Source: a virus. From it: 64,000 bases of DNA. The notes beneath the pieces were generated by a model. The model was given only the letters and a program-made list of their open reading frames with translations, was not told the origin of the DNA and made no database searches. Positions 1 to 64,000 of the stretch are shown here, one piece after another. A program made the translations under genes and the position numbers. Location of the stretch: IMG/VR virus record IMGVR_UViG_3300020167_000001, positions 21,021 to 85,020 of that record; one strand, 5' to 3'. The stretch's first letter is position 1. Each line of letters starts with the position of its first letter.

Positions 1-1
1 C

Positions 2-3000
2 CAGTTTGCTACAGTTGAAGCTGCTTTAGCTTCTATTACAACTAACTCGTCACTAAATAGGTTTTTGATTAAAGTTGGTGTAGGAGATTTTCCGGAGAAT
101 CAGTTGAACATGAAGTCTTATGTTTCTGTTATAGGTTCTTCTATTCAAGAAACTATTATCAGACCCGCAGGTAATCATGATTTATTCGTATTTACAGATG
201 TATTTTCTGAATTATCTTTTATGTCTTTACAAGGAACTCCTTTAGGATTTTCCGCTGTATTTTGTAATGATTCTGGTGATTATACTCAGTTACATAAAGT
301 CAACTTTGTTGATAATGATACCAATGTAAAAGTAGTAGCATTGACACAAAACACAGTAATCTATATTGAGTATTGTGATGTAAATGGTGTAATGACTTAT
401 GGTACTTATCAAGATGGTTCAAGTGGATTTAGAGCTGTTGTGAATACTGAAAACTGGTATACTTTCCCAAGTACAACTGGATTCACATCTTCTTTCTTAA
501 CTGGACCAGATGCTTTATTAACAATCAATGCTTCTGGAGTTTATGGATCTGTTATTATTGGAGACCCTCCTGTAGTAGGTAACTTTGGTATAGTATTTCA
601 AGATGGTGCTCGCGTTGTTTTAAATGGTGTAGAAATAGGTTCCTTTGACACAGCTATACAAAATAATAATACAGGCGTTAGTTGTATTGTTCATGGCACT
701 GGTATAAATTTAGATAATAATAATATTGATATAAACATACAACATCCTAATACATCAGGTGGTATGTTAGGTGCAGCCACTTTAACTAAAGTATTTATTG
801 ATCCAATATCAACATTCACACCTTTATTTACTGAGCAATCAGTTACCGGTGGTTTAGTTGTAGTTGGTAATATTTATACGGGAGCTAAGTTGGCCGAAGT
901 AGTAGAGATATCTACATTTATCGGATCTCAATCTGTAGGTCTTATCTATGGAGCAGATCTTACTGATGGAGGTGGTTTTCAAGTAGATGTATCAGCTGGT
1001 ATAGGTTATATCAATGATGGTACTTTAAGACAATTAACTTGGAACAATACAAACATTACATTAGCTGCAGATCAAACAAAGTTTTTATACTTTGATAACT
1101 TAGGTGTATTATTAACAGCTAACTCTAAACCTGATACCATATTTAATCTTTACTTAGGTAAGATAAGAACAAATGCTACAGGTATTGAATTCATAAGTGA
1201 AACTCCTTTTAAAATACTATGGTCAGATAACAACTCAGAAGATTATCAAAGAAATATCTTTGGTGCTTTGTATCAATTTGGATCTATCGTATCCGAAAGT
1301 GCTACACCTTTTGAATTAGATGTACAACCTGGTTCATATTATTATGGTAATAATAAGTATACTCCTTCCGGTGGGACGGCTATAACCTTCAATAGATATT
1401 ATCAAGATAGTGTATCTACGTATGCAATAGAGTATACACAAACACTTGTGCCTAATGCTCTTATAAATACAGGATTTGCTTTAGTTGCAATGACTGCTAC
1501 TTTTTATGCTAAACATTTACTATTAATAGTAGGTGATGGTACAAATGAGAAGTACTTTTTAGTATATGCTCAATCAGAGTATGCAACATTGTTAGCTGCT
1601 GAGACAGCTCCTTTACCAAGTATTCCTACTTATTTTGATGAAAATGTTACTACAATAGCTTCTATTATAGTACAACAAGGTGCAGCAAATATCATTCAAG
1701 TATTATCAGAAAGAAGATTACCTACAACCCAAACATCTGCTACAGCACCGGTTTCTAGTCACTTGGCATTAACAGATTTAACTACTGGAAATGCAGGTCA
1801 TACTCAATTCTTATTGTTAGATGGTTCTATATCTATGATTGGAAGTTTGGATATGGCAACAAATAATATTATAAACATAGGTACACTTAACGGGGTTACT
1901 ATTGAAGCGCATGCTTCAAGACATTTACCTAATGGATTAGATCCTTTAACAACAGCGGCTCCTACTACAAATTTAGGAGGAGCTTCTACAAACGCAGTAG
2001 GTATTCAAAATTCATTTTCAAGAAGCGATCATAGTCATGCGATCGATGTATCAGGAATTGCTACAACAGGTTTGCTTACATCTGCGGATTGGAACATATT
2101 TAATAATAAACAAAATACACTTGTGAGTGGTACAAATATTAAGACTCTTAATGGAGCTTCTTTACTTGGTGCCGGAAATATTACTACAACACTTGCTCAA
2201 GTATTAGCAGTAGGTGCTTTAACAAATAGTGTTCCTATTACATCCAATAATGGTAAAGCTAGTTTAATAATAAACAATACTCTTGCTACTTTACAATTTG
2301 TAAATGGTACGGATACATCATTCTTTACAACTGGTCCTACTTATTTAAACTTTGGGTTTGCTGCCGCAGTAAATTATCTGGATGTTTATCATGATAAAAC
2401 TGGTAATAATACAAATATTCAAGGTAATGGTACTATACAGTTTAGTAATTTTACTGATTTCAGATTACCTGTAAGTGCTGGAATTGGTCCAAATAGTCTT
2501 ATCTATGCAAATGGAACAAGCAGTATTAAAAACGTTACATTAAGTGGTGGATTAACATTAACTGCAGGAACTTTATCTTTAGGAGCAATAACCGGAGCAA
2601 CAAGTTTTAATGGATTAGTTGTTACAGCTAATACAGGTGTTATTACAACAGGTACTTGGAATGCTGCAGTAATAGATGTAACTTTTGGTGGAACAGGTAC
2701 TACAACAGCATTTACTATAGGTAGTATTGTTTTTGCAGGAGCAAGTGGTGTATATACTCAAAATAATGCAAATTTCTTTTGGGATAATACTAATACACGA
2801 TTAGGTATTAAAACAGCAGCACCAACAGCTTTTGTAGATATTGGTGCTTCAACTACTGCTGCAGCTGCATTAAGATTAAGATCAGGTGTTGCTCCAACTA
2901 CTCCTAATTTAGGAGATGTATGGTATGATGGTACAGATGTATTAGTAAGAACTGCTGCAAGAACTGATAAAGTAGCTAGAACATTAACAGGTTCTGCAAC

Positions 3001-3241
3001 TTTAGATTTTCCTAATACTGCTGCATTTAGTTTTTCTGATTTAACAATAACTGTTACAGGAGCTGCTGCTGGTGATGTTGCTGTCGTAGGTCCTGCTGCA
3101 GCCTCTATACCGAATAATACTTTGTATTTTGCTTGGGTTAGTGCTGCTAATACAGTATCAATAAGATTTATTAATAATAATTTAATAGCTAGTAATCCTG
3201 CTTCTGGTACATTTAAAGTAATGGTATTTAAAAATATATAA
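2..3241 (+). CDS. Tail fibre/spike-like protein, 5'-truncated
   Basis: The frame is open from nt 2 (QFATVEAALASITTN..FLIKVGVGDFPE, a beta-helix N-cap-like motif). It is Thr/Gly/Asn-rich with fibre-type modules HASRHLPNGLDPL, SRSDHSH, TSADWNIFNNKQ and LVSGTNIKTLNG. Confidence 0.75.
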   Translation, partial: QFATVEAALASITTNSSLNRFLIKVGVGDFPENQLNMKSYVSVIGSSIQETIIRPAGNHDLFVFTDVFSELSFMSLQGTPLGFSAVFCNDSGDYTQLHKVNFVDNDTNVKVVALTQNTVIYIEYCDVNGVMTYGTYQDGSSGFRAVVNTENWYTFPSTTGFTSSFLTGPDALLTINASGVYGSVIIGDPPVVGNFGIVFQDGARVVLNGVEIGSFDTAIQNNNTGVSCIVHGTGINLDNNNIDINIQHPNTSGGMLGAATLTKVFIDPISTFTPLFTEQSVTGGLVVVGNIYTGAKLAEVVEISTFIGSQSVGLIYGADLTDGGGFQVDVSAGIGYINDGTLRQLTWNNTNITLAADQTKFLYFDNLGVLLTANSKPDTIFNLYLGKIRTNATGIEFISETPFKILWSDNNSEDYQRNIFGALYQFGSIVSESATPFELDVQPGSYYYGNNKYTPSGGTAITFNRYYQDSVSTYAIEYTQTLVPNALINTGFALVAMTATFYAKHLLLIVGDGTNEKYFLVYAQSEYATLLAAETAPLPSIPTYFDENVTTIASIIVQQGAANIIQVLSERRLPTTQTSATAPVSSHLALTDLTTGNAGHTQFLLLDGSISMIGSLDMATNNIINIGTLNGVTIEAHASRHLPNGLDPLTTAAPTTNLGGASTNAVGIQNSFSRSDHSHAIDVSGIATTGLLTSADWNIFNNKQNTLVSGTNIKTLNGASLLGAGNITTTLAQVLAVGALTNSVPITSNNGKASLIINNTLATLQFVNGTDTSFFTTGPTYLNFGFAAAVNYLDVYHDKTGNNTNIQGNGTIQFSNFTDFRLPVSAGIGPNSLIYANGTSSIKNVTLSGGLTLTAGTLSLGAITGATSFNGLVVTANTGVITTGTWNAAVIDVTFGGTGTTTAFTIGSIVFAGASGVYTQNNANFFWDNTNTRLGIKTAAPTAFVDIGASTTAAAALRLRSGVAPTTPNLGDVWYDGTDVLVRTAARTDKVARTLTGSATLDFPNTAAFSFSDLTITVTGAAAGDVAVVGPAAASIPNNTLYFAWVSAANTVSIRFINNNLIASNPASGTFKVMVFKNI

Positions 3242-3243
3242 TC

Positions 3244-3786
3244 ATGGAAAAACCTAGGTTTAAAATAAACAACAGTTACAACTCACCAGAGAATATTGAC
3301 TTTACAATCTTTGGTTTTCATAAGGAACTTATTATAGCTTCTAGTGGATTCTTGACAGATATTAAGTATTGGAAAACTTATGATGGTATAACTTATTCAG
3401 ATCTTTATGTACATGAGAAAAGATCTTTTACAGTTGATAGTGTAACAGGACTTGCTATAACAAGAACCATGATTATTGATTGGTATCTTACAGACGATAC
3501 TGTAGGATATTCTCGTACATATCCTCTTAAATATTATGATCAATACCAATCTATAAAAGAAGGTATCACAAGAAGAAATAATGTAATAGATAAAGCTAAA
3601 GTCTACTGTATTAATAATCTTGGTTTAAACTATTCATTTGATCTTCTTAATTCTCTTAAAGTATACATTGATCTTTTTTCAAATGGGTATACACAACCTT
3701 TAAGAGATGCTGTTCAAGCAAGTACTAAACCTTATTTAACAGCTCAAATGAAAACGGATATAGTTACAATCCTAACTTACAACTAA
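3244..3786 (+). CDS. Hypothetical protein, possibly fibre-associated
   Basis: 180-aa ORF starting 2 nt after the fibre gene; no motif recognised. Confidence 0.6.
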   Translation: MEKPRFKINNSYNSPENIDFTIFGFHKELIIASSGFLTDIKYWKTYDGITYSDLYVHEKRSFTVDSVTGLAITRTMIIDWYLTDDTVGYSRTYPLKYYDQYQSIKEGITRRNNVIDKAKVYCINNLGLNYSFDLLNSLKVYIDLFSNGYTQPLRDAVQASTKPYLTAQMKTDIVTILTYN

Positions 3787-3787
3787 C

Positions 3788-4336
3788 ATGGAGGATATAA
3801 ATCAGAAATATAGAAGATTGAGGTCTCTTATTAATGATGGAGATCTTATATTATTTCATGGAACAGGTATTGTTGCCAGAACTATTCAGGCTGCGGATTC
3901 TTCCTACTACAACCACATAGGAGTAGTATTCAAGAAATGTGGAGCACTCTATATTGTTGATGCCAATGAAGACGGTGTACAAGCCGACAGATTATCTAGA
4001 AGAATCCATAAGTACAGAAAAGGTGGAGACTTCACTATAGTAAAACCATTAAGAACTTCTCAAGAGATTGAGACAGCTTTGACCCGGTTACTTACGCGTA
4101 GTGATGAAAAGACCATAAAGTATGACTTTGCTAATGGTTTTAAGGAGCTTTTAAACAGAAGATTTGGTTGGAGCTTAGTATTATCAGCTGATGATAACCG
4201 TGATATCTGCTCAGATTTTGTAAGTCAATACCAGATAGACCTTGATATCGTAGTAGAAGAATTCAAACACTTAAGAATAGCTTTTCCAGAAGACACAATC
4301 AGATATAAAAATGATTATGTGTTGGTGGTAAACTAG
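3788..4336 (+). CDS. Permuted papain-like NlpC/P60 (YiiX/YebB-like) amidase/peptidase
   Basis: GDLILF...YNHIGV...KYD...ICSDFV: His before Cys, the circularly permuted order. Confidence 0.8.
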   Translation: MEDINQKYRRLRSLINDGDLILFHGTGIVARTIQAADSSYYNHIGVVFKKCGALYIVDANEDGVQADRLSRRIHKYRKGGDFTIVKPLRTSQEIETALTRLLTRSDEKTIKYDFANGFKELLNRRFGWSLVLSADDNRDICSDFVSQYQIDLDIVVEEFKHLRIAFPEDTIRYKNDYVLVVN

Positions 4337-4352
4337 TAAATTATTATATTTG
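4321..4352 (+). promoter_or_regulatory. Bacteroidota sigmaA-type promoter for the lysis genes
   Basis: GTTG-N20-TATATTTG matches the -33 TTTG / -7 TAnnTTTG consensus. Confidence 0.6.
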
Positions 4353-4364
4353 TAAAAACATACC

Positions 4365-4874
4365 ATGAAACATTTAAACCCTGCACTCGATACATTAGGC
4401 TTCAAGGATACTGCATCATTTGTAGAAAGTACATTTCACCCTAATAACATCAACTTCTCTCTCATTATGTCCTCTATCTTTGGTTGTATTGCTTATTTTA
4501 TTGAAAGCTTTTTAGGCTTTGAATCCATGGTTGCTGTAGCAATCCTTATACTGTTTACCTTAGAAATAACAACAGGAATAAAAGCCTCGTTAAAAGAAGG
4601 TGAATGTTTTAGTAGTAAAAAACTCGGCAGAGGTTTTCTCAAAATGATGATTTATATGTCCATGATTGGAGCAGCAAACTTATTATCTCAGCACATTCAT
4701 ATTAAGCCTATTTTAGGTTGGACTTTTAATTATTATGAATGGATACATTATACATCTATGAACTTTGTAATACTACAATTATTCATATCAAATATAGAAA
4801 ACTTTAATAGACTAGGCTGGACAGAATTTGTACCAGTATTAAAAAAGCTGTCTAAATTTTTAAAACTTAAATAA
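4365..4874 (+). CDS. Holin
   Basis: 3-4 hydrophobic helices, EITTGIKAS and SNIENF motifs typical of the phage holin 4 family, directly upstream of the endolysin. Confidence 0.8.
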   Translation: MKHLNPALDTLGFKDTASFVESTFHPNNINFSLIMSSIFGCIAYFIESFLGFESMVAVAILILFTLEITTGIKASLKEGECFSSKKLGRGFLKMMIYMSMIGAANLLSQHIHIKPILGWTFNYYEWIHYTSMNFVILQLFISNIENFNRLGWTEFVPVLKKLSKFLKLK

Positions 4875-4881
4875 ACCAACA

Positions 4882-5571
4882 ATGATAGTAAAGAATTTTT
4901 TATTAGCATCTGATGAGTATTATAATGAAATCTTTGAAAAAGATACAATTTATATTCATCATACAGCAGGTTCTCATAGACCTGATTATGTAGTTAATGG
5001 GTGGGAACATGATAAAACTAAAGCCGGCCTAACTTTAAAGGTGGCCACTTCCTACATCATCGGTGGAGTTTCTACAAGAGATCTTACAGATGTTACTTGG
5101 GATGGTGTAATAGTTAAAACCTTTGATGACAAATATTGGGCTCATCACTTAGGTACAACTGGAGCTAATAATTCTATCTTAAATAAAAAATCAATTGCTA
5201 TTGAAATATGCAATTATGGTCCATTAGTTCTTGGTAAAGATGGGCAGTATTACAATTATGTAAACAACCAGGTGCCAGCTAATATGGTTGTTAAATTAAA
5301 CAAACCATTTAGAGGATACACTTATTACCATGCTTATACAGAAAAACAAATAGCTGCTCTTAAAGAGTTGCTTTTAGATATCATCAAACGTCACCCTAAG
5401 ATCGATCTTAAAAAAGGGCTTAGAGAAGACATCAGCAATCCAGATTGTCTGGAGTTAAATCAAGCTGCTTTAAAAGGTTATCCAGGTGTGTGGTCTCATA
5501 GTAATGTGAGAAAGGATAAATTTGATGTGTACCCTCATCCTCAATTAATTGCTTTATTAAATTCATTATAG
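4882..5571 (+). CDS. Endolysin, N-acetylmuramoyl-L-alanine amidase (Amidase_2)
   Basis: IYIHHTAG, SIAIEICN and WSHSNVRKDKFD zinc-amidase motifs. Confidence 0.9.
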   Translation: MIVKNFLLASDEYYNEIFEKDTIYIHHTAGSHRPDYVVNGWEHDKTKAGLTLKVATSYIIGGVSTRDLTDVTWDGVIVKTFDDKYWAHHLGTTGANNSILNKKSIAIEICNYGPLVLGKDGQYYNYVNNQVPANMVVKLNKPFRGYTYYHAYTEKQIAALKELLLDIIKRHPKIDLKKGLREDISNPDCLELNQAALKGYPGVWSHSNVRKDKFDVYPHPQLIALLNSL

Positions 5572-5573
5572 TT

Positions 5574-5876
5574 ATGAGAAATATATTACTTAAATACTTC
5601 CCAGGCACTTTTAAATTTTTAGATAACTTCTTTGAAGCAATGTCTAATAATAAAGCTGGCCATAGTTTACGTAAATGGTTAGCTGTAGGTTTTTGGTGGA
5701 TCATGTTTACATTAAGTGTAAAGTATACTACTAGTGAAAATTTAACACCTGTACTAACTATTCATGCCGGTATGATTACAGCTTTAGTTATTACCTATAC
5801 TGCAGGTAACATCCAAGAAAAAAAACTTAATAATGTATCAAATAAACCAACCCAAGATGAAGATCCTAAAATTTAA
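5574..5876 (+). CDS. Two-TM membrane protein in the lysis cassette
   Basis: Two hydrophobic segments; lies between endolysin and lipoprotein. Confidence 0.65.
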   Translation: MRNILLKYFPGTFKFLDNFFEAMSNNKAGHSLRKWLAVGFWWIMFTLSVKYTTSENLTPVLTIHAGMITALVITYTAGNIQEKKLNNVSNKPTQDEDPKI

Positions 5877-6420
5877 TCTAGTACTAATCAGTACCGTACT
5901 GGTACTATTAAGTAGCTGTGTAGCAACTAAGAAACAAAAAGCCAATTTCCTTGCCAAATACTGTGAGAGAAAAGATAGCATTAGTTATGTGGTTAAAGAC
6001 TCTATTGTATACAAGGATACTACCATATTTCTACCTACAATTGTTAACACTCCTATATATCTAGAGAATCCTTGTAAATTGCTTTGTGACTCACTAGGAA
6101 ATTTAAAACCCTTCAGCAAGACTTCCGGTAAAGGTTCAGGACTTATATCTCATGTGCACACTGTAGGAAATAGTATTGTTTTTGACTGCAGAACAGATTC
6201 TTTAAAGGCCCGTATCCAGTGGCTTGAAAAACATCAAACTGTTGAAACCTTTTCTCATACTGAAAACACTGTCCAAAAACCTTGTGAACTAGACCATAGA
6301 ACCAAGTTTGATGGATTTACCTGGTGGTGGTTCTGGATCACCGCAGGCTTGTTATGCTTATGGATTCTAATTAAAGTGGGTAAAACTTACTTAAAAGCAT
6401 ACCTCCCCTTCCTAAAATAA
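5857..6420 (+). CDS. Lipoprotein with C-terminal TM helix, putative unimolecular spanin
   Basis: MKILKF..LLSSC lipobox and C-terminal WWWFWITAGLLCLWILI helix. The ATG at 5857 is preferred over 5833. Confidence 0.65.
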   Translation: MKILKFNLVLISTVLVLLSSCVATKKQKANFLAKYCERKDSISYVVKDSIVYKDTTIFLPTIVNTPIYLENPCKLLCDSLGNLKPFSKTSGKGSGLISHVHTVGNSIVFDCRTDSLKARIQWLEKHQTVETFSHTENTVQKPCELDHRTKFDGFTWWWFWITAGLLCLWILIKVGKTYLKAYLPFLK

Positions 6421-6432
6421 TTTAAAGTAAAC

Positions 6433-6477
6433 ATTGTAAGTTTAAAAGTTTATATGTACATTTGCATATAAACTTTT
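6433..6477 (+). promoter_or_regulatory. Promoter whose -7 element is enclosed by a 13-bp inverted repeat
   Basis: ATTG-N20-TACATTTG; arms AAAAGTTTATATG (6444-6456) and CATATAAACTTTT (6465-6477). Confidence 0.65.
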
Positions 6478-6490
6478 TAAATTTAAAACA

Positions 6491-6769
6491 ATGTCTACAG
6501 AAACAAACCAACCAGAACAAGAGCCACTTACCCCTGAGCAGATTGCAGAACGTAGGGCTCAACTTAAAGAATTTTATGAAAATCAAATGGAATTACTCAA
6601 ACCTCAACTTGAGTATGAAACTGCTTTGGCCTCAATTGAAGAACAAAGATTTAAAAGAATGACCATGATTATTCGTCAAGCTGAAATGTCTATGGGTCCT
6701 AAAGAAGAGAAAGAAAAAATACAAGCTGAGGGTGGAGAAAAAAAAGAGAGAACTCTTAAGAAAGATTAA
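6491..6769 (+). CDS. Hypothetical coiled-coil protein
   Basis: 92-aa E/K/Q-rich helical ORF with an A-rich leader. Confidence 0.7.
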   Translation: MSTETNQPEQEPLTPEQIAERRAQLKEFYENQMELLKPQLEYETALASIEEQRFKRMTMIIRQAEMSMGPKEEKEKIQAEGGEKKERTLKKD

Positions 6770-6789
6770 TAATTAGTCAACAAACCAAC

Positions 6790-7203
6790 ATGGCTAGATT
6801 TAATAAAGTAGATAAAAAAGTCAAACTGACTTTGGAAGAAATAATTAAGTTTCAGATAATCACTCATTGTTATATAAATCATATAACAATCAGTGATTCT
6901 GAGATTAATTGTTTGACCCTATTGGGTCTTAACGGTAAAGCAGAATTATCAGATTTTTGTAATGCATGCTGTGTACCCGAGAACAGGGACAAAGATTCTA
7001 AGCTGGCTATTACCAAAGTTATATTCAAGACCCCACAAACAGTTAGAAATTGTTTAGCTAAACTGGCTAATTACAATATCATTAGTAAAGTTGGCTTAGG
7101 TCATAATAAAACTGTGGAGTTAAATCCGGATTTGATGATTCAGATTACAGGTAACATATTGTTGGACTATAAAATTTTTCACATTGATACCCAAGAAAGC
7201 TAG
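6790..7203 (+). CDS. Hypothetical protein, possible winged-helix DNA-binding fold
   Basis: TPQTVRNCLAKLANYNII..VELNP resembles a wHTH recognition helix and wing. Confidence 0.55.
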   Translation: MARFNKVDKKVKLTLEEIIKFQIITHCYINHITISDSEINCLTLLGLNGKAELSDFCNACCVPENRDKDSKLAITKVIFKTPQTVRNCLAKLANYNIISKVGLGHNKTVELNPDLMIQITGNILLDYKIFHIDTQES

Positions 7204-7570
7204 AGATTTTAAGAAAGCCACAGCTGAAGAGACTGGGTTTTCTGAAGAATTAACAAGTTCTTTGATTGATTTTTATTGGACAACTATTAGAAAGGACCTT
7301 TCTGCTCTAGTGCACCCAAATATATCGATAGTAAACTTAGGTATATTCAAGATAAAACACTGGAAGCTTGATGAGACAACAGCCCATTATGAAGAGATCA
7401 TTGGTAAGATTGAAGGTAATTTTTATAAGCATGCCATGAGGATTGATATCAATGATAAACTTGATAAGATTCAAAGAATTAAAAAATTATTAAAAGAAGA
7501 TGAAGAAAGATTAAACAAGAAAAAAGCATTAAGAGAAAATGAAAACATTGATAAAAATATGGAACAATAA
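7184..7570 (+). CDS. HU/IHF-like DNA-binding protein
   Basis: AEETGFSEEL..IDFYWTTIRKDL..ISIVNLGIFKIK follows the HU/IHF pattern. The start codon (TTG) is uncertain. Confidence 0.65.
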   Translation: MIPKKARDFKKATAEETGFSEELTSSLIDFYWTTIRKDLSALVHPNISIVNLGIFKIKHWKLDETTAHYEEIIGKIEGNFYKHAMRIDINDKLDKIQRIKKLLKEDEERLNKKKALRENENIDKNMEQ

Positions 7571-7817
7571 ACACTTGATTTGGCAAGGTGTTATAAACAA
7601 GTTATTTAAAAAAGACCCGATTGAGATTCTCTACAGAGACCGTAAAGCTATTTGTATGAAATGTGAATTAGTTGACAGGGTAGGTCACAGTTGTGTAATG
7701 CCAGGAACCCAACCTTGTTGTAGTGATTGTGGATGTAGTCTTGCTTTAAAATTAAGATCTCCAGATTCATCCTGCCCACATCCTGATGGACCTAAATGGA
7801 AGGAGGCTCAAGTATGA
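7539..7817 (+). CDS. Small Cys-rich Zn-finger protein
   Basis: CMKC...C..CCSDCGC..K....SCP..KW pattern. Confidence 0.7.
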   Translation: MKTLIKIWNNKHLIWQGVINKLFKKDPIEILYRDRKAICMKCELVDRVGHSCVMPGTQPCCSDCGCSLALKLRSPDSSCPHPDGPKWKEAQV

Positions 7818-8047
7818 GTGGATTAATGGAGCAATTAAAAGTAGAAAATAAAAGAGTTTTTGATACATCTAAACTTCAAGATAATTATGAAGAATTTGGT
7901 ATGCTGTCTTTATTAAACTATTATTGTTCAAATGGTACTATAGATTTATCCGAATATATTAGATTAAAGGAAATGACAGAATCCCCAGATAAAGAAAACA
8001 TAGAAGTAGTTAAACAAATTTTACAATTTAAATATAACTTATTATGA
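7814..8047 (+). CDS. MCP-peptide display protein 1 (MCP ~318-336-like N-terminus plus shared helical domain)
   Basis: ATGA overlap with the upstream stop. GLMEQLKVENKRVFDTS vs MCP GLWKQLDNSYKRVYNKS; C-terminal EMTESPDKENIEVVKQIL. Confidence 0.7.
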   Translation: MSGLMEQLKVENKRVFDTSKLQDNYEEFGMLSLLNYYCSNGTIDLSEYIRLKEMTESPDKENIEVVKQILQFKYNLL

Positions 8048-8400
8048 GTGTAAGTCATGTATTATTAAAATCTAGAAGAACTGGAGCTATGCAATTTACG
8101 GAAGATTTATTTAAACAAACCTTATCAGATTTTCATAAACCGTATACTGAAAAAAGAGAGTTAGTTATTATGACTGGCCGCGGAGGTAGGGATATGCTTG
8201 ATGAAGCAATTCAAAAACAAAATGATTTAGACTTTGCTGATTTTTTAGCTTCTAAAACTTATATCTCCGAAGATGAAAAAACTCGCATTCATCAAATGAT
8301 TAATTCTACTCCTGATGATTATGAAGTAGCAAAAAGTATATTAACAAGCTTATCAGAAAAACATTTTTCTTATTATCACACAACTAAAAGATTAAAGTAA
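8044..8400 (+). CDS. MCP-peptide display protein 2 (MCP ~336-383-like plus shared helical domain)
   Basis: KRELVIMTGRGGRDMLDEAI vs MCP KRQLIVQTGMGGMRLVNEAI; C-terminal QMINSTPDDYEVAKSIL. Confidence 0.75.
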   Translation: MSVSHVLLKSRRTGAMQFTEDLFKQTLSDFHKPYTEKRELVIMTGRGGRDMLDEAIQKQNDLDFADFLASKTYISEDEKTRIHQMINSTPDDYEVAKSILTSLSEKHFSYYHTTKRLK

Positions 8401-8690
8401 TGAGTACCACACGTAATGCAATATTTATGACTATGGCCGAACAAGCTCATTTAGCAAATGTTGCTTTAGACATGGAGAAGTTTATAATGTATGGTACTCC
8501 CGATACCCAGAAAAAAGAAGCTAAAAATGCTCTTAGAAAATTATTAACAGAAAAGAAAATAACATTTACAAAAGCTAAAAATATTTTAAACATGATTAAT
8601 TCTCCCTCTAAGGATAATTTAGATTTTGCACAAATACTTTTAGATACTTTATTAACTCAAAATGTAGCAGAATATGTCAGTAACATTTAA
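8400..8690 (+). CDS. MCP-peptide display protein 3 (MCP ~277-300-like plus shared helical domain)
   Basis: FMTMAEQAHLANVALDMEKFIMYG vs MCP FLTSMESAHLTKIATDIETYLMWG; C-terminal NMINSPSKDNLDFAQILL. Confidence 0.75.
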   Translation: MSTTRNAIFMTMAEQAHLANVALDMEKFIMYGTPDTQKKEAKNALRKLLTEKKITFTKAKNILNMINSPSKDNLDFAQILLDTLLTQNVAEYVSNI

Positions 8691-9492
8691 ATCAGCCAAC
8701 CATAAATATGAAAGTCTTGATCCTGAAGAAAGGATTGACTGGATTAGTGTAACTAGTTTTGTAGCAATGTTCAAACAGAAGTTTGACCCTGTTAAGCAAT
8801 CAGTTAAATCTTCTACAAATCCAAGGTCTAAATGGTTTGGTATGGATCCTTTAGAAATTCAAGCTCATTGGGCTAATGAAACAGACAGAGCTATTACTGC
8901 AGGTTCTTGGTATCATGACCAAAGAGAAAGTGATTTAACTAGCATTGATACAATTCAAAGAGCTGGTAGAGAAATTCCTATTATCAAACCTATAATTAAT
9001 GATGGTGTAAAGCATGCTCCAGTACAAAGATTAACTGAAGGAATTTATCCTGAACATATGGTTTATCTTAAGTCTGCAGGTATCTGTGGCCAGTCAGATA
9101 GGGTTGAAGTTATTAAAGACACTGTTGATATTGTGGATTATAAAACTAACAAAGAAATTAAGATTGCAAGCTTTGTTAATTGGGAAGGTAAATCTCAAAA
9201 GATGGAAGGACCTTTATCACATGTTGATGATTGTAATTTTAATCACTATGCCTTACAGCTAAGTATTTATATGTATATTATATTAAAGCATAATCCAAGA
9301 TACAAAGCTGGTAAAATGTTTTTACATCATGTAGTTTTTGAAAAAGAGAGTGAAGACAAGTTCGGTAATCCTATTCTTAAAAGAGATACTAACGGTGAAG
9401 TAATTGTGAAAACTGTTATCCCTTATGAAGTACCTTATTTAAAAACTGAAGTTATTGCAATGATTAATTATTTACAAGATAAGAAAAAATGA
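8674..9492 (+). CDS. PD-(D/E)xK (RecB/Cas4-like) exonuclease
   Basis: SVTS..GSWYH..ICGQSD..IVDYKTN..HYALQLSIY motifs. Confidence 0.85.
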   Translation: MSVTFKSANHKYESLDPEERIDWISVTSFVAMFKQKFDPVKQSVKSSTNPRSKWFGMDPLEIQAHWANETDRAITAGSWYHDQRESDLTSIDTIQRAGREIPIIKPIINDGVKHAPVQRLTEGIYPEHMVYLKSAGICGQSDRVEVIKDTVDIVDYKTNKEIKIASFVNWEGKSQKMEGPLSHVDDCNFNHYALQLSIYMYIILKHNPRYKAGKMFLHHVVFEKESEDKFGNPILKRDTNGEVIVKTVIPYEVPYLKTEVIAMINYLQDKKK

Positions 9493-9689
9493 GTGATGAA
9501 TATGAACACCGGTCATACTGGACTAAGCTAAATGAAAGATTAAATGAAGAACAAGAAGCTATTATGTCAGAACCAATATGTTTTCATGAAGATGAAAAAG
9601 GTAACTGTTTACAGAGTTTTAGATTTGTAATGATAGATTTTAGTAAAGATGATAAACCTTTTTGTGAAACTGTAAAAAATAAAAAATGA
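9489..9689 (+). CDS. Small protein carrying an MCP ~449-463-like peptide
   Basis: GNCLQSFRFVMIDFS vs MCP GNPLSSYSFVIFDIT; ATGA-coupled on both sides. Confidence 0.6.
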   Translation: MSDEYEHRSYWTKLNERLNEEQEAIMSEPICFHEDEKGNCLQSFRFVMIDFSKDDKPFCETVKNKK

Positions 9690-10201
9690 TAAGAATATTT
9701 GATTTACAAAATGGGAAGATTATTCCTACTGAGCACTGTTATACTATAGGATATCTTAAAGATATTATGGATGAATATCCTGAAGATTATTTATCAGTAT
9801 ATGCATTTCTTTTCTACATGGTTTGTCCAAATGAAGACCTTAATCCTTATTTCAATATAGCAGAAGATGTAAAAGAAGAAACTATTATGAGAGATGTTCG
9901 CGGTAACTTTACAACTGAAGATCCTTTAGTTATTGTAGCATTAACTAACTTAACAGTTATGTTTACCACTCCAACATCAAGGGCTTACAAGGGTATAAAA
10001 ATTGCCTTAGATAACATGGGTCAAGTGATGGCTGAAACTAAACCTACATTTGGTAGAGATGGTTCAGCTACAGCTCTATTAAGAATTGCTGAGAAGTTTG
10101 ACTCCGTACGACAATCTTACAAAGGAGTATACAAAGATTTACAAGATGAACAATCAACTAGAACAAGAGGTGGAGGCTCTTTAGCTTATGATCAACAATG
10201 A
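9686..10201 (+). CDS. Putative terminase small subunit or conserved protein
   Basis: 171-aa helical protein just upstream of terL; positional inference only. Confidence 0.5.
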   Translation: MIRIFDLQNGKIIPTEHCYTIGYLKDIMDEYPEDYLSVYAFLFYMVCPNEDLNPYFNIAEDVKEETIMRDVRGNFTTEDPLVIVALTNLTVMFTTPTSRAYKGIKIALDNMGQVMAETKPTFGRDGSATALLRIAEKFDSVRQSYKGVYKDLQDEQSTRTRGGGSLAYDQQ

Positions 10202-10412
10202 TGAGTTACATAGTTGGTTATTTCACTATAACCCTTATAAAAAAGAATGGTGTGCTTTTAAAAGAGACCAGCTTAATGATTATTTTAATGGCACTTTAAA
10301 AGATGCTATTATTTCAAAAAATCACCGTATCTTAGTGACAGCTATTACAAAAGCTAATGGTGATACAGATAAGATAAAGCTTTTACTAAGAATTAAAAAA
10401 TTAAATGGATAG
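10188..10412 (+). CDS. Hypothetical protein
   Basis: 74 aa with WLFHYNPY..W; overlaps both neighbours. Confidence 0.65.
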   Translation: MINNDELHSWLFHYNPYKKEWCAFKRDQLNDYFNGTLKDAIISKNHRILVTAITKANGDTDKIKLLLRIKKLNG

Positions 10413-12606
10413 TTTCTTTTTCACAGACATACCTACATGGGAAAATGGTGTTTGGACTACTACTAGTTTTAGTACTCAGGAAGACTTTGCTCTTTTTATT
10501 AAAACACTATTTCTAGAACCAGGTAAGTATGAGTTTGATGAGACTTCTTTTATTTTTGCTAAAGAAGCCAAGAAGTATCAGAAAGATAAGTTCTATTGTG
10601 AAGCTGCAGTAAAAAGTAGAGACTACATTGAATATTGGGATTCCCAAAAAATGAGATGTAGAAAAGGAGCTTTTTACAAGAACAAAGGGAAGACCTGGTT
10701 TCTCACTAGGGAATACTACATGTGGTTGAACTTCCTACCGATCAATGATAAGGAGAAAAAGAAATTTGATTTCCCTTCTGTAAGGGATGCTCAATATCAC
10801 ATGGCCCTATATGAATTTCTGGCTGAGTTAAATTACATGCATTGTGCTATCTTAAAGAAACGTCAGATAGCTTCCTCATATTATCATGCCGCCAAGATGA
10901 TTAATTTAATCTGGTTCGAAGAAACTCCTATTCTTAAAATTGGAGCTTCTTTGAAAGGGTATGTTCTTGATACTTGGAAATTCTTAGCTGAATATAAAAA
11001 CTTCTTAGATTTAAACACTGCTTGGTACCGTGATATGAATCCTGGAAAACCTTTGGATTGGATGCAGCAAATTGAAACAACCATTCAAGGAAGTAACCGA
11101 AAGACAATGGCTGGTTTGAAGGGGGTTCTAAAAGGAACATCTTTTGAGAAAGATCCAACTGCCGGTGTTGGTGGACCTTGTACTTTCTTCTTTCATGAAG
11201 AGGGTGGAATTGCTCCACATGCCGACAAAACTTTAGGTTATATGAAGCCTGCATTAAAGTCAGGTTTGATTACTACCGGAGTATTTGCTATTGCAGGTTC
11301 TGTGGGTGACTTGAGTCAGTGTGACCCTTTAAGGAAGATGATTCTTCATCCAGAGGCTAATGATATTTATCCTGTTGAGTCTAACTTACTGGATGCTAAA
11401 GGTACTTTTGGTAAATCAGGATTATTTATTCCTGAGCAATGGTCTATGCCGCCATGTGTAGATGAGTTCGGTAACTCCAAGGTTGAAGAAGCTTTGAAAA
11501 TGCTAGATGTTTATTTTATACAAAAGAAAAAAGATTTAAGTCCTGAAGATTACCAGTTAGAATTGTCTCAGCATCCGCGTAATATTGAAGAGGCTTTTGC
11601 TACAAGAACTGTATCTTTATTTCCAAGTCATTTAGTGGCTGCTCAAAAAAGAAGAATTGAAGAAAAAGAATATGTTACTGAATTTATTGAATTGAGTAAA
11701 AATGCTGATGGTAGTTTCAATGTTGATAAGAGTAATAAGATTCCGGTGATGGAATTCCCTGTAACAAAAGCAACTGAAGATAAAACAGGAGTTATTGTTA
11801 TGCATGAAAAACCAATACCTGGTGCCGCCTGGGGAACTTATTATGCTTCTATTGACCCGGTTTCTCAAGGTAAAACTACAACTTCAGAATCCTTATGTTC
11901 TATTTACATTTACAAGATTCCCGTAGAAGTAACCAAGGATAACGGAATAGAAGTTACAACTCATATTGAACAAGACAAGATTGTAGCTCACTGGTGTGGT
12001 CGTTTTGATGATATCAACAAAACACATGAAAGATTAGAGCACATGATTGAGTGGTATAATGCATGGACATTAGTAGAAAGTAACGTGCCCGGCTTTATCA
12101 CTCACATGATCAAGAAGAGAAAACAAAAGTATCTGGTTCCTAAAGAACAGATTACTTTTAGAAAAGATATCGAGTATGTACAATCCAACTTCCAAGAATA
12201 TGGATGGAGAAACACAGGTACTTTATTCAGAGCTCATATTCTTCCTTACTTAATCGATTATTGTAAAGAAGAGTTGGATACTCAAACTGATGATACAGGT
12301 AAGATTTACAAAACCATTTATGGGATTGAACGTATACCTGATATCATGGCTATGAAAGAGATGCAGGAGTACAGAGATGGACTCAATGTGGATAGGTTAA
12401 TTGCTTTAGGAGCACTGATTGCCTTTGCTAAAGTTCAAGAAGCCAACCGTGGTATTAAGAAGAGATTTGAGAAAACAGATAAAAAAAGCTTGGAAAAGTC
12501 AGAAAATTTGTATAAATTGAATAACAGTCCGTTTAGACATATGGGGAATACAGGAGGAAATTTTGGCCAAAAACCACCAAGAAATCCATTTAAAAATTTA
12601 AGATAA
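10405..12606 (+). CDS. terL: Terminase large subunit
   Basis: Walker A-like ILKKRQIASS, Walker B FFFHEEGG, RNase H-like YASIDP, LVESN and NVDRLIA; directly upstream of the portal. Confidence 0.93.
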   Translation: MDSFFFTDIPTWENGVWTTTSFSTQEDFALFIKTLFLEPGKYEFDETSFIFAKEAKKYQKDKFYCEAAVKSRDYIEYWDSQKMRCRKGAFYKNKGKTWFLTREYYMWLNFLPINDKEKKKFDFPSVRDAQYHMALYEFLAELNYMHCAILKKRQIASSYYHAAKMINLIWFEETPILKIGASLKGYVLDTWKFLAEYKNFLDLNTAWYRDMNPGKPLDWMQQIETTIQGSNRKTMAGLKGVLKGTSFEKDPTAGVGGPCTFFFHEEGGIAPHADKTLGYMKPALKSGLITTGVFAIAGSVGDLSQCDPLRKMILHPEANDIYPVESNLLDAKGTFGKSGLFIPEQWSMPPCVDEFGNSKVEEALKMLDVYFIQKKKDLSPEDYQLELSQHPRNIEEAFATRTVSLFPSHLVAAQKRRIEEKEYVTEFIELSKNADGSFNVDKSNKIPVMEFPVTKATEDKTGVIVMHEKPIPGAAWGTYYASIDPVSQGKTTTSESLCSIYIYKIPVEVTKDNGIEVTTHIEQDKIVAHWCGRFDDINKTHERLEHMIEWYNAWTLVESNVPGFITHMIKKRKQKYLVPKEQITFRKDIEYVQSNFQEYGWRNTGTLFRAHILPYLIDYCKEELDTQTDDTGKIYKTIYGIERIPDIMAMKEMQEYRDGLNVDRLIALGALIAFAKVQEANRGIKKRFEKTDKKSLEKSENLYKLNNSPFRHMGNTGGNFGQKPPRNPFKNLR
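12489..12520 (+). promoter_or_regulatory. Possible internal promoter for the portal gene
   Basis: CTTG-N20-TAAATTGA inside the 3' end of terL, with the same spacing as the other promoters. Confidence 0.4.
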
Positions 12607-12611
12607 AAGAT

Positions 12612-15392
12612 ATGCAAGTATTAAATGCAATGCAGTTAAAGAGTGGTAAGAAAGCCGATTATAATAGAATGGGTTCTATTACTCAGCCACTTCAATTTTT
12701 ACCTAAAAGTGAGAAAGATCCTGAATGGACTGCCTGGAATATGGACTGGTTAGAATGGAATGGTCTTAAGCAATTAAGAAAAAATGCTAAAAGGTTAATG
12801 AAGAATTACAAATTAGCTAAAGGCACCATTGACAGAACTGACTATGTGAATGAGCCAGATAATGAAATGAGAGAAATTGTAGATACATTAGCTCAAGAAG
12901 ACTTCAGTGCTTTAGAGTTAAAGTTCTACCCGATAGTTCCCAATGTTATTAATGTGATGGTATCTGAGTTTGCTAAACGTAATACTAAAATTACATTTAA
13001 TGCTGTTGATGATTATTCTTATAATGATCAATTAGAGCAAAAAAGAATGCAAGTTCAGGATGTTTTATTCCAACAAGCTTCTCAAGATATTCTTGCTAAG
13101 ATGTTAGATGCCGGTCTAGATCCTGAAGACCCTGAAGTACAACAACAATTACAACAACAAACTGCACCCGAGAACTTAAAAACTTTACCCGAAATCCAAG
13201 GATTCTTTGATAAAAGTTATAGAGGAATGTGTGAGCAATGGGCTGTTCATCAACATAAAATTGATGAGGAAAGATTCAAGATGGATGAACTTGAGGAAAG
13301 AGCCTTCAGAGATATGCTTATTACAGACCGTGAGTTCTGGCACATGAAGATGAATGAGGATGACTATGATGTTGAATTATGGAATCCGGTAACTACTTTT
13401 TATCACAAGTCTCCTGAAGTACGTTATGTATCTCAAGGTAACTGGGTAGGTAAAGTTGAGATGTTAACAATCTCTGATGTTATTGATAAATACGGTTACT
13501 TGATGACTCAAGAACAGTTAGAATCTATTGAGGCTATTTATCCGGTAAGATCTGCAGGTTACCCTTTACAAGGTTACCAAAATGATGGTTCTTACTATGA
13601 TGCTACTAAATCTCATGATTGGAATGTCAACATGCCTTCTTTAGCTTATAGACAATACATGTCTATGTATGCTAATGGTGGTGGTATGATCGGAGATGGT
13701 GGTGGAGATATCATGCAGTGGATTATGGGAGAAAATGAAGATTATGCTCCTATGGGTGCCGCTTTTTTATTGAGAGCTACTACAGCTTACTGGAAGTCTC
13801 AACGTAAGGTTGGACATTTAGTTAAGATTACTGAAGAGGGTCAAACTATTACAGATATTGTAACTGAAGATTACAAGATTACGGACAAACCTTTGTACGA
13901 TACAACCTTACTTAAAAATAAAGGTAAAGATAACTTATTATTTGGAGAGCACATTGATTGGATTTGGATTAACCAGGTATATGGTGGTGTTAAAATTGGA
14001 CCTAATCAACCTTCTTTCTGGGGAATGAATAATCCTGGTGGTATTAACCCGATGTATTTAGGTATTGACCAAAATAGAATTGGGCCATTGAAATACCAAT
14101 TAAAAGGTGACAAGACTCTCTACGGCTGTAAACTTCCTGTAGAAGGAGCTATTTTCAATGACCGAAATACCAGATCAACTTCTATGGTTGATTTAATGAA
14201 GCCTTTTCAAATTGGCTACAACCTTGTTAACAACCAAATTGCTGATATCCTAGTAGACGAGTTAGGCACCGTGATCATGTTAGATCAAAATGCTTTACCT
14301 CAACACTCATTAGGAGAAGACTGGGGTAAGAATAACTTAGCTAAGGCTTATGTAGCAATGAAGAATTTCCAAATGCTCCCTTTAGATACAGCAATATCTA
14401 ATACAGAGAATCCTTTGAACTTCCAACATTTCCAAGTAATGAACCTGGAGCAAACTCAAAGAATGCTTTCTAGGATTCAAATGGCTAACTATTTCAAACA
14501 ACAATGCTTTGAAGTAATCGGTATTACTCCTCAGAGATTAGGTCAACAAATTGGTCAAACAGATACAGCTACAGGAGTAGAGCAAGCAATTGCAGGCTCA
14601 TATGCTCAAACTGAAACTTACTTTATTCAACACTGTGATTATTTGATGCCGCGTGTGCACCAGATGAGAACTGATGTGGCCCAATATTACCAATCAAGAA
14701 AACCATCTGTTAGACTACAGTATATGACTTCAGCTGATGAAAAGGTTAACTTTGAAATGAACGGTACAGATTTGCTATTAAGAGATATCAATGTGTTTGC
14801 TACAACTAAAGCAAATCAAAGAAATATCCTTGAGCAAATGAAAAAATTAGCTGCTACTAATAATACAGCCGGTGCTTCTATTTATGATTTAGGTAACTTG
14901 ATGCAGGCTGAATCTTTAGGTGAGCTTACTACTACTATGAAAGCCATAGAGAAAAAAGTTGATGCTAAAGAACAAGCTGAACGTGAGTCTGCTGAAAATA
15001 TGAAACAGCAAGAAATTGAAGCTGCTATTAAAGAAAAACAAATGCAGCTTGATCATGATATGTCTGAGGCTGAGAAGAACCGTAGAAAAGATATCCTCAT
15101 TGCTGAAATAAAATCTGCAGGTTATGGAGCTATGCAAGATATTAATGCTAATAAACAATCTGATTATCTTGATGCATTAGGAGAAATCCAAAAGTCAGAA
15201 CAGTTTCAAGAAAGTATGAATCTTCAAACTAATAAAGAAGCTTCTCAAACAGCCAATAACCGTGAGAGAGCCCAAATAGAAAGAGAGAAAATGAACACTT
15301 CTATGCAAATGAAACAGATGGATTTACAGATTGCCAGAGAAAATAAAAACAAATTTGATAGTAAAGCTAAAGCTGATAAAAAGAAGAAATAA
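12612..15392 (+). CDS. Portal protein
   Basis: 926 aa after terL; FYPIVPNVINVM, SMVDLMKPFQ and GITPQRLGQ crAss-type motifs; C-terminal coiled coil. Confidence 0.9.
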   Translation: MQVLNAMQLKSGKKADYNRMGSITQPLQFLPKSEKDPEWTAWNMDWLEWNGLKQLRKNAKRLMKNYKLAKGTIDRTDYVNEPDNEMREIVDTLAQEDFSALELKFYPIVPNVINVMVSEFAKRNTKITFNAVDDYSYNDQLEQKRMQVQDVLFQQASQDILAKMLDAGLDPEDPEVQQQLQQQTAPENLKTLPEIQGFFDKSYRGMCEQWAVHQHKIDEERFKMDELEERAFRDMLITDREFWHMKMNEDDYDVELWNPVTTFYHKSPEVRYVSQGNWVGKVEMLTISDVIDKYGYLMTQEQLESIEAIYPVRSAGYPLQGYQNDGSYYDATKSHDWNVNMPSLAYRQYMSMYANGGGMIGDGGGDIMQWIMGENEDYAPMGAAFLLRATTAYWKSQRKVGHLVKITEEGQTITDIVTEDYKITDKPLYDTTLLKNKGKDNLLFGEHIDWIWINQVYGGVKIGPNQPSFWGMNNPGGINPMYLGIDQNRIGPLKYQLKGDKTLYGCKLPVEGAIFNDRNTRSTSMVDLMKPFQIGYNLVNNQIADILVDELGTVIMLDQNALPQHSLGEDWGKNNLAKAYVAMKNFQMLPLDTAISNTENPLNFQHFQVMNLEQTQRMLSRIQMANYFKQQCFEVIGITPQRLGQQIGQTDTATGVEQAIAGSYAQTETYFIQHCDYLMPRVHQMRTDVAQYYQSRKPSVRLQYMTSADEKVNFEMNGTDLLLRDINVFATTKANQRNILEQMKKLAATNNTAGASIYDLGNLMQAESLGELTTTMKAIEKKVDAKEQAERESAENMKQQEIEAAIKEKQMQLDHDMSEAEKNRRKDILIAEIKSAGYGAMQDINANKQSDYLDALGEIQKSEQFQESMNLQTNKEASQTANNRERAQIEREKMNTSMQMKQMDLQIARENKNKFDSKAKADKKKK

Positions 15393-15505
15393 CCTTTAGC
15401 CATATACTGCAAAATATTTTTATGGAGACCTTAAAAAAATATCAAGTTTTAAAGTTTATATCTGTAAATTTGTGTATATTAATATAGTCAATTAAACCAA
15501 CAAAT

Positions 15506-16783
15506 ATGATAAACGAAACAAAAACAACTGTAGAGGAAACTGATATTGATATTGATGCTTTATTAGGTACTCCAGGAGCTGACAATGTTATGACTCCTGC
15601 AAATACAGACACAGAAAAAAAACCTAGTCTTTTCAGTAGAGAAGGCAAGATGGATTTAACGTTCATTGACAAACCTGATGACAAAAAAGATGCTTCCTCA
15701 CAGCAAGCAGCTTCAACTGAAGGAGCTGACAACCCGGCTGGAACAGATAAAAAACCAGAAACTGTTACAAAAGATGAATTCGAAAACATCATCAATTCAA
15801 CTGAAGCCTCTACAGAAACTGAAGAAGCTACTAAAAAATCTGGTAGAGCTGGTGGCTTGGTGGAATTAACTACCAAGTTAATTGAAAAAGGCTTATTAGT
15901 TCCTTTCGAAGGTGAAGAAGATGTTTCCAAATATACTCTTAAAGACTTTGAAGATCTTTTTGAGATGAACAATAAACAAAAGGATGATAAAGCTAAAGAA
16001 GAAGTTTCTACTTCTTTCTTTAAAGGTTTACCTGAAGAATTACAAGTAGCTGCACATTATGTAGCTAATGGTGGAACAGACCTTAAAAATCTTTTCCGTT
16101 CTTTAGCAGCTTCTGAAGAAATCAAAGCTTTAGATGTTACTGATGAAGATTCTCAAGAGCAAATTGTAAGAAGTTACATGCATGCTAAAAAAGTAGGTAC
16201 AGCTGAAGAAATTGAAGCTGAGATTGAAGACCTTCGCGATAGAGGAAAGTTAGAAGCAAAAGCTTTACAATACAAACCTAAATTGGACTTAATGCAAGAA
16301 GAAATTATTGCAAGACAAGTTCAAGATCAAGAAAAAATCCGAAAACAACATATGGAACAAGCTCGTGCTTACTCAGATAATATCTACAAAGCTCTTGAAC
16401 CTGGTGAATTAAACGGATTAAAACTTGATAAAAAAACCCAAAGTGAATTATACGGAGGATTGACTCAAGCCAATTACCCATCTATGTCTGGCCGTCCTAC
16501 AAATCTTTTAGGACATTTGTTAGAAAAATACCAATACCAAGAACCAAATCATGCCTTAATCAGTGAAGCCTTATGGTTATTAAAAGACCCTGAAGGTTAC
16601 CGATTAAAAGTTAGAGAAGGTGGTAAAAAAGATTCAGATACTGAAACTGCTAGAAAGTTAAAAACAGAACAAGCTAATAAAACGGCTTCTTCTACCGCGA
16701 CTGATGAATCTGATAATAAAAACAAGAAGACAGTAGGAGTACAAAGACCATCAGGAAATAATTTTTTCAAAAGATCATTTTAA
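15506..16783 (+). CDS. Scaffold-like acidic protein (crAss gene between portal and MCP)
   Basis: Acidic disordered N-terminus, helical C-terminus, conserved position. Confidence 0.7.
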   Translation: MINETKTTVEETDIDIDALLGTPGADNVMTPANTDTEKKPSLFSREGKMDLTFIDKPDDKKDASSQQAASTEGADNPAGTDKKPETVTKDEFENIINSTEASTETEEATKKSGRAGGLVELTTKLIEKGLLVPFEGEEDVSKYTLKDFEDLFEMNNKQKDDKAKEEVSTSFFKGLPEELQVAAHYVANGGTDLKNLFRSLAASEEIKALDVTDEDSQEQIVRSYMHAKKVGTAEEIEAEIEDLRDRGKLEAKALQYKPKLDLMQEEIIARQVQDQEKIRKQHMEQARAYSDNIYKALEPGELNGLKLDKKTQSELYGGLTQANYPSMSGRPTNLLGHLLEKYQYQEPNHALISEALWLLKDPEGYRLKVREGGKKDSDTETARKLKTEQANKTASSTATDESDNKNKKTVGVQRPSGNNFFKRSF

Positions 16784-16827
16784 AAAACAAATAAATAAAT
16801 ATAAACTAAAAACCCAAAACAAACACA

Positions 16828-18453
16828 ATGTCAACTCCAGTTTTAAACAACGGTATATTCTTGCGTGACACAAACTACAATGCTAGTTCTCATGTAGATT
16901 CTTACCACTTAGTAAACATGCTTAAGGATGCCGAACCAATGGATATGGGACCAGTAGATATCTGGGCTATGTCTCAAAAAGTTGAAATGCCTTTATACCA
17001 ATTATCATCTTTTGGTGGTAAGAACATTATCATGGTTGATAATGCTCGCGGTGAATACAAATGGCAAACTCCTGTATCTCAGGATTTACCTTACATCATT
17101 GAAGATATTGAACCGGCTAACCTTAACAAAGGTGTTGATGGTACAACTTTCAAGATTAAAATCAACAAACGTGAATTTGGTCATGGTGATATCATCACTT
17201 ATGATAAATATAATGGTGTTGAGATGTACATTACAGCTGATGATATCTTACCTATGGGAGATGGATTCATCTACACAGTACAATTAGTAAACAATGACAA
17301 CTACAAATTCCTAGAGAATAAGTATTTAACTCCTCAAACTAAATTATTCCGTAAAGGTTCTGCTCGTGGAGAATATGGTGAAAGATTCTCTGATATCCAA
17401 ACTAAAGCTGGATTCCGTGAGTTCTACAACTTCGTAGGTGGAGCTGAAGCACATGTTCATTATTCAGTATCTTCTCGTGCTGACTTAATGTTAAAAGGTG
17501 GTATGAATGCAGATGGTACAGTTCCTGTAACTGAAATCTGGAGAAACTTTGACAAGAATGTAGATCCATCAATTTCTAAAATTGAGGACATTGCTTCTAA
17601 GATGGGTAAAGACTACTTAAAACGTGCTGTAGGAAATGGTACATTAACCCGTACTTTCTTAACATCGATGGAGTCTGCTCACTTAACTAAAATTGCTACT
17701 GACATTGAGACTTACTTAATGTGGGGTCATGGTGGTGGATTGAAGCAAGATGGTCCAGATGATATGCGTTTATCAGTGGGTCTTTGGAAACAATTAGACA
17801 ACTCTTACAAACGCGTATACAACAAGTCTAGTTTCTCATTAGAATTGTTCCGTTCTGAGTTGTATAACTTCTATGCTGGTCGTGTAGAGTTCCAAGGTCC
17901 AGATCCTAAGAGACAATTAATTGTTCAAACAGGTATGGGTGGTATGAGATTAGTAAATGAGGCTATCAAGCGTGAAGCTGTTAACTCTGGTTTAGTAATC
18001 CAAGCTGCAAGCAACAATGGTATTGGAGCTATCTCTGGTCAAGGAATGGACTTAAACTTTGGATTTGCTTTCACATCTTATGTGATTCCTTTCTTAGCAA
18101 ATGTGAAATTTGTATTAAACCCTGCATTTGATAACTTACATACAAATGATATTGAGAACCCAATCATTGATGGTAACCCATTAAGTTCTTACTCATTTGT
18201 TATCTTTGATATCACTGATACAGGAAACGATAACATCTTCATGTTAAAATTATCTTGGGATAATCAATTGAAATGGTGGTACCAAAACGGTACTATGGAT
18301 TACATGGGAAGAACTCAAGGGTTCCAATCATCTGGTCAATTCAATGGTTACCGTGTGATGATGTCACAAACAATGCCAGCTATTTGGGTTAAAGATCCAA
18401 CTAAGGTATTAAAAATTGTAATGAGAAACCCTATCACAGGAGGATCATTCTAA
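16828..18453 (+). CDS. Major capsid protein (crAss-type HK97 fold)
   Basis: 541 aa with highly expressed codon usage (ttc, aac, cgt), followed by a strong terminator; EYKW, LMWG, GLW.QL, QTG.GG and IWVKDPTK motifs. Confidence 0.9.
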   Translation: MSTPVLNNGIFLRDTNYNASSHVDSYHLVNMLKDAEPMDMGPVDIWAMSQKVEMPLYQLSSFGGKNIIMVDNARGEYKWQTPVSQDLPYIIEDIEPANLNKGVDGTTFKIKINKREFGHGDIITYDKYNGVEMYITADDILPMGDGFIYTVQLVNNDNYKFLENKYLTPQTKLFRKGSARGEYGERFSDIQTKAGFREFYNFVGGAEAHVHYSVSSRADLMLKGGMNADGTVPVTEIWRNFDKNVDPSISKIEDIASKMGKDYLKRAVGNGTLTRTFLTSMESAHLTKIATDIETYLMWGHGGGLKQDGPDDMRLSVGLWKQLDNSYKRVYNKSSFSLELFRSELYNFYAGRVEFQGPDPKRQLIVQTGMGGMRLVNEAIKREAVNSGLVIQAASNNGIGAISGQGMDLNFGFAFTSYVIPFLANVKFVLNPAFDNLHTNDIENPIIDGNPLSSYSFVIFDITDTGNDNIFMLKLSWDNQLKWWYQNGTMDYMGRTQGFQSSGQFNGYRVMMSQTMPAIWVKDPTKVLKIVMRNPITGGSF

Positions 18454-18458
18454 TAACT

Positions 18459-18487
18459 AGGAAGGGTGTAACAGCCCTTCCTTTTTT
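18459..18487 (+). terminator. Rho-independent terminator after MCP
   Basis: AGGAAGGG/CCCTTCCT stem followed by a T tract. Confidence 0.85.
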
Positions 18488-18561
18488 CTTCACAAGTTGC
18501 AACAGACGAGGGAATCAACATCCCGGTGAAGATCAAATATTAACTATAAAAACTAAAAACA

Positions 18562-19086
18562 ATGTCTATATTATCAACACTTGTTGCAACAAGAAAAAGA
18601 ACTTTTAATTTTTTATCAGGTACCAATCAATTAGCTACCATAGCTGATGTAAATAAAGTTATTAATGCTCTTAATAACTTAGTACCTTACAGAATGTATG
18701 ATGTAGCTATTACTCAATCAAGTACTGATGCTCCTGTATTATCTAAATTAGCAGCTGGTGCTAAAGAATGCGGAGTTACATGTGATTGTAAAACTGTAAA
18801 TTGTGATTGTTCTTCTCCATGTGGCGATGATTCATCATTTAGTGTATCTACTAGTTATTCTGCTGTTGGTGTTTATGATTTTACTTTTACTTTAGATCCT
18901 AAAGCTTATCCTAAACCTATTAAAAATATAGGGTTCTTCTTTGGTACTTTACCAAGTGTAGAATCAAAAGTAGGTGTTGCTAAAATCAGCACTAATGTTT
19001 ACAGATTAACAACAGCTGATAAATCTAATGTAGCAACAAACGGATTGTTAACAGATACAGTTCTTGCTATGAAGATTTATTTCTAA
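18562..19086 (+). CDS. Putative head fibre/decoration protein
   Basis: 174 aa after MCP; N-terminal helix, Cys-rich insert and beta-rich C-terminus. Confidence 0.55.
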   Translation: MSILSTLVATRKRTFNFLSGTNQLATIADVNKVINALNNLVPYRMYDVAITQSSTDAPVLSKLAAGAKECGVTCDCKTVNCDCSSPCGDDSSFSVSTSYSAVGVYDFTFTLDPKAYPKPIKNIGFFFGTLPSVESKVGVAKISTNVYRLTTADKSNVATNGLLTDTVLAMKIYF

Positions 19087-19129
19087 ATAATTATTACCTT
19101 TACAATATAAACCAACAAAAACCAACAAC

Positions 19130-20146
19130 ATGAGTATTTCAATTGTATCACTAGCTGAAACAGCTAAATCTGGTAGTATATCTATCAAACCGTTCTTTGA
19201 CCCAACTAAAACTAATCTAGGACTTGAAAAGTACGGCATGTCTTTATTTGATGGCATCTTTCATGAAGAGCAATTAGCTTGTATTGAAAGAAATGGTATT
19301 CAAAGATATCTTACCGGATTAAATGAATATGCTCCTGAAATCAAAGCTATTACTGATGAAGCTGCAAAAGAAGCTAAGATTAAGGAAATTAGAAAAGTAG
19401 TAGCTGAACTTGAAAGAGATTTAGCAGCAAATTATATTAAAGTTGATGATCCTGATTTCTGGTCTAAAGTAGTTTTACTTAAACCTGACAATCATGAGTT
19501 TTGGAGTAAGATAACAATCCGTTGTGGAAACGAGCCTGTTTATCTTGACCCCGTAAAAGACCCGCATGATTTAATTAAACTTTATGCAATTGAGGCTGGT
19601 GGATTTTCTATCATCGGTAAGAGCTTTGAAGAAGCTAGAAGCCGTTCAGTAGCTCCTAAGTTTTTCTTAGATAAGTTTGTTGAAACTGTTTCTACAAAAA
19701 CTGAAGTAAGTAAATTGAGAAATAAAGCTATTTCTGAACTTACTAAGTTGTTTGATAAGAACCAAAACAAGTTATTATATGTAGCTAAAGTGGTTGATGG
19801 AAACAGTGTTCAGTATAAAAAATCTACTCCTAATGATGTTGTTTATGATAACATGGATAAATTCATTAGAGGAGAAGGTGTTGAACCAAATATCAAACGA
19901 GCTGCTCAAACTTTCATAGATGCTGCAGCTTTAGATATGGAGACTTTAAAAATAAGAGCAATTGTAAAAGATTCTACTTATTATAAATTCATCATTCCTA
20001 AATCTGATGGTTTTATTTACCATACTGAATCTAATGCTATGATGGGTCGTAATGCTGCTGATTGTATTGAATACTTAAAGAATCCTTTACAAGATCAAAT
20101 CTTGTTGGATTTAACTAAGAAATTAGAAAAACACTGGAATTTATAA
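19130..20146 (+). CDS. Conserved crAss-like capsid-module protein (post-MCP gene)
   Basis: 338 aa; FWSKI..YLDP..PHDLI..MGRN..CIEYLKNP pattern and position. Confidence 0.7.
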   Translation: MSISIVSLAETAKSGSISIKPFFDPTKTNLGLEKYGMSLFDGIFHEEQLACIERNGIQRYLTGLNEYAPEIKAITDEAAKEAKIKEIRKVVAELERDLAANYIKVDDPDFWSKVVLLKPDNHEFWSKITIRCGNEPVYLDPVKDPHDLIKLYAIEAGGFSIIGKSFEEARSRSVAPKFFLDKFVETVSTKTEVSKLRNKAISELTKLFDKNQNKLLYVAKVVDGNSVQYKKSTPNDVVYDNMDKFIRGEGVEPNIKRAAQTFIDAAALDMETLKIRAIVKDSTYYKFIIPKSDGFIYHTESNAMMGRNAADCIEYLKNPLQDQILLDLTKKLEKHWNL

Positions 20147-20164
20147 ACATTAAAAATTAATATC

Positions 20165-20335
20165 ATGGCTGGACAAATGAAAACCGCAAACAAGTTTCCT
20201 CAAGTTGTAACATCTCCTACTAGATACACTGGTGGAAAAAATGCAGATGTTACTGTAGTTACTAACCCTACCCGTTACACTGGTGGTTTGAATAAAGCTG
20301 CATGTGATGTACCAAATGGTAGATTAAAAAAATAA
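20165..20335 (+). CDS. 56-aa peptide with an internal repeat
   Basis: Translated by hand: VVTSPTRYTGGKN / VVTNPTRYTGGLN. Confidence 0.7.
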   Translation: MAGQMKTANKFPQVVTSPTRYTGGKNADVTVVTNPTRYTGGLNKAACDVPNGRLKK

Positions 20336-20337
20336 TC

Positions 20338-20478
20338 ATGGCAAAAGTAAAAACAAATACTCCAGCAAAAGTTTCTAAAAAAGCATCTGTTAAATTTACA
20401 GGTCCTCAAAGCAAAGCTCCAAAAGGGGCTGTACCAGCAATGAAAATGGGAGGTGCTAAATCTAAAAAATCTTGTTAA
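20338..20478 (+). CDS. 46-aa Lys-rich peptide
   Basis: MAKVKTNTPAKVSKK...AMKMGGAKSKKSC, tightly packed between neighbours. Confidence 0.7.
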   Translation: MAKVKTNTPAKVSKKASVKFTGPQSKAPKGAVPAMKMGGAKSKKSC

Positions 20479-20479
20479 T

Positions 20480-20683
20480 ATGGCAAAGACAAAAATATCA
20501 AGTGATCCTTACCAGGCTAAATGGGATTTGGATACTTTAAGACAGGCTAAAGAAATTGAAGCTAATAGAGCTAGAATGAATGCTGCAAAAACATATGCTA
20601 AAGAACAAGTTAAAATGTTAGGTGGTATAGTTTCAGGTTCAGGAAAGGCTCCAGCTAAAAAAACTACTACAAAAAAGAAGTAG
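20480..20683 (+). CDS. Small basic protein
   Basis: ATG at 20480 lies 1 nt after the upstream stop; K-rich tail. Confidence 0.7.
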   Translation: MAKTKISSDPYQAKWDLDTLRQAKEIEANRARMNAAKTYAKEQVKMLGGIVSGSGKAPAKKTTTKKK

Positions 20684-20685
20684 TC

Positions 20686-20835
20686 ATGGCTGATAAAAAG
20701 TGGATACAGAAAGCTACCGCTTCCATTAAAAAAAGAGGTACAGCAGGTAAATGTACACCTATTAGTAAACCAGGTTGCACAGGTAAAGCAAAAGCATTAG
20801 CTTTGACTTTTAAAAAAATGGCTAAAAACAGATAG
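20686..20835 (+). CDS. 49-aa basic peptide
   Basis: MADKKWIQKA..GKCTP..PGCTGKAKALALTFKKMAKNR. Confidence 0.7.
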   Translation: MADKKWIQKATASIKKRGTAGKCTPISKPGCTGKAKALALTFKKMAKNR

Positions 20836-20836
20836 T

Positions 20837-20986
20837 ATGGCTAAAGAAATGATTAAAAGAAAAGACGGTAGTGTTTCCCAAAGAGGTCTCTGGGATAACG
20901 TCCGTGCTAACAAAGGCTCTGGTAAAAAACCTACCAAAGAAATGCTTAAACAAGAAAAAAAGATTAAATCTAAAACTAAGAAATAA
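20837..20986 (+). CDS. 49-aa basic peptide
   Basis: MAKEMIKRKDGSVSQRGLWDNVRANKGSGKKPTKEMLKQEKKIK. Confidence 0.7.
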   Translation: MAKEMIKRKDGSVSQRGLWDNVRANKGSGKKPTKEMLKQEKKIKSKTKK

Positions 20987-21165
20987 TGGCTGATACAGAT
21001 CAAAAAATTAATAAGTGGGGATTAGGTTTAGAATATGCTGACTCTACTAAATATAAAATGGAAAAAGGAGATCATATTTCTAAGTATGAAATATGGGAAG
21101 AAATAAAAAAAGCTTTTGAAGAAGGTTTTGATAAAGCTAAAGAACTTTATAATATAAAAGACTAA
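20986..21165 (+). CDS. 59-aa hypothetical protein
   Basis: TAATG-coupled at both ends. Confidence 0.6.
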   Translation: MADTDQKINKWGLGLEYADSTKYKMEKGDHISKYEIWEEIKKAFEEGFDKAKELYNIKD

Positions 21166-21275
21166 TGGTAAAAGATTTAAAAATATGGAATATGCTTTGT
21201 AAAAAGCTAAAACATCTAAATGATAATAACTATACTGCTAGAAAAATTTATGATAATTTAAAAAGAATTAAATAA
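21165..21275 (+). CDS. 36-aa hypothetical peptide
   Basis: TAATG-coupled at both ends; very short. Confidence 0.45.
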   Translation: MVKDLKIWNMLCKKLKHLNDNNYTARKIYDNLKRIK

Positions 21276-21529
21276 TGGCAAAAACTCCAGCATGGACCAG
21301 ATCTGAAGGTAAAAGTAAAACTGGTGGGTTAAACCAAAAAGGTAGAGACTCTTATAATAAAGCTAATCCCGGATCAAATCTTAAGGCTCCACAGCCTGAA
21401 GGAGGTCCTAGAAAAAAATCATTCTGTGCAAGAATGTCTGGTGTAAAAGGGCCAATGAAAAAACCTAATGGTGAACCTACAAGAAAAGCATTAGCTTTGA
21501 CTTTTAAAAAAATAGCTAAAAAGAAGTAA
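21275..21529 (+). CDS. Small basic phage protein (DUF6321-like)
   Basis: GGLNQKGR..NPGSNLKAP..RKKSFCARMSG motif. Confidence 0.7.
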   Translation: MAKTPAWTRSEGKSKTGGLNQKGRDSYNKANPGSNLKAPQPEGGPRKKSFCARMSGVKGPMKKPNGEPTRKALALTFKKIAKKK

Positions 21530-21530
21530 T

Positions 21531-21734
21531 ATGAAAAAAGCAAATGCAGCCAAAGTAATGAAACACTTCAATGATCAGCAAGATAAGTTGAACAAAGGTG
21601 GTTCTATTCTTTCTACAGACTCAAAGATTTTGGGTGTGTATGGTAAGACAGTAGAAGGTAATTCTCCTAACAAGAAACAACCGCGTGTTGAGGTTCAGCA
21701 GGTGTTTAAAACAAAACCATTTAACTTTGGATAA
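21531..21734 (+). CDS. Small basic hypothetical protein
   Basis: 67 aa, coupled to its neighbours. Confidence 0.6.
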   Translation: MKKANAAKVMKHFNDQQDKLNKGGSILSTDSKILGVYGKTVEGNSPNKKQPRVEVQQVFKTKPFNFG

Positions 21735-22240
21735 TGCTTAATTCAGCTATTCTCATAACTAATACAGTAGAGCCTACCCCTAAAAAAAGTAGAGCTCTTA
21801 CTTATTATTATAAAAATAAAGAAAAAATAGCTGCATATAAAAAAGCTCATTATCATGCTAATATTGATACATATAAAGCAAGAGCTGCCAAGTTTGGTAA
21901 AAGTGAAATTAGAAAAAAGTATTTAATTAACAATAAAGAAAAAACAAAGACCTATAATAAAGAAAGATGGTTAAAAGTAAAAGATGCTAAACCTCATTTA
22001 AAAGCTATTTATGGTATAACTTTGGAAGAATATTCTTTAATGTTTGAAAAACAAGAAGGTTGCTGTTCAGGTTGTAAAAAACATAGATCAACTTTAAAAA
22101 GTGATTTATGTGTAGATCATTGTCACACAACTGGAAAAGTAAGAGGTTTATTATGTGCAAAATGTAATACAGCTTTAGGAATGATTGAAGATAATACTAA
22201 TACATTGTTAAATCTTATAACTTATTTAAACAATGCTTAA
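21734..22240 (+). mobile_element. Free-standing endonuclease VII-type HNH homing endonuclease gene
   Basis: YGITLEEY..QEGCCSGC..LCVDHCHTTGKVRGLLCAKCNTALG; its N-terminus duplicates that of the downstream gene. Confidence 0.85.
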
Positions 22241-22937
22241 TCAGGCTATATTAATCAAAGTGAAAAATCGCTTAAACAAATTATCATCTAATGACTACGA
22301 TAATATTGAGTCATGGCAAATTGTTGAGGCTTTTAACAAAGGACAGGTTGACTGGTGCCGTAGAAATTTACATGGATTAAATATTGTAAAAGAAGGTGAT
22401 GAACAGTCTACTAGGAGAATAGATGATTTACAGGTTTTATTAACTACTTTATCATTAACCCTTGTTAATAAACAAACTTATTTTGAGAGTACTAATTTCC
22501 CGGCTAATTATTTACAGTGGAAAAGAGTATCAGCAAATGCTAAAAGTGATTGTTGCCCAGAACCAAAACCTATGATTGTTTATCTAGGTGAAGTGGCCAA
22601 TGTAGATGATATCTTAAGAGATAAAAACAAAAATCCTAATTATGATTGGGGTGAAACTTTTGCTACTATTTCCAATAACCAAATCCAGATTTATACAAAC
22701 GGAGATTTTACAATAGCTAATGCTTCATTTGTACATTATAGACAACCAAGACATATTCAAATTGCTGGAGTTACGGATCCTTATACAGGAATTGTTCCTG
22801 CAATAGATATAATCTCAGAATTTAAAGATGACTTAGTTGAAGTATTTATTGATGAAGCTGTGAAAATCATAGCTGGTGATATTGAGTCTATGACTCAGGT
22901 ATCTATCGCGGCACAAAGAACTGAACAAAATAATTAA
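22233..22937 (+). CDS. Neck/tail ring protein
   Basis: 234 aa; RLNKLSS, EQSTRRIDDLQ and Y.RQP motifs; position of crAss ring genes. Confidence 0.7.
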   Translation: MLNQAILIKVKNRLNKLSSNDYDNIESWQIVEAFNKGQVDWCRRNLHGLNIVKEGDEQSTRRIDDLQVLLTTLSLTLVNKQTYFESTNFPANYLQWKRVSANAKSDCCPEPKPMIVYLGEVANVDDILRDKNKNPNYDWGETFATISNNQIQIYTNGDFTIANASFVHYRQPRHIQIAGVTDPYTGIVPAIDIISEFKDDLVEVFIDEAVKIIAGDIESMTQVSIAAQRTEQNN

Positions 22938-22942
22938 TTATC

Positions 22943-23371
22943 ATGAATCAACCTTTTGTAAAAAGACCAGGCACAGAAAAAAAATCAGATACCCTAGAGA
23001 CCAGTGTTGCTAGTTGTGTATCTGAGTTAATGAATGCTGCAGTGTCTATGCACAAGATGCATTTAAAGATTACAGGTGTTGGATCATATGCCGGCCATAA
23101 AGCTCTTAATGAATTGTATGATGCTTTACCGGGACATGCCGATGACTTAGCTGAACAGTTCCAAGGAGCTTCTGAAAAGTTATTATCTTATGAGGATCTT
23201 GCTCCAAAATCTATTAACTCTGTAGGAGAAGCTCTAACTTATATGAGAGAGATGGCCCAAACAATTACAGCTTTACAAGCTAAAATGCCTTACAGTGAAA
23301 TCATAAATGACCTTGATACTATCAAGTCTACATTGAACTCAATAAAATATAAATTACTTTTCTTAAAATAA
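22943..23371 (+). CDS. Ferritin/Dps-like protein
   Basis: HKMHL..SYAGHKALNELYD...DDLAEQFQG four-helix di-iron-type motif. Confidence 0.8.
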   Translation: MNQPFVKRPGTEKKSDTLETSVASCVSELMNAAVSMHKMHLKITGVGSYAGHKALNELYDALPGHADDLAEQFQGASEKLLSYEDLAPKSINSVGEALTYMREMAQTITALQAKMPYSEIINDLDTIKSTLNSIKYKLLFLK

Positions 23372-23372
23372 A

Positions 23373-23404
23373 TTTGGAAATTCATAAAGAATAACATATA
23401 TTAG
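23373..23404 (+). promoter_or_regulatory. Promoter
   Basis: TTTG-N20-TATATTAG; shares TTTGGAAAT-N15-TATATTA with the site at 28985. Confidence 0.6.
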
Positions 23405-23444
23405 TATTAACTTTTATTTATAAACAACAAAAAACAAAAACAAA

Positions 23445-24800
23445 ATGGCTTATTTTAATCACGCGTTCAGCAAAAGATTCTTAGGAACTGGTGCTACAAG
23501 AACAGCTCTTTCAACAGGAGCTCCAATCACAGCTTTAAACCCTGCTTCAACAGGTGGTATGATTACTACTGCAGGAACTACTACAGCTACATTATCAACT
23601 TTAACTCCAGGTTACTTTGGATTCTTTGATCCAAAAACTTATCTATGTGTAGGTACCGTAGTTGCAGATGCATGTTGCCCTTTATTGTTAGCTAGTTCTG
23701 CTTTGCAAACTAATGACAAAATTGGACCTTTTCACGGAGGATATAAAGAAACTAACAAATCAAAAGTTATTAACCCTAAATATGTACAAGCTGCATATCG
23801 TGTTGATGACTGTGTTCCTAAACAAGCAGTAACTTCTGTAGGTGTAACTCCTGAAACAGTAGTACCAGGTTTACCTGTTACAGGTTTCCAAGGTGGTACA
23901 GTTCAAGCTAACTGTCCATATGAGTTCTTATGTGGTGAAACTTACTACTTAAGAATTGATGTTAAAGGTTCACCAGCTTTACGTGCTTTAAATCACAATG
24001 CTTACCAAACATTATCTGCTTACACAGGTTGTTGTTCTGGTCCTGTTCCTGATGCAGTTGACCCTACATTAGTGTACATTGAGTGGGCAAAAGCTTTAAT
24101 TATCAATAACTATTTAAATCCATTCGTATTACCAGTTGTATTTGATACAACAGGAGCTCCTTGGTATGCACCAGGAACAACTGTAGATCCTATTTCAGGA
24201 GCTGCTGTAATTCCAGCTCAATGGTGGGATGCTTACGTATCTCCAGCAGGACCATATGCAGGTTTAACTGCAGGTATGCGTTTATTTGGAGCTTATGTAG
24301 GAACTGTATTTGGAGATTGTACTTTCCAAATCACTGATTTCTTCGAAAGAGAGCCAGTTAAAATTTATGCATCTTTAGTAGATTACAATGGTGATCCATG
24401 TGTATTTGAAGGATTATGTGTATACAATGATTGTTTAGGTTTACAAGGTATGGGCTTTGGAGATACAGTTTTAAAAGACTTTATCTTATCTGAGTCTTAC
24501 TTACAAAACTTCTTCCACTCTGATTTACGTATCCGTGAAATTACTCAAGGTTATGATATCAGTAATGCTATCCCAAGAAATGCTTTATACACTCGTTACT
24601 ATATCTTACATAGTGTACCTCGTTTCAACAACCCATCTGGAGTTTTTGATAATGACCGTTACATGTTAGAAGTAGTTACAGGAACTGCAGGTAATGCTGC
24701 TTTAGATACTTTCTTAGCTACATGGTTAGATACATGTGCAAACTGTGTTCCTTTTGACACACATGCTTGTGTAGCTTGTGTACCAGAACCTAATGCTTAA
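23445..24800 (+). CDS. Abundant structural protein, likely auxiliary capsid protein
   Basis: 451 aa with MCP-like codon bias and its own promoter and terminator; crAss synteny. Confidence 0.7.
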   Translation: MAYFNHAFSKRFLGTGATRTALSTGAPITALNPASTGGMITTAGTTTATLSTLTPGYFGFFDPKTYLCVGTVVADACCPLLLASSALQTNDKIGPFHGGYKETNKSKVINPKYVQAAYRVDDCVPKQAVTSVGVTPETVVPGLPVTGFQGGTVQANCPYEFLCGETYYLRIDVKGSPALRALNHNAYQTLSAYTGCCSGPVPDAVDPTLVYIEWAKALIINNYLNPFVLPVVFDTTGAPWYAPGTTVDPISGAAVIPAQWWDAYVSPAGPYAGLTAGMRLFGAYVGTVFGDCTFQITDFFEREPVKIYASLVDYNGDPCVFEGLCVYNDCLGLQGMGFGDTVLKDFILSESYLQNFFHSDLRIREITQGYDISNAIPRNALYTRYYILHSVPRFNNPSGVFDNDRYMLEVVTGTAGNAALDTFLATWLDTCANCVPFDTHACVACVPEPNA

Positions 24801-24820
24801 TTATTAACCTAATAAAAAAT

Positions 24821-24853
24821 AAAAAGGAGGAGACAAAAACTCCTCCTTTTTTT
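24821..24853 (+). terminator. Rho-independent (possibly bidirectional) terminator
   Basis: AAAAAGGAGGAG-N7-CTCCTCCTTTTTTT. Confidence 0.9.
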
Positions 24854-24866
24854 ATATCTTTGTATT

Positions 24867-25430
24867 ATGTCAAAACATGTATTAAGTCTGGAAATTCCAG
24901 ATACAATGAATAAATGTATCTTCAGAGTAGTAGATACTAGTGTGTATGCAACAGGTATACCTATTACATGTCCACTTTTACAAATAACGGTTCCGGGATT
25001 TAATACTCCTGTAAACTTTGCTTCCCCTCAAATTGAACCAGGTTTTAATGCAAATATGACAGCTTGTGATTTAGAGATTCAATCTAATGAATGTGGTACT
25101 CAATTTTATGATGTTCCTGATGGAATTTATGTTATTAAGTATAGTGTGCAGCCAAAAGATTATGTATATGTAGAATATAATCATCTTCGCGTAACATGTG
25201 CACTTAATAAAATCAAAGCTATTTATTGTGATTTACAATTAGGAGCTTGTGATCCACCAGCAAGTAAGAAAGATAAGCTTAATCAGATTAGATTAATAGA
25301 ACAATATCTTAAAGCGGCCAAAGCATATGTAGAAGATTGCCACGATCCTAAAAGAGGTATGGAACTTTACAAATATGCTAATTCTCTATTAGATAAAATG
25401 ACCTGCAGTACAGGTTGCAAAACATGTTAA
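24867..25430 (+). CDS. Putative tail hub/adaptor protein
   Basis: PDGIYVIKYSV motif, helical C-terminus, Cys-rich end; crAss synteny. Confidence 0.6.
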   Translation: MSKHVLSLEIPDTMNKCIFRVVDTSVYATGIPITCPLLQITVPGFNTPVNFASPQIEPGFNANMTACDLEIQSNECGTQFYDVPDGIYVIKYSVQPKDYVYVEYNHLRVTCALNKIKAIYCDLQLGACDPPASKKDKLNQIRLIEQYLKAAKAYVEDCHDPKRGMELYKYANSLLDKMTCSTGCKTC

Positions 25431-25451
25431 ACCAATAAAAACCAACATAAA

Positions 25452-25631
25452 ATGACTTGTTCAAATTGTAAAACAACACTAGGTTGTTCTTGTCAAAGAA
25501 AGACAGCCTCAAATGGAGTTAGTGTGTGTAACACATGTTTAGCTACTTACGAAGCTTCATTGAAAGGATTAACTGTTCCCAAACCGGGAACTCCTCAAGT
25601 AAGAACTTTTAGAGCACCTAATTCAAAATAA
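25452..25631 (+). CDS. 59-aa Cys-rich peptide
   Basis: Translated by hand: MTCSNCKTTLGCSCQRKTASNGVSVCNTC... Confidence 0.7.
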   Translation: MTCSNCKTTLGCSCQRKTASNGVSVCNTCLATYEASLKGLTVPKPGTPQVRTFRAPNSK

Positions 25632-25640
25632 AAATAAGCT

Positions 25641-28600
25641 ATGGCATGCATAACATTAACATCTTGTACTTTAAATGATACTACAGTATTAATTACTGAT
25701 TCAGTTGTATCAGCTCCTTTGATGGCCTATATAGGACAAAATGTTAATGTTATAGGCTATCCTGGTATTTGTTTTTATGTAGAATTAAATGAAACAGGAT
25801 GTTTAGATTGTGAAAAAGCTGCTAGTATATTATTAGCACCTGGTAATCCAATTTGTATTAATACCATTCCCTACAGAGCCTATATATTAACACCGTGTGA
25901 TCCTCAGTTGCCAAGCTTATTTACAACACAAGTTTTATATCCATATGATGGATTAACTATTACTTTTTTTGGACAAGGTGGGGCATGCTATACAGTTAAC
26001 GGAAGCCTTACAGTACCTACAGATATAAACTCAGTAATTGTACAATGTCCTGAACCTTGTGCTTGCACACCTGTGGTATGTGGATGTCCTGATGGTTATG
26101 TATTAAATCAAGCCGGCTTATGTGAAGGTACAGTGAGTGTTCCTCCTATTAATAATGGCACACAGTATACAGTAGCTCAAGCTCTTTGGTTTGAAGGTAC
26201 TTTTGGTACATTAGCTGCAGAATTTTATGAAGATATCACTAACAAACCTTGGCCTATTTTATCAACAGCTCCAGGTAATGTAAGTGCTTATACGGATAAT
26301 ACCTTAGTTCCTTTATTAATTACCAATACTTTATCTAATCAAATTTGGGGAGGACTGATGTCTTCTTTAAATTTTAGAATGAGAATTGCTGGTGTATGGA
26401 CTAACTCATTTACATGGGATCCTATTGATGAATGGATTGGTTTTAGTTATTGTGTTACCCTTACAGAAACTAAAACTTATTACATAGCATATGCTGTAGA
26501 TGACTTTGCCCGAATATTTATTGATGGTGTATTGATGCTTAATCAAGATACTTCAGGTTGGGCTTTCAAGAAATTACAGATATTTCCAATAACTTTAAAT
26601 GCCGGCTTACATATCATTACAGGTGAAGTAAAAAATGCAGGAGTAAGTGCTATATTTGCTTTTGAAATTTATGATGCTACTTTAGCTCAATTATTAGCCG
26701 TTGCTCTTCCTGGTGATATTGATCCTTATATTGTATTTAGTTCTGGAGATCAGATTGGCCTTAATTGGCAAACTGGTGAAACTTCAGGTTATTCATGTCC
26801 CGATGGATATGCTTTAAATACTTGTGATGGTTTAAGTTGTACTCAAATTGTAACAATTCCTCAAGTTCCTTGTGAAGCTTGGCAAATAACTTTTTGTGAA
26901 GGAACAGGTTTAGATCCTATTATTACAAGTACTGATTTATCAGGTTATATTGGAAGTGTCTATGAAATTACATATACCCCTTTAATAAATCCAATAGCTA
27001 TTACAGCTTGTGGTAGTGTAGCTCAAGCCCCCTCTCAACTAGCTCCTGCTTTTACCGGTACCTTTTCTGAGATAAGTTATGACTGTTGTGAATCTTGTAT
27101 GGCTATTTGTTATCTTTTAGAAGATTGTCAAAATGCTGTGCCAGATATGATTTTATGTACAGATTTAAGTGAATATGTAGGAAAAATCATTAAGATTAAA
27201 GGTTGTGGTGATATCTGTTGGACCGTATCTGAAGCTAATTCTTGTGTGAATAGTATTAAGTTTGAAGGTGAAGTTACAGAATTTGATACTTGCTTGGAGT
27301 GCTTACCTCCTACTCCGGTACCAGTTCCTTTAGAACTTAACCTTAGAAAAGTAAAACCTGGTTATAACAGTCCCAATTCATGTGTAACACTTGAGTATTT
27401 ACAACGCGTTAACTGTAATTTTGCATTACAAGTATATAATGAGATGTTGATTAAAAGATATGGTATTACTGTATGTTGTGATCAGGATGTTGATACTTGG
27501 GATATTCAAAAATCAGAATTAGATTATATGCTTATGGGTGACCCGAGCATGTGTAAATCTACATTATGTGATTGCAAAGCTCCTTGTTTAATAGATGCTA
27601 TCTTTACTTTGGTACCTACTTGTGTAGAACCTATATTAATCAGTGCTACTTTAGATGATTTGTGCTTTCCTCCTGTTTTTACAGATGGTGTAGTTACTGT
27701 AGAAACTCAATCACTTCCTTGTAATTGTTATATATTAACAGGAACTGATTATACTTTAGGTTGGATTGATTGTTGTTGTGAATACCAAACAGCAACTTTT
27801 ACTTCTAATGCTACAGTATGTGCACATTATCCACCTGTTATTTTAAGTGGTGTAGTTGCTATACTTGCAGCTGAAGAATGTGGTAGTGATTTATGTGTAG
27901 CTCCTTTACCTGTATGTTATTGTTGGAATATAATTCCAGGACCTGGTGGAGATCAAATAAGATATACAAGTTGTAATGATATAGATGTTATAATTAGGGT
28001 TTCATCAAGTGATAATATTAGCGTTTGTTCTGAAACAACCCCTACAGTTATCAATGGCTCCACAGTAACTAATACTGGATTCTGTACTACAAATTGTGGT
28101 TTAACACCTTCTTGTGTGTGTTATCAAGTTATAATAACATCCAATGATCTTAATCCTGCTACAGTAGATATGGTAACTACTTCTTGTAATAATCCTTTAG
28201 TTCCTATTACTACAACTATTGTATCAGGAACTCCGACTTTATTGTGTTCTGGAAAAGTACCTACATTTACATCAGCTAGTGCTAATGCTGTTATAAATAT
28301 ATTAGTTAAAAATACTATAGCTTGTGTAGATTGTCATATTCCTATTCCTTGTGTATGTTACCAAGTATTAATGCCAGCTTTAGGGGGAACAATTTCTTAT
28401 ATACCTTGTGGTTCTACATCGGGTTATTTAAATGTTACATTAGGAGCTGGATGGTCTTATCATTGTTCAGAATCTGGTGCTCCATTTTCAATATCTGGAG
28501 GAGCTCCTTTAAATGTAACCGCTATCAGTAATGATTGTGGTTTAGGCGAATGTGTACTAACACCTGTTTGTAATACACAAACTAGTTGTTATACAATAAC

Positions 28601-28982
28601 AAATTTAGGAGCACCTACTACTTTATTATATGATAATTGTTTTGCTTCATATATTATATTGAATATGACTGGTGTAATTAATATTTGTGATGCAGGTTCT
28701 GCACCTCAAATTGGTTCTGGTACAGTAGTACTTAATGGTCCTTGTACAACAGCTTGTACATCTACACCAACAGAAACTTGTCAATGTTATAGAATTTCAA
28801 TTAATACAGCAACTCCGTGTACTTTTGAATATATTGATTGTAACGGTGTTCCAGCTACAAAAGTTATCACAAGTACTGGTACAATATGTGCTAAAAATTA
28901 TCCTAACTTAACAACTTTTGCAGGAGGTGTTGTAACTATAACTTATTCAACTGATAATTGTGGTTTAGGTCAATGTATATAA
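25641..28982 (+). CDS. Cys-rich modular virion protein with PA14-like domain and C-terminal repeats
   Basis: About 80 Cys by hand count; AVDDFARIFIDG..LNAGLH PA14-like motif; six CxCY-type repeats. Confidence 0.75.
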   Translation: MACITLTSCTLNDTTVLITDSVVSAPLMAYIGQNVNVIGYPGICFYVELNETGCLDCEKAASILLAPGNPICINTIPYRAYILTPCDPQLPSLFTTQVLYPYDGLTITFFGQGGACYTVNGSLTVPTDINSVIVQCPEPCACTPVVCGCPDGYVLNQAGLCEGTVSVPPINNGTQYTVAQALWFEGTFGTLAAEFYEDITNKPWPILSTAPGNVSAYTDNTLVPLLITNTLSNQIWGGLMSSLNFRMRIAGVWTNSFTWDPIDEWIGFSYCVTLTETKTYYIAYAVDDFARIFIDGVLMLNQDTSGWAFKKLQIFPITLNAGLHIITGEVKNAGVSAIFAFEIYDATLAQLLAVALPGDIDPYIVFSSGDQIGLNWQTGETSGYSCPDGYALNTCDGLSCTQIVTIPQVPCEAWQITFCEGTGLDPIITSTDLSGYIGSVYEITYTPLINPIAITACGSVAQAPSQLAPAFTGTFSEISYDCCESCMAICYLLEDCQNAVPDMILCTDLSEYVGKIIKIKGCGDICWTVSEANSCVNSIKFEGEVTEFDTCLECLPPTPVPVPLELNLRKVKPGYNSPNSCVTLEYLQRVNCNFALQVYNEMLIKRYGITVCCDQDVDTWDIQKSELDYMLMGDPSMCKSTLCDCKAPCLIDAIFTLVPTCVEPILISATLDDLCFPPVFTDGVVTVETQSLPCNCYILTGTDYTLGWIDCCCEYQTATFTSNATVCAHYPPVILSGVVAILAAEECGSDLCVAPLPVCYCWNIIPGPGGDQIRYTSCNDIDVIIRVSSSDNISVCSETTPTVINGSTVTNTGFCTTNCGLTPSCVCYQVIITSNDLNPATVDMVTTSCNNPLVPITTTIVSGTPTLLCSGKVPTFTSASANAVINILVKNTIACVDCHIPIPCVCYQVLMPALGGTISYIPCGSTSGYLNVTLGAGWSYHCSESGAPFSISGGAPLNVTAISNDCGLGECVLTPVCNTQTSCYTITNLGAPTTLLYDNCFASYIILNMTGVINICDAGSAPQIGSGTVVLNGPCTTACTSTPTETCQCYRISINTATPCTFEYIDCNGVPATKVITSTGTICAKNYPNLTTFAGGVVTITYSTDNCGLGQCI

Positions 28983-28984
28983 AC

Positions 28985-29016
28985 TTTGGAAATATAATAG
29001 AAAATCCGTATATTAA
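28985..29016 (+). promoter_or_regulatory. Promoter
   Basis: TTTG-N20-TATATTAA in the intergenic gap. Confidence 0.6.
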
Positions 29017-29034
29017 TAATAAATTTACAACATA

Positions 29035-30528
29035 ATGAAACCATTAAATATAGATAAATCAGGATGTTCTAATACATCATCAAATTGTGTAGTTTGGCAA
29101 GGACCTGATATTCCTTGTATTGCTCTATGTAAAGGAGATTCTATTACAGAAGTGGTGTATAAATTAGCAACTGAATTATGCACAATCATGGATACTTTTG
29201 ACATGAATGAGTATGATTTAAAATGCTTTGCCGGTGGTGCTTGTAAGCCAGAGACATTTAAAGAATTTATTCAACTTGTTATTAACAAGATTTGCTATGT
29301 TCAAGAATGTTCAGGTTGTTTAAATAGTTGTGACCCATGTAATACTACGGTGACTCCAACTGTTCCTGTAGTACCGCCTCCATCTGGAGGAGATCCTATT
29401 GTTCCAATAGCACCAGCATTTAGATATGTTAACCAATTTGGTGATATAGTAACTACTATGACTACTAGTGAATATGCTGTAACTATTGGTAACCGTGTTT
29501 CAAATATTGTAACTACTATTAGTACTATAAATGCCACATTAGTAAATCATAATACTAGAATTACTAATTTAGAAAATGCTCCAGCACCTGTCTATCCTAC
29601 TCCTGTAATGACTCCGGTTTGTGTAACAGCCTCTATACCTACAGATTCATTTACAGTATTAACAGCATTAGAACAACAATTTTGTGAGTTAAGAATTGCA
29701 ACAGGTACTCCTAATAATATTTTTACAAATATTGGCAATCAACCTGCAAATTTAGGAGCTACTCCAACTTTAAATAATCCATTAGCTCTTATTAGTTCAT
29801 TACCTGGTTTTAACAATACAGTAGCTAATGAAGCTGATTCTATTGGTAATCTTTGGGTTGTAGTTTCAGATATGAGATTAGCCATTAAAAATATTATTGA
29901 TAATTATTTACCAAGTGATTGTGCAGCTATAGGAATGACCATATTTGCAAGTTATGCTCCTACAACATTAACAATTTTTATTAATGGTACCATACCTGGT
30001 ACATTCTCAAATACATTTCCTGCAGGAACTATATTTACTATAACTGATGATTTTGGTGCTAGTATGAGAGTTACTATTGATATACCAAGTATGATTAATA
30101 CAATGGGAGGGTTTCCTGTTAATATATCAGGTAGTGGTTTAAATACAACTTCTAATTTAACAATTAATGCTAGTCCTAGCTTTACAAGTACTACTACTGG
30201 ATCACAGTGTCAATCAACATTACAATTTGTAGTTGTTAATCAAGCTAATTGTGCAGTAGTTACTTATGGTACAACTACAACAGCTCAGATTGATTACACG
30301 TATACTACAGCAGCTATTACAGCAACATATAGTATTGAGCTTTGGGATGCTTTAACAAATACATTCTTAGGAGGATATAGTGTTGCTAATACTATAGTTC
30401 AAGTAGTATCAGGTTCATTCTTAGCAGCTTTCCCTGTATTACCATTAACTCAATACAAATTAAGATTAGTAGTAACAGTAAATTCAGTAGATACTTATTG
30501 TGACTTTACTTTAGTAACAACCACATAA
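29035..30528 (+). CDS. Cys-rich fibre-like structural protein
   Basis: N-terminal SNCVVWQGPDIPC domain, short coiled coil, FN3-like end. Confidence 0.65.
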   Translation: MKPLNIDKSGCSNTSSNCVVWQGPDIPCIALCKGDSITEVVYKLATELCTIMDTFDMNEYDLKCFAGGACKPETFKEFIQLVINKICYVQECSGCLNSCDPCNTTVTPTVPVVPPPSGGDPIVPIAPAFRYVNQFGDIVTTMTTSEYAVTIGNRVSNIVTTISTINATLVNHNTRITNLENAPAPVYPTPVMTPVCVTASIPTDSFTVLTALEQQFCELRIATGTPNNIFTNIGNQPANLGATPTLNNPLALISSLPGFNNTVANEADSIGNLWVVVSDMRLAIKNIIDNYLPSDCAAIGMTIFASYAPTTLTIFINGTIPGTFSNTFPAGTIFTITDDFGASMRVTIDIPSMINTMGGFPVNISGSGLNTTSNLTINASPSFTSTTTGSQCQSTLQFVVVNQANCAVVTYGTTTTAQIDYTYTTAAITATYSIELWDALTNTFLGGYSVANTIVQVVSGSFLAAFPVLPLTQYKLRLVVTVNSVDTYCDFTLVTTT

Positions 30529-30539
30529 AATAATACAAC

Positions 30540-31757
30540 ATGAATAATTGTCCAAATTGTAAAAAAGAATGTAATAATGGTGAATGTGGTTGCATTCCTA
30601 AAGGGTTGACTACACCACCATCTTGTCCTGGAGATTTACCAAGCTGTCCAGAGCCGAGTCCTTGTAATGAAACATTTGATGCTAAATGTGTATATTATAC
30701 AGGTACAGGAAATGACTGTTTAAGTATAGAAACTGGTCAGACTGTTGAAGCGGTTATTAATAACTTAGCTTCTCAGTTGGCTCCTTTTATTTGCTTGGAG
30801 TGTGCAAGTTTGATTATTCCTGCAAACAATGCTACAGCTGTATCTAATACACAAGCTCTTAATTGGAACATGATACCTGGAGCTTCTTCTTATGATGTAT
30901 ATTTAGGTACAGATTCTTTAAATTTAACTTTGGTATCAGTAGGTCAAATATTAACTTCTTATACTCCAGCCTATCCTTTATTACCGGATACAACTTATTT
31001 TTGGAAAATCATACCTTATAATTTAGCTGGAGTACCAGTGGCAACTTGTCCTGTCTTTACTTTTAATACAGTAGCTGCTCCATGCTTAAATCCTTTATCT
31101 GATTTATTTACAAAAATATTAGGATATATACCATCACAAGGTATTAGAACTATTGATGTTGTAATAAATGGTATTGAAAATTATTTAGATGCTGGAGAAT
31201 TATTAACTAACTGTAATCTATGTTGCCCTGATTGTGAAGCTACTCATAGATATGTTTTAGCATCAGCTCCTTTATATTCTGTATATTATGAGGCTGTTTA
31301 CTCAACTACATGTTTACCTCCTTGTTGTATTGAAGTTGATGCTTCATTAACAGCTATGAACACAATTAAAGAAGGTCAGGGTAATGTAGCTTTAAGTACA
31401 GCTTTTGCAACGGTTCCTCCTAATACTAATTGTTGTGGTACTAATTTTAGTGAATGTGCTGCTAGAATAAAAACTTTATTACCTAATAAATGGGGAGGAA
31501 TATTTGTTGGATTAGGTGTAGTTGAAGAATCTAGTTTTAATGGTACTACTGAATTATGTATTATAGCTGATTTTATTGAAACTTTATTACCCTTATTTAC
31601 AGAAACAGATGTGGCAGACGTTATCAAAGCTCTTTTAAATAAAGGTTTTGTTGTAGATTGCCGTCCTGAAGGAACTATCATTGCTAGTGTAGCAACTTAT
31701 CTTACTTATTTAAACAATGTAAGTGTTGGTGGATGCTTATGTTACAAACCTTGTTAA
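30540..31757 (+). CDS. Cys-rich structural protein with FN3-like domain
   Basis: CVYYTG N-domain paralogous to 29035; LNWN..GASSYDVYLG..LPDTTYFWKI. Confidence 0.7.
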   Translation: MNNCPNCKKECNNGECGCIPKGLTTPPSCPGDLPSCPEPSPCNETFDAKCVYYTGTGNDCLSIETGQTVEAVINNLASQLAPFICLECASLIIPANNATAVSNTQALNWNMIPGASSYDVYLGTDSLNLTLVSVGQILTSYTPAYPLLPDTTYFWKIIPYNLAGVPVATCPVFTFNTVAAPCLNPLSDLFTKILGYIPSQGIRTIDVVINGIENYLDAGELLTNCNLCCPDCEATHRYVLASAPLYSVYYEAVYSTTCLPPCCIEVDASLTAMNTIKEGQGNVALSTAFATVPPNTNCCGTNFSECAARIKTLLPNKWGGIFVGLGVVEESSFNGTTELCIIADFIETLLPLFTETDVADVIKALLNKGFVVDCRPEGTIIASVATYLTYLNNVSVGGCLCYKPC

Positions 31758-31776
31758 TTAATTAAAAAATAAAAAT

Positions 31777-32451
31777 ATGACACCAGCTATTATAACTGTA
31801 AATTTTATATCAAATTATGCCGGCCCACATAGAATCTGTTGGAGAATTCAAGGTTCTGGCAATCCTTATGTATGCACTAATATTGTTGATTGTTTAGGAG
31901 GTGGTAATACTTGCCAGGCTTTAATTAACACAATGGTTGATCCTGAGTTATGTGATCCTATAATTTTTGAAGGATATATCCAAGCTACTTGTAATGCCGA
32001 AGGTTCTCCTACAGGCCAAGTACCATTTACAGTAACTTATACACCAGATCCGAGTTGTAAAGCTTATCAATTATCAAATAACACAGGTGATGCGTATGAT
32101 TTTAATATATCTGAATTAGGTTTAAATTGTGATGGTACAACTAGACCTGATATCTTATTAGCTGATGGAGGTATTATTTACTTATGTGGTATTGCTGGTA
32201 TGCCTCAACGTATTATTGATTTATTCAATGTAATTCCATATCCTAATATATGTTGTGGAGTATGTAAGAATTATACCGTAAATTCAGCAACCGGTACTGA
32301 TGCTACAATTTATTATATTGATTGTACTACAAGACAGTTTATGACAGCAGAAGGACCTAAAACAGGAGACCCTGGTTTAGTAATTTGTGCAGTAGAAGGA
32401 AGTATAACTGGAGATCAACCATTAACTATTATAGTCAATGGTGATTGTTAA
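31777..32451 (+). CDS. Cys-rich structural protein
   Basis: Ends in one copy of the C..Y..YIDC..IC repeat seen in 25641. Confidence 0.65.
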   Translation: MTPAIITVNFISNYAGPHRICWRIQGSGNPYVCTNIVDCLGGGNTCQALINTMVDPELCDPIIFEGYIQATCNAEGSPTGQVPFTVTYTPDPSCKAYQLSNNTGDAYDFNISELGLNCDGTTRPDILLADGGIIYLCGIAGMPQRIIDLFNVIPYPNICCGVCKNYTVNSATGTDATIYYIDCTTRQFMTAEGPKTGDPGLVICAVEGSITGDQPLTIIVNGDC

Positions 32452-32462
32452 ATATTGAAAGT

Positions 32463-32527
32463 CAGGGTTTGTTGGTTTAAACCTGGTCTAACAGGCACTC
32501 CTCGGTTAAATTATACCGGGGAGTTTT
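32463..32527 (+). ncRNA. Candidate small structured RNA (hairpin with GUUGGUUU loop plus terminator)
   Basis: CAGG(G)TTT-GTTGGTTT-AAACCTG hairpin; the loop is complementary to the AAACCAAC start-proximal motifs. Confidence 0.35.
32497..32527 (+). terminator. Rho-independent terminator
   Basis: ACTCCTCGGT/ACCGGGGAGT stem plus T tract. Confidence 0.75.
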
Positions 32528-32600
32528 GCTTTATAAACACTTGTAATTTACACAATAAAAGTTTATTTTTAAAACTTGAAAATATTATGTATATTTAGTT

Positions 32601-33191
32601 ATGAAAGACTTTAAAAAACCAGACTTAAATGCCCCTAGATGTCGCGAAAGTATACATCAAATCTTAAGTAATGATTTTGTTAAAAAGTTCATTGAAAAAT
32701 ATCCTCAGTATGCTCATCTTAGTTTAAAAGATGTAAGATTAATATTGAATACTTTTCATGGTAAATTATGGGATCATGTGGTTCATAATAGAGAAGGTAT
32801 AGAATTGCCTGAAGGACTGGGTTATATATTTTTAGGAACTTGCTTTAGTGCTAAAAAATATAATACTGATTTTGGAAACTCTATTAAATCAGAGAATTTA
32901 CTGAGACATAGAAATTTTGAATCTGATAATTTTTTAGCTAAGATTTTTTATACCAATTATGCTAACAAATACAAGTTTCGAAACAGAGAACTTTGGATAT
33001 TTAAAGCTCATAGGGATTTTAAAAGAGCTGTGCCTCCATCATATAGAGAAAATTGGAAGATATTTTTACAAGTAGAGAATGGTAAACACATTACAAAATA
33101 TTTAAAAACTATATTTAAAAGTGACTGGATTAGAAAAGTTCAGAGTAACTTTGTAATTGATCCTTTATATAATGAATTTGATTTAACATAA
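32601..33191 (+). CDS. IHF/HU-like protein (crAss-type)
   Basis: ILNTFH..WDHVV..GIELPEGLGYIFL; upstream of the ring/muzzle genes as in crAss-like phages. Confidence 0.7.
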   Translation: MKDFKKPDLNAPRCRESIHQILSNDFVKKFIEKYPQYAHLSLKDVRLILNTFHGKLWDHVVHNREGIELPEGLGYIFLGTCFSAKKYNTDFGNSIKSENLLRHRNFESDNFLAKIFYTNYANKYKFRNRELWIFKAHRDFKRAVPPSYRENWKIFLQVENGKHITKYLKTIFKSDWIRKVQSNFVIDPLYNEFDLT

Positions 33192-33196
33192 ACAAA

Positions 33197-33868
33197 ATGA
33201 CTACAATAGGTGATAGCGTATCAAGATTAAGAAACTTAGTTAAAGGTGTCAAAGAAGATGCTTTCTTAACTGATCGATTTTTGTATTCTCTTGTATTAAA
33301 ATATGCAAAGACTCTAATCCGTAGACAGGATAATGAGAACAAGATTATGAGATTTCAAAGTTTATTTGAACCATTACCTTGTGTTGAATTAATTGAAGTT
33401 GATAAGATTGAGGCATGCTGTGCTGGAATAAAATCCAATTGCACAATCATGAGAACTAAAGATAAATTACCTACAGTATTAGAAGGAGCTTATGGTCCAT
33501 TATTCAGAACAGTAAGTTCAATCGATGGTTCTATTCAATGTTTTAAAACTTATCCGAGTACTTATACTAGTATGGCTAATACTAAAACATTCAAGTATAA
33601 TACTAATAAATATTACTGGTATTTAGATGGCTATTTATATTTTCCAAATATTGTATGGGAATCAGTAAGAGTAGAAGGCTTATGGAATGAAAGTGTAGCC
33701 ATGTATAAATGTGACGGAGATGTATGTAAAAAAAGACAAGATGATGATACACATATTCCAGAATACTTATTTGCAGAAATTGAACAAATGGTACTTAAAG
33801 ATTTAACTGTGTTAATCCAAATACCAATACAAAGTGTAGACGATAATCAGTCACCCCTTAGAACTTAA
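33197..33868 (+). CDS. Tail ring protein
   Basis: LTDRFLY, LPCVELIEVD, RTKDKLP and YYWYLDGYLY motifs; synteny. Confidence 0.7.
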   Translation: MTTIGDSVSRLRNLVKGVKEDAFLTDRFLYSLVLKYAKTLIRRQDNENKIMRFQSLFEPLPCVELIEVDKIEACCAGIKSNCTIMRTKDKLPTVLEGAYGPLFRTVSSIDGSIQCFKTYPSTYTSMANTKTFKYNTNKYYWYLDGYLYFPNIVWESVRVEGLWNESVAMYKCDGDVCKKRQDDDTHIPEYLFAEIEQMVLKDLTVLIQIPIQSVDDNQSPLRT

Positions 33869-33896
33869 TTAACAGTTACTATAAAAATATTTAACA

Positions 33897-34922
33897 ATGT
33901 ATAATTACACCGTAAAATACAGAACTTTTGATGAGATGCTTAATGATGTACAAGTAGATTTTCAAAATCTATCATTACAAAATATGATAGAGCCTCAACA
34001 ATTATTAAAAGTTGCCAAACGTGTAACTTATGATTTAGGCTTAAGAGTTATGATGACTAAAGAAGCTATTCTTGATGTATGCAATGATCATGTAAAATTA
34101 CCTGATGATTTTTATACTTTAAATTATGCATTAGTTTGTGATGATGTTACTATTCATGAAGCTGTAAGTCAAGGAACGCATATCACAGAACAATCTGTTA
34201 TACCTCAGTATCATCAAACACCGGCTGTTATTAGTTCTTGTACTGATGGTACAGTGAATTGCCAATCTTGTGGTGTACCTTGTAATACTTGTGCTTGCCA
34301 GGTTAATCCTGCAGTTTGTCCTGTATTACCTGAAGGACAAAGTTATTGTGTGAAACCAAAGATTCAAATGAATTGTAAAGGTGAATCTTATGAGTTAGTT
34401 CAGATTGTAAATACTCAATCTAGAACATATAAAAGATTATGGCCTTTACAAATGTTGACTAATGATCAAAGTATTGAGTGTGGTTGTCCGAATCTTTATG
34501 TAAAATCACCTACTCAAGGTTGGATTAAAGATAATTTTTTATTTACTAATCTTGGAGAAGGTAAAGTTTATATTAGTTATCAAGGAGCTATGGAAGATGA
34601 CCAAGGTAATTTATTAGTTGTTGATCATCCTGAAATTAATGAATATTATGAGTATGCTGTTAAACAGAGAATACTTGAAAATTTATTAATGAATGATGAG
34701 AATGTAACAGCTAAACTAAACCTGGTAGAACAACGCTTAAGACAAGCTCGTAATATTTCAAAGTCTATTGTAAATACTCCTAATTTTTCTGAAATGAAAG
34801 CTTTATGGGAAGCTAATAGAAAAGCTCAATATGCTAAATATTATGACCAATTTAAAAGTTATAGTCAATATAGTGATTTCGGTAGAGTGAATGGTTTCCA
34901 ACAATCTAGTAACAGATTTTAA
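33897..34922 (+). CDS. Tail tubular/ring protein
   Basis: KLPDDF, GKVYISYQG and LLVVDHP; directly upstream of the muzzle gene. Confidence 0.7.
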   Translation: MYNYTVKYRTFDEMLNDVQVDFQNLSLQNMIEPQQLLKVAKRVTYDLGLRVMMTKEAILDVCNDHVKLPDDFYTLNYALVCDDVTIHEAVSQGTHITEQSVIPQYHQTPAVISSCTDGTVNCQSCGVPCNTCACQVNPAVCPVLPEGQSYCVKPKIQMNCKGESYELVQIVNTQSRTYKRLWPLQMLTNDQSIECGCPNLYVKSPTQGWIKDNFLFTNLGEGKVYISYQGAMEDDQGNLLVVDHPEINEYYEYAVKQRILENLLMNDENVTAKLNLVEQRLRQARNISKSIVNTPNFSEMKALWEANRKAQYAKYYDQFKSYSQYSDFGRVNGFQQSSNRF

Positions 34923-34924
34923 TT

Positions 34925-37900
34925 ATGGCTGATGAACAACAAAATAATAGTGGTGGTCAAGTAAGAACCTTTGACAAATCTTTAAATGAAGATGTCAATG
35001 ATTTTCACTTGCCTTCAAATGAATGGACTCAAGCCCGTAATGCTATTAATAATTCAATAACAGGGGATTTAGGAAAGTTGGGTAATGAACCAGCCAATAA
35101 AGAATGCATTAGGTTAACATATCCTTTTGCAACCATGACTGGTTTTATTTATGTAATTGAAGATTACTGGTTAGTATATTCTACAGATGGTGCAGGTATT
35201 TCTGAAATTGGTTTATTCCAAGAAGGTAGTTGTTCTTACTTACCTTTAGTAAATGATTCTTGTTTAGGTTTTACTTTAGAAAATCTAATCAAAGGAGTAT
35301 CTCGTTCAACAAGTGCTTGTACTTATAAAGCTTACTGGGATGATGGATTAAATCCTTCAAGAAATTTAGAATTTAATATTCCTGAAGATATGATTGCAGC
35401 GGCTGCTGCTCCTACAGACCCCATTCTAAACCCTAATTATTATACTAATCCTGAAAGTGCTATTCCTTGGATACAGACTTGTGTTGATTCAAATGGTGGA
35501 TTACCCGGAGGTTGTATTATTTGTACAAATACACCAGCATTAGACTGTGACAAAATCAGATTAGCTTTATTAATCAAGCCTATTTGTATACGCGTTGAAA
35601 GAGGATATGCTGGAGGTAACTTATTGAATGGCTCCTATATGGTAGCCATGGCCTATGCTGTAAAAGGACAAAAAATTAGTGACTTATATGTTTCTAATAT
35701 TCAACCATTATTTGATCAGAACAACAGTGCTTCAGCTTTAGATGTATTTATTGATGATATCGATCTTACATATGATGAAGTTATTGTATATACAATTTCC
35801 ACAATCAATCAACAAACTGTTGTTAGACAAGCTGGCTTATACAGTACGCGTCAAACAAGATTAAGCTTTGATACAATTTTTGATACATGGCCGGCTTTTC
35901 CTATTGAGCAAGTCCCAATCATGTCACCAATAGTTAATAAATCTGATGCTATGTATAACGTAGGAGAGTATTTATTAAGAGTAGGTCCTACATCAAAAGA
36001 AGATTTCAATTACCAACCTTTAGCCAATCAAATTACTTGTAAATGGCAATCTGTAGAATACCCTGCTGATTACTATCATAAGGGCGGTAATAATGTGGGA
36101 TATATGAGAGATGAAGTCTATCCTTATTTTATTCAATGGATATATGATACAGGAGATAAATCTGCTTCTTATCATATTCCAGGTAGACCAGCTTCAGCTG
36201 CAGATAAAGCTCCTTTGCCGCCAACTGTAGGTAATAATATTTATCCAGATGATGATGAGTATTGGAAAGTTTATAGTACTTCTTCAATGGGGCCACTAAC
36301 ACCTTTTCCAAATACTGTACAAGCTGATGGTGGAGTTCTTATTGCTGAAGGCTTAATGAGTTATTGGGAATCTTCTGAATTTTATCCAGATAAAAAACCA
36401 GACATCTGGAATTCAAGTGCACATCCTTGGTCTACAGTGGGAACACTTCCTTATTCTTATAGTCAAATTTCTGATTATGATTTGTGTGGTACACCGATAA
36501 GACATCATAAATTTCCTGAAGATGCTATTCCTGGTAGCTTTGATAAAGCTTCAATATTTGAAACTGGTGGTAATAAGATTAGAGTTATGGGTGTAGCTTT
36601 TGATAATATCAAAGCTCCTCGCGATAACAGTGGTAATGTTATACCTGGTATTGTAGGATATAGAATTTTAAGAGGTACTCGTAATGGTAACAAAACTGTT
36701 ATTGCTAAAGGTATTATCAATAATATGAGATCTTATCTTATACCAAATGCAGGTTCTTCAAAATTAGGATTATTTCCTAACTACCCGTATAATGATTTAG
36801 GAGGAGATGATTATTTATCTATTAACAGATCTCGTACATTAAATGATACAGTAGTAGGTTTTCCTTATCCTTCAGGTATAAGTGGAGCACCTAATCATTT
36901 TAGTGAAAGAGATTATACTTTTCATTCACCAGAAACTAACTTTAATAATCCTTTTCTAGCAACAAAAGAATTTAGAGTTTATGGTAATATGTGGGGAGAA
37001 ACTACAGGTAAATTTGATTTATCTGAAAAGCATCCTAAAGAAAAACTTATTAGTAACTTATCTTTTTTAATTGCCAGTATTGGTGGTGTTGGTCTTGCTG
37101 TAGTAGCGGCCAACGGAACAAGACAAAGTACATATAAAAAACCACAAACTATGGGACTTACTACAAGTTCTACGGGTTATACTATTATATTTTCACCATC
37201 TATTAGTGATCAAGTTTTAATTCCTGTAGAAAATGCAGCAATAAATGCAGCTACAGGTATTGCTACACCTCTTATTGAATCTACAGTATTACTTAATACT
37301 ACAGTTACAGGTCTTAGTACGGGTGCTCAATATCAAATATTACAAGATACTATTAATGGTATTGCTACTTCTTCAAGTTTTACAAAGACTACAGAACATG
37401 TACAATCAAATGGTTATTTAGATGATTTAGGTACAGGTATAGCAACTCTTGTTGCTGCCCCAATGTTTGTAAATGCTTTCTCTACAGGTACTGATAGTAT
37501 TATAGAGTTAATAAAAGCTTTATTAGAGTATCGCGACTTTGCTGTAAGATATCATTCTAAAGGTTACTATAGTAACTATGATACAACTGGAGGTACTAAA
37601 AGAAATTTAATAGATAATCAAAGATATCTTAATCCTGAAATTGCATTATTGGATAATGGAAAAAGTATAAACAACTTATTCCGTTCAAGAACTGTACATT
37701 TTGAAACAGCTGCTGGTACTAATCAATTTGGTGCACCAGGTATTGTTGATAATTCTAGATTTACAGGTAATGATTTAGGTATTACAGATATTGATAGTTT
37801 ATTAAAAGAAGAAATTAATAGAACATGTTCTTCACATTATGGTGCTTTAAAAGTTAGAATAAGAAATCAATATGGTCAGTTAAATAATATTGTTCAGCTG

Positions 37901-40060
37901 CCTGTAGGAAACTGTTATACTGAAGTTAAATATAATGCTGCAGGTAACTTGATTGATGATTTAGGGAATGTTATAGGTACTACTTCTAAAACCACAACTT
38001 TATTTAATGGAGATGTTTATATTAATCGATATACAGAAAAAAATACATTCTTCTTTTTTTATGATTGGTTAGAAGGTCAACCTGAAGGAGCTCATTTAAA
38101 TTATTTGGCACATACCATGGTGCCGTATCCTAGATATTGGGCTAATTTTGATGAATTTCAAACTAGTGATTTTACATCAAATGTTATAAGTCAATTAGCT
38201 GGTGGTAGTATACCTTCTATTACAGCTGGTTCTCCTATTAATCCTGCTGTACCTAGTGATTATTATGCTTTAGATGGAGCTACTATATCCGGTGGTGGTG
38301 GTATTGGTGGTATTACTTTAACCAACTTATTTAGATTTGATAAACGAGGTTGGTTCTATTTATTCAATTCAGGAGTAAGAGAGTTTTTTGTTGAGAGTGA
38401 AATTAATACAGCATACAGAGAACAAGGTCCTTTAGAATCTCAAAAATTCTTTGATCCATATAGTGGTGGAGATACTAAAACTATATTTAAAACTGAACAT
38501 ATTAAGTCAGGAAATTATTATAAATATGATATTTCATTAAGTGTAACCAAGTTATTTAGTAATTATGTTTCTTGGGCTGCAATGCAATCTCCACAGTATA
38601 ACCCCAACTTAGCTGAAAGTTGTTTTATCTATCAGGATAGCCGAGTTATATATTCTTTACCTGCACAATTTGAAGGTCTTAAAGATGGTTGGAAAGTTTT
38701 CTTAACTAATAATTATTATGATTTTGATAATGTACCGACATGTATAAAACCAATCAATAAAAGCGGAGCTATTATATTCTTTGATGCCGCCAGCCCAGTT
38801 CAGTTTCAAGGAACTGACCAATTACAAACAGGTCTTGGCACCAAACTTACAATTGGTGATGGTGGATTATTTTCTCAACCATTACAAGCTTTAGTAAATG
38901 TTGAAAACTCACATGAATATGGTTCTTGTCAAAATAGGATGAGTGTTATTAATACACCTGCAGGAGTATTTTGGATGAGTCAAAATCAAGGTAAGATATT
39001 TACTGTTGTAGGTAATGGAATTAAAGCTATCTCTGATGAAGGTTTAAAATGGTGGTTTGCTAGTTTTTTACCATATCAAATAGTAAAAGATTTTCCAGGA
39101 TTTGAATTATTAGATAATCCGGTTATCGGAGTTGCTTGTCAATCTGTATATGATAATGAGAATGGTTTATTATATTTCTGTAAAAAAGATTATTCTTTAA
39201 AAACAAATTTAAGTGAAACATTAACCTACGTGGGAGGAAATAACTTTCAGGTAGATCAAACTGGATTAGTACTCGAACTAGGGAATCCAAATTCTCCATG
39301 GGACTTGTATTTTGATGATGCGTCATGGACTATTAGTTATGATCCTAAAGGTCAAGGTGAATGGCTTAGTCTTCATGATTGGCACCCTAACTTTTGCTTG
39401 CCAGGTAAGAATACTTTCTTAACTGTAAATCCTTTAGATAGAAATAGTTTATGGATTCACAATGAACGCTGTGATTTATACTGTAACTACTATGGTATTG
39501 ATTATCCTTTTGAGGTTGAGTTTACTGTGAACACGGGTCAAGATGTTAATTCTTTAAGAAGTATTCAGTACCTTTTAGAATGCTATAAATATGCACCTAA
39601 CTGTTTTGATAGATTTCATGTTCTTGATTATAATTTTGATGAAGCTACTATTTACAATACTGAACAAACTTCAGGTTTATTGAAACTAGTATTAAATCCT
39701 AAAAATGATCCTACAGCTATCTTACAATACCCTATAATTAATCCAACTAATATTAATGTGCTCTTCTCTAAAGAAGAAAACAAATATAGGTTCAATCAAT
39801 TTTGGGATATCACTGATGACCGCGGAGAGTTCTTTAATCCTTTAATACCAGGCTTTGCACAAAGAACAATTTGGGATACACAACCTAATGGTTATGTTAG
39901 ATTATTAAATGCCAATAACTTAAATTATAATAAAGCCGATTTCCAAAAGAAAAAATTCAGACATTATACTGTATCTGTTTTATTAAGAAAATTAGTATCT
40001 GGAGACAGAAAGATGTTGGTGATGCTCAGTGACGTAAAGAATTTACTATCTCCTAGATAA
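34925..40060 (+). CDS. Tail stabilisation/muzzle protein
   Basis: 1711 aa; ARNA, YWDDGLNP, GYMRDEVY, GDVYINRY and WTISY..W.S.HDW motifs. Confidence 0.8.
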   Translation: MADEQQNNSGGQVRTFDKSLNEDVNDFHLPSNEWTQARNAINNSITGDLGKLGNEPANKECIRLTYPFATMTGFIYVIEDYWLVYSTDGAGISEIGLFQEGSCSYLPLVNDSCLGFTLENLIKGVSRSTSACTYKAYWDDGLNPSRNLEFNIPEDMIAAAAAPTDPILNPNYYTNPESAIPWIQTCVDSNGGLPGGCIICTNTPALDCDKIRLALLIKPICIRVERGYAGGNLLNGSYMVAMAYAVKGQKISDLYVSNIQPLFDQNNSASALDVFIDDIDLTYDEVIVYTISTINQQTVVRQAGLYSTRQTRLSFDTIFDTWPAFPIEQVPIMSPIVNKSDAMYNVGEYLLRVGPTSKEDFNYQPLANQITCKWQSVEYPADYYHKGGNNVGYMRDEVYPYFIQWIYDTGDKSASYHIPGRPASAADKAPLPPTVGNNIYPDDDEYWKVYSTSSMGPLTPFPNTVQADGGVLIAEGLMSYWESSEFYPDKKPDIWNSSAHPWSTVGTLPYSYSQISDYDLCGTPIRHHKFPEDAIPGSFDKASIFETGGNKIRVMGVAFDNIKAPRDNSGNVIPGIVGYRILRGTRNGNKTVIAKGIINNMRSYLIPNAGSSKLGLFPNYPYNDLGGDDYLSINRSRTLNDTVVGFPYPSGISGAPNHFSERDYTFHSPETNFNNPFLATKEFRVYGNMWGETTGKFDLSEKHPKEKLISNLSFLIASIGGVGLAVVAANGTRQSTYKKPQTMGLTTSSTGYTIIFSPSISDQVLIPVENAAINAATGIATPLIESTVLLNTTVTGLSTGAQYQILQDTINGIATSSSFTKTTEHVQSNGYLDDLGTGIATLVAAPMFVNAFSTGTDSIIELIKALLEYRDFAVRYHSKGYYSNYDTTGGTKRNLIDNQRYLNPEIALLDNGKSINNLFRSRTVHFETAAGTNQFGAPGIVDNSRFTGNDLGITDIDSLLKEEINRTCSSHYGALKVRIRNQYGQLNNIVQLPVGNCYTEVKYNAAGNLIDDLGNVIGTTSKTTTLFNGDVYINRYTEKNTFFFFYDWLEGQPEGAHLNYLAHTMVPYPRYWANFDEFQTSDFTSNVISQLAGGSIPSITAGSPINPAVPSDYYALDGATISGGGGIGGITLTNLFRFDKRGWFYLFNSGVREFFVESEINTAYREQGPLESQKFFDPYSGGDTKTIFKTEHIKSGNYYKYDISLSVTKLFSNYVSWAAMQSPQYNPNLAESCFIYQDSRVIYSLPAQFEGLKDGWKVFLTNNYYDFDNVPTCIKPINKSGAIIFFDAASPVQFQGTDQLQTGLGTKLTIGDGGLFSQPLQALVNVENSHEYGSCQNRMSVINTPAGVFWMSQNQGKIFTVVGNGIKAISDEGLKWWFASFLPYQIVKDFPGFELLDNPVIGVACQSVYDNENGLLYFCKKDYSLKTNLSETLTYVGGNNFQVDQTGLVLELGNPNSPWDLYFDDASWTISYDPKGQGEWLSLHDWHPNFCLPGKNTFLTVNPLDRNSLWIHNERCDLYCNYYGIDYPFEVEFTVNTGQDVNSLRSIQYLLECYKYAPNCFDRFHVLDYNFDEATIYNTEQTSGLLKLVLNPKNDPTAILQYPIINPTNINVLFSKEENKYRFNQFWDITDDRGEFFNPLIPGFAQRTIWDTQPNGYVRLLNANNLNYNKADFQKKKFRHYTVSVLLRKLVSGDRKMLVMLSDVKNLLSPR

Positions 40061-40061
40061 T

Positions 40062-40781
40062 ATGAAAAGATATTGTATATATAAAATAACTAGTCCTTCA
40101 GGAAAATTATATATTGGACAAACCTGTAATTTTTCTAAAAGGTATAATGCTTATAAAACTAGCAATGCAAAAAGTCAACCAAAACTTAATTACAGTTTTT
40201 TAAAGTATGGTATTGAAAATCATAAATTTGAAATAATAGTAGAAAATTTAGATAGTCATGAAGTAAATCCTATGGAAAATTTTTATATAAAGTATTATAA
40301 TTGTGTAACACTTGGTCTCAATTGTTCTTATGATGCTTTATCACCTATGAAAAATAGAAAACATTCTATTGAAACTAAAAATAAAATGTCTTTACAAAGA
40401 AAAGGTAAGAGTTTTGGTATTAGAACTACACAACATATAGAAAATTTAAAAAAAGCTATACAAAAAACTTTTATAGATGGTAGAATAGGTGCTAGAAAAG
40501 GTGTTGTTTTATCTGTAGAGACTAAAGATAAACTTAAAAAAGTTCAATTAGGTAGAATACATTCTGATAATCATAAATTAAAAGTAAGTTTAAATCATGG
40601 AAGCAGAAAATTATCTATGGATCAAGTTCTTGATATAAAAAATAGATTATTAAATGGAGAAAAAAGAATGAAACTTGTAAAAGAATTTAAAGTATCTTAT
40701 ACAACAATTAGAGATATTTATACAGGCCAAAGATCTGATTTAATGTTAGCTGATATTAAAAACCTTTTATCACCTAGATAA
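40062..40781 (+). mobile_element. Free-standing GIY-YIG homing endonuclease with NUMOD3-like repeats and HTH
   Basis: CIYKITSPSGKLYIGQT, KHSIETKNKMS-type repeats; its C-terminus duplicates the muzzle C-terminus. Confidence 0.9.
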
Positions 40782-41956
40782 TGAAAAGTAATGGAGTTCC
40801 TAAAATAGAATATTCAGGCAAAGAGCCTGCTTCTACTAGACCAAATTATAAAAAGAAGGATAGAATAGTTGATCCTGGTTTTCCTGTTGACCCCATGGGT
40901 TATTGGAATCCGGCTAATATAGGAAAAATTGTTCAGGTTCCTACAGAAGATGGTCATATTACAATGAAAGGTGTAGACCAACCTCTATGGGGAATGGATG
41001 AACACGGTAATACTCAGTACCAAATGCCCGGTATGGAATATCATTATCCTGGTCAATTTATTACAGAGTATCCTATTGCTAAAGATGGAGGATGGTTAGA
41101 TACAATGCAAGAAGGAGGTTCTAAAAATCCTGAATGGTATAATGGTAAATTAGCAACCAGTTCTAAATATCCATTACCGTCAGCAGATAAAAGAAAGATT
41201 CCTCAATCAGGCATGGTTGTAGATAAAAGAACCAATCAAGCTTATTACTTTGGAGACAAAGGGGAGACTGGAACTTTTCCGGTTCTTACCGGTAAGAATC
41301 CTGAAGGTAATGTTAATACTTACTCTTTATCTGATCTTAAAGAAAATTCTAAATTAAGAAATACTCCCGCTGGCTACTACACTATAAACAGAGAATCTAC
41401 TTATAAATCTCCAGACATGTTGCAGCATTATGCCGGTATGATGAGAGATGTAGAACCTATTCCTGCATACGGAGTTCCTGCTCCAAATGCAAAAGATTTA
41501 GGCTTTCATCTTACTTATATGGACCCGTTTAACCCGGCTGTTTACAAAAACCGAGACAGTCTTTATAGAGGAAAAGAAAGTGACAGAAATGCTTCCTACG
41601 GCTGTGTGAATTGTGAAAGAGAATCTTATGAAGCATTCAATAAAGCTGTTCCTAAGACAGACACTATGATGGTTTTAGATAGCAAAAATTATGCTGATAA
41701 GATTTTATTAGAGCAGGCCAAAAACAGAATGAAGACTAAACCTTTAATGGAAGAAGGTGGTTGGCTGGATGAAGTTGATGAATTTAGGAGAGGTGGTCAA
41801 AAAGGTTTAAACAAGTTTACTTCTAAAAATATTCAATCTAGTGTTAATGACATCATGATGAGAAATGTAACTTTGTTTGGACCAACGGGTAAAAGAAGAT
41901 ACAAACCCGGCTTAAAGTTTGAAGAAGGTGGAGAATGGCTTGATAATATTGTTTAA
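40781..41956 (+). CDS. Cargo-region protein with L,D-transpeptidase (YkuD)-like domain
   Basis: VVDKRTN..FPVLTG..TPAGYY..GFH..ASYGCVN, flanked by GGWLD repeats. Confidence 0.75.
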   Translation: MKSNGVPKIEYSGKEPASTRPNYKKKDRIVDPGFPVDPMGYWNPANIGKIVQVPTEDGHITMKGVDQPLWGMDEHGNTQYQMPGMEYHYPGQFITEYPIAKDGGWLDTMQEGGSKNPEWYNGKLATSSKYPLPSADKRKIPQSGMVVDKRTNQAYYFGDKGETGTFPVLTGKNPEGNVNTYSLSDLKENSKLRNTPAGYYTINRESTYKSPDMLQHYAGMMRDVEPIPAYGVPAPNAKDLGFHLTYMDPFNPAVYKNRDSLYRGKESDRNASYGCVNCERESYEAFNKAVPKTDTMMVLDSKNYADKILLEQAKNRMKTKPLMEEGGWLDEVDEFRRGGQKGLNKFTSKNIQSSVNDIMMRNVTLFGPTGKRRYKPGLKFEEGGEWLDNIV

Positions 41957-41970
41957 TTTTTGTATATTTG
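41939..41970 (+). promoter_or_regulatory. Promoter abutting a start codon
   Basis: CTTG-N20-TATATTTG with ATG at 41974. Confidence 0.55.
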
Positions 41971-41973
41971 TAT

Positions 41974-44900
41974 ATGACTAAAGAAGAGATTTTAGCCGCT
42001 GCAGGCTTTGATAACACACCAGCAGGTGTTGCTGCTTTTTATAAGAAGTTTAAATCTAAAGAAGATTTCGATAACCATATGGCTAGTGGGGGCAGCTCTA
42101 AAGGAGCACCCACTGCTAAAGAGTTTTTTGACTTTGGAGCTACAACTAATCTTAACATTCCTTTTGGGAACTTTGCTTATGGCGGAGCTCCCTGTATGGA
42201 CTGTGGAGGTTATATGAGTCATGGGGGTTTTACAGATATGTTAAATAGTGTGACTAAACAATATAAAAAAGATATCAGTAAAAATACAGTTACTCAAGGC
42301 GGGAACGATCTTAATCCTGGTCAAAATATGACCATGCAGTTTAAAAACAAATTAACTCAGAATTTTCAAATGGCTTCCCTTGATGAAATTCATAATGAAT
42401 TTAAACAGATGGGTGGAGCTAGTTTTAGTACAGGCATCGATTATCAAAACCAAGCTTATCAAAACATGTATCAATCCAAGATAGGTCAATATGATCAAAA
42501 CTTAAAGGATGATAGTAATAATTTATTTCAAGCTTTAAGTCAAGCTCAATATGGTATGCCTGTAGGTCCTAATCTTATAGGAGGATTATCGCCAGCTCAG
42601 ATAGCTGCTTTACAATTCTCTTCTAAATATGTAGGTGATAATGAAAGAAATAACTCTAATAAACAATCTTATCAGAGTAATCAAAATGCTGTAGGAAATC
42701 AACAAACACAAAATCCAGTTCCTGGAGCTTATGCTAATTATTATTTACAAGAATATCAAAATAAACATTTTGGTCCTTGGGGTAAAACTCGTATGACTTT
42801 TGGAACAGGTAACCCTAACCAGGGCAGTACAGGTTCCTATAATCAAAATGCCCCAGTTAAAGGAAATCCTTATGGAGATCATAAGTATAATCCTTTTCAA
42901 CCGGCTACTGAAGATGCTGGAGCTAATTCTAATGAATCATGGTTTAGCAGATGGAGAGCTGCTCAACAAGGTAAATCTGAAGATAGAGCTCGTGCTAAGA
43001 AATATAATCATAGACCTGAAGAAACTCAAACGGGTACAAACGGTGCTATTTACGATTATGAGAAAGACATGCCTACCGACTATAATCCTAAAAAGATGAC
43101 TAATTGGGATTGGTATAATCCTGATGAACCTATTTCAAAAGAATTTGGTGGGCCGATGTATCAAATGGCTGGAGCTGTTCAATATGATCAGTTTGGAAAT
43201 CCTATTGACCCAAACAAGCAAATGATGAAGAGAAATACTTTTGGTTCAAATGCTACCGATAACACTTTTGGTACAAATAACATTTTCAAAGGAGATGCTC
43301 AAAGAAATACTTTTGGTACACCTAAGCCTCAACAAGATATTCAAAATCAGCAAAACCCTCAAAATAATTCTAGCTTTACTGTTGAAAGTAAACATGGACC
43401 TCAATTTGGAGCCGGTGCCGCAGATATAATGATTGCTGGTATTAATACGGCTGCTTCTGCAATCAATAAAGCTAAAGATAAATCAGGTCAACAATTATCT
43501 AATTTACAATTAGCTGATAACTCTTTTATTAAAAATCCTTTAAATGCTCAATCTCAAGGTGACTATGATCCTAACTCAGGAATATTAAGACCTGACCAAT
43601 ATGTACCTGTACAATTTTATGGTCAATTTGGTGGAGAAAATGATTTACCTATGGCTAGAGAAGGTCTTGATTTAAGAGCTGGCTTGTACGGTACTAATGG
43701 TAACCGTCAATTTAGTTTACCTAATAGAACTCAAAGTACTAAATTTTCAGAACCTTTAACGGATGTTCGAACTACATTACAACCTGTAGATAGAGCCGAT
43801 GCTAATGTAGAAGCTGAAAAGAAAGAACAAGTAGTTATCAATATTGATAATCTTCCTACTAACTTTAAGATTGGTGGAGAAAGACATTCTAAAGGAGGAA
43901 CACCTTTAAATCTTCCTGATGATTCTTTTATCTTCAGTGATACACCTAAAATGGTTATTAAAGATCCTATTATCTTAGCTCAGTTTGGAATGATTCCTAA
44001 AAAATCAGGATACACTCCCGCAGAGATTGCTAAGAAATATGATATCAATAAGTTCAGACAAGTTCTGGCAAATAAAGATGCTGAAGATTTAGAAAAGAAA
44101 ACAGCTGAAATGATGATTGCTAATTACAATATGAAGTTAGCAAAACTTGCTTTACTACAAGAGTCAATGAAAGGTTTCCCACAAGGTATCCCTAAAATGG
44201 CTATGCCTTATGTTGAAGCTAATGAAATTAATCCTCAAGATTTAATCGGAGGAGCTAATCAAGCTGGGCCTAAACAGATGGATCCTAATATGGAAAGTAC
44301 TGAACAAGGTCAATCTGATGAACCTGATACAGACATGGGAGTTTCTAGATTTGGTGGTTTAGTAAAAGCTCAAGATGGACACGCGGTAACTAAAGGTTTT
44401 GGTGCACCTTTGATTAGAAAATCTGAAGGAGAATTCGCTGCTAAATATCCTGCAATTTACAATGCTTACATGACAGCTTTGAATAATAAAGATGCAGCTG
44501 AAATGCACAAGGTTGCCGACCTTATTGAGAAACAACAAAAAACTCAAACACCTTGGTATTCTTTGGATATGATTCCAGGCACTGATGCTGATATGTTTGA
44601 AAACTTATCTTCTGTTTTAAAAGAGGAGGCTGCAAAAATTAGTGGTAACTCTTCCTATAAGCCAGAGGTTATCAAAAGTAAATACAAAGATTTACCTGTT
44701 AAAGCTTTAGGTATTTACGGTAAGTTGAAACAAGAATATGCAGCTATTCCTAAAGATGACTACATGAAGCTTATTGAAAAGGATAATCAGATAAAGAAAA
44801 TTGAAAGTTATCTTCCTCAAAATAAAGCAAGATTTTTACCGGAGTCTGTAAAAGAACCTTGGCAATTATATAACAAAGAAGACTTAACTGTAATCAATGC

Positions 44901-45147
44901 TTTGTTCAATGATACTTTTAAACCAACATCTGGTGCTATCAAAGTAGATAAAACTAAAGTTGATAATACAACTAAGCCTGTTGAACAAAAAGTAGTTAAA
45001 GCTGCAACTCAAGCTGAACAACAACCTGCAAATATTGAGATAAAAACAAAACCTGCAAAGGCAACTAAATCTAATAAAACAAGTGTTGATACTTTTTATG
45101 TAGATGATTTGTCACCCGAAGAAAAAGCATTATTAGGATTAAAATAA
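41974..45147 (+). CDS. Internal cargo/ejection protein
   Basis: Low-complexity Q/N/G regions, many xxxGG motifs, EAEKKE..GERHSKGG..FIFSD domain. ATG 41974 is preferred over TTG 41968. Confidence 0.7.
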   Translation: MTKEEILAAAGFDNTPAGVAAFYKKFKSKEDFDNHMASGGSSKGAPTAKEFFDFGATTNLNIPFGNFAYGGAPCMDCGGYMSHGGFTDMLNSVTKQYKKDISKNTVTQGGNDLNPGQNMTMQFKNKLTQNFQMASLDEIHNEFKQMGGASFSTGIDYQNQAYQNMYQSKIGQYDQNLKDDSNNLFQALSQAQYGMPVGPNLIGGLSPAQIAALQFSSKYVGDNERNNSNKQSYQSNQNAVGNQQTQNPVPGAYANYYLQEYQNKHFGPWGKTRMTFGTGNPNQGSTGSYNQNAPVKGNPYGDHKYNPFQPATEDAGANSNESWFSRWRAAQQGKSEDRARAKKYNHRPEETQTGTNGAIYDYEKDMPTDYNPKKMTNWDWYNPDEPISKEFGGPMYQMAGAVQYDQFGNPIDPNKQMMKRNTFGSNATDNTFGTNNIFKGDAQRNTFGTPKPQQDIQNQQNPQNNSSFTVESKHGPQFGAGAADIMIAGINTAASAINKAKDKSGQQLSNLQLADNSFIKNPLNAQSQGDYDPNSGILRPDQYVPVQFYGQFGGENDLPMAREGLDLRAGLYGTNGNRQFSLPNRTQSTKFSEPLTDVRTTLQPVDRADANVEAEKKEQVVINIDNLPTNFKIGGERHSKGGTPLNLPDDSFIFSDTPKMVIKDPIILAQFGMIPKKSGYTPAEIAKKYDINKFRQVLANKDAEDLEKKTAEMMIANYNMKLAKLALLQESMKGFPQGIPKMAMPYVEANEINPQDLIGGANQAGPKQMDPNMESTEQGQSDEPDTDMGVSRFGGLVKAQDGHAVTKGFGAPLIRKSEGEFAAKYPAIYNAYMTALNNKDAAEMHKVADLIEKQQKTQTPWYSLDMIPGTDADMFENLSSVLKEEAAKISGNSSYKPEVIKSKYKDLPVKALGIYGKLKQEYAAIPKDDYMKLIEKDNQIKKIESYLPQNKARFLPESVKEPWQLYNKEDLTVINALFNDTFKPTSGAIKVDKTKVDNTTKPVEQKVVKAATQAEQQPANIEIKTKPAKATKSNKTSVDTFYVDDLSPEEKALLGLK

Positions 45148-45159
45148 AATAACAAGACC

Positions 45160-46362
45160 ATGGCCGATAAAACACCCTTAACCCCAGCACAAGCTGAAAT
45201 TATCAGACAACATAGAGCTAAGTCTAATCCTAGTAGAGTATTAACTCAACAAGAATATGATGAGTTAGCTAATTTATATCATACAGCTGAAACTTCATCT
45301 AAAGGTGATATCAATAAAGTAACTGAAGAAACAAAAGCTTTTCAGAAAAGATACCATGAACTTTTACCTCAAGAGGCTACTCGTATTTTGGCTAAACATG
45401 ATAAAACTACCAATAAAGGTTTAAATGAAAAATTAGCTCAGTTTGATTTGGAAGGTAATGTGGATGGTATGTTTGGCCCTAGGACAAAACAATACTGGCA
45501 AGCTGTTCAGAAGCCTGCTGCTATGCCAGAGGCTCCTGATGATACTACTCAATTAACTATAGCTGATACAGCAAAGCCTGATCAAACTCTTCCTCCTATA
45601 GGAACCAATCCTATTATACCTCAGCTTCGAGGTAAGCAAAAAGCTCCTTGGTGGTTACAAGATATTATAGGAACTGCCGGGGCTGCCTACGACCTTGCTA
45701 ATATTAAGAGATATCAACCATGGCAAGCTACTCCTGAAGTACGCGTACCTGATTTAACATTATATAGTCCTGAAAGACAGCTGGCGGCTAACTCTGAGCA
45801 AGCTAATATGGCTTACCAGGCACAAACTGCTTTTACTAATCCTCAACAATTAGCTGCAGCTAGTTCTGTAATTCAAGGACAAGCTGCTAAAAATGCTGCT
45901 GATACTTTAGGTCAATACAATAACTTAAACGTAGGATTAACTAACAATTACCATAACAGAGTAACTGATATTTTAAACCAGGCTTCTCAAAATAAAGCTA
46001 ATCTTGATACTCAATTATTTGATAAGTATACTATTTTAAATCAGCAATTTGATAACAGTAAAGCTATGGCCCATCAAAATTTAAGACAACAAGTTATTAA
46101 TGGTGTTACCAATAGAGCCAACACAGCTAATTTAAATAGCTTGTATCCTCAGTATGCTGTTAATCCTATGGATGGTGGTATGGCTTATTTTAAAGGTGAT
46201 AATTCAGGAATTCAAGCCAACCCTAATTATGACCATGGTGATATTAATACAAAATATAATGAAGCTTTAAAGTTAACAGGGGATCCTGACCGAGCTTTGA
46301 AATTATTACAATTACAAATGAAAGGTAATACGGGGTCTCATGAAGCATACAGTAATACATAA
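45160..46362 (+). CDS. Cargo/ejection protein
   Basis: Q/N/A-rich helical protein with a VDGMFGPRT motif. Confidence 0.65.
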   Translation: MADKTPLTPAQAEIIRQHRAKSNPSRVLTQQEYDELANLYHTAETSSKGDINKVTEETKAFQKRYHELLPQEATRILAKHDKTTNKGLNEKLAQFDLEGNVDGMFGPRTKQYWQAVQKPAAMPEAPDDTTQLTIADTAKPDQTLPPIGTNPIIPQLRGKQKAPWWLQDIIGTAGAAYDLANIKRYQPWQATPEVRVPDLTLYSPERQLAANSEQANMAYQAQTAFTNPQQLAAASSVIQGQAAKNAADTLGQYNNLNVGLTNNYHNRVTDILNQASQNKANLDTQLFDKYTILNQQFDNSKAMAHQNLRQQVINGVTNRANTANLNSLYPQYAVNPMDGGMAYFKGDNSGIQANPNYDHGDINTKYNEALKLTGDPDRALKLLQLQMKGNTGSHEAYSNT

Positions 46363-46433
46363 ATAAACTTTATATGTGTATTACCCTATTCTTTAAATTT
46401 TGTACATTTAAAACATAATATTTAACCACAGCT

Positions 46434-49223
46434 ATGGCAACTTATATTCAAGGGGTAACCGATTATGTCCCTCAAATCCAACCATTTAAACCGGATTATA
46501 ATTTTTTAGGAAATGTATTACAAACTAAGCAAGGATCTTATGATTCTAATAAGCAACAAATAAGTGACTTATATGGTTCAGTTTTGTATTCTCCCTTATC
46601 AAGAAAAGGTAACATCAAACGAAGAGATGAGTTTTTAAAAGTTATTGACCAGGATATTAAAAAGATTTCTGGAATGGATTTATCCCTACAACAAAATGTA
46701 GATGCCGCCAAGAATATATTCAAAGGATTCACCAGTGATAATCACATCATTAATGATATGGTTAAAACTAAAAAATTATATAAAGAGTTTGAAAAAGCAG
46801 ATGCTATGAAGCATTGCTTAGACCCTGATAAATGTGGAGGTTCTTATTCTGAAGATAGTGTGATGGCTTTGCAATATAGATTGGAGGAGTTTAAAAATGT
46901 ATCCAATGAAGAAGCTCTTCATTATGATATGGGAACTTTTACTCCTCATTTTAATTGGCAGGAGAAAGCTATGAAATTAGCCAAAGACCAAGATTTTAAA
47001 GTAACTCAAGATTCTGTAAACGGCCAGTGGATTGTTACTAATACTAATGGTCAATTAATTCAAGGTGGTTTATATGGTATATTCAAAAGTGTATACGGTG
47101 ATGATCCTCGCGTAACAGCTAACTATAATGATAAAGCGTATGTAGCTAGAAAGAATGCCAGTAAGATGGGAGTTGCACAACATGGTTCAGAACAAAAAGC
47201 TGAAGAGAATTATATTCAAACTATGATGCAACATGGTATTACTTCTTTAAGTAAAAATCTTAAAGATGTAAACCAAGGTTATGATAATTTAGTAAGTACA
47301 GAGCTGGCTTTAAAAAAGAAACAAGCTACTAAAGGTTTAACCAAATCCGAACAAGAAATTTTAAACTCTCTTCCTGAACAAAAAGATAATATTAAAAAAT
47401 CTCAATCAGCTATTCAATCAAGTATTGATAATGTGAAAAACAATATGCATAATGCAGATATTAATAGTCTTCGTAGAAGAGTTGATATTGCTGCAGCTAA
47501 TGCATTTGAAGATGAAGATTTACAAAACTTAGCTCATTCTTTAGCTAATGTAAATAAGTCTCAAACCATTAAAGCTAACCCTTACGCGGAGAGAGCTCAA
47601 CAAGCTGGTATTGAAAGACAAATGAAGATGTTACAACATAGTCTGGATTTAGATAAGCTAAATCATGAGTATCAGTTAAAGCTGACTTTAGAAGATTATA
47701 AAAATGGAGTTAAGACTGGGGATATTCCTACAGACCAGTATCAATATGTTGATGCAGTTCCTGGTAGTGATGTCATGCTAGATGTTGAGAATAATCCTGA
47801 ATTAGGTTTTGAAAGAAACAGAGCTCAAATGCATAAGAGTCAAGCTGAGTCAACTGCTAAAACTAATGAGTTTTTGTTTAATCTATTTACTTCAGCACGA
47901 TCTGCTGTAAGAAATAACCCAGGTGAAAATGCTGGAGCTAAACAATACTTAGAAGAAAACTTTGGACCAGATTGGGATAAGATTTCAGACAGAGAAGGTT
48001 TAACTAATTACATTAAAAATTCTAAAAAGAACAGTACTATTCTTTTTAATAATGCATTAAAAGTTTTACCTGAAAGTAAAAACCCTACAGGGGCTAATAG
48101 TTGGGCTCAAGATTTATTAAAAAAACACGCGAGTACTATTTCAGATATTAAATTAAGTAATGATGCTTATTTAGCTGATATTAAACATAACACAACAACT
48201 AACAAGAAAATTGTAGATATAGTTAAAGGTACAGCTACCAATGATAATCCTGTTGCTAAATATGCTGATTTAATTTTAACTAATGGTAATTTCATATTAG
48301 CTGATAAGGAAGCTCCAATGTCTTTTATACAAAAGTATATTTCACAAAAAGCAACTGAAGGCGAAGTTGTATCTGCAGGAGATGCTGAAGATGCTTATGA
48401 TGAATTAAAAAGTCAATTTTATAGAACCTATAATCAAACTAAAGGTGTAAGCTTAGAACAAGGTGCTGGCCTAAATGGTACAGGTATGGTGAGCTCAAGA
48501 AGTTTATATGCTACCGTTGATGCCAAGAATAAAGCAGGTATTATGGGAGATGTAGTTGGTACTTTAAGTTCAGTATTAGCTCAACCTGGAACATTCACAG
48601 GAGTTGTTGGTAATTCAAGTATAGAGTCTTTACAATCAGGAAACAATGATAAGATTAATTCTTTCCTTACCGGATTAGTAAATGATGTTAAGAAAGCTGG
48701 ACCTAAAGATAAAGACCGTCCAATGTTTAATGTTTTGGTTTCTCCTATTGCTGCAGGAAGTGAAAACACTTCAGCTATAACTATATCTGGAATTGATCCG
48801 GAGTATGCTAAAAAATATGTAGGAACAAAAGATAATCCTGGTGTATTATTCGGACAGGATTTGTCAAAAGGTATTACATTATTCTATGACAATAAATCTG
48901 TTTCAACTCCCTTTGCACAAGAAGCTTCAATGAGTAATCTTGAGAAAATTTTAAAAGTAAAAGGTTCTTATACTATTGATGAATATCCTAATGCAGGTAA
49001 GGTTGATTTTCAATATGATGACATGAGTCATAATATAACAGCTACCTGGGAACAAAGAGAATTTGTGCCAGTTAAAAATAGCTATGTTACTAAAAGTCGA
49101 GTTTACAATATTGATCAAAGCAATTTAAAAAGTTTTCAAGAAAATGTAGTAGATAATCTAAACGCTTTATCTGAACATAATACAGCATTAGAAAATCAAG
49201 TAGCAGAATCAAATAAACAATAA
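46434..49223 (+). CDS. Cargo/ejection protein
   Basis: 929 aa in the cargo module preceding the RNA polymerase. Confidence 0.65.
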   Translation: MATYIQGVTDYVPQIQPFKPDYNFLGNVLQTKQGSYDSNKQQISDLYGSVLYSPLSRKGNIKRRDEFLKVIDQDIKKISGMDLSLQQNVDAAKNIFKGFTSDNHIINDMVKTKKLYKEFEKADAMKHCLDPDKCGGSYSEDSVMALQYRLEEFKNVSNEEALHYDMGTFTPHFNWQEKAMKLAKDQDFKVTQDSVNGQWIVTNTNGQLIQGGLYGIFKSVYGDDPRVTANYNDKAYVARKNASKMGVAQHGSEQKAEENYIQTMMQHGITSLSKNLKDVNQGYDNLVSTELALKKKQATKGLTKSEQEILNSLPEQKDNIKKSQSAIQSSIDNVKNNMHNADINSLRRRVDIAAANAFEDEDLQNLAHSLANVNKSQTIKANPYAERAQQAGIERQMKMLQHSLDLDKLNHEYQLKLTLEDYKNGVKTGDIPTDQYQYVDAVPGSDVMLDVENNPELGFERNRAQMHKSQAESTAKTNEFLFNLFTSARSAVRNNPGENAGAKQYLEENFGPDWDKISDREGLTNYIKNSKKNSTILFNNALKVLPESKNPTGANSWAQDLLKKHASTISDIKLSNDAYLADIKHNTTTNKKIVDIVKGTATNDNPVAKYADLILTNGNFILADKEAPMSFIQKYISQKATEGEVVSAGDAEDAYDELKSQFYRTYNQTKGVSLEQGAGLNGTGMVSSRSLYATVDAKNKAGIMGDVVGTLSSVLAQPGTFTGVVGNSSIESLQSGNNDKINSFLTGLVNDVKKAGPKDKDRPMFNVLVSPIAAGSENTSAITISGIDPEYAKKYVGTKDNPGVLFGQDLSKGITLFYDNKSVSTPFAQEASMSNLEKILKVKGSYTIDEYPNAGKVDFQYDDMSHNITATWEQREFVPVKNSYVTKSRVYNIDQSNLKSFQENVVDNLNALSEHNTALENQVAESNKQ

Positions 49224-49227
49224 ACGT

Positions 49228-52200
49228 ATGGCTGAGGAAATAGTAGCATCTGAACAAAACACTGAGTTGGATAATACAGCTCCTGAAATTATCAATCAAC
49301 CTAGTTTAGCTGATCATTTAGATAATTCTTTAACATTAGCAGCAAAGCCTAAAGCTATTGATGTTTATAAAAATGTTGTAGGTAACCCTGTTGCAGGTTC
49401 TAATCCTGGAAGATATCGCGGAAATTTTGCTGATAGTTTAGGTAATGATCTTGAAAAGAAATTACAAGCTCCTACTACAAATTATCAACAGATGAGACCA
49501 TTTACTTATAATGGTGATTTTGACAATGCTAATTTTGAAAGATACTATTCTACAAGTAAATACAAGGACATAGGTTTTTCTCCATATCGCGACAATGAAA
49601 GTCTTTATAACAATAAGATGACCTTCGGTGACCAGTTTGTAAGAGCTGCTTCTCAGTGGGACAACTTAGCTGTTACAGGTTTCAAATCAGGTATTCGTGC
49701 TTGGGGTGATTTATTCACAGACCCTTTAGCTCCAGATATTGAAAGTGCACGAGAAATGCAAAAAGCTATGGCCATTGGTAATTCTAATGCAGGAGGCTTT
49801 GGAGGATTTGTTACAAATACATTTTTAAACTCAGCTTATACTATTGGTATTGCTGCAGACTTTTTAGCTGAAGAAGCCGCACTTGCTGCTATTACAGCTT
49901 TTACTGGAGGTTTATCTGGAGAAGCAACCTTACCAGGTATGGCGGCTAAAGCCGGCATGGCTACTAGAAAGCTTATGGGTTTTAGTGAAGTTGCTGCTAA
50001 AGCTGGTAAAGGTGCAACTGAGGCAGCTAAGGCTGCTAAGTTAGCTAATGAAGCTGAGAGCTTAAGTTCAGGTATCCGTTCTGTAGAAGGTGTAAATGAT
50101 CTTAGAAGTTTTTGGAATAAAGTTAAAGCCGGTGGTGTTGGCGGAGCTCTTAATAAAACTCTTGATATTTTAAATCCTCTTGAAAATACAACTCAAGCTC
50201 TTAAGACTGTAGACTATGCTACAGATTATGCAAAAGGTATTGCCACATTCGGAGCTTTTGCTGATGATATCATTCATATTAAAACTGCAGTATCTGAAGC
50301 CAAACTCGAAGGAGGTATGGTGAAGATTGATGCTACAAAAGATATGATTGAAGAATATAGGAATTCCCACTTTGGTGAAGATCCTACAGGTGAAGAATTA
50401 CAAAAGATTGAAAACCTGGCTAACCAAGCTTCTTTCAAAACTGCATTCTGGAACTTGCCAGCTATCATGACCAGTAATAAATTATTGTATGCTACCATGT
50501 TGGCACCAATGAAAAGATTAATGGGTAGAGCTACAGGTGCCGCGATGATGGGAGATATTGTAGCTGATAAAGCATTGAAAGCTGGAGCTGGTGAAGTTGC
50601 TAGTTTCTCAGCTGTAGGTGAAGGTATTGGTGCCAAGGCTCGAGTGTTTGCCAAGTCAATGGCTAATCCTAAATTATATGGGAATGTAGGGATGAACTAC
50701 CTTAAAGCAAACTTTGCTGAAGGTGCACAAGAAAATATTCAAGAAGCAATTTCTCAAGGAGCTATCCGTGAAGCTATGGATTTATACGGTGACCCAAGAA
50801 TGGCAGCTTACCAAGGTTACATGGGTTACTTCATGGATGGTATGAAAAACCAGTTTTCTGCTCAAGGTGCTGAAACTTTTGCAGGAGGTTTTGCTATGGG
50901 TATGTTTGCTCAACCGATCATGGCTGCCCCAGCTTGGTCCATATCAAAATTATCAGAACTTGCTAAAGACAAATCTAAGATAGCGGCAGCTAAGGCTGAA
51001 AGAGATGCTCAGATTAAAAAACAAGTTACAACACTTAATGAATTAGCAAGTAGCCCCTTAAAATACTTTGCTCCTGATTTAGCTAATGCTGTTAAAAATG
51101 GTAAGTTAAATGATACTTTATATGAAGCTGTCACCGAAGGTAATCAACAAAAAGCTGTTGATGCTAGAGATGCTCTTGAGTTTAATCACATTGCTACCGC
51201 TTTAGAAACTGGTAAGTATGATTTATTCATTAAGCAATTAAAAGATTATAAAAACTTATCTCCTGAAGAAGCTGCCGAAGCTTTTAAGAAATATGGCATT
51301 GATGTAAAAGATGCAGGAAAAGCTATGGCTCAAATTGATGCTATCATTGAGAGAGCTGAAAGTATCCGTGATTCTTTTAATGATCAGTCTACAGAATTCC
51401 CTAATCCTTACAATCCTACCAGATATGAACCTGGTAGTAAAATGAGAGAGGCTGTTGAATTATCATATCTTGCTTGGCAAAAAGCTACAAGAACATTGGT
51501 ATTTGCTAATACTAGTTTTAAACAGTATGCTCGTAGAATTGACAGTATGGCTCAAGCTTTTTCTACAATGTCTGCTAACATTGCTAAAGGAGATGCTCAA
51601 GCTATTATGACCTTATTAACTTTACCAGGCATTGAAACTGAAATTGCAGCTTTAAGAAAAGAAGTAGCTATTTTAAAAGATGTTGAAGGAGCTGGCAAGG
51701 AGAGACGCGATAAACAAAAAAGATTAGAGCTGCTTGAGCAATTCCATGTTGAAATGGATAATGCTCAAAAAACAGAGGATGAAAAAGAAGGAGCTAAAGC
51801 ACATAAAAAAGCTAAGAGTACTTTCAAAAAATATGTAAAGCATTTAAGTGAAAAAAATAATGTCATCACTTTTGATACGGAGATTGATGGAGCTTATACT
51901 GTATTAAAAGACAGTTTAGATTTACATGATGCCCGTCAAGGTTTTGCTCAAAGTATTAATGTATTAAGTCATCCTAAAGGTTTCTTGAATTTACAATACC
52001 GTTTGGCTGAATCTTTAAAAGAAACTTATGCAAAAAAGCAAGAGCAAATCTTAGAAAATCAAATGAACCATTTAAAGATGATTGATTTTAATCATGCTTT
52101 ACAAGAAGTTGGTAAATTAGGATTGGCTGTACCGGCTGAATATACTAGTGATTACAAAGATGCTTTGGCTAACAACAAAACTATTTTAGAGCCGACTTAT

Positions 52201-55200
52201 TTTGAAGATATCAAGACTGGTGAAAAAGTTACGTCTGGTGAAAAATTTGATAAAGCTTTAGAGCTTTGGAAAACACATTTAGAATTAATCAGCACTGTTA
52301 AAGAAATGCAGGCTGAAGCTGAAGCTGCTAATAAGAAAAAACTTGTTGACTTTAAAGCTGATGATTTCGAAACTTATCCTGAAGACTTAGTAGCTTTATT
52401 AGAGGCAACTTTACAAGAGGAAATAAAAGCTGGTAATGTTAGCCCCGAGATGATGGTTAAAGAATTTGCCATGACTCAGCTTACAGCTAAAAAAGTAATC
52501 AATGAGTATAAGGAGAGAATAAAAAATTTGCTTCCTATTGAACAGAACACAGTAAAGAAAACAGCTGCTCAACAAGATACTTTAGAAAAGCTAAAGAGTA
52601 TCAGCAAGAAAGTACAAGAGCCTACTAAAGAAAATCCTCATTATGTTATTGATGGAGTTACTTATGATTTACGTGTAACTACATTAGTTGATGAAATCTT
52701 ATTTAATACTTTAGGTAAGAAGAAGTTTGCTTTAGAGAACATTCCTAATGGTGGACCCGAGTTAGTAAAACTAATTGAAGATACCGTTAATAATCCAGCT
52801 TTAGTTGATGTTAATCCTAAGCAATATGCCAAGAACATTATCAAAGCTTTAAAAGAAAAGCAATTTGAGAGTCCTGTATTCTTTAAACAATTCTTTGAAG
52901 CAGAGAACAAACCTATTAACAGTAAGTTTGATAATCTGTTAATATTATTAGAAGCCGGCATATCTGTTGAAAAGGTAAAAGAGGCTGTAGGAAAAGTCCT
53001 TTATGAAGAGTCAACTATCCGCGGTAATACAATTGATAACTTAGGCCGAGATTTCTTTGAAGGAAAAACTATCACTAAACCTGCAGGTATGAGTGATGCC
53101 GCCTTCAAAACTATTGAAGATGCTTTCACTAAACTTAAGTCTGAGATAGATGGTCGAGGAGAAGTAATCATTAGTAGAGATTTAACTTTGTTTGGAGCTG
53201 TTACTTCTGGTCAATCTGTGGCTGGAACAATGGACTTACTTGTTATTACTCCTGAAGGTAACTTCAAGATTTATGATATGAAGACAGCTTCTCAATGGAG
53301 CCGCTTTGGAGAACAGGGAGATAATCAAGATGGCTACTTTAAGAAAGAAGGATATGCTTTACAATTGGCTATTTACAAGAACTTATTAGAAAACTTAACA
53401 GGTGTTCCTGTTGAGAGTCTTGAGTTATTAGGTTTCCAAACAACCAATGATTTAAAAGGTAATATCAGTGAAATCAAGGTTGTTGATGATAAAGCTAAGA
53501 CTACGATTAACTATAATACTTACAAAGTTACTCCAGAGAAAACTTTAAAAGAAGTGGTATCTGAATATGTACCATCTAATTTAGAGAAAGGTATTGATCT
53601 TGGTGCTGAGGTTAATCCCGAGGCTAAGGCTCAATTAAATGCTATGGGTTACAGTAATACTCAGATTAAAGAATTATCTCGCGAAGAAAGAGCTAAAATC
53701 CTTACTGGAGGTATTGCTCCAGAAGATTATTATAAGACTGAAACTCCTACACCGGCACAAGTGGAAACACCTGATGTTAAAGAAACTGTACCAGGAACAT
53801 TCAGTCTTCTTGACGGTCAACGTGTAACTAAGAATGGTGTAGAAGGTACTATCAAAGTGGAAGGTTATGGTACTATTATTTTTGAAACCAATAATGTTGA
53901 ATATGTTATTGAGAATGCCAAGAGTGATAGTAATCCTGCTGAATTTAATTTTAAAGGTATAACTATAGAAGAACCGTTGGCCGTGCCTGCTGCAAAAACT
54001 TTAGATACCAAGTATAAAATATCTGATATTTCTGAAAGATCTGTTACAGTAAATGATGTTGAATACATTATTAACACTAATTCTATTGGTACCATTACTT
54101 CCGTATCACCTGTTAATAAACCTAAGCAAAAACTTAAAAATGAGAAGTTATTAATAGCTATCGAGATTGAGAGAAATAAATTAGTTTATGATAATGTTAC
54201 ACCAGAAATAGCTAAAGAAGTTGTTAACCAAGCTAAGACTGAAAACCGTACTACCAGTGTATTAGAGGGAATTTATGTTGAAAACTTTACAGACACTGTT
54301 GCTTCAGGTATTGATAAATTATACAACAAAGAACCGTTAACTGAAGCTGAGAAATTACAAGTTGAGTTATGGGTGTTTGACACTTTAGATAAAGTGGATG
54401 ATTTATTGAGAAATGATGAGTACAAAAATAATGAAGAAGTAAAAAATAGTTTTTATAATTTAAGAATAATTAATCATTTACTACATGAACAAGACAAAAA
54501 AACCCAGCCTGAAACAAGAAGTGTTGAACAAGCTCCTGTATCTAAACCTATCAAAAAGTCAAAAAGAACCATTAAACAAAAAGCTCCCTCAAAAATAGAG
54601 GTTGCCGAAGCCAAAGAAGAAGCTCCTGTTGAAGAGGTTTCTCCTATTGATTTGTTTAATGCAATGTCTATTGAAGAAAAGTGGCTTAGTTTAATAATCA
54701 GCATGAAGCCCGAAGATGTTCTTGATGTTGATAATTTATATTCTGCAGGAGTAATGCAGGTTAAAATTACTACACCTGGACCTCATCAAGGTAAGATATT
54801 GGATGTTACTAATCAATTAGCTAATGCTCCAAGAAAAGTTAATCTTGAAGACCCGTCTTCCGTAATCATGTTACAAAAAATCACTAAAGATTTCAAAGGA
54901 GATGGTAAAATGAGATTAGCCATTGAGGTTAATAATTATCTGGGAGATGTTTTTGGATATGTGAGAGAGAATACACCGGGAGCAATTAAAGAATCTCCTG
55001 TAGAAACTCCTGTTGAAAAGACAGCTACAGCTGAAGCGATATCAAAAGATATTAACATTGATACGTTAAGAGTGGCTAAACAAAAAAATTATGAAGTGAT
55101 GTATGAATCTTTAGATAATCCTGAGAAAAACGGCAGGTATTTAATTACAAAAATCACAAAAAATTCAGTAACTTTAGCCAACTTAAATGATAAAATTACG

Positions 55201-55383
55201 GTAAAGACAAAGGATCTAGCAACTAATATCAAATCAGTTTTAGATAATGTGGAGCCAGTAACTTCAGTTGAGGATAAAAAAGTCATAAAAGAAAATACCA
55301 AGGTTAAAGAAGAACCGAAGTTTACTTTTACAAGACTTAATAAAGATGAGAGATTTAAAAACACTAATGATAAAACTTGTTAA
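49228..55383 (+). CDS. Giant cargo protein with Ala/Gly-rich N-terminal region and embedded PD-(D/E)xK nuclease domain
   Basis: AEGAQENIQE motif; LRVTT..RGNTID..VAGTMDLL..IYDMKT..YALQLAIY. Confidence 0.75.
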   Translation: MAEEIVASEQNTELDNTAPEIINQPSLADHLDNSLTLAAKPKAIDVYKNVVGNPVAGSNPGRYRGNFADSLGNDLEKKLQAPTTNYQQMRPFTYNGDFDNANFERYYSTSKYKDIGFSPYRDNESLYNNKMTFGDQFVRAASQWDNLAVTGFKSGIRAWGDLFTDPLAPDIESAREMQKAMAIGNSNAGGFGGFVTNTFLNSAYTIGIAADFLAEEAALAAITAFTGGLSGEATLPGMAAKAGMATRKLMGFSEVAAKAGKGATEAAKAAKLANEAESLSSGIRSVEGVNDLRSFWNKVKAGGVGGALNKTLDILNPLENTTQALKTVDYATDYAKGIATFGAFADDIIHIKTAVSEAKLEGGMVKIDATKDMIEEYRNSHFGEDPTGEELQKIENLANQASFKTAFWNLPAIMTSNKLLYATMLAPMKRLMGRATGAAMMGDIVADKALKAGAGEVASFSAVGEGIGAKARVFAKSMANPKLYGNVGMNYLKANFAEGAQENIQEAISQGAIREAMDLYGDPRMAAYQGYMGYFMDGMKNQFSAQGAETFAGGFAMGMFAQPIMAAPAWSISKLSELAKDKSKIAAAKAERDAQIKKQVTTLNELASSPLKYFAPDLANAVKNGKLNDTLYEAVTEGNQQKAVDARDALEFNHIATALETGKYDLFIKQLKDYKNLSPEEAAEAFKKYGIDVKDAGKAMAQIDAIIERAESIRDSFNDQSTEFPNPYNPTRYEPGSKMREAVELSYLAWQKATRTLVFANTSFKQYARRIDSMAQAFSTMSANIAKGDAQAIMTLLTLPGIETEIAALRKEVAILKDVEGAGKERRDKQKRLELLEQFHVEMDNAQKTEDEKEGAKAHKKAKSTFKKYVKHLSEKNNVITFDTEIDGAYTVLKDSLDLHDARQGFAQSINVLSHPKGFLNLQYRLAESLKETYAKKQEQILENQMNHLKMIDFNHALQEVGKLGLAVPAEYTSDYKDALANNKTILEPTYFEDIKTGEKVTSGEKFDKALELWKTHLELISTVKEMQAEAEAANKKKLVDFKADDFETYPEDLVALLEATLQEEIKAGNVSPEMMVKEFAMTQLTAKKVINEYKERIKNLLPIEQNTVKKTAAQQDTLEKLKSISKKVQEPTKENPHYVIDGVTYDLRVTTLVDEILFNTLGKKKFALENIPNGGPELVKLIEDTVNNPALVDVNPKQYAKNIIKALKEKQFESPVFFKQFFEAENKPINSKFDNLLILLEAGISVEKVKEAVGKVLYEESTIRGNTIDNLGRDFFEGKTITKPAGMSDAAFKTIEDAFTKLKSEIDGRGEVIISRDLTLFGAVTSGQSVAGTMDLLVITPEGNFKIYDMKTASQWSRFGEQGDNQDGYFKKEGYALQLAIYKNLLENLTGVPVESLELLGFQTTNDLKGNISEIKVVDDKAKTTINYNTYKVTPEKTLKEVVSEYVPSNLEKGIDLGAEVNPEAKAQLNAMGYSNTQIKELSREERAKILTGGIAPEDYYKTETPTPAQVETPDVKETVPGTFSLLDGQRVTKNGVEGTIKVEGYGTIIFETNNVEYVIENAKSDSNPAEFNFKGITIEEPLAVPAAKTLDTKYKISDISERSVTVNDVEYIINTNSIGTITSVSPVNKPKQKLKNEKLLIAIEIERNKLVYDNVTPEIAKEVVNQAKTENRTTSVLEGIYVENFTDTVASGIDKLYNKEPLTEAEKLQVELWVFDTLDKVDDLLRNDEYKNNEEVKNSFYNLRIINHLLHEQDKKTQPETRSVEQAPVSKPIKKSKRTIKQKAPSKIEVAEAKEEAPVEEVSPIDLFNAMSIEEKWLSLIISMKPEDVLDVDNLYSAGVMQVKITTPGPHQGKILDVTNQLANAPRKVNLEDPSSVIMLQKITKDFKGDGKMRLAIEVNNYLGDVFGYVRENTPGAIKESPVETPVEKTATAEAISKDINIDTLRVAKQKNYEVMYESLDNPEKNGRYLITKITKNSVTLANLNDKITVKTKDLATNIKSVLDNVEPVTSVEDKKVIKENTKVKEEPKFTFTRLNKDERFKNTNDKTC

Positions 55384-55386
55384 GCT

Positions 55387-58300
55387 ATGTCTATTTGTAA
55401 TTTAGAACAAAATTTAGAGTTAAAAAATGCTTTAGCCAATGTAATTTATAATGAAATTTTAGATGCTGTTGATGCAAAGAAGCCTTATAAATTATCCGAT
55501 ACCATTAAGGAATTATACAAGAATAACTATAATGAGTTCAAAGATGAAACTAAAGCATTAGGTTTAGTTGCTGCATTACCTTCTTTACTTTTTCAAGTGA
55601 TTGAAGCTGAACCTTCTTTGTTTACTAAATTGGCCAGCACGGGCTTTAACTTGGATGAGACTGTTAAATTCAAAAATGAAATTGAATCTGCTGAAGATCC
55701 TTTAGCAATAGTAAAAAGTATTGTAAGCACTGAACAGGTTAGTGTAAAAGTTCTTATCGATACACAATTAAATCCTGAAACTAAAACTACAGACTTACAA
55801 ACTTTTCCAGAAGTTGAAGTTATTGAGGTAACTGGTAAGTTTTTAAAATCAAACTCATACTTTGCTACCACCGGTCAACAACTTGATGAAGCTAATAAAC
55901 TTCCGTTCATTACAAAAACAAATGTTAACAAAAACTTTTACTATGATATTTTAAAAAAATTAGCTCTTAAACAAGGAGATGCTTTAACTTTTGAGAATGT
56001 AGAATACTCGGGTCACACAGGATTCAAATTAAAAGCATTGTATGAAGGTAACCTTCCTAATGCAGAGACCAATCTTTATCCAGGTACAAAATTAGATTCT
56101 AAATCAAGAATTGCTGCAATTACCGATAACAATGGTAACTTCTTATACTTTAATGAAGCTTTTGAGGTAACCACAGAAGATAAAGGTAAGATTGCCTATT
56201 TCTATTTAAAAAATGCTTCTGAAGACAGTAATGCTAAATTGGAAGCACAGTTATTTAATCAGCTGGATATTATCTTGAAAGATACTTACAATAATGATTC
56301 TATTAGATATGAGATAGAAAAAGCAAAAGCTAAAGATTATTTAAAGAAACAAATCACTCAGGAACATAATATGATGATGAGTATCAATGGTAAATTGATG
56401 AATGGTCAAACTGTTATGTTAGATATTATAAATGTTAATACAGGCTATGTGGAGAACACAGATGTTCTTTATAAAAACATTAAGAACCCTGAACAATTAA
56501 AAGAAGCTAAGAAAGTTTTAGATCAACCTTTGGTTAATTATGCTCTTTCTAAAGCTGAGATTGGTAGTATTACCGTAGCCTCAGCTCAGATGATGATTAA
56601 AGGTGAGTTAAAAAATAAAACAATTTCTGCTATTAAATTTGAAGGTATCCCTGAATTTATATCATTAAAGTCAGGTTTATTATCTAAAGTTGAACCTGAG
56701 ATTTACAATAACATCATTAGAACTTTTACTGAGTATTTAAAAAAATCTAACGGTAAATACTTAAATGCTCAAGAAATTTATGATTATGCAAAACAGTTTG
56801 TTAGATTAGAGAAAGAAGACATTGGTAATGAAAAAACTAATCTTACTGTAAGTGCCACTAACAACAAATTAATTGTAACCTTAAATGGTAAACAACTTAA
56901 TTTAAAAAATCAAGAAGACATTGAAAAGTTTAAAGATTATGTTTCTAAAAATGTTTTCTTCACCTATATAAAAAGTAATATAAACAATACTTATAAATCA
57001 ATGAGTATTGTTGATGGAGTAGTTACACAGAAAGATGAACTATACAGTGACTTAGTATTAAAGAATATGATACCGCGTGTAGGATTTGACTCAACTACTC
57101 AAAGACCTTTATCTCCTAACGGTTACTTCACTTTTAAATTAGCTGATGAAGTTACTGAAGTTCAAGATAAAGCTAAGGAAGTTGTCAATGTTGTAAAACC
57201 TGTTGACTTAAATTTTGATTTAGATGTGTATGAGAGATCAAAGTTATTACAAGCAATGGGTACGCCAGAGCAAAATGCTAAAGCTGAAGCTTGGTTAAAA
57301 TCAAGTGCACTGTTCAAAGCTAAGGATGCCAACGGTAAACCTTTGTTTAATATTCATGATTTAAGAAATGTAGTAAACTCAGATGCTTGGGCTACATTCA
57401 AAAAAGCTACAATCACATTATATGCTGGTTCAGATTTCACTACAGGATATCACGAGTCTTGGCATGCATTCAGTCAAGTGTATTTATCAAAAGCTGATAG
57501 AGATGGATTGTATGATGCTGTAGGTAAATTGCCAGGTACTTTTAAAGTTATCCGTAAGAATAACTTAGGTGGTGTTACCAACTTGTCTTTCGAGACTGTT
57601 AAGTTCAGTGAGGCTACTAGAAAAGAAAAAGAAGAATTTATTGCTGAGGAGTTCAGAACATTTGCTGTTAACAATGGTAAGTTCAAAACAGAGAATGCTA
57701 AAACTAATATTTTCCAAAGAATCTTTGATAGAATTTGGAAAGCATTGCAAACTTTATTTAAAGGTACGTCTACAGAAAATGTATTTTCTAACCCAGGTTC
57801 TGAAGGTATTCTATCTGAAATATTCAACACATTGTATACAGCTAAAACAGAAGCTGATTTAAGTGGTTATAAACCTGATATTAATAATGGAGAGTTTACC
57901 ATACTAAATTCGGGTCCCGTTAAAGAAGATGGTTCACCAATCTTCCAACCTACAGAATTAGCTTTGCTTACTCGTAGTATGGATGGTATCATATCTAAGC
58001 TTACTACAAGTTTACTTACAGCTAATGTACCAAAATACAATGCTGTAGCTACTCTATTAACTACCAACAAAGGTTTAACCAATCTTTATGGTACAACAAT
58101 TTTAACTGCCTTCACAAACAGATTGGAGACTTTAAAAGCTGAGTATGAGCAAGAACAAAAAAGCTGGGATGAGATAACAAAAACTTACAAAGCTGGCAAT
58201 ATTGATTTATTAGAAAGAGCTATTAAAAACTTTGGAGATATCAATGAAATTTTAAATACTAAATTATCAAAAGATAATTTGATTTCTTATCATATTGAGA

Positions 58301-61300
58301 CAAGTGCTTTTGCTGATAAAATCAGAAAAGAAGCTGATGATGATACTGTAGAAAAATTAGGAGACAAATCAGGTAATGAGACCGACTCTTTAGAATTGGC
58401 TGCACCAGATGCTGTTTTCCTATTGAAGAGCTTAATCAAACAAACAGAAACTCCTAATAAGGAAATAGTAGATAAAGCAAACAGTTTAGGTTTCCCTGAG
58501 CTAATTGACTACAGTTCTTTCTTTAGAGTATTGATTGATAAAGCCGGTGGAGAGAAGCGTGTTGATGAGCTTTACAATAAGCTTGTAGAATTAAAAAATG
58601 TATCTCCTTTATTTAACCAGCTATTGGTAAAATTAGGAGATCCTTCTAAAGTGATACCTGCATCAAAATATGCTGGTCAAATGTGGTTAGGTATAACTCG
58701 TACCTTAAACTTAGAAAAAGAAAATTTAGTTTCTGCCCAATACATTATTGAGGAAGATGCTGCTAAAAAATCTGACTTTAAAGTATTAGTAGGTAAAGTG
58801 AGTGGAGACAATTACTTGATTAAAAATAAAAAATGGCCAGCAAAATTTGCTACTGAAGTAAGTCCTTTTGTTGAACAGAATTCTGATAATCAAACTACAT
58901 TAAAGTTAGAAACTATTGCTGGTAAATTCTTAAAGCAAGAAGTTGATAGTGAAAATGTAATCCGTTATATGGTTCCAGCTGTACAACAAATAGCTTTCTT
59001 GAATGCAATAGGAATGTTTGTTGAAGACAACTCATATACTAGAAAAGCTATAGCTGAAATTTCAGATAGTGTTAATTATATTGCTGACTCTATTGGTCAG
59101 GCTAATTTTAATAAGTCATTCTTGGCTCAACGCGGTGAAGCTCCTATTACAAATATTGTTACTTTCTTAAGTAAGAAACACCCTAATATACAATTACAAA
59201 CTAAAACAGGTGTATTCAAAAAAGGTAATATTGAGTCTCAAGCTAGTTTAGTAAATAAGATAGCTCAAATTGATGCAGATTATTCTGTTGAATTTGGTAA
59301 CTCAATGATTAGCATTCCTGGTGGTGGTAAAAAATCTACCAGTTCTTTAAACAGCTCCTTAACTCAAATTGTATATGCAATGAATAAGGCGGCTGTTACA
59401 GGAGACTTTAAAGCTGATGGTAATTATTCTTATGCTCCACACTTAGCTTATGCTAACAATCCAACGGTGATGGGTTCTATATTCATGAAAAATCTATATG
59501 ATTTAAAAGGAGATAGAATTACTGATAAACATGTTGAGATTGTTGATTTAGTAGGTTCTCAAATTACAGATGCCGAAGGTATATCTGATGGTGTGGCTCA
59601 TGGTAAGATGAGCATGAATGATAAGTTCATTACAGACTTCTCTTCCTTATTGAGTGCAGGTTATATTGAAGCTGTACGACATGGTGAGAAGAGTACTTAT
59701 TCAGGTGTTCGTTTAAACAAGGTTGATACTTACAGAAACAAACTAACTCCATATTTATATATCGATACTCAAGCTTTTCTTAAAAACAAGAAAGGTGATT
59801 ATATATTAGGCTTTGATCCTTTTGATGTGCTTATTGAGAACATCATGATGCCAAAATTAGAAGGTGAACTTCGAAGAATTAAAATGATCAAGAGTAATCC
59901 TGAGCTTTACAAGAAAGTTAAAAACTTTTGGAACAGAGGTATCAAGTTAGATTTCTTTGATAAAATATTGCAAACTTCAGGAGAGAGTTTAGTTAGTGAA
60001 TATGCTGAACAATTAACTGATACTAATAATTTGAATGACTTGCTGAATACCAATCCAGGTCTTCGCGAGAAAATCAGCAATGATATCAAGAGTTATTATA
60101 CTGAGTTCAAGGAAAGAATTGAGAAAAACAACTACAATAAAACCTTTGAAAAGGATAGAGTATCTAAAGTTCCAACTTTCTTAAACAAGGTTGCCACAGA
60201 GCATTTATCTAAAGAACAAGTTGATGCTATTGCTAATGATAAAAACATTAAGGATGCTTTGTTGTATTCTTTTGTAATCAATAGTTCTATTCATGCTAAT
60301 GAGGTTATCTTGTTAGAATTAGGTGATGGGTTTCAGTTTGATCATAACAAAGATGAGAGTACAAAACGTGTACCTACATATAACTCAACAGGTATCATTT
60401 TCCCTACAGATACTTTAGCACAAATGTTTATTAACACTCATGTAGGCCGACCTTATGAGGATCAGTTAATTACTGAAGGAAAATTAGTAAGAAAGAATGC
60501 TAATCAGAAATCTAGCCGTACTTACAATGGTACCGGTATCAAAGCTATCATTAAGGAAAGTGTTGTTGATACCAACTCTACTACTTACAAGCAATATGCT
60601 GATATGTTCCGCCACTGGTTAAATCAAAGAAAATACAAAGGAGATATCAATGAAGCTTTGTTTGGTAAAGGTGGTACTTTCGAAAAACCTACAGGTGGTC
60701 TAATGAAACCTTATACAGGTATTAAAGATGGTGATGGTCAAGGTTGGGTATCATTTGATACTTACCGTCAGTTCAAAGAACTTGAGAATAACTGGTCACT
60801 AGAACAAGAAGCTGCTTACCAAAAAGAATTAAAAGGTCTTCCTATTAGTCCTGCTGAATTAGAGGAATTATTTCCCGTATATAAATTACAGTATGCAGGT
60901 CCATTAAAAACTAAAGATGGAGAGTATCCTGTGCAGTCTATTGACAAGTTCTCATTGTTTCCATTAATACCTAGTGTTATTAAAGGGATGCCCTTAGAAC
61001 AGATGCATTTAGCTATGATGGCTCAGAATGTAGATTATGCTTTATTTGATTCAGGAGCCAAAAGATCCTATATCAGAAAAGATGATTCTACAAATGGTGA
61101 TGTTATCTATGATGGAACTACCGATAAGATTAAACCTTATACTGAAATTGACTTTACACCAAATGATATTCACTTTGAATACTTAAAAAATCAAACTGAA
61201 ATTAGTAAAGTGTTCAAGGGAAAATCTACTTTATCAACCCAGCTCCGTAAAGTATTTAACATTAGTCTTTTTGATGAAGGTACTCCTATTGACTACACTG

Positions 61301-63999
61301 GCTCTAAAGAATGGTCTTCATTATCAAATGCTGATAAAATTAAAGCCAGCCCTATCTATAAAAACACTGAGGTAGTATATGATCAGATTTCTCGATTAAC
61401 TTCCTTCATGAAAGACCAATTGATTAAAGACTTAGGTTGGGAATTGGTAAACGGTAAGCCTCAAGGTGACATGCTTAACATGATCAATTTTGTTAAAAAA
61501 GAATTGGTTAAGCAAGATTATAGCCAGCATGAGATTGACTTCATTGAATATGAAGCTAATTCTGATATAGATTTAAGTTTAAGTCCTGAAGCTGCCCGTT
61601 TGGAAAAGTTATTAATGGCTGTTGTTAACAACCGATTAGTAAGACTTAAGATTAAGGGTGAAGCTTTGGTACAATTCTCTGCAGCATTTGCTAGTCCGAC
61701 ACCGGCTGACATTGCTAAATATGATGACTTTGGAACTAATGGTTTAAGACCATATGTAGTAGATTCAAAAGGTAAAGAGAATACTAAAGGAGTACGTGTT
61801 AAGGTTGCTCTTACCGAGAACTATCAGAACTTGTTTAACACAACTTACTATGAAACAAAGGATGGTAAAACTACAGACTCGGGCAAGAACATTGCCGTGT
61901 ACATTAAAAACCCAGATACTGAATCTAAGAGAAAGTTTATATTAGATTACCAAGCAAGTTTTAACCGTCTTAATGAGATGATTAAAAATGATACCTGGTT
62001 ATCTGATGAGAACAATAGAAAAGCTTTAATGATTACAGGTGTGAGAATTCCTACACAAGGGCCTAACTCAATTGAGTTTGCCGAGATATGGGAATTTTTA
62101 CCAGCTTCTGCTGGACCTATCATTATTATCCCTGCTGAGATTGTTGCTAAATCAGGAGGTGACTTTGACGTTGATAAGCTTACAATGTACATTAAGCATA
62201 TCACTAAGACTGGTAAGACTTTAAATGATTCATACAATAAGCCAGAAGATTTAGATTCTTTAATTAAAGAAGCTGAGGAGAAATTAAAAGCATTAAAAGG
62301 AGAAAAATTAAATGTAGTTAATTACTTGAATGATTTCCGCGAAGCTTTCAATACTGAGAAAAATCATAAGAATGTTAGTAAATCTGATGAAAGAAAATAC
62401 AGTAACAAAAACAATGAGCAGTTACTTAAAATTTTAAAAGATCCTAATTCACAAGAGTTTTTAAAGAAAAATTTTAAAGCTTCTTATAAAGTTTATGAAA
62501 ACACTTTAAAGAAATTTACTACTGAAGATTTAGTTGAGTCAGAGAACATGATTGATGAACTGTTCAGTAAGAAGGGTGAGTTAAATTCTTTATTCAAAAC
62601 AGTAACTGATTTAAAAGAACAAAAGAGATATTTCACTGCAGGTATTCAGAATAAGTTAGTTGATGATATTGTTAATGTTATGCAAATGCCTGAAATGGCT
62701 TTTGCTTTAATGCAACCTAATGATACTCACTTAACTCAGCCTTTAGCTAAAGAATTAGAAGAGACTTTTAAAACTTTAAATAATATTCAAGATAAAAAAG
62801 GACCATTGGGTACAAGCCCTACCTCTTTATCAGAGTATGATTATAACTTACAGAAACAACAAGATAATATTTCTGGTAAAGAGATATTAGGTATGATTGC
62901 ATTACAAAATACATTTTCAAACTTGTTAACTGTGGCCGGAGCTACAATGAACCCAAGTTTAAAAATTAAAGTAACTGTACCAAGTCTTAATGATAAAGGT
63001 GAAGTGTATCCTGAAATTGTTGAGAAAGAAGTACCTATTCATTTGAGATTAAACTCTAATATTAAAACAGTAAAAGATGAAACATTAAAAGCTGTATCAG
63101 TAATCTCTTTATCAAATAGAACCGATGCTGAAAAAATTAATGCTATATCTGATGTATTATCTCAATTGATGAATGGTGCTGTGGATGTTGGTAAAGATGC
63201 ATGGATAGCCTATTTACAAGGTAACATGGAAGTTATCAATAAGATATTGTTCTTGTTACAAACAGGTGTTCCTATTACAGACATTGCATACTTTGTAAGT
63301 AATCCATTGACTAAAGCTTATGTGCAAGAAAAGATAAATAGAAGTTCTCCATTAGCTAAAATTAAATATGGTCCAAAGACTAACACTTCAATCACTGCTG
63401 CTAAGAAAGAAGCAAGACGTAAGTTCTTAAGTAGTATTGGTACAGACCCTGTTTTAAAATACAACAAGAATAATATCTGGGCTTTTGACCACATACTTAA
63501 TACTGAATACAAGAATGTATCTTTTAGTAAAGCTACATTAAAAGCTGTTGCTAATTCAAAGATGAATGTTACAGACTCTAATCAAATTGCAGGGTTCTTA
63601 CAATATTTATACATTGAAGATTTAATTGAAGAGTTTGATAACTTTAAAAGTTATTTAAATGTGGATACCTCTACATCTATTGATAACTATGAGGCTCAAG
63701 CTAAGTTGAATGATATTAGTAAAATTGAAAACTTCCAAACTTTAAATAAGGATATCCTTAAATGGTTTAAAGAGAAGAGTCCTATTTCTTCTTTCTTTGT
63801 ACAAGAGTTTGCTAGATCTTTATTTGGTGAGAATTTATTTAAGACTCGTGATAATAAAGTCATCAATGATTTCTTATTAAACTTAACTGATGATTTAAAA
63901 GCTATGAGTATCTTAAAAAATACTACAACAGTTAATAAAGATTCTTTGGTAAGTAAATTCAAGAATGCATTAAGCTTATACATATTCACTAACAATCTT
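55387..63999 (+). CDS. Giant virion RNA polymerase polyprotein with zincin domain, 3'-truncated
   Basis: ATG 3 nt after the upstream stop, same frame at all checked points: HESWH (57451-57465), EEFIAEEF, DGDGQGW (~60727), VRIPTQ (62041) and catalytic GGDFDVDKL (DFDVD 62161-62175). Confidence 0.9.
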   Translation, partial: MSICNLEQNLELKNALANVIYNEILDAVDAKKPYKLSDTIKELYKNNYNEFKDETKALGLVAALPSLLFQVIEAEPSLFTKLASTGFNLDETVKFKNEIESAEDPLAIVKSIVSTEQVSVKVLIDTQLNPETKTTDLQTFPEVEVIEVTGKFLKSNSYFATTGQQLDEANKLPFITKTNVNKNFYYDILKKLALKQGDALTFENVEYSGHTGFKLKALYEGNLPNAETNLYPGTKLDSKSRIAAITDNNGNFLYFNEAFEVTTEDKGKIAYFYLKNASEDSNAKLEAQLFNQLDIILKDTYNNDSIRYEIEKAKAKDYLKKQITQEHNMMMSINGKLMNGQTVMLDIINVNTGYVENTDVLYKNIKNPEQLKEAKKVLDQPLVNYALSKAEIGSITVASAQMMIKGELKNKTISAIKFEGIPEFISLKSGLLSKVEPEIYNNIIRTFTEYLKKSNGKYLNAQEIYDYAKQFVRLEKEDIGNEKTNLTVSATNNKLIVTLNGKQLNLKNQEDIEKFKDYVSKNVFFTYIKSNINNTYKSMSIVDGVVTQKDELYSDLVLKNMIPRVGFDSTTQRPLSPNGYFTFKLADEVTEVQDKAKEVVNVVKPVDLNFDLDVYERSKLLQAMGTPEQNAKAEAWLKSSALFKAKDANGKPLFNIHDLRNVVNSDAWATFKKATITLYAGSDFTTGYHESWHAFSQVYLSKADRDGLYDAVGKLPGTFKVIRKNNLGGVTNLSFETVKFSEATRKEKEEFIAEEFRTFAVNNGKFKTENAKTNIFQRIFDRIWKALQTLFKGTSTENVFSNPGSEGILSEIFNTLYTAKTEADLSGYKPDINNGEFTILNSGPVKEDGSPIFQPTELALLTRSMDGIISKLTTSLLTANVPKYNAVATLLTTNKGLTNLYGTTILTAFTNRLETLKAEYEQEQKSWDEITKTYKAGNIDLLERAIKNFGDINEILNTKLSKDNLISYHIETSAFADKIRKEADDDTVEKLGDKSGNETDSLELAAPDAVFLLKSLIKQTETPNKEIVDKANSLGFPELIDYSSFFRVLIDKAGGEKRVDELYNKLVELKNVSPLFNQLLVKLGDPSKVIPASKYAGQMWLGITRTLNLEKENLVSAQYIIEEDAAKKSDFKVLVGKVSGDNYLIKNKKWPAKFATEVSPFVEQNSDNQTTLKLETIAGKFLKQEVDSENVIRYMVPAVQQIAFLNAIGMFVEDNSYTRKAIAEISDSVNYIADSIGQANFNKSFLAQRGEAPITNIVTFLSKKHPNIQLQTKTGVFKKGNIESQASLVNKIAQIDADYSVEFGNSMISIPGGGKKSTSSLNSSLTQIVYAMNKAAVTGDFKADGNYSYAPHLAYANNPTVMGSIFMKNLYDLKGDRITDKHVEIVDLVGSQITDAEGISDGVAHGKMSMNDKFITDFSSLLSAGYIEAVRHGEKSTYSGVRLNKVDTYRNKLTPYLYIDTQAFLKNKKGDYILGFDPFDVLIENIMMPKLEGELRRIKMIKSNPELYKKVKNFWNRGIKLDFFDKILQTSGESLVSEYAEQLTDTNNLNDLLNTNPGLREKISNDIKSYYTEFKERIEKNNYNKTFEKDRVSKVPTFLNKVATEHLSKEQVDAIANDKNIKDALLYSFVINSSIHANEVILLELGDGFQFDHNKDESTKRVPTYNSTGIIFPTDTLAQMFINTHVGRPYEDQLITEGKLVRKNANQKSSRTYNGTGIKAIIKESVVDTNSTTYKQYADMFRHWLNQRKYKGDINEALFGKGGTFEKPTGGLMKPYTGIKDGDGQGWVSFDTYRQFKELENNWSLEQEAAYQKELKGLPISPAELEELFPVYKLQYAGPLKTKDGEYPVQSIDKFSLFPLIPSVIKGMPLEQMHLAMMAQNVDYALFDSGAKRSYIRKDDSTNGDVIYDGTTDKIKPYTEIDFTPNDIHFEYLKNQTEISKVFKGKSTLSTQLRKVFNISLFDEGTPIDYTGSKEWSSLSNADKIKASPIYKNTEVVYDQISRLTSFMKDQLIKDLGWELVNGKPQGDMLNMINFVKKELVKQDYSQHEIDFIEYEANSDIDLSLSPEAARLEKLLMAVVNNRLVRLKIKGEALVQFSAAFASPTPADIAKYDDFGTNGLRPYVVDSKGKENTKGVRVKVALTENYQNLFNTTYYETKDGKTTDSGKNIAVYIKNPDTESKRKFILDYQASFNRLNEMIKNDTWLSDENNRKALMITGVRIPTQGPNSIEFAEIWEFLPASAGPIIIIPAEIVAKSGGDFDVDKLTMYIKHITKTGKTLNDSYNKPEDLDSLIKEAEEKLKALKGEKLNVVNYLNDFREAFNTEKNHKNVSKSDERKYSNKNNEQLLKILKDPNSQEFLKKNFKASYKVYENTLKKFTTEDLVESENMIDELFSKKGELNSLFKTVTDLKEQKRYFTAGIQNKLVDDIVNVMQMPEMAFALMQPNDTHLTQPLAKELEETFKTLNNIQDKKGPLGTSPTSLSEYDYNLQKQQDNISGKEILGMIALQNTFSNLLTVAGATMNPSLKIKVTVPSLNDKGEVYPEIVEKEVPIHLRLNSNIKTVKDETLKAVSVISLSNRTDAEKINAISDVLSQLMNGAVDVGKDAWIAYLQGNMEVINKILFLLQTGVPITDIAYFVSNPLTKAYVQEKINRSSPLAKIKYGPKTNTSITAAKKEARRKFLSSIGTDPVLKYNKNNIWAFDHILNTEYKNVSFSKATLKAVANSKMNVTDSNQIAGFLQYLYIEDLIEEFDNFKSYLNVDTSTSIDNYEAQAKLNDISKIENFQTLNKDILKWFKEKSPISSFFVQEFARSLFGENLFKTRDNKVINDFLLNLTDDLKAMSILKNTTTVNKDSLVSKFKNALSLYIFTNNL

Positions 64000-64000
64000 A

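What the first reader, a model, noticed from the sequence alone, without database searches (positions are those of the whole stretch)
7814..8690. Three tandem genes each display a different peptide of the phage's own major capsid protein on a shared scaffold (candidate capsid-mimic/decoy system)
Seen in sequence: (a) 8400 FMTMAEQAHLANVALDMEKFIMYG vs MCP 277-300 FLTSMESAHLTKIATDIETYLMWG, 11/24 identical. (b) 7814 GLMEQLKVENKRVFDTSKL vs MCP 318-336 GLWKQLDNSYKRVYNKSSF, 8/19. (c) 8044 FTEDLFKQTLSDF..E/KRELVIMTGRGGRDMLDEAIQKQ vs MCP 336-383 FSLELFRSELYNF..E/KRQLIVQTGMGGMRLVNEAIKRE, 16/42 with one gap. The pieces tile one nearly contiguous MCP stretch (nt 17656-17976) but in shuffled order. Each is fused to the same C-terminal motif, I...[E/K]......M..S...[D/N]......IL. 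The genes are intact and translationally coupled, unlike a decaying MCP duplicate. Established: MCPs trigger anti-phage systems (T4 Gol peptide/Lit, CapRelSJ46). Inference: these are decoys that saturate capsid sensors, dominant-negative poisons of competitor capsid assembly, or assembly regulators. I do not know of a described system with this architecture.
Basis: partly seen in the sequence, partly recalled or inferred. Interest (0 to 1): 0.93.

Follow-up and report, generated by a model that had tools for sequence, protein, structure and literature searches.

The report
Mini-proteins built from capsid-protein pieces
Three small neighbouring genes of an uncultured crAss-like phage each join a different short piece copied from the phage's own head-shell protein to the same small helical domain; they belong to a large gene family I found described in no paper, and their job is untested, though they probably imitate the shell protein in conflicts with the host.

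Summary
g2 (8044-8400) and g3 (8400-8690) resemble MCP residues 336-383 and 277-314 (BLASTP E 4e-7 and 2e-7; 0 of 1000 shuffles each). g1 (7814-8047) is not significant alone (73 of 1000) but its family profile matches MCP 309-335 (hhalign E 1.8e-4).

All three share a ~48-residue C-terminal helical module. A profile of it finds 545 protein clusters among 1.84 billion, nearly all of 42-200 aa. Of 140 N-termini tested, 43 resemble the MCP at no more than 2 of 200 shuffles, and 42 of those fall in five MCP segments, all within 272-541.

The genes are cassettes inserted at start codons in a hypervariable slot. Of 56 related loci, 19 hold 1-2 members and 27 are empty. g1 and g2 evolve under purifying selection.

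No function was tested. My best guess is that they mimic unassembled MCP, most likely as decoys for host capsid sensors (0.4). Tuning of head assembly is the main rival.

I found no paper describing this. Unchecked notes from this scan report similar capsid-piece mini-genes in unrelated phages on other DNA.

The parts
7814..8047 (+). g1, 77 aa (an upstream in-frame ATG at 7796 would give 83 aa). The likely start is ATG 7814, behind AAGGAGG at 7800-7806.
   Evidence: The homologue P0020 is 77 aa and starts at the same Met. dN/dS vs L007/L008 is 0.39-0.48.
7820..7876 (+). g1 N-terminal module resembling MCP 318-336 (type B).
   Evidence: Alone 28/500 and 73/1000 shuffles. The family profile A5 vs MCP 309-335 gives hhalign E 1.8e-4. 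Relatives L033 (0/500) and L068 (3/500) match in the same register.
7895..8044 (+). g1 copy of the shared ~48-aa C-terminal module.
   Evidence: HMM E 3.9e-11 in the first round and 3.6e-20 after iteration; alignment A2.
8044..8400 (+). g2, 118 aa. It is the resident gene of the slot: relatives L001, L002 and L005 have it alone.
   Evidence: dN/dS 0.15-0.44 in the N half and 0.09-0.27 in the C half.
8095..8220 (+). g2 N-terminal module resembling MCP 336-383 (type C: helix, strand, Gly-rich turn, helix). R38, T44, G45 and G48 are conserved family-wide and match MCP R362, T368, G369 and G372.
   Evidence: BLASTP E 4e-7; 0/1000 shuffles; hhalign A3 vs A4 E 4.6e-9, probability 96%; 17 of 44 type-C proteins hit Pfam Crass_capsid at E<=0.1; alignment A3.
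8218..8364 (+). g2 copy of the shared C-terminal module. It is modelled as three helices, the first continuous with the last MCP-like helix.
   Evidence: AlphaFold2 model with mean pLDDT 78.4 and blocks of 92-94 over residues 51-100.
8400..8690 (+). g3, 96 aa.
   Evidence: Full-length relatives: L029 1725-2042 (tblastn E 1.25e-14), P0160 and P0056.
8409..8513 (+). g3 N-terminal module resembling MCP 272-306 (type A).
   Evidence: BLASTP E 2e-7; 0/1000 and 0/500 shuffles; hhalign A6 vs A4 E 1.2e-6; tblastn of g3 hits the MCP gene of 80 related loci and of locus L004.
8514..8663 (+). g3 copy of the shared C-terminal module.
   Evidence: HMM E 5.6e-3 in the first round and 1.6e-15 after iteration.
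7813..8042 (+). 230-nt g1 cassette, absent from relatives. It is inserted at the start codon of g2 and flanked by the repeated ATGAGTG.
   Evidence: Alignment with L002. A wastewater contig skips exactly 7812->8043.
8400..8673 (+). 274-nt g3 cassette, absent from relatives. It is inserted at the TAATG junction of g2 and the exonuclease gene.
   Evidence: A contig joint runs 8399->8674 (short side of 33 letters).
7539..7817 (+). Conserved Cys-rich (Zn-finger-like) gene, the left flank of the slot.
   Evidence: found in 58 loci.
8674..9492 (+). PD-(D/E)XK-type exonuclease gene, the right flank of the slot.
   Evidence: PHROG 298 at E 9.9e-18; found in 64 loci.
16828..18453 (+). Major capsid protein, 541 aa.
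   Evidence: Pfam PF23898 at E 4e-32; PDB 7qof at E 4.4e-7.
17650..17985 (+). MCP residues 275-386, the stretch imitated by g3, g1 and g2.
9489..9689 (+). 66-aa gene in the second slot after the exonuclease. It has a weak resemblance to MCP 448-463, lacks the shared module, and its membership is doubtful.
Evidence: 42/1000 shuffles vs the MCP and 8/1000 vs the L014 family member.

Best explanation
SHOWN. g1, g2 and g3 belong to a large family of small accessory proteins of an uncultured clade of crAss-like phages found in lake-water and wastewater metagenomes. I found the family described in no paper.

Each protein has an N-terminal module of 20-60 residues that is an old, diverged copy of one piece of the HK97-fold body of the phage's own MCP. 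In the window these pieces are 272-306, 309-335 and 335-386. Relatives also carry 441-464 and 506-535, and combinations of pieces. A shared C-terminal module of about 48 residues follows; it is modelled as three helices and has no known relative.

The genes are cassettes inserted at start codons in hypervariable slots on either side of an exonuclease gene, just upstream of the terminase and head genes. They are gained, lost and swapped between close relatives. The g2 N-module is exchanged as a unit.

INFERRED. The proteins act as mimics of unassembled MCP. The MCP-like module competes with real MCP for something that recognises these conserved, mutation-intolerant elements. The constant C-module supplies a common activity such as oligomerisation, blocking or tethering.

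The partner I consider most likely is a host immune sensor of the capsid protein. A phage that cannot mutate the sensed MCP element would escape by making a decoy, and different cassettes would answer different sensors.
For: MCP derivation:
- BLASTP E 4e-7 and 2e-7.
- Reciprocal best hits among 200 window ORFs.
- hhalign E 4.6e-9, 1.2e-6 and 1.8e-4 for the three types.
- 17 of 44 type-C proteins hit Pfam Crass_capsid; the next most frequent family is hit by 3 of 44.
- 43 of 140 representative N-termini reach no more than 2/200 shuffles, and 42 of those lie in five segments of MCP 272-541.
- Only the MCP and g1-g3 are best hits at E<0.05.

Shared module: clean HMM separation, 1.6e-15 against 0.31, and 545 clusters in the representative library.

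Real genes: dN/dS of 0.09-0.44 for g2 and 0.39-0.48 for g1.

Accessory, fast-turnover behaviour, which by my own knowledge is typical of conflict genes:
- Of 56 loci, 19 are occupied, 27 are empty and 10 hold other genes, with 49 distinct slot sequences.
- The cassette junctions are exact.
- Variants with and without g1, and a g2 variant with a swapped N-module, occur in one metagenome run; a weaker joint there (33-letter side) also skips g3.
- In divergent g2 alleles the N half falls to 44-47% identity while the C half stays at 90-92%.

The imitated MCP elements hold many columns that are invariant across 18 MCPs of 83-94% identity, so escape by mutation should be costly (inference).

Host sensing of MCPs is established: CapRelSJ46 (passages of PMC13728456), and Avs7 and Dsr1 with EF-Tu (abstract and passages of bioRxiv 10.64898/2026.01.04.697583).
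Against: - No binding, expression or phenotype data exist.
- No host or host sensor is identified.
- The imitated pieces are core secondary-structure elements of the fold and not obviously surface patches. The published Avs sensors recognise whole folded proteins through extended interfaces (passages), which short pieces would mimic poorly.
- A decoy carrying the sensed element could trigger the sensor instead of blocking it.
- The genes lie in the same orientation directly upstream of the head genes, which suits an assembly role equally well.
- 97 of 140 N-termini show no detectable MCP similarity.
- A fourth module-bearing protein of this genome has an N-terminus unlike the MCP.
- The D+B composite subfamily matches the MCP only weakly as a profile (E 0.031).
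Confidence: 0.4

Rival explanations
1. Assembly modulators. The MCP-like modules bind MCP itself, or its scaffold or auxiliary partners, by standing in for the element they copy. In this way they hold MCP back, chaperone it, or tune the timing or geometry of head assembly for the phage's own benefit.
For: - The genes lie on the same strand and tightly packed about 2 kb upstream of the terminase, portal, putative scaffold and MCP genes.
- The copied pieces are core elements of the A and P domains, the part aligned to crAss001 gp32 286-498, which make the fold and its contacts (my inference from the HK97 fold).
- Residues conserved in type C are the ones conserved in MCPs as far away as crAss001.
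- The same slot in relatives holds a zinc-ribbon mini-protein with weak similarity to DnaJ and anti-TRAP (E 0.0098-0.057).
Against: - The genes are dispensable: 27 of 56 slots are empty and copy number runs from 0 to 3, although the MCPs of these phages are 83-99% identical. An assembly factor would be expected to track the MCP.
- The N-modules evolve fast and are swapped.
Confidence: 0.25
2. Weapons against rival phages or capsid-stealing satellites. The proteins act as dominant-negative MCP pieces that poison the assembly of a co-infecting relative, or as decoys for a satellite's capsid-redirecting protein.
For: - The genes are hypervariable, cassette-like accessory genes.
- Many close relatives coexist in the same samples: at least 594 related loci in IMG/VR, and variants within one run.
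- Capsid-derived interference is known elsewhere: SaPIbov5 Ccm, a homologue of the helper capsid protein (abstract of PMC8569155), and Fv1 in mice (recalled).
Against: The copied MCP segments hold many invariant columns across the clade, so a poison would hit the producer as well. No satellite is seen. The modules are only about 34% identical to any MCP of the clade.
Confidence: 0.12
3. Exaptation with no link to capsid biology. MCP gene fragments were only raw material for new small genes, and the proteins now do something unrelated that is set by the C-terminal module.
For: - A module-bearing protein elsewhere in the genome, and most representative N-termini (97 of 140), show no MCP similarity.
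- The module alone is the best conserved part.
Against: - Only the MCP serves as donor, from five segments and in several lineages.
- MCP-conserved residues stay conserved in the mini-proteins.
- The MCP-like half of g2 is under purifying selection (dN/dS 0.15-0.44).
Confidence: 0.15
4. Chance similarity, or decaying remnants of an MCP duplication.
For: g1 alone is not significant (73/1000). The individual motifs are short.
Against: - E-values, shuffles, reciprocal best hits and the independent Pfam profile all support real similarity.
- The frames are intact and coupled.
- dN/dS is below 1.
- There are 545 clusters with the same architecture.
Confidence: 0.03

Closest known systems
Crassvirus major capsid protein (Pfam PF23898; crAss001 gp32, PDB 7qof)
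   Same: The N-terminal modules are homologous to segments of this protein's A/P-domain body.
   Different: The modules cover only 20-60 residues of a fold of about 500, cannot form an HK97 fold, and are fused to an unrelated helical module. They are accessory and not structural.
MCP elements as immune triggers: the Gol region of T4 gp23 with Lit/EF-Tu (recalled), MCP with CapRelSJ46 (passages of PMC13728456), and MCP with Avs7/Dsr1 plus EF-Tu (abstract and passages of bioRxiv 10.64898/2026.01.04.697583)
   Same: They show that hosts read the capsid protein, in the Gol case through a short stretch of it. This is the sort of partner a mimic could compete for.
   Different: Those are host sensors and the real MCP. 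No phage-encoded MCP-piece protein is part of any of them, and none of these sensors is known for this phage.
Phage anti-defence mimics and sponges (for example the DNA mimic Ocr, and nucleotide sponges; recalled, and the review PMC13728456 in passages)
   Same: The proposed logic is the same: a small accessory protein in a variable region imitates what the defence binds.
   Different: Those mimic DNA or bind signalling molecules. None is built from pieces of the phage's own structural protein on a shared scaffold.
SaPIbov5 Ccm, a satellite-encoded homologue of the helper capsid protein (abstract of PMC8569155)
   Same: It is a capsid-protein-derived gene used to act on capsid assembly.
   Different: Ccm is a full-length HK97-fold homologue that co-assembles, and a satellite encodes it. 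Here the phage itself encodes short pieces.
Capsid-piece mini-genes noted earlier in this scan in T4-like and jumbo phages (e1-5690048, e1-5370869, e1-5973440, e1-5691485, e1-5643665, e1-5346559)
   Same: The design is the same: small genes joining a diverged MCP piece to a shared small domain or tag.
   Different: They occur in other phage lineages, with other MCP families and other shared domains (SH3-like, Tat leaders). These are AI notes that I did not check.

Membership tests
Crassvirus major capsid protein (PF23898 / HK97 fold) | Scores above Pfam's gathering threshold (27 bits) | tested here: not met
   g1, g2 and g3 give no PF23898 hit at E<=0.1. 17 of 44 type-C relatives hit at E<=0.1, the best at 2.7e-4, which is sub-threshold local similarity.
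Crassvirus major capsid protein (PF23898 / HK97 fold) | Full fold of about 500 aa with N-arm, E-loop/I-domain, P-domain and A-domain | tested here: not met
   The proteins are 77-118 aa and the aligned MCP stretches span 27-46 columns. Only 1 of 43 significant N-termini maps to MCP 1-271.
New family: MCP-piece plus shared C-terminal module (defined here) | C-terminal helical module of about 48 aa matching the A2 profile | tested here: met
   g1 3.6e-20, g2 7.4e-22, g3 1.6e-15; the best non-member scores 0.31.
New family: MCP-piece plus shared C-terminal module (defined here) | N-terminal module with significant similarity to a segment of the MCP body | tested here: met
   g2 and g3 meet it individually. 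g1 meets it only at profile level (E 1.8e-4).
New family: MCP-piece plus shared C-terminal module (defined here) | Location in the variable slots flanking the PD-(D/E)XK exonuclease gene | tested here: met
   The exception is a fourth module protein at G000:C1:1139-1339.
Phage anti-defence decoys / mimics | Binds a host defence protein and blocks its activation | not testable with these tools
PADLOC gives only a BrxC hit at E 0.047 for g1, which I read as chance.
Scaffolding or assembly proteins of tailed phages | Conserved and required wherever the MCP is conserved | tested here: not met
   27 of 56 slots are empty and 10 hold unrelated genes, while the MCPs are 83-99% identical. Only about 20 kb around the MCP was examined per locus.
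Capsid-redirecting MCP homologues (Ccm type) | Complete HK97-fold homologue able to co-assemble | tested here: not met
   Only short pieces are present. The g2 model is helical with no beta sheet.

The most novel reading that the evidence does not exclude
Phages whose capsid protein is read by host immunity, and cannot mutate without breaking the shell, escape by carrying exchangeable cassettes of decoys. Each decoy is a diverged piece of the MCP body on a common helical module, so a phage can hold an array (three here) covering several sensed elements. If the unchecked notes of this scan on T4-like and jumbo phages are right, the same solution arose independently in unrelated phage lineages. 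That would make capsid-piece mimicry a general class of counter-defence or capsid-control gene that I found described in no paper.
Probability: 0.3. Interest if true: 0.92.

Novelty: categorically new. Interest (0 to 1): 0.8.

Why it matters
Capsid proteins are now known to be major triggers of bacterial immunity, but I found no published phage countermeasure built from the capsid protein itself.

This family is large: 545 clusters at 50% identity. It has a clear modular grammar of five MCP pieces and one constant module, and it shows natural presence/absence and module-swap variants.

That gives ready-made experiments: which MCP elements matter, who binds them, and what the constant module does. 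If instead the proteins tune assembly, they would be a new kind of capsid chaperone or inhibitor derived from the capsid's own elements. Either way they point to the parts of the HK97 fold that something in the infected cell recognises.

Tried and rejected
- GenBank phages: no DNA or protein match for the region, g2 or g3. The nearest cultured MCP is Leptolyngbya phage Lbo-JY46 at 27% identity.
- PHROGs, Pfam, NCBIfam and PADLOC gave no family for g1-g3. The weak hits (IMEF encapsulin cargo E 0.018, BrxC E 0.047, Pox_A3L E 0.06) I treat as chance.
- The C-module profile against the PDB gave only a designed coiled-coil protein at E 0.0031. Foldseek of the g2 model against the PDB gave nothing at E<=0.001. 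The ESM Atlas gave scores of 0.82-0.85, within its stated chance range.
- The AlphaFold2 model of the MCP failed (mean pLDDT 29.2), so I make no 3D claim. Its helix 272-298 and its strand/helix pattern at 338-386 are low-confidence hints only.
- g1 C-module vs the 926-aa protein at 12612-15392 (BLASTP E 2e-4): rejected, because the module profile gives E 0.46. The module is not MCP-derived either (E 0.28).
- The D+B composite subfamily matched the MCP only at E 0.031 over 13 columns as a profile. It is suggestive only.
- L042/L043 72-aa protein: 103/1000 shuffles. The 66-aa gene 9489-9689: 42/1000.
- P0054 (4032 aa, 9 partial stretches) is a repetitive protein with Ig-like domains and a secretion sorting tail; I treat the hit as spurious.
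- The promoter/terminator scan did not exceed shuffles.
- No RNA holder was listed, so expression is untested.
- Co-variation with each phage's own MCP could not be tested. The search for related loci found no relative of P0163 and only a 5.2-kb contig for P0125, and the MCP segments hold many invariant columns.
- The last homologous-protein search listed only MCPs of at least 90% identity. It did not deepen the alignment.
- Literature: six searches found no paper on phage proteins made of MCP pieces. Supplements were closed and were not consulted.
- The library holds open-access papers and preprints only.
Full report
**What is there**

The window carries three small, tightly coupled + strand genes:
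- g1 at 7796/7814-8047
- g2 at 8044-8400
- g3 at 8400-8690

They lie between a conserved Cys-rich gene (7539-7817) and a PD-(D/E)XK-type exonuclease gene (8674-9492; PHROG 298 at E 9.9e-18). This is about 2 kb upstream of a 733-aa gene (10405-12606) that I take, from position and size only, to be the large terminase.

The 541-aa protein at 16828-18453 is the major capsid protein (MCP). It matches Pfam Crass_capsid at E 4e-32 and crAss001 gp32 (PDB 7qof) at E 4.4e-7 over residues 313-531.

The window is bases 21021-85020 of an 85-kb viral record. Its DNA is held by a lake-water metagenome that may be its source, and partly by other lake-water and wastewater runs. The nearest cultured MCP is only 27% identical.

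**Check of the observation**

| Test | g1 | g2 | g3 |
|---|---|---|---|
| MCP residues matched | 318-336 | 336-383 | 277-314 |
| BLASTP E-value | match not reported | 4e-7 | 2e-7 |
| Smith-Waterman, shuffles reaching the score, of 1000 | 73 | 0 | 0 |

Against all 200 ORFs of at least 40 aa in the window, the MCP is the best non-self hit of g2 and g3, and they are the MCP's best hits (E 7.5e-6 to 9.4e-5). The next hit of the MCP is at E 0.44.

At the nucleotide level the matched parts are 46-54% identical, with third codon positions matching least often. The likeness is therefore old and held at protein level. It is not a recent copy or an assembly artefact.

**The shared C-terminal module is real**

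Pairwise the three C-termini align only weakly (29-77 of 1000 shuffles).

I fetched 80 related loci through the MCP (594 of 598 candidate stretches confirmed; best 80 kept) and 8 through g2. An HMM built from 15 motif-bearing ORFs of relatives, none from the window, found g1 at 3.9e-11, g2 at 3.4e-4 and g3 at 5.6e-3 among 6554 ORFs.

Iteration converged on 30 ORFs with 28 distinct modules. The worst member scored 1.6e-15 and the best non-member 0.31.

A profile of the 28 modules (A2), scored against 1.84 billion representative proteins, found 545 clusters at E<=1e-3 and 56 at E<=1e-10. Nearly all are 42-200 aa with the module at the C-terminal end. One 4032-aa hit is a repetitive Ig-domain protein and I set it aside.

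The module has no relative in Pfam, NCBIfam, PADLOC or the PDB that I would trust.

An AlphaFold2 model of g2 with 44 relatives (mean pLDDT 78.4) shows:
- a helix at 20-31
- an unpaired stretch at 32-45
- a long helix at 46-70 that runs from the MCP-like part into the module
- helices at 76-87 and 90-108

Foldseek found nothing at E<=0.001.

**The N-termini are pieces of the MCP, family-wide**

Profile against profile (hhalign, each against 18 MCPs):

| Type | Proteins in profile | MCP residues matched | E-value | Probability |
|---|---|---|---|---|
| g2 | 44 | 335-386 | 4.6e-9 | 96% |
| g3 | 4 | 275-306 | 1.2e-6 | 91% |
| g1 | 7 | 309-335 | 1.8e-4 | 48% |

As controls, the C-module profile gives E 0.28 against the MCPs and 0.46 against the 926-aa protein at 12612-15392.

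Scanned one by one against all of Pfam, 17 of the 44 g2-type proteins hit Crass_capsid at E<=0.1. No other family is hit by more than 3.

In the related loci, 26 distinct N-termini were tested against their own phage's MCP (the window's MCP where a locus held none) with 500 shuffles. Nine gave 0/500 and three more gave 1-3/500. They fall on five MCP segments:
- 272-300: g3, L029
- 312-354: L033, L068; also g1, L007 and L069 in the same register but weaker
- 336-383: g2 and its relatives
- 441-464: L014
- 506-535: L027, L078

Ten of the 26 showed nothing.

Among the best 150 database representatives, 140 had a usable N-terminus. Of these, 43 reached no more than 2/200 shuffles. They distribute as follows:

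| MCP segment | Significant N-termini |
|---|---|
| 336-386 | 32 |
| 312-335 | 3 |
| 272-300 | 3 |
| 506-541 | 3 |
| 441-465 | 1 |
| 1-271 | 1 |

Searched against the window's 200 ORFs, the only best hits at E<0.05 were the MCP (15), g2 (22), g3 (3) and g1 (2). The donor is the MCP alone, and only its A/P-domain body. That body is the part that aligns with crAss001 gp32, behind the E-loop insertion domain described for that protein (passages of PMC10172136).

Some proteins appear to combine pieces with the loop between them missing (sequences listed). For the large D+B subfamily the profile evidence is weak (E 0.031 over 13 columns).

**They are living genes and mobile cassettes**

g2 compared with three close relatives has dN/dS of 0.15-0.44 in the MCP-like half and 0.09-0.27 in the module half. 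g1 has 0.39-0.48 overall.

In more distant g2 alleles the N half falls to 44-47% identity while the C half stays at 90-92%.

Close relatives L001 and L002 have g2 alone. Aligned with L002, the window has two exact insertions:
- 230 nt (7813-8042) at the start codon of g2, flanked by a repeated ATGAGTG
- 274 nt (8400-8673) at the TAATG junction with the exonuclease gene

In one wastewater run a contig skips exactly 7812->8043 and a joint runs 8399->8674 (short side of 33 letters). Another contig keeps g1 but replaces 8055-8213 of g2 by 169 other letters.

Of 56 loci that hold both flanking genes (49 distinct slot sequences):
- 14 carry one family gene
- 5 carry two
- 27 are essentially empty
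- 10 hold other small genes

The window's three is the most I saw. A second slot just after the exonuclease holds members in L033 and L093. The genome has a fourth module protein outside the window whose N-terminus is not MCP-like.

**How it most likely works**

What is shown is anatomy and evolution. The rest is inference.

The combination has four parts:
- MCP-only donor
- conserved MCP residues retained (R38, T44, G45, G48 of g2, matching MCP R362, T368, G369, G372)
- one constant module
- rapid gain, loss and swapping in an accessory slot

This points to proteins that imitate unassembled MCP and compete for something that recognises it.

I rank a host capsid sensor first (0.4). MCP sensing by bacterial immunity is established. 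The copied elements hold many invariant columns in the MCPs, so mutational escape should be costly. The turnover looks like a conflict locus.

The main rival (0.25) is self-directed control of head assembly. The position next to the head genes and the core nature of the copied elements favour it. The dispensability of the genes argues against it.

Interference with rival phages or satellites (0.12) and exaptation unrelated to capsids (0.15) remain open. Chance similarity or a decaying duplicate is effectively excluded (0.03).

**Comparison with the known, and novelty**

The proteins are not members of the MCP family: they have neither the fold, the length nor a threshold score. They match no known anti-defence, scaffold or Ccm-type family.

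Six literature searches found no description of phage proteins built from MCP pieces.

Notes of this scan, unchecked by me, report similar mini-genes in T4-like and jumbo phages on other DNA. If they hold, the design is convergent and general.

**Limits**

- No expression, binding or phenotype evidence.
- No host.
- The MCP model failed (pLDDT 29.2).
- g1's MCP likeness rests on the family profile, not on g1 alone.

Noticed in passing
L005 10357-10635; L014 1186-1443; L017 589-798; L025 859-1167; L027 1384-1602; L047 1571-1834: The same hypervariable slot in relatives often holds a small protein with two CxxC motifs, the second followed by G. It has weak similarity to anti-TRAP RtpA (E 0.0098) and to the DnaJ zinc-finger region (E 0.057). 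It may be a chaperone-type zinc ribbon beside the capsid-piece genes.
   Followed up: partly
window 9489-9689: The 66-aa gene right after the exonuclease sits where L033 and L093 carry family members. It has a 15-residue stretch like MCP 448-463 but lacks the shared module. The match is weak: 42/1000 shuffles vs the MCP and 8/1000 vs the L014 member.
   Followed up: partly
G000:C1:1139-1339, minus strand (outside the window; locus L092): A fourth protein of this genome carries the shared C-terminal module (E 6.8e-9). It lies among opposite-strand genes, and its short N-terminus is not MCP-like.
   Followed up: partly
L049 2042-2260; L053 1014-1235; L056 347-565; L060 958-1176: A 72-73-aa acidic protein with conserved His and Cys residues occupies the slot in another set of relatives. 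It has no family assignment.
   Followed up: no
L045/L046 428-764; L093 976-1371: A further unrelated protein of 111-131 aa recurs in the slot of more distant relatives, upstream of the family member or of the exonuclease gene.
   Followed up: no
window 7800-7806: A strong Shine-Dalgarno-like AAGGAGG lies 7 nt before the g1 start and is conserved before g2 in L002. The downstream cassettes rely on ATGA and TAATG overlaps. The same junction words seem to serve as the recombination sites for cassette exchange.
   Followed up: partly
window 12612-15392 (residues 65-101) vs g1 residues 41-83: BLASTP gives E 2e-4 between the g1 module and the N-terminal part of the 926-aa protein (putative portal by position). 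The module profile does not support it (E 0.46), so it is probably chance.
   Followed up: yes
window 7000-10000 in run X3: One wastewater metagenome run holds several variants of this locus side by side: without g1, with g1, and with a replaced g2 N-module, plus a weaker joint that skips g3. Cassette polymorphism therefore exists within one sample.
   Followed up: partly
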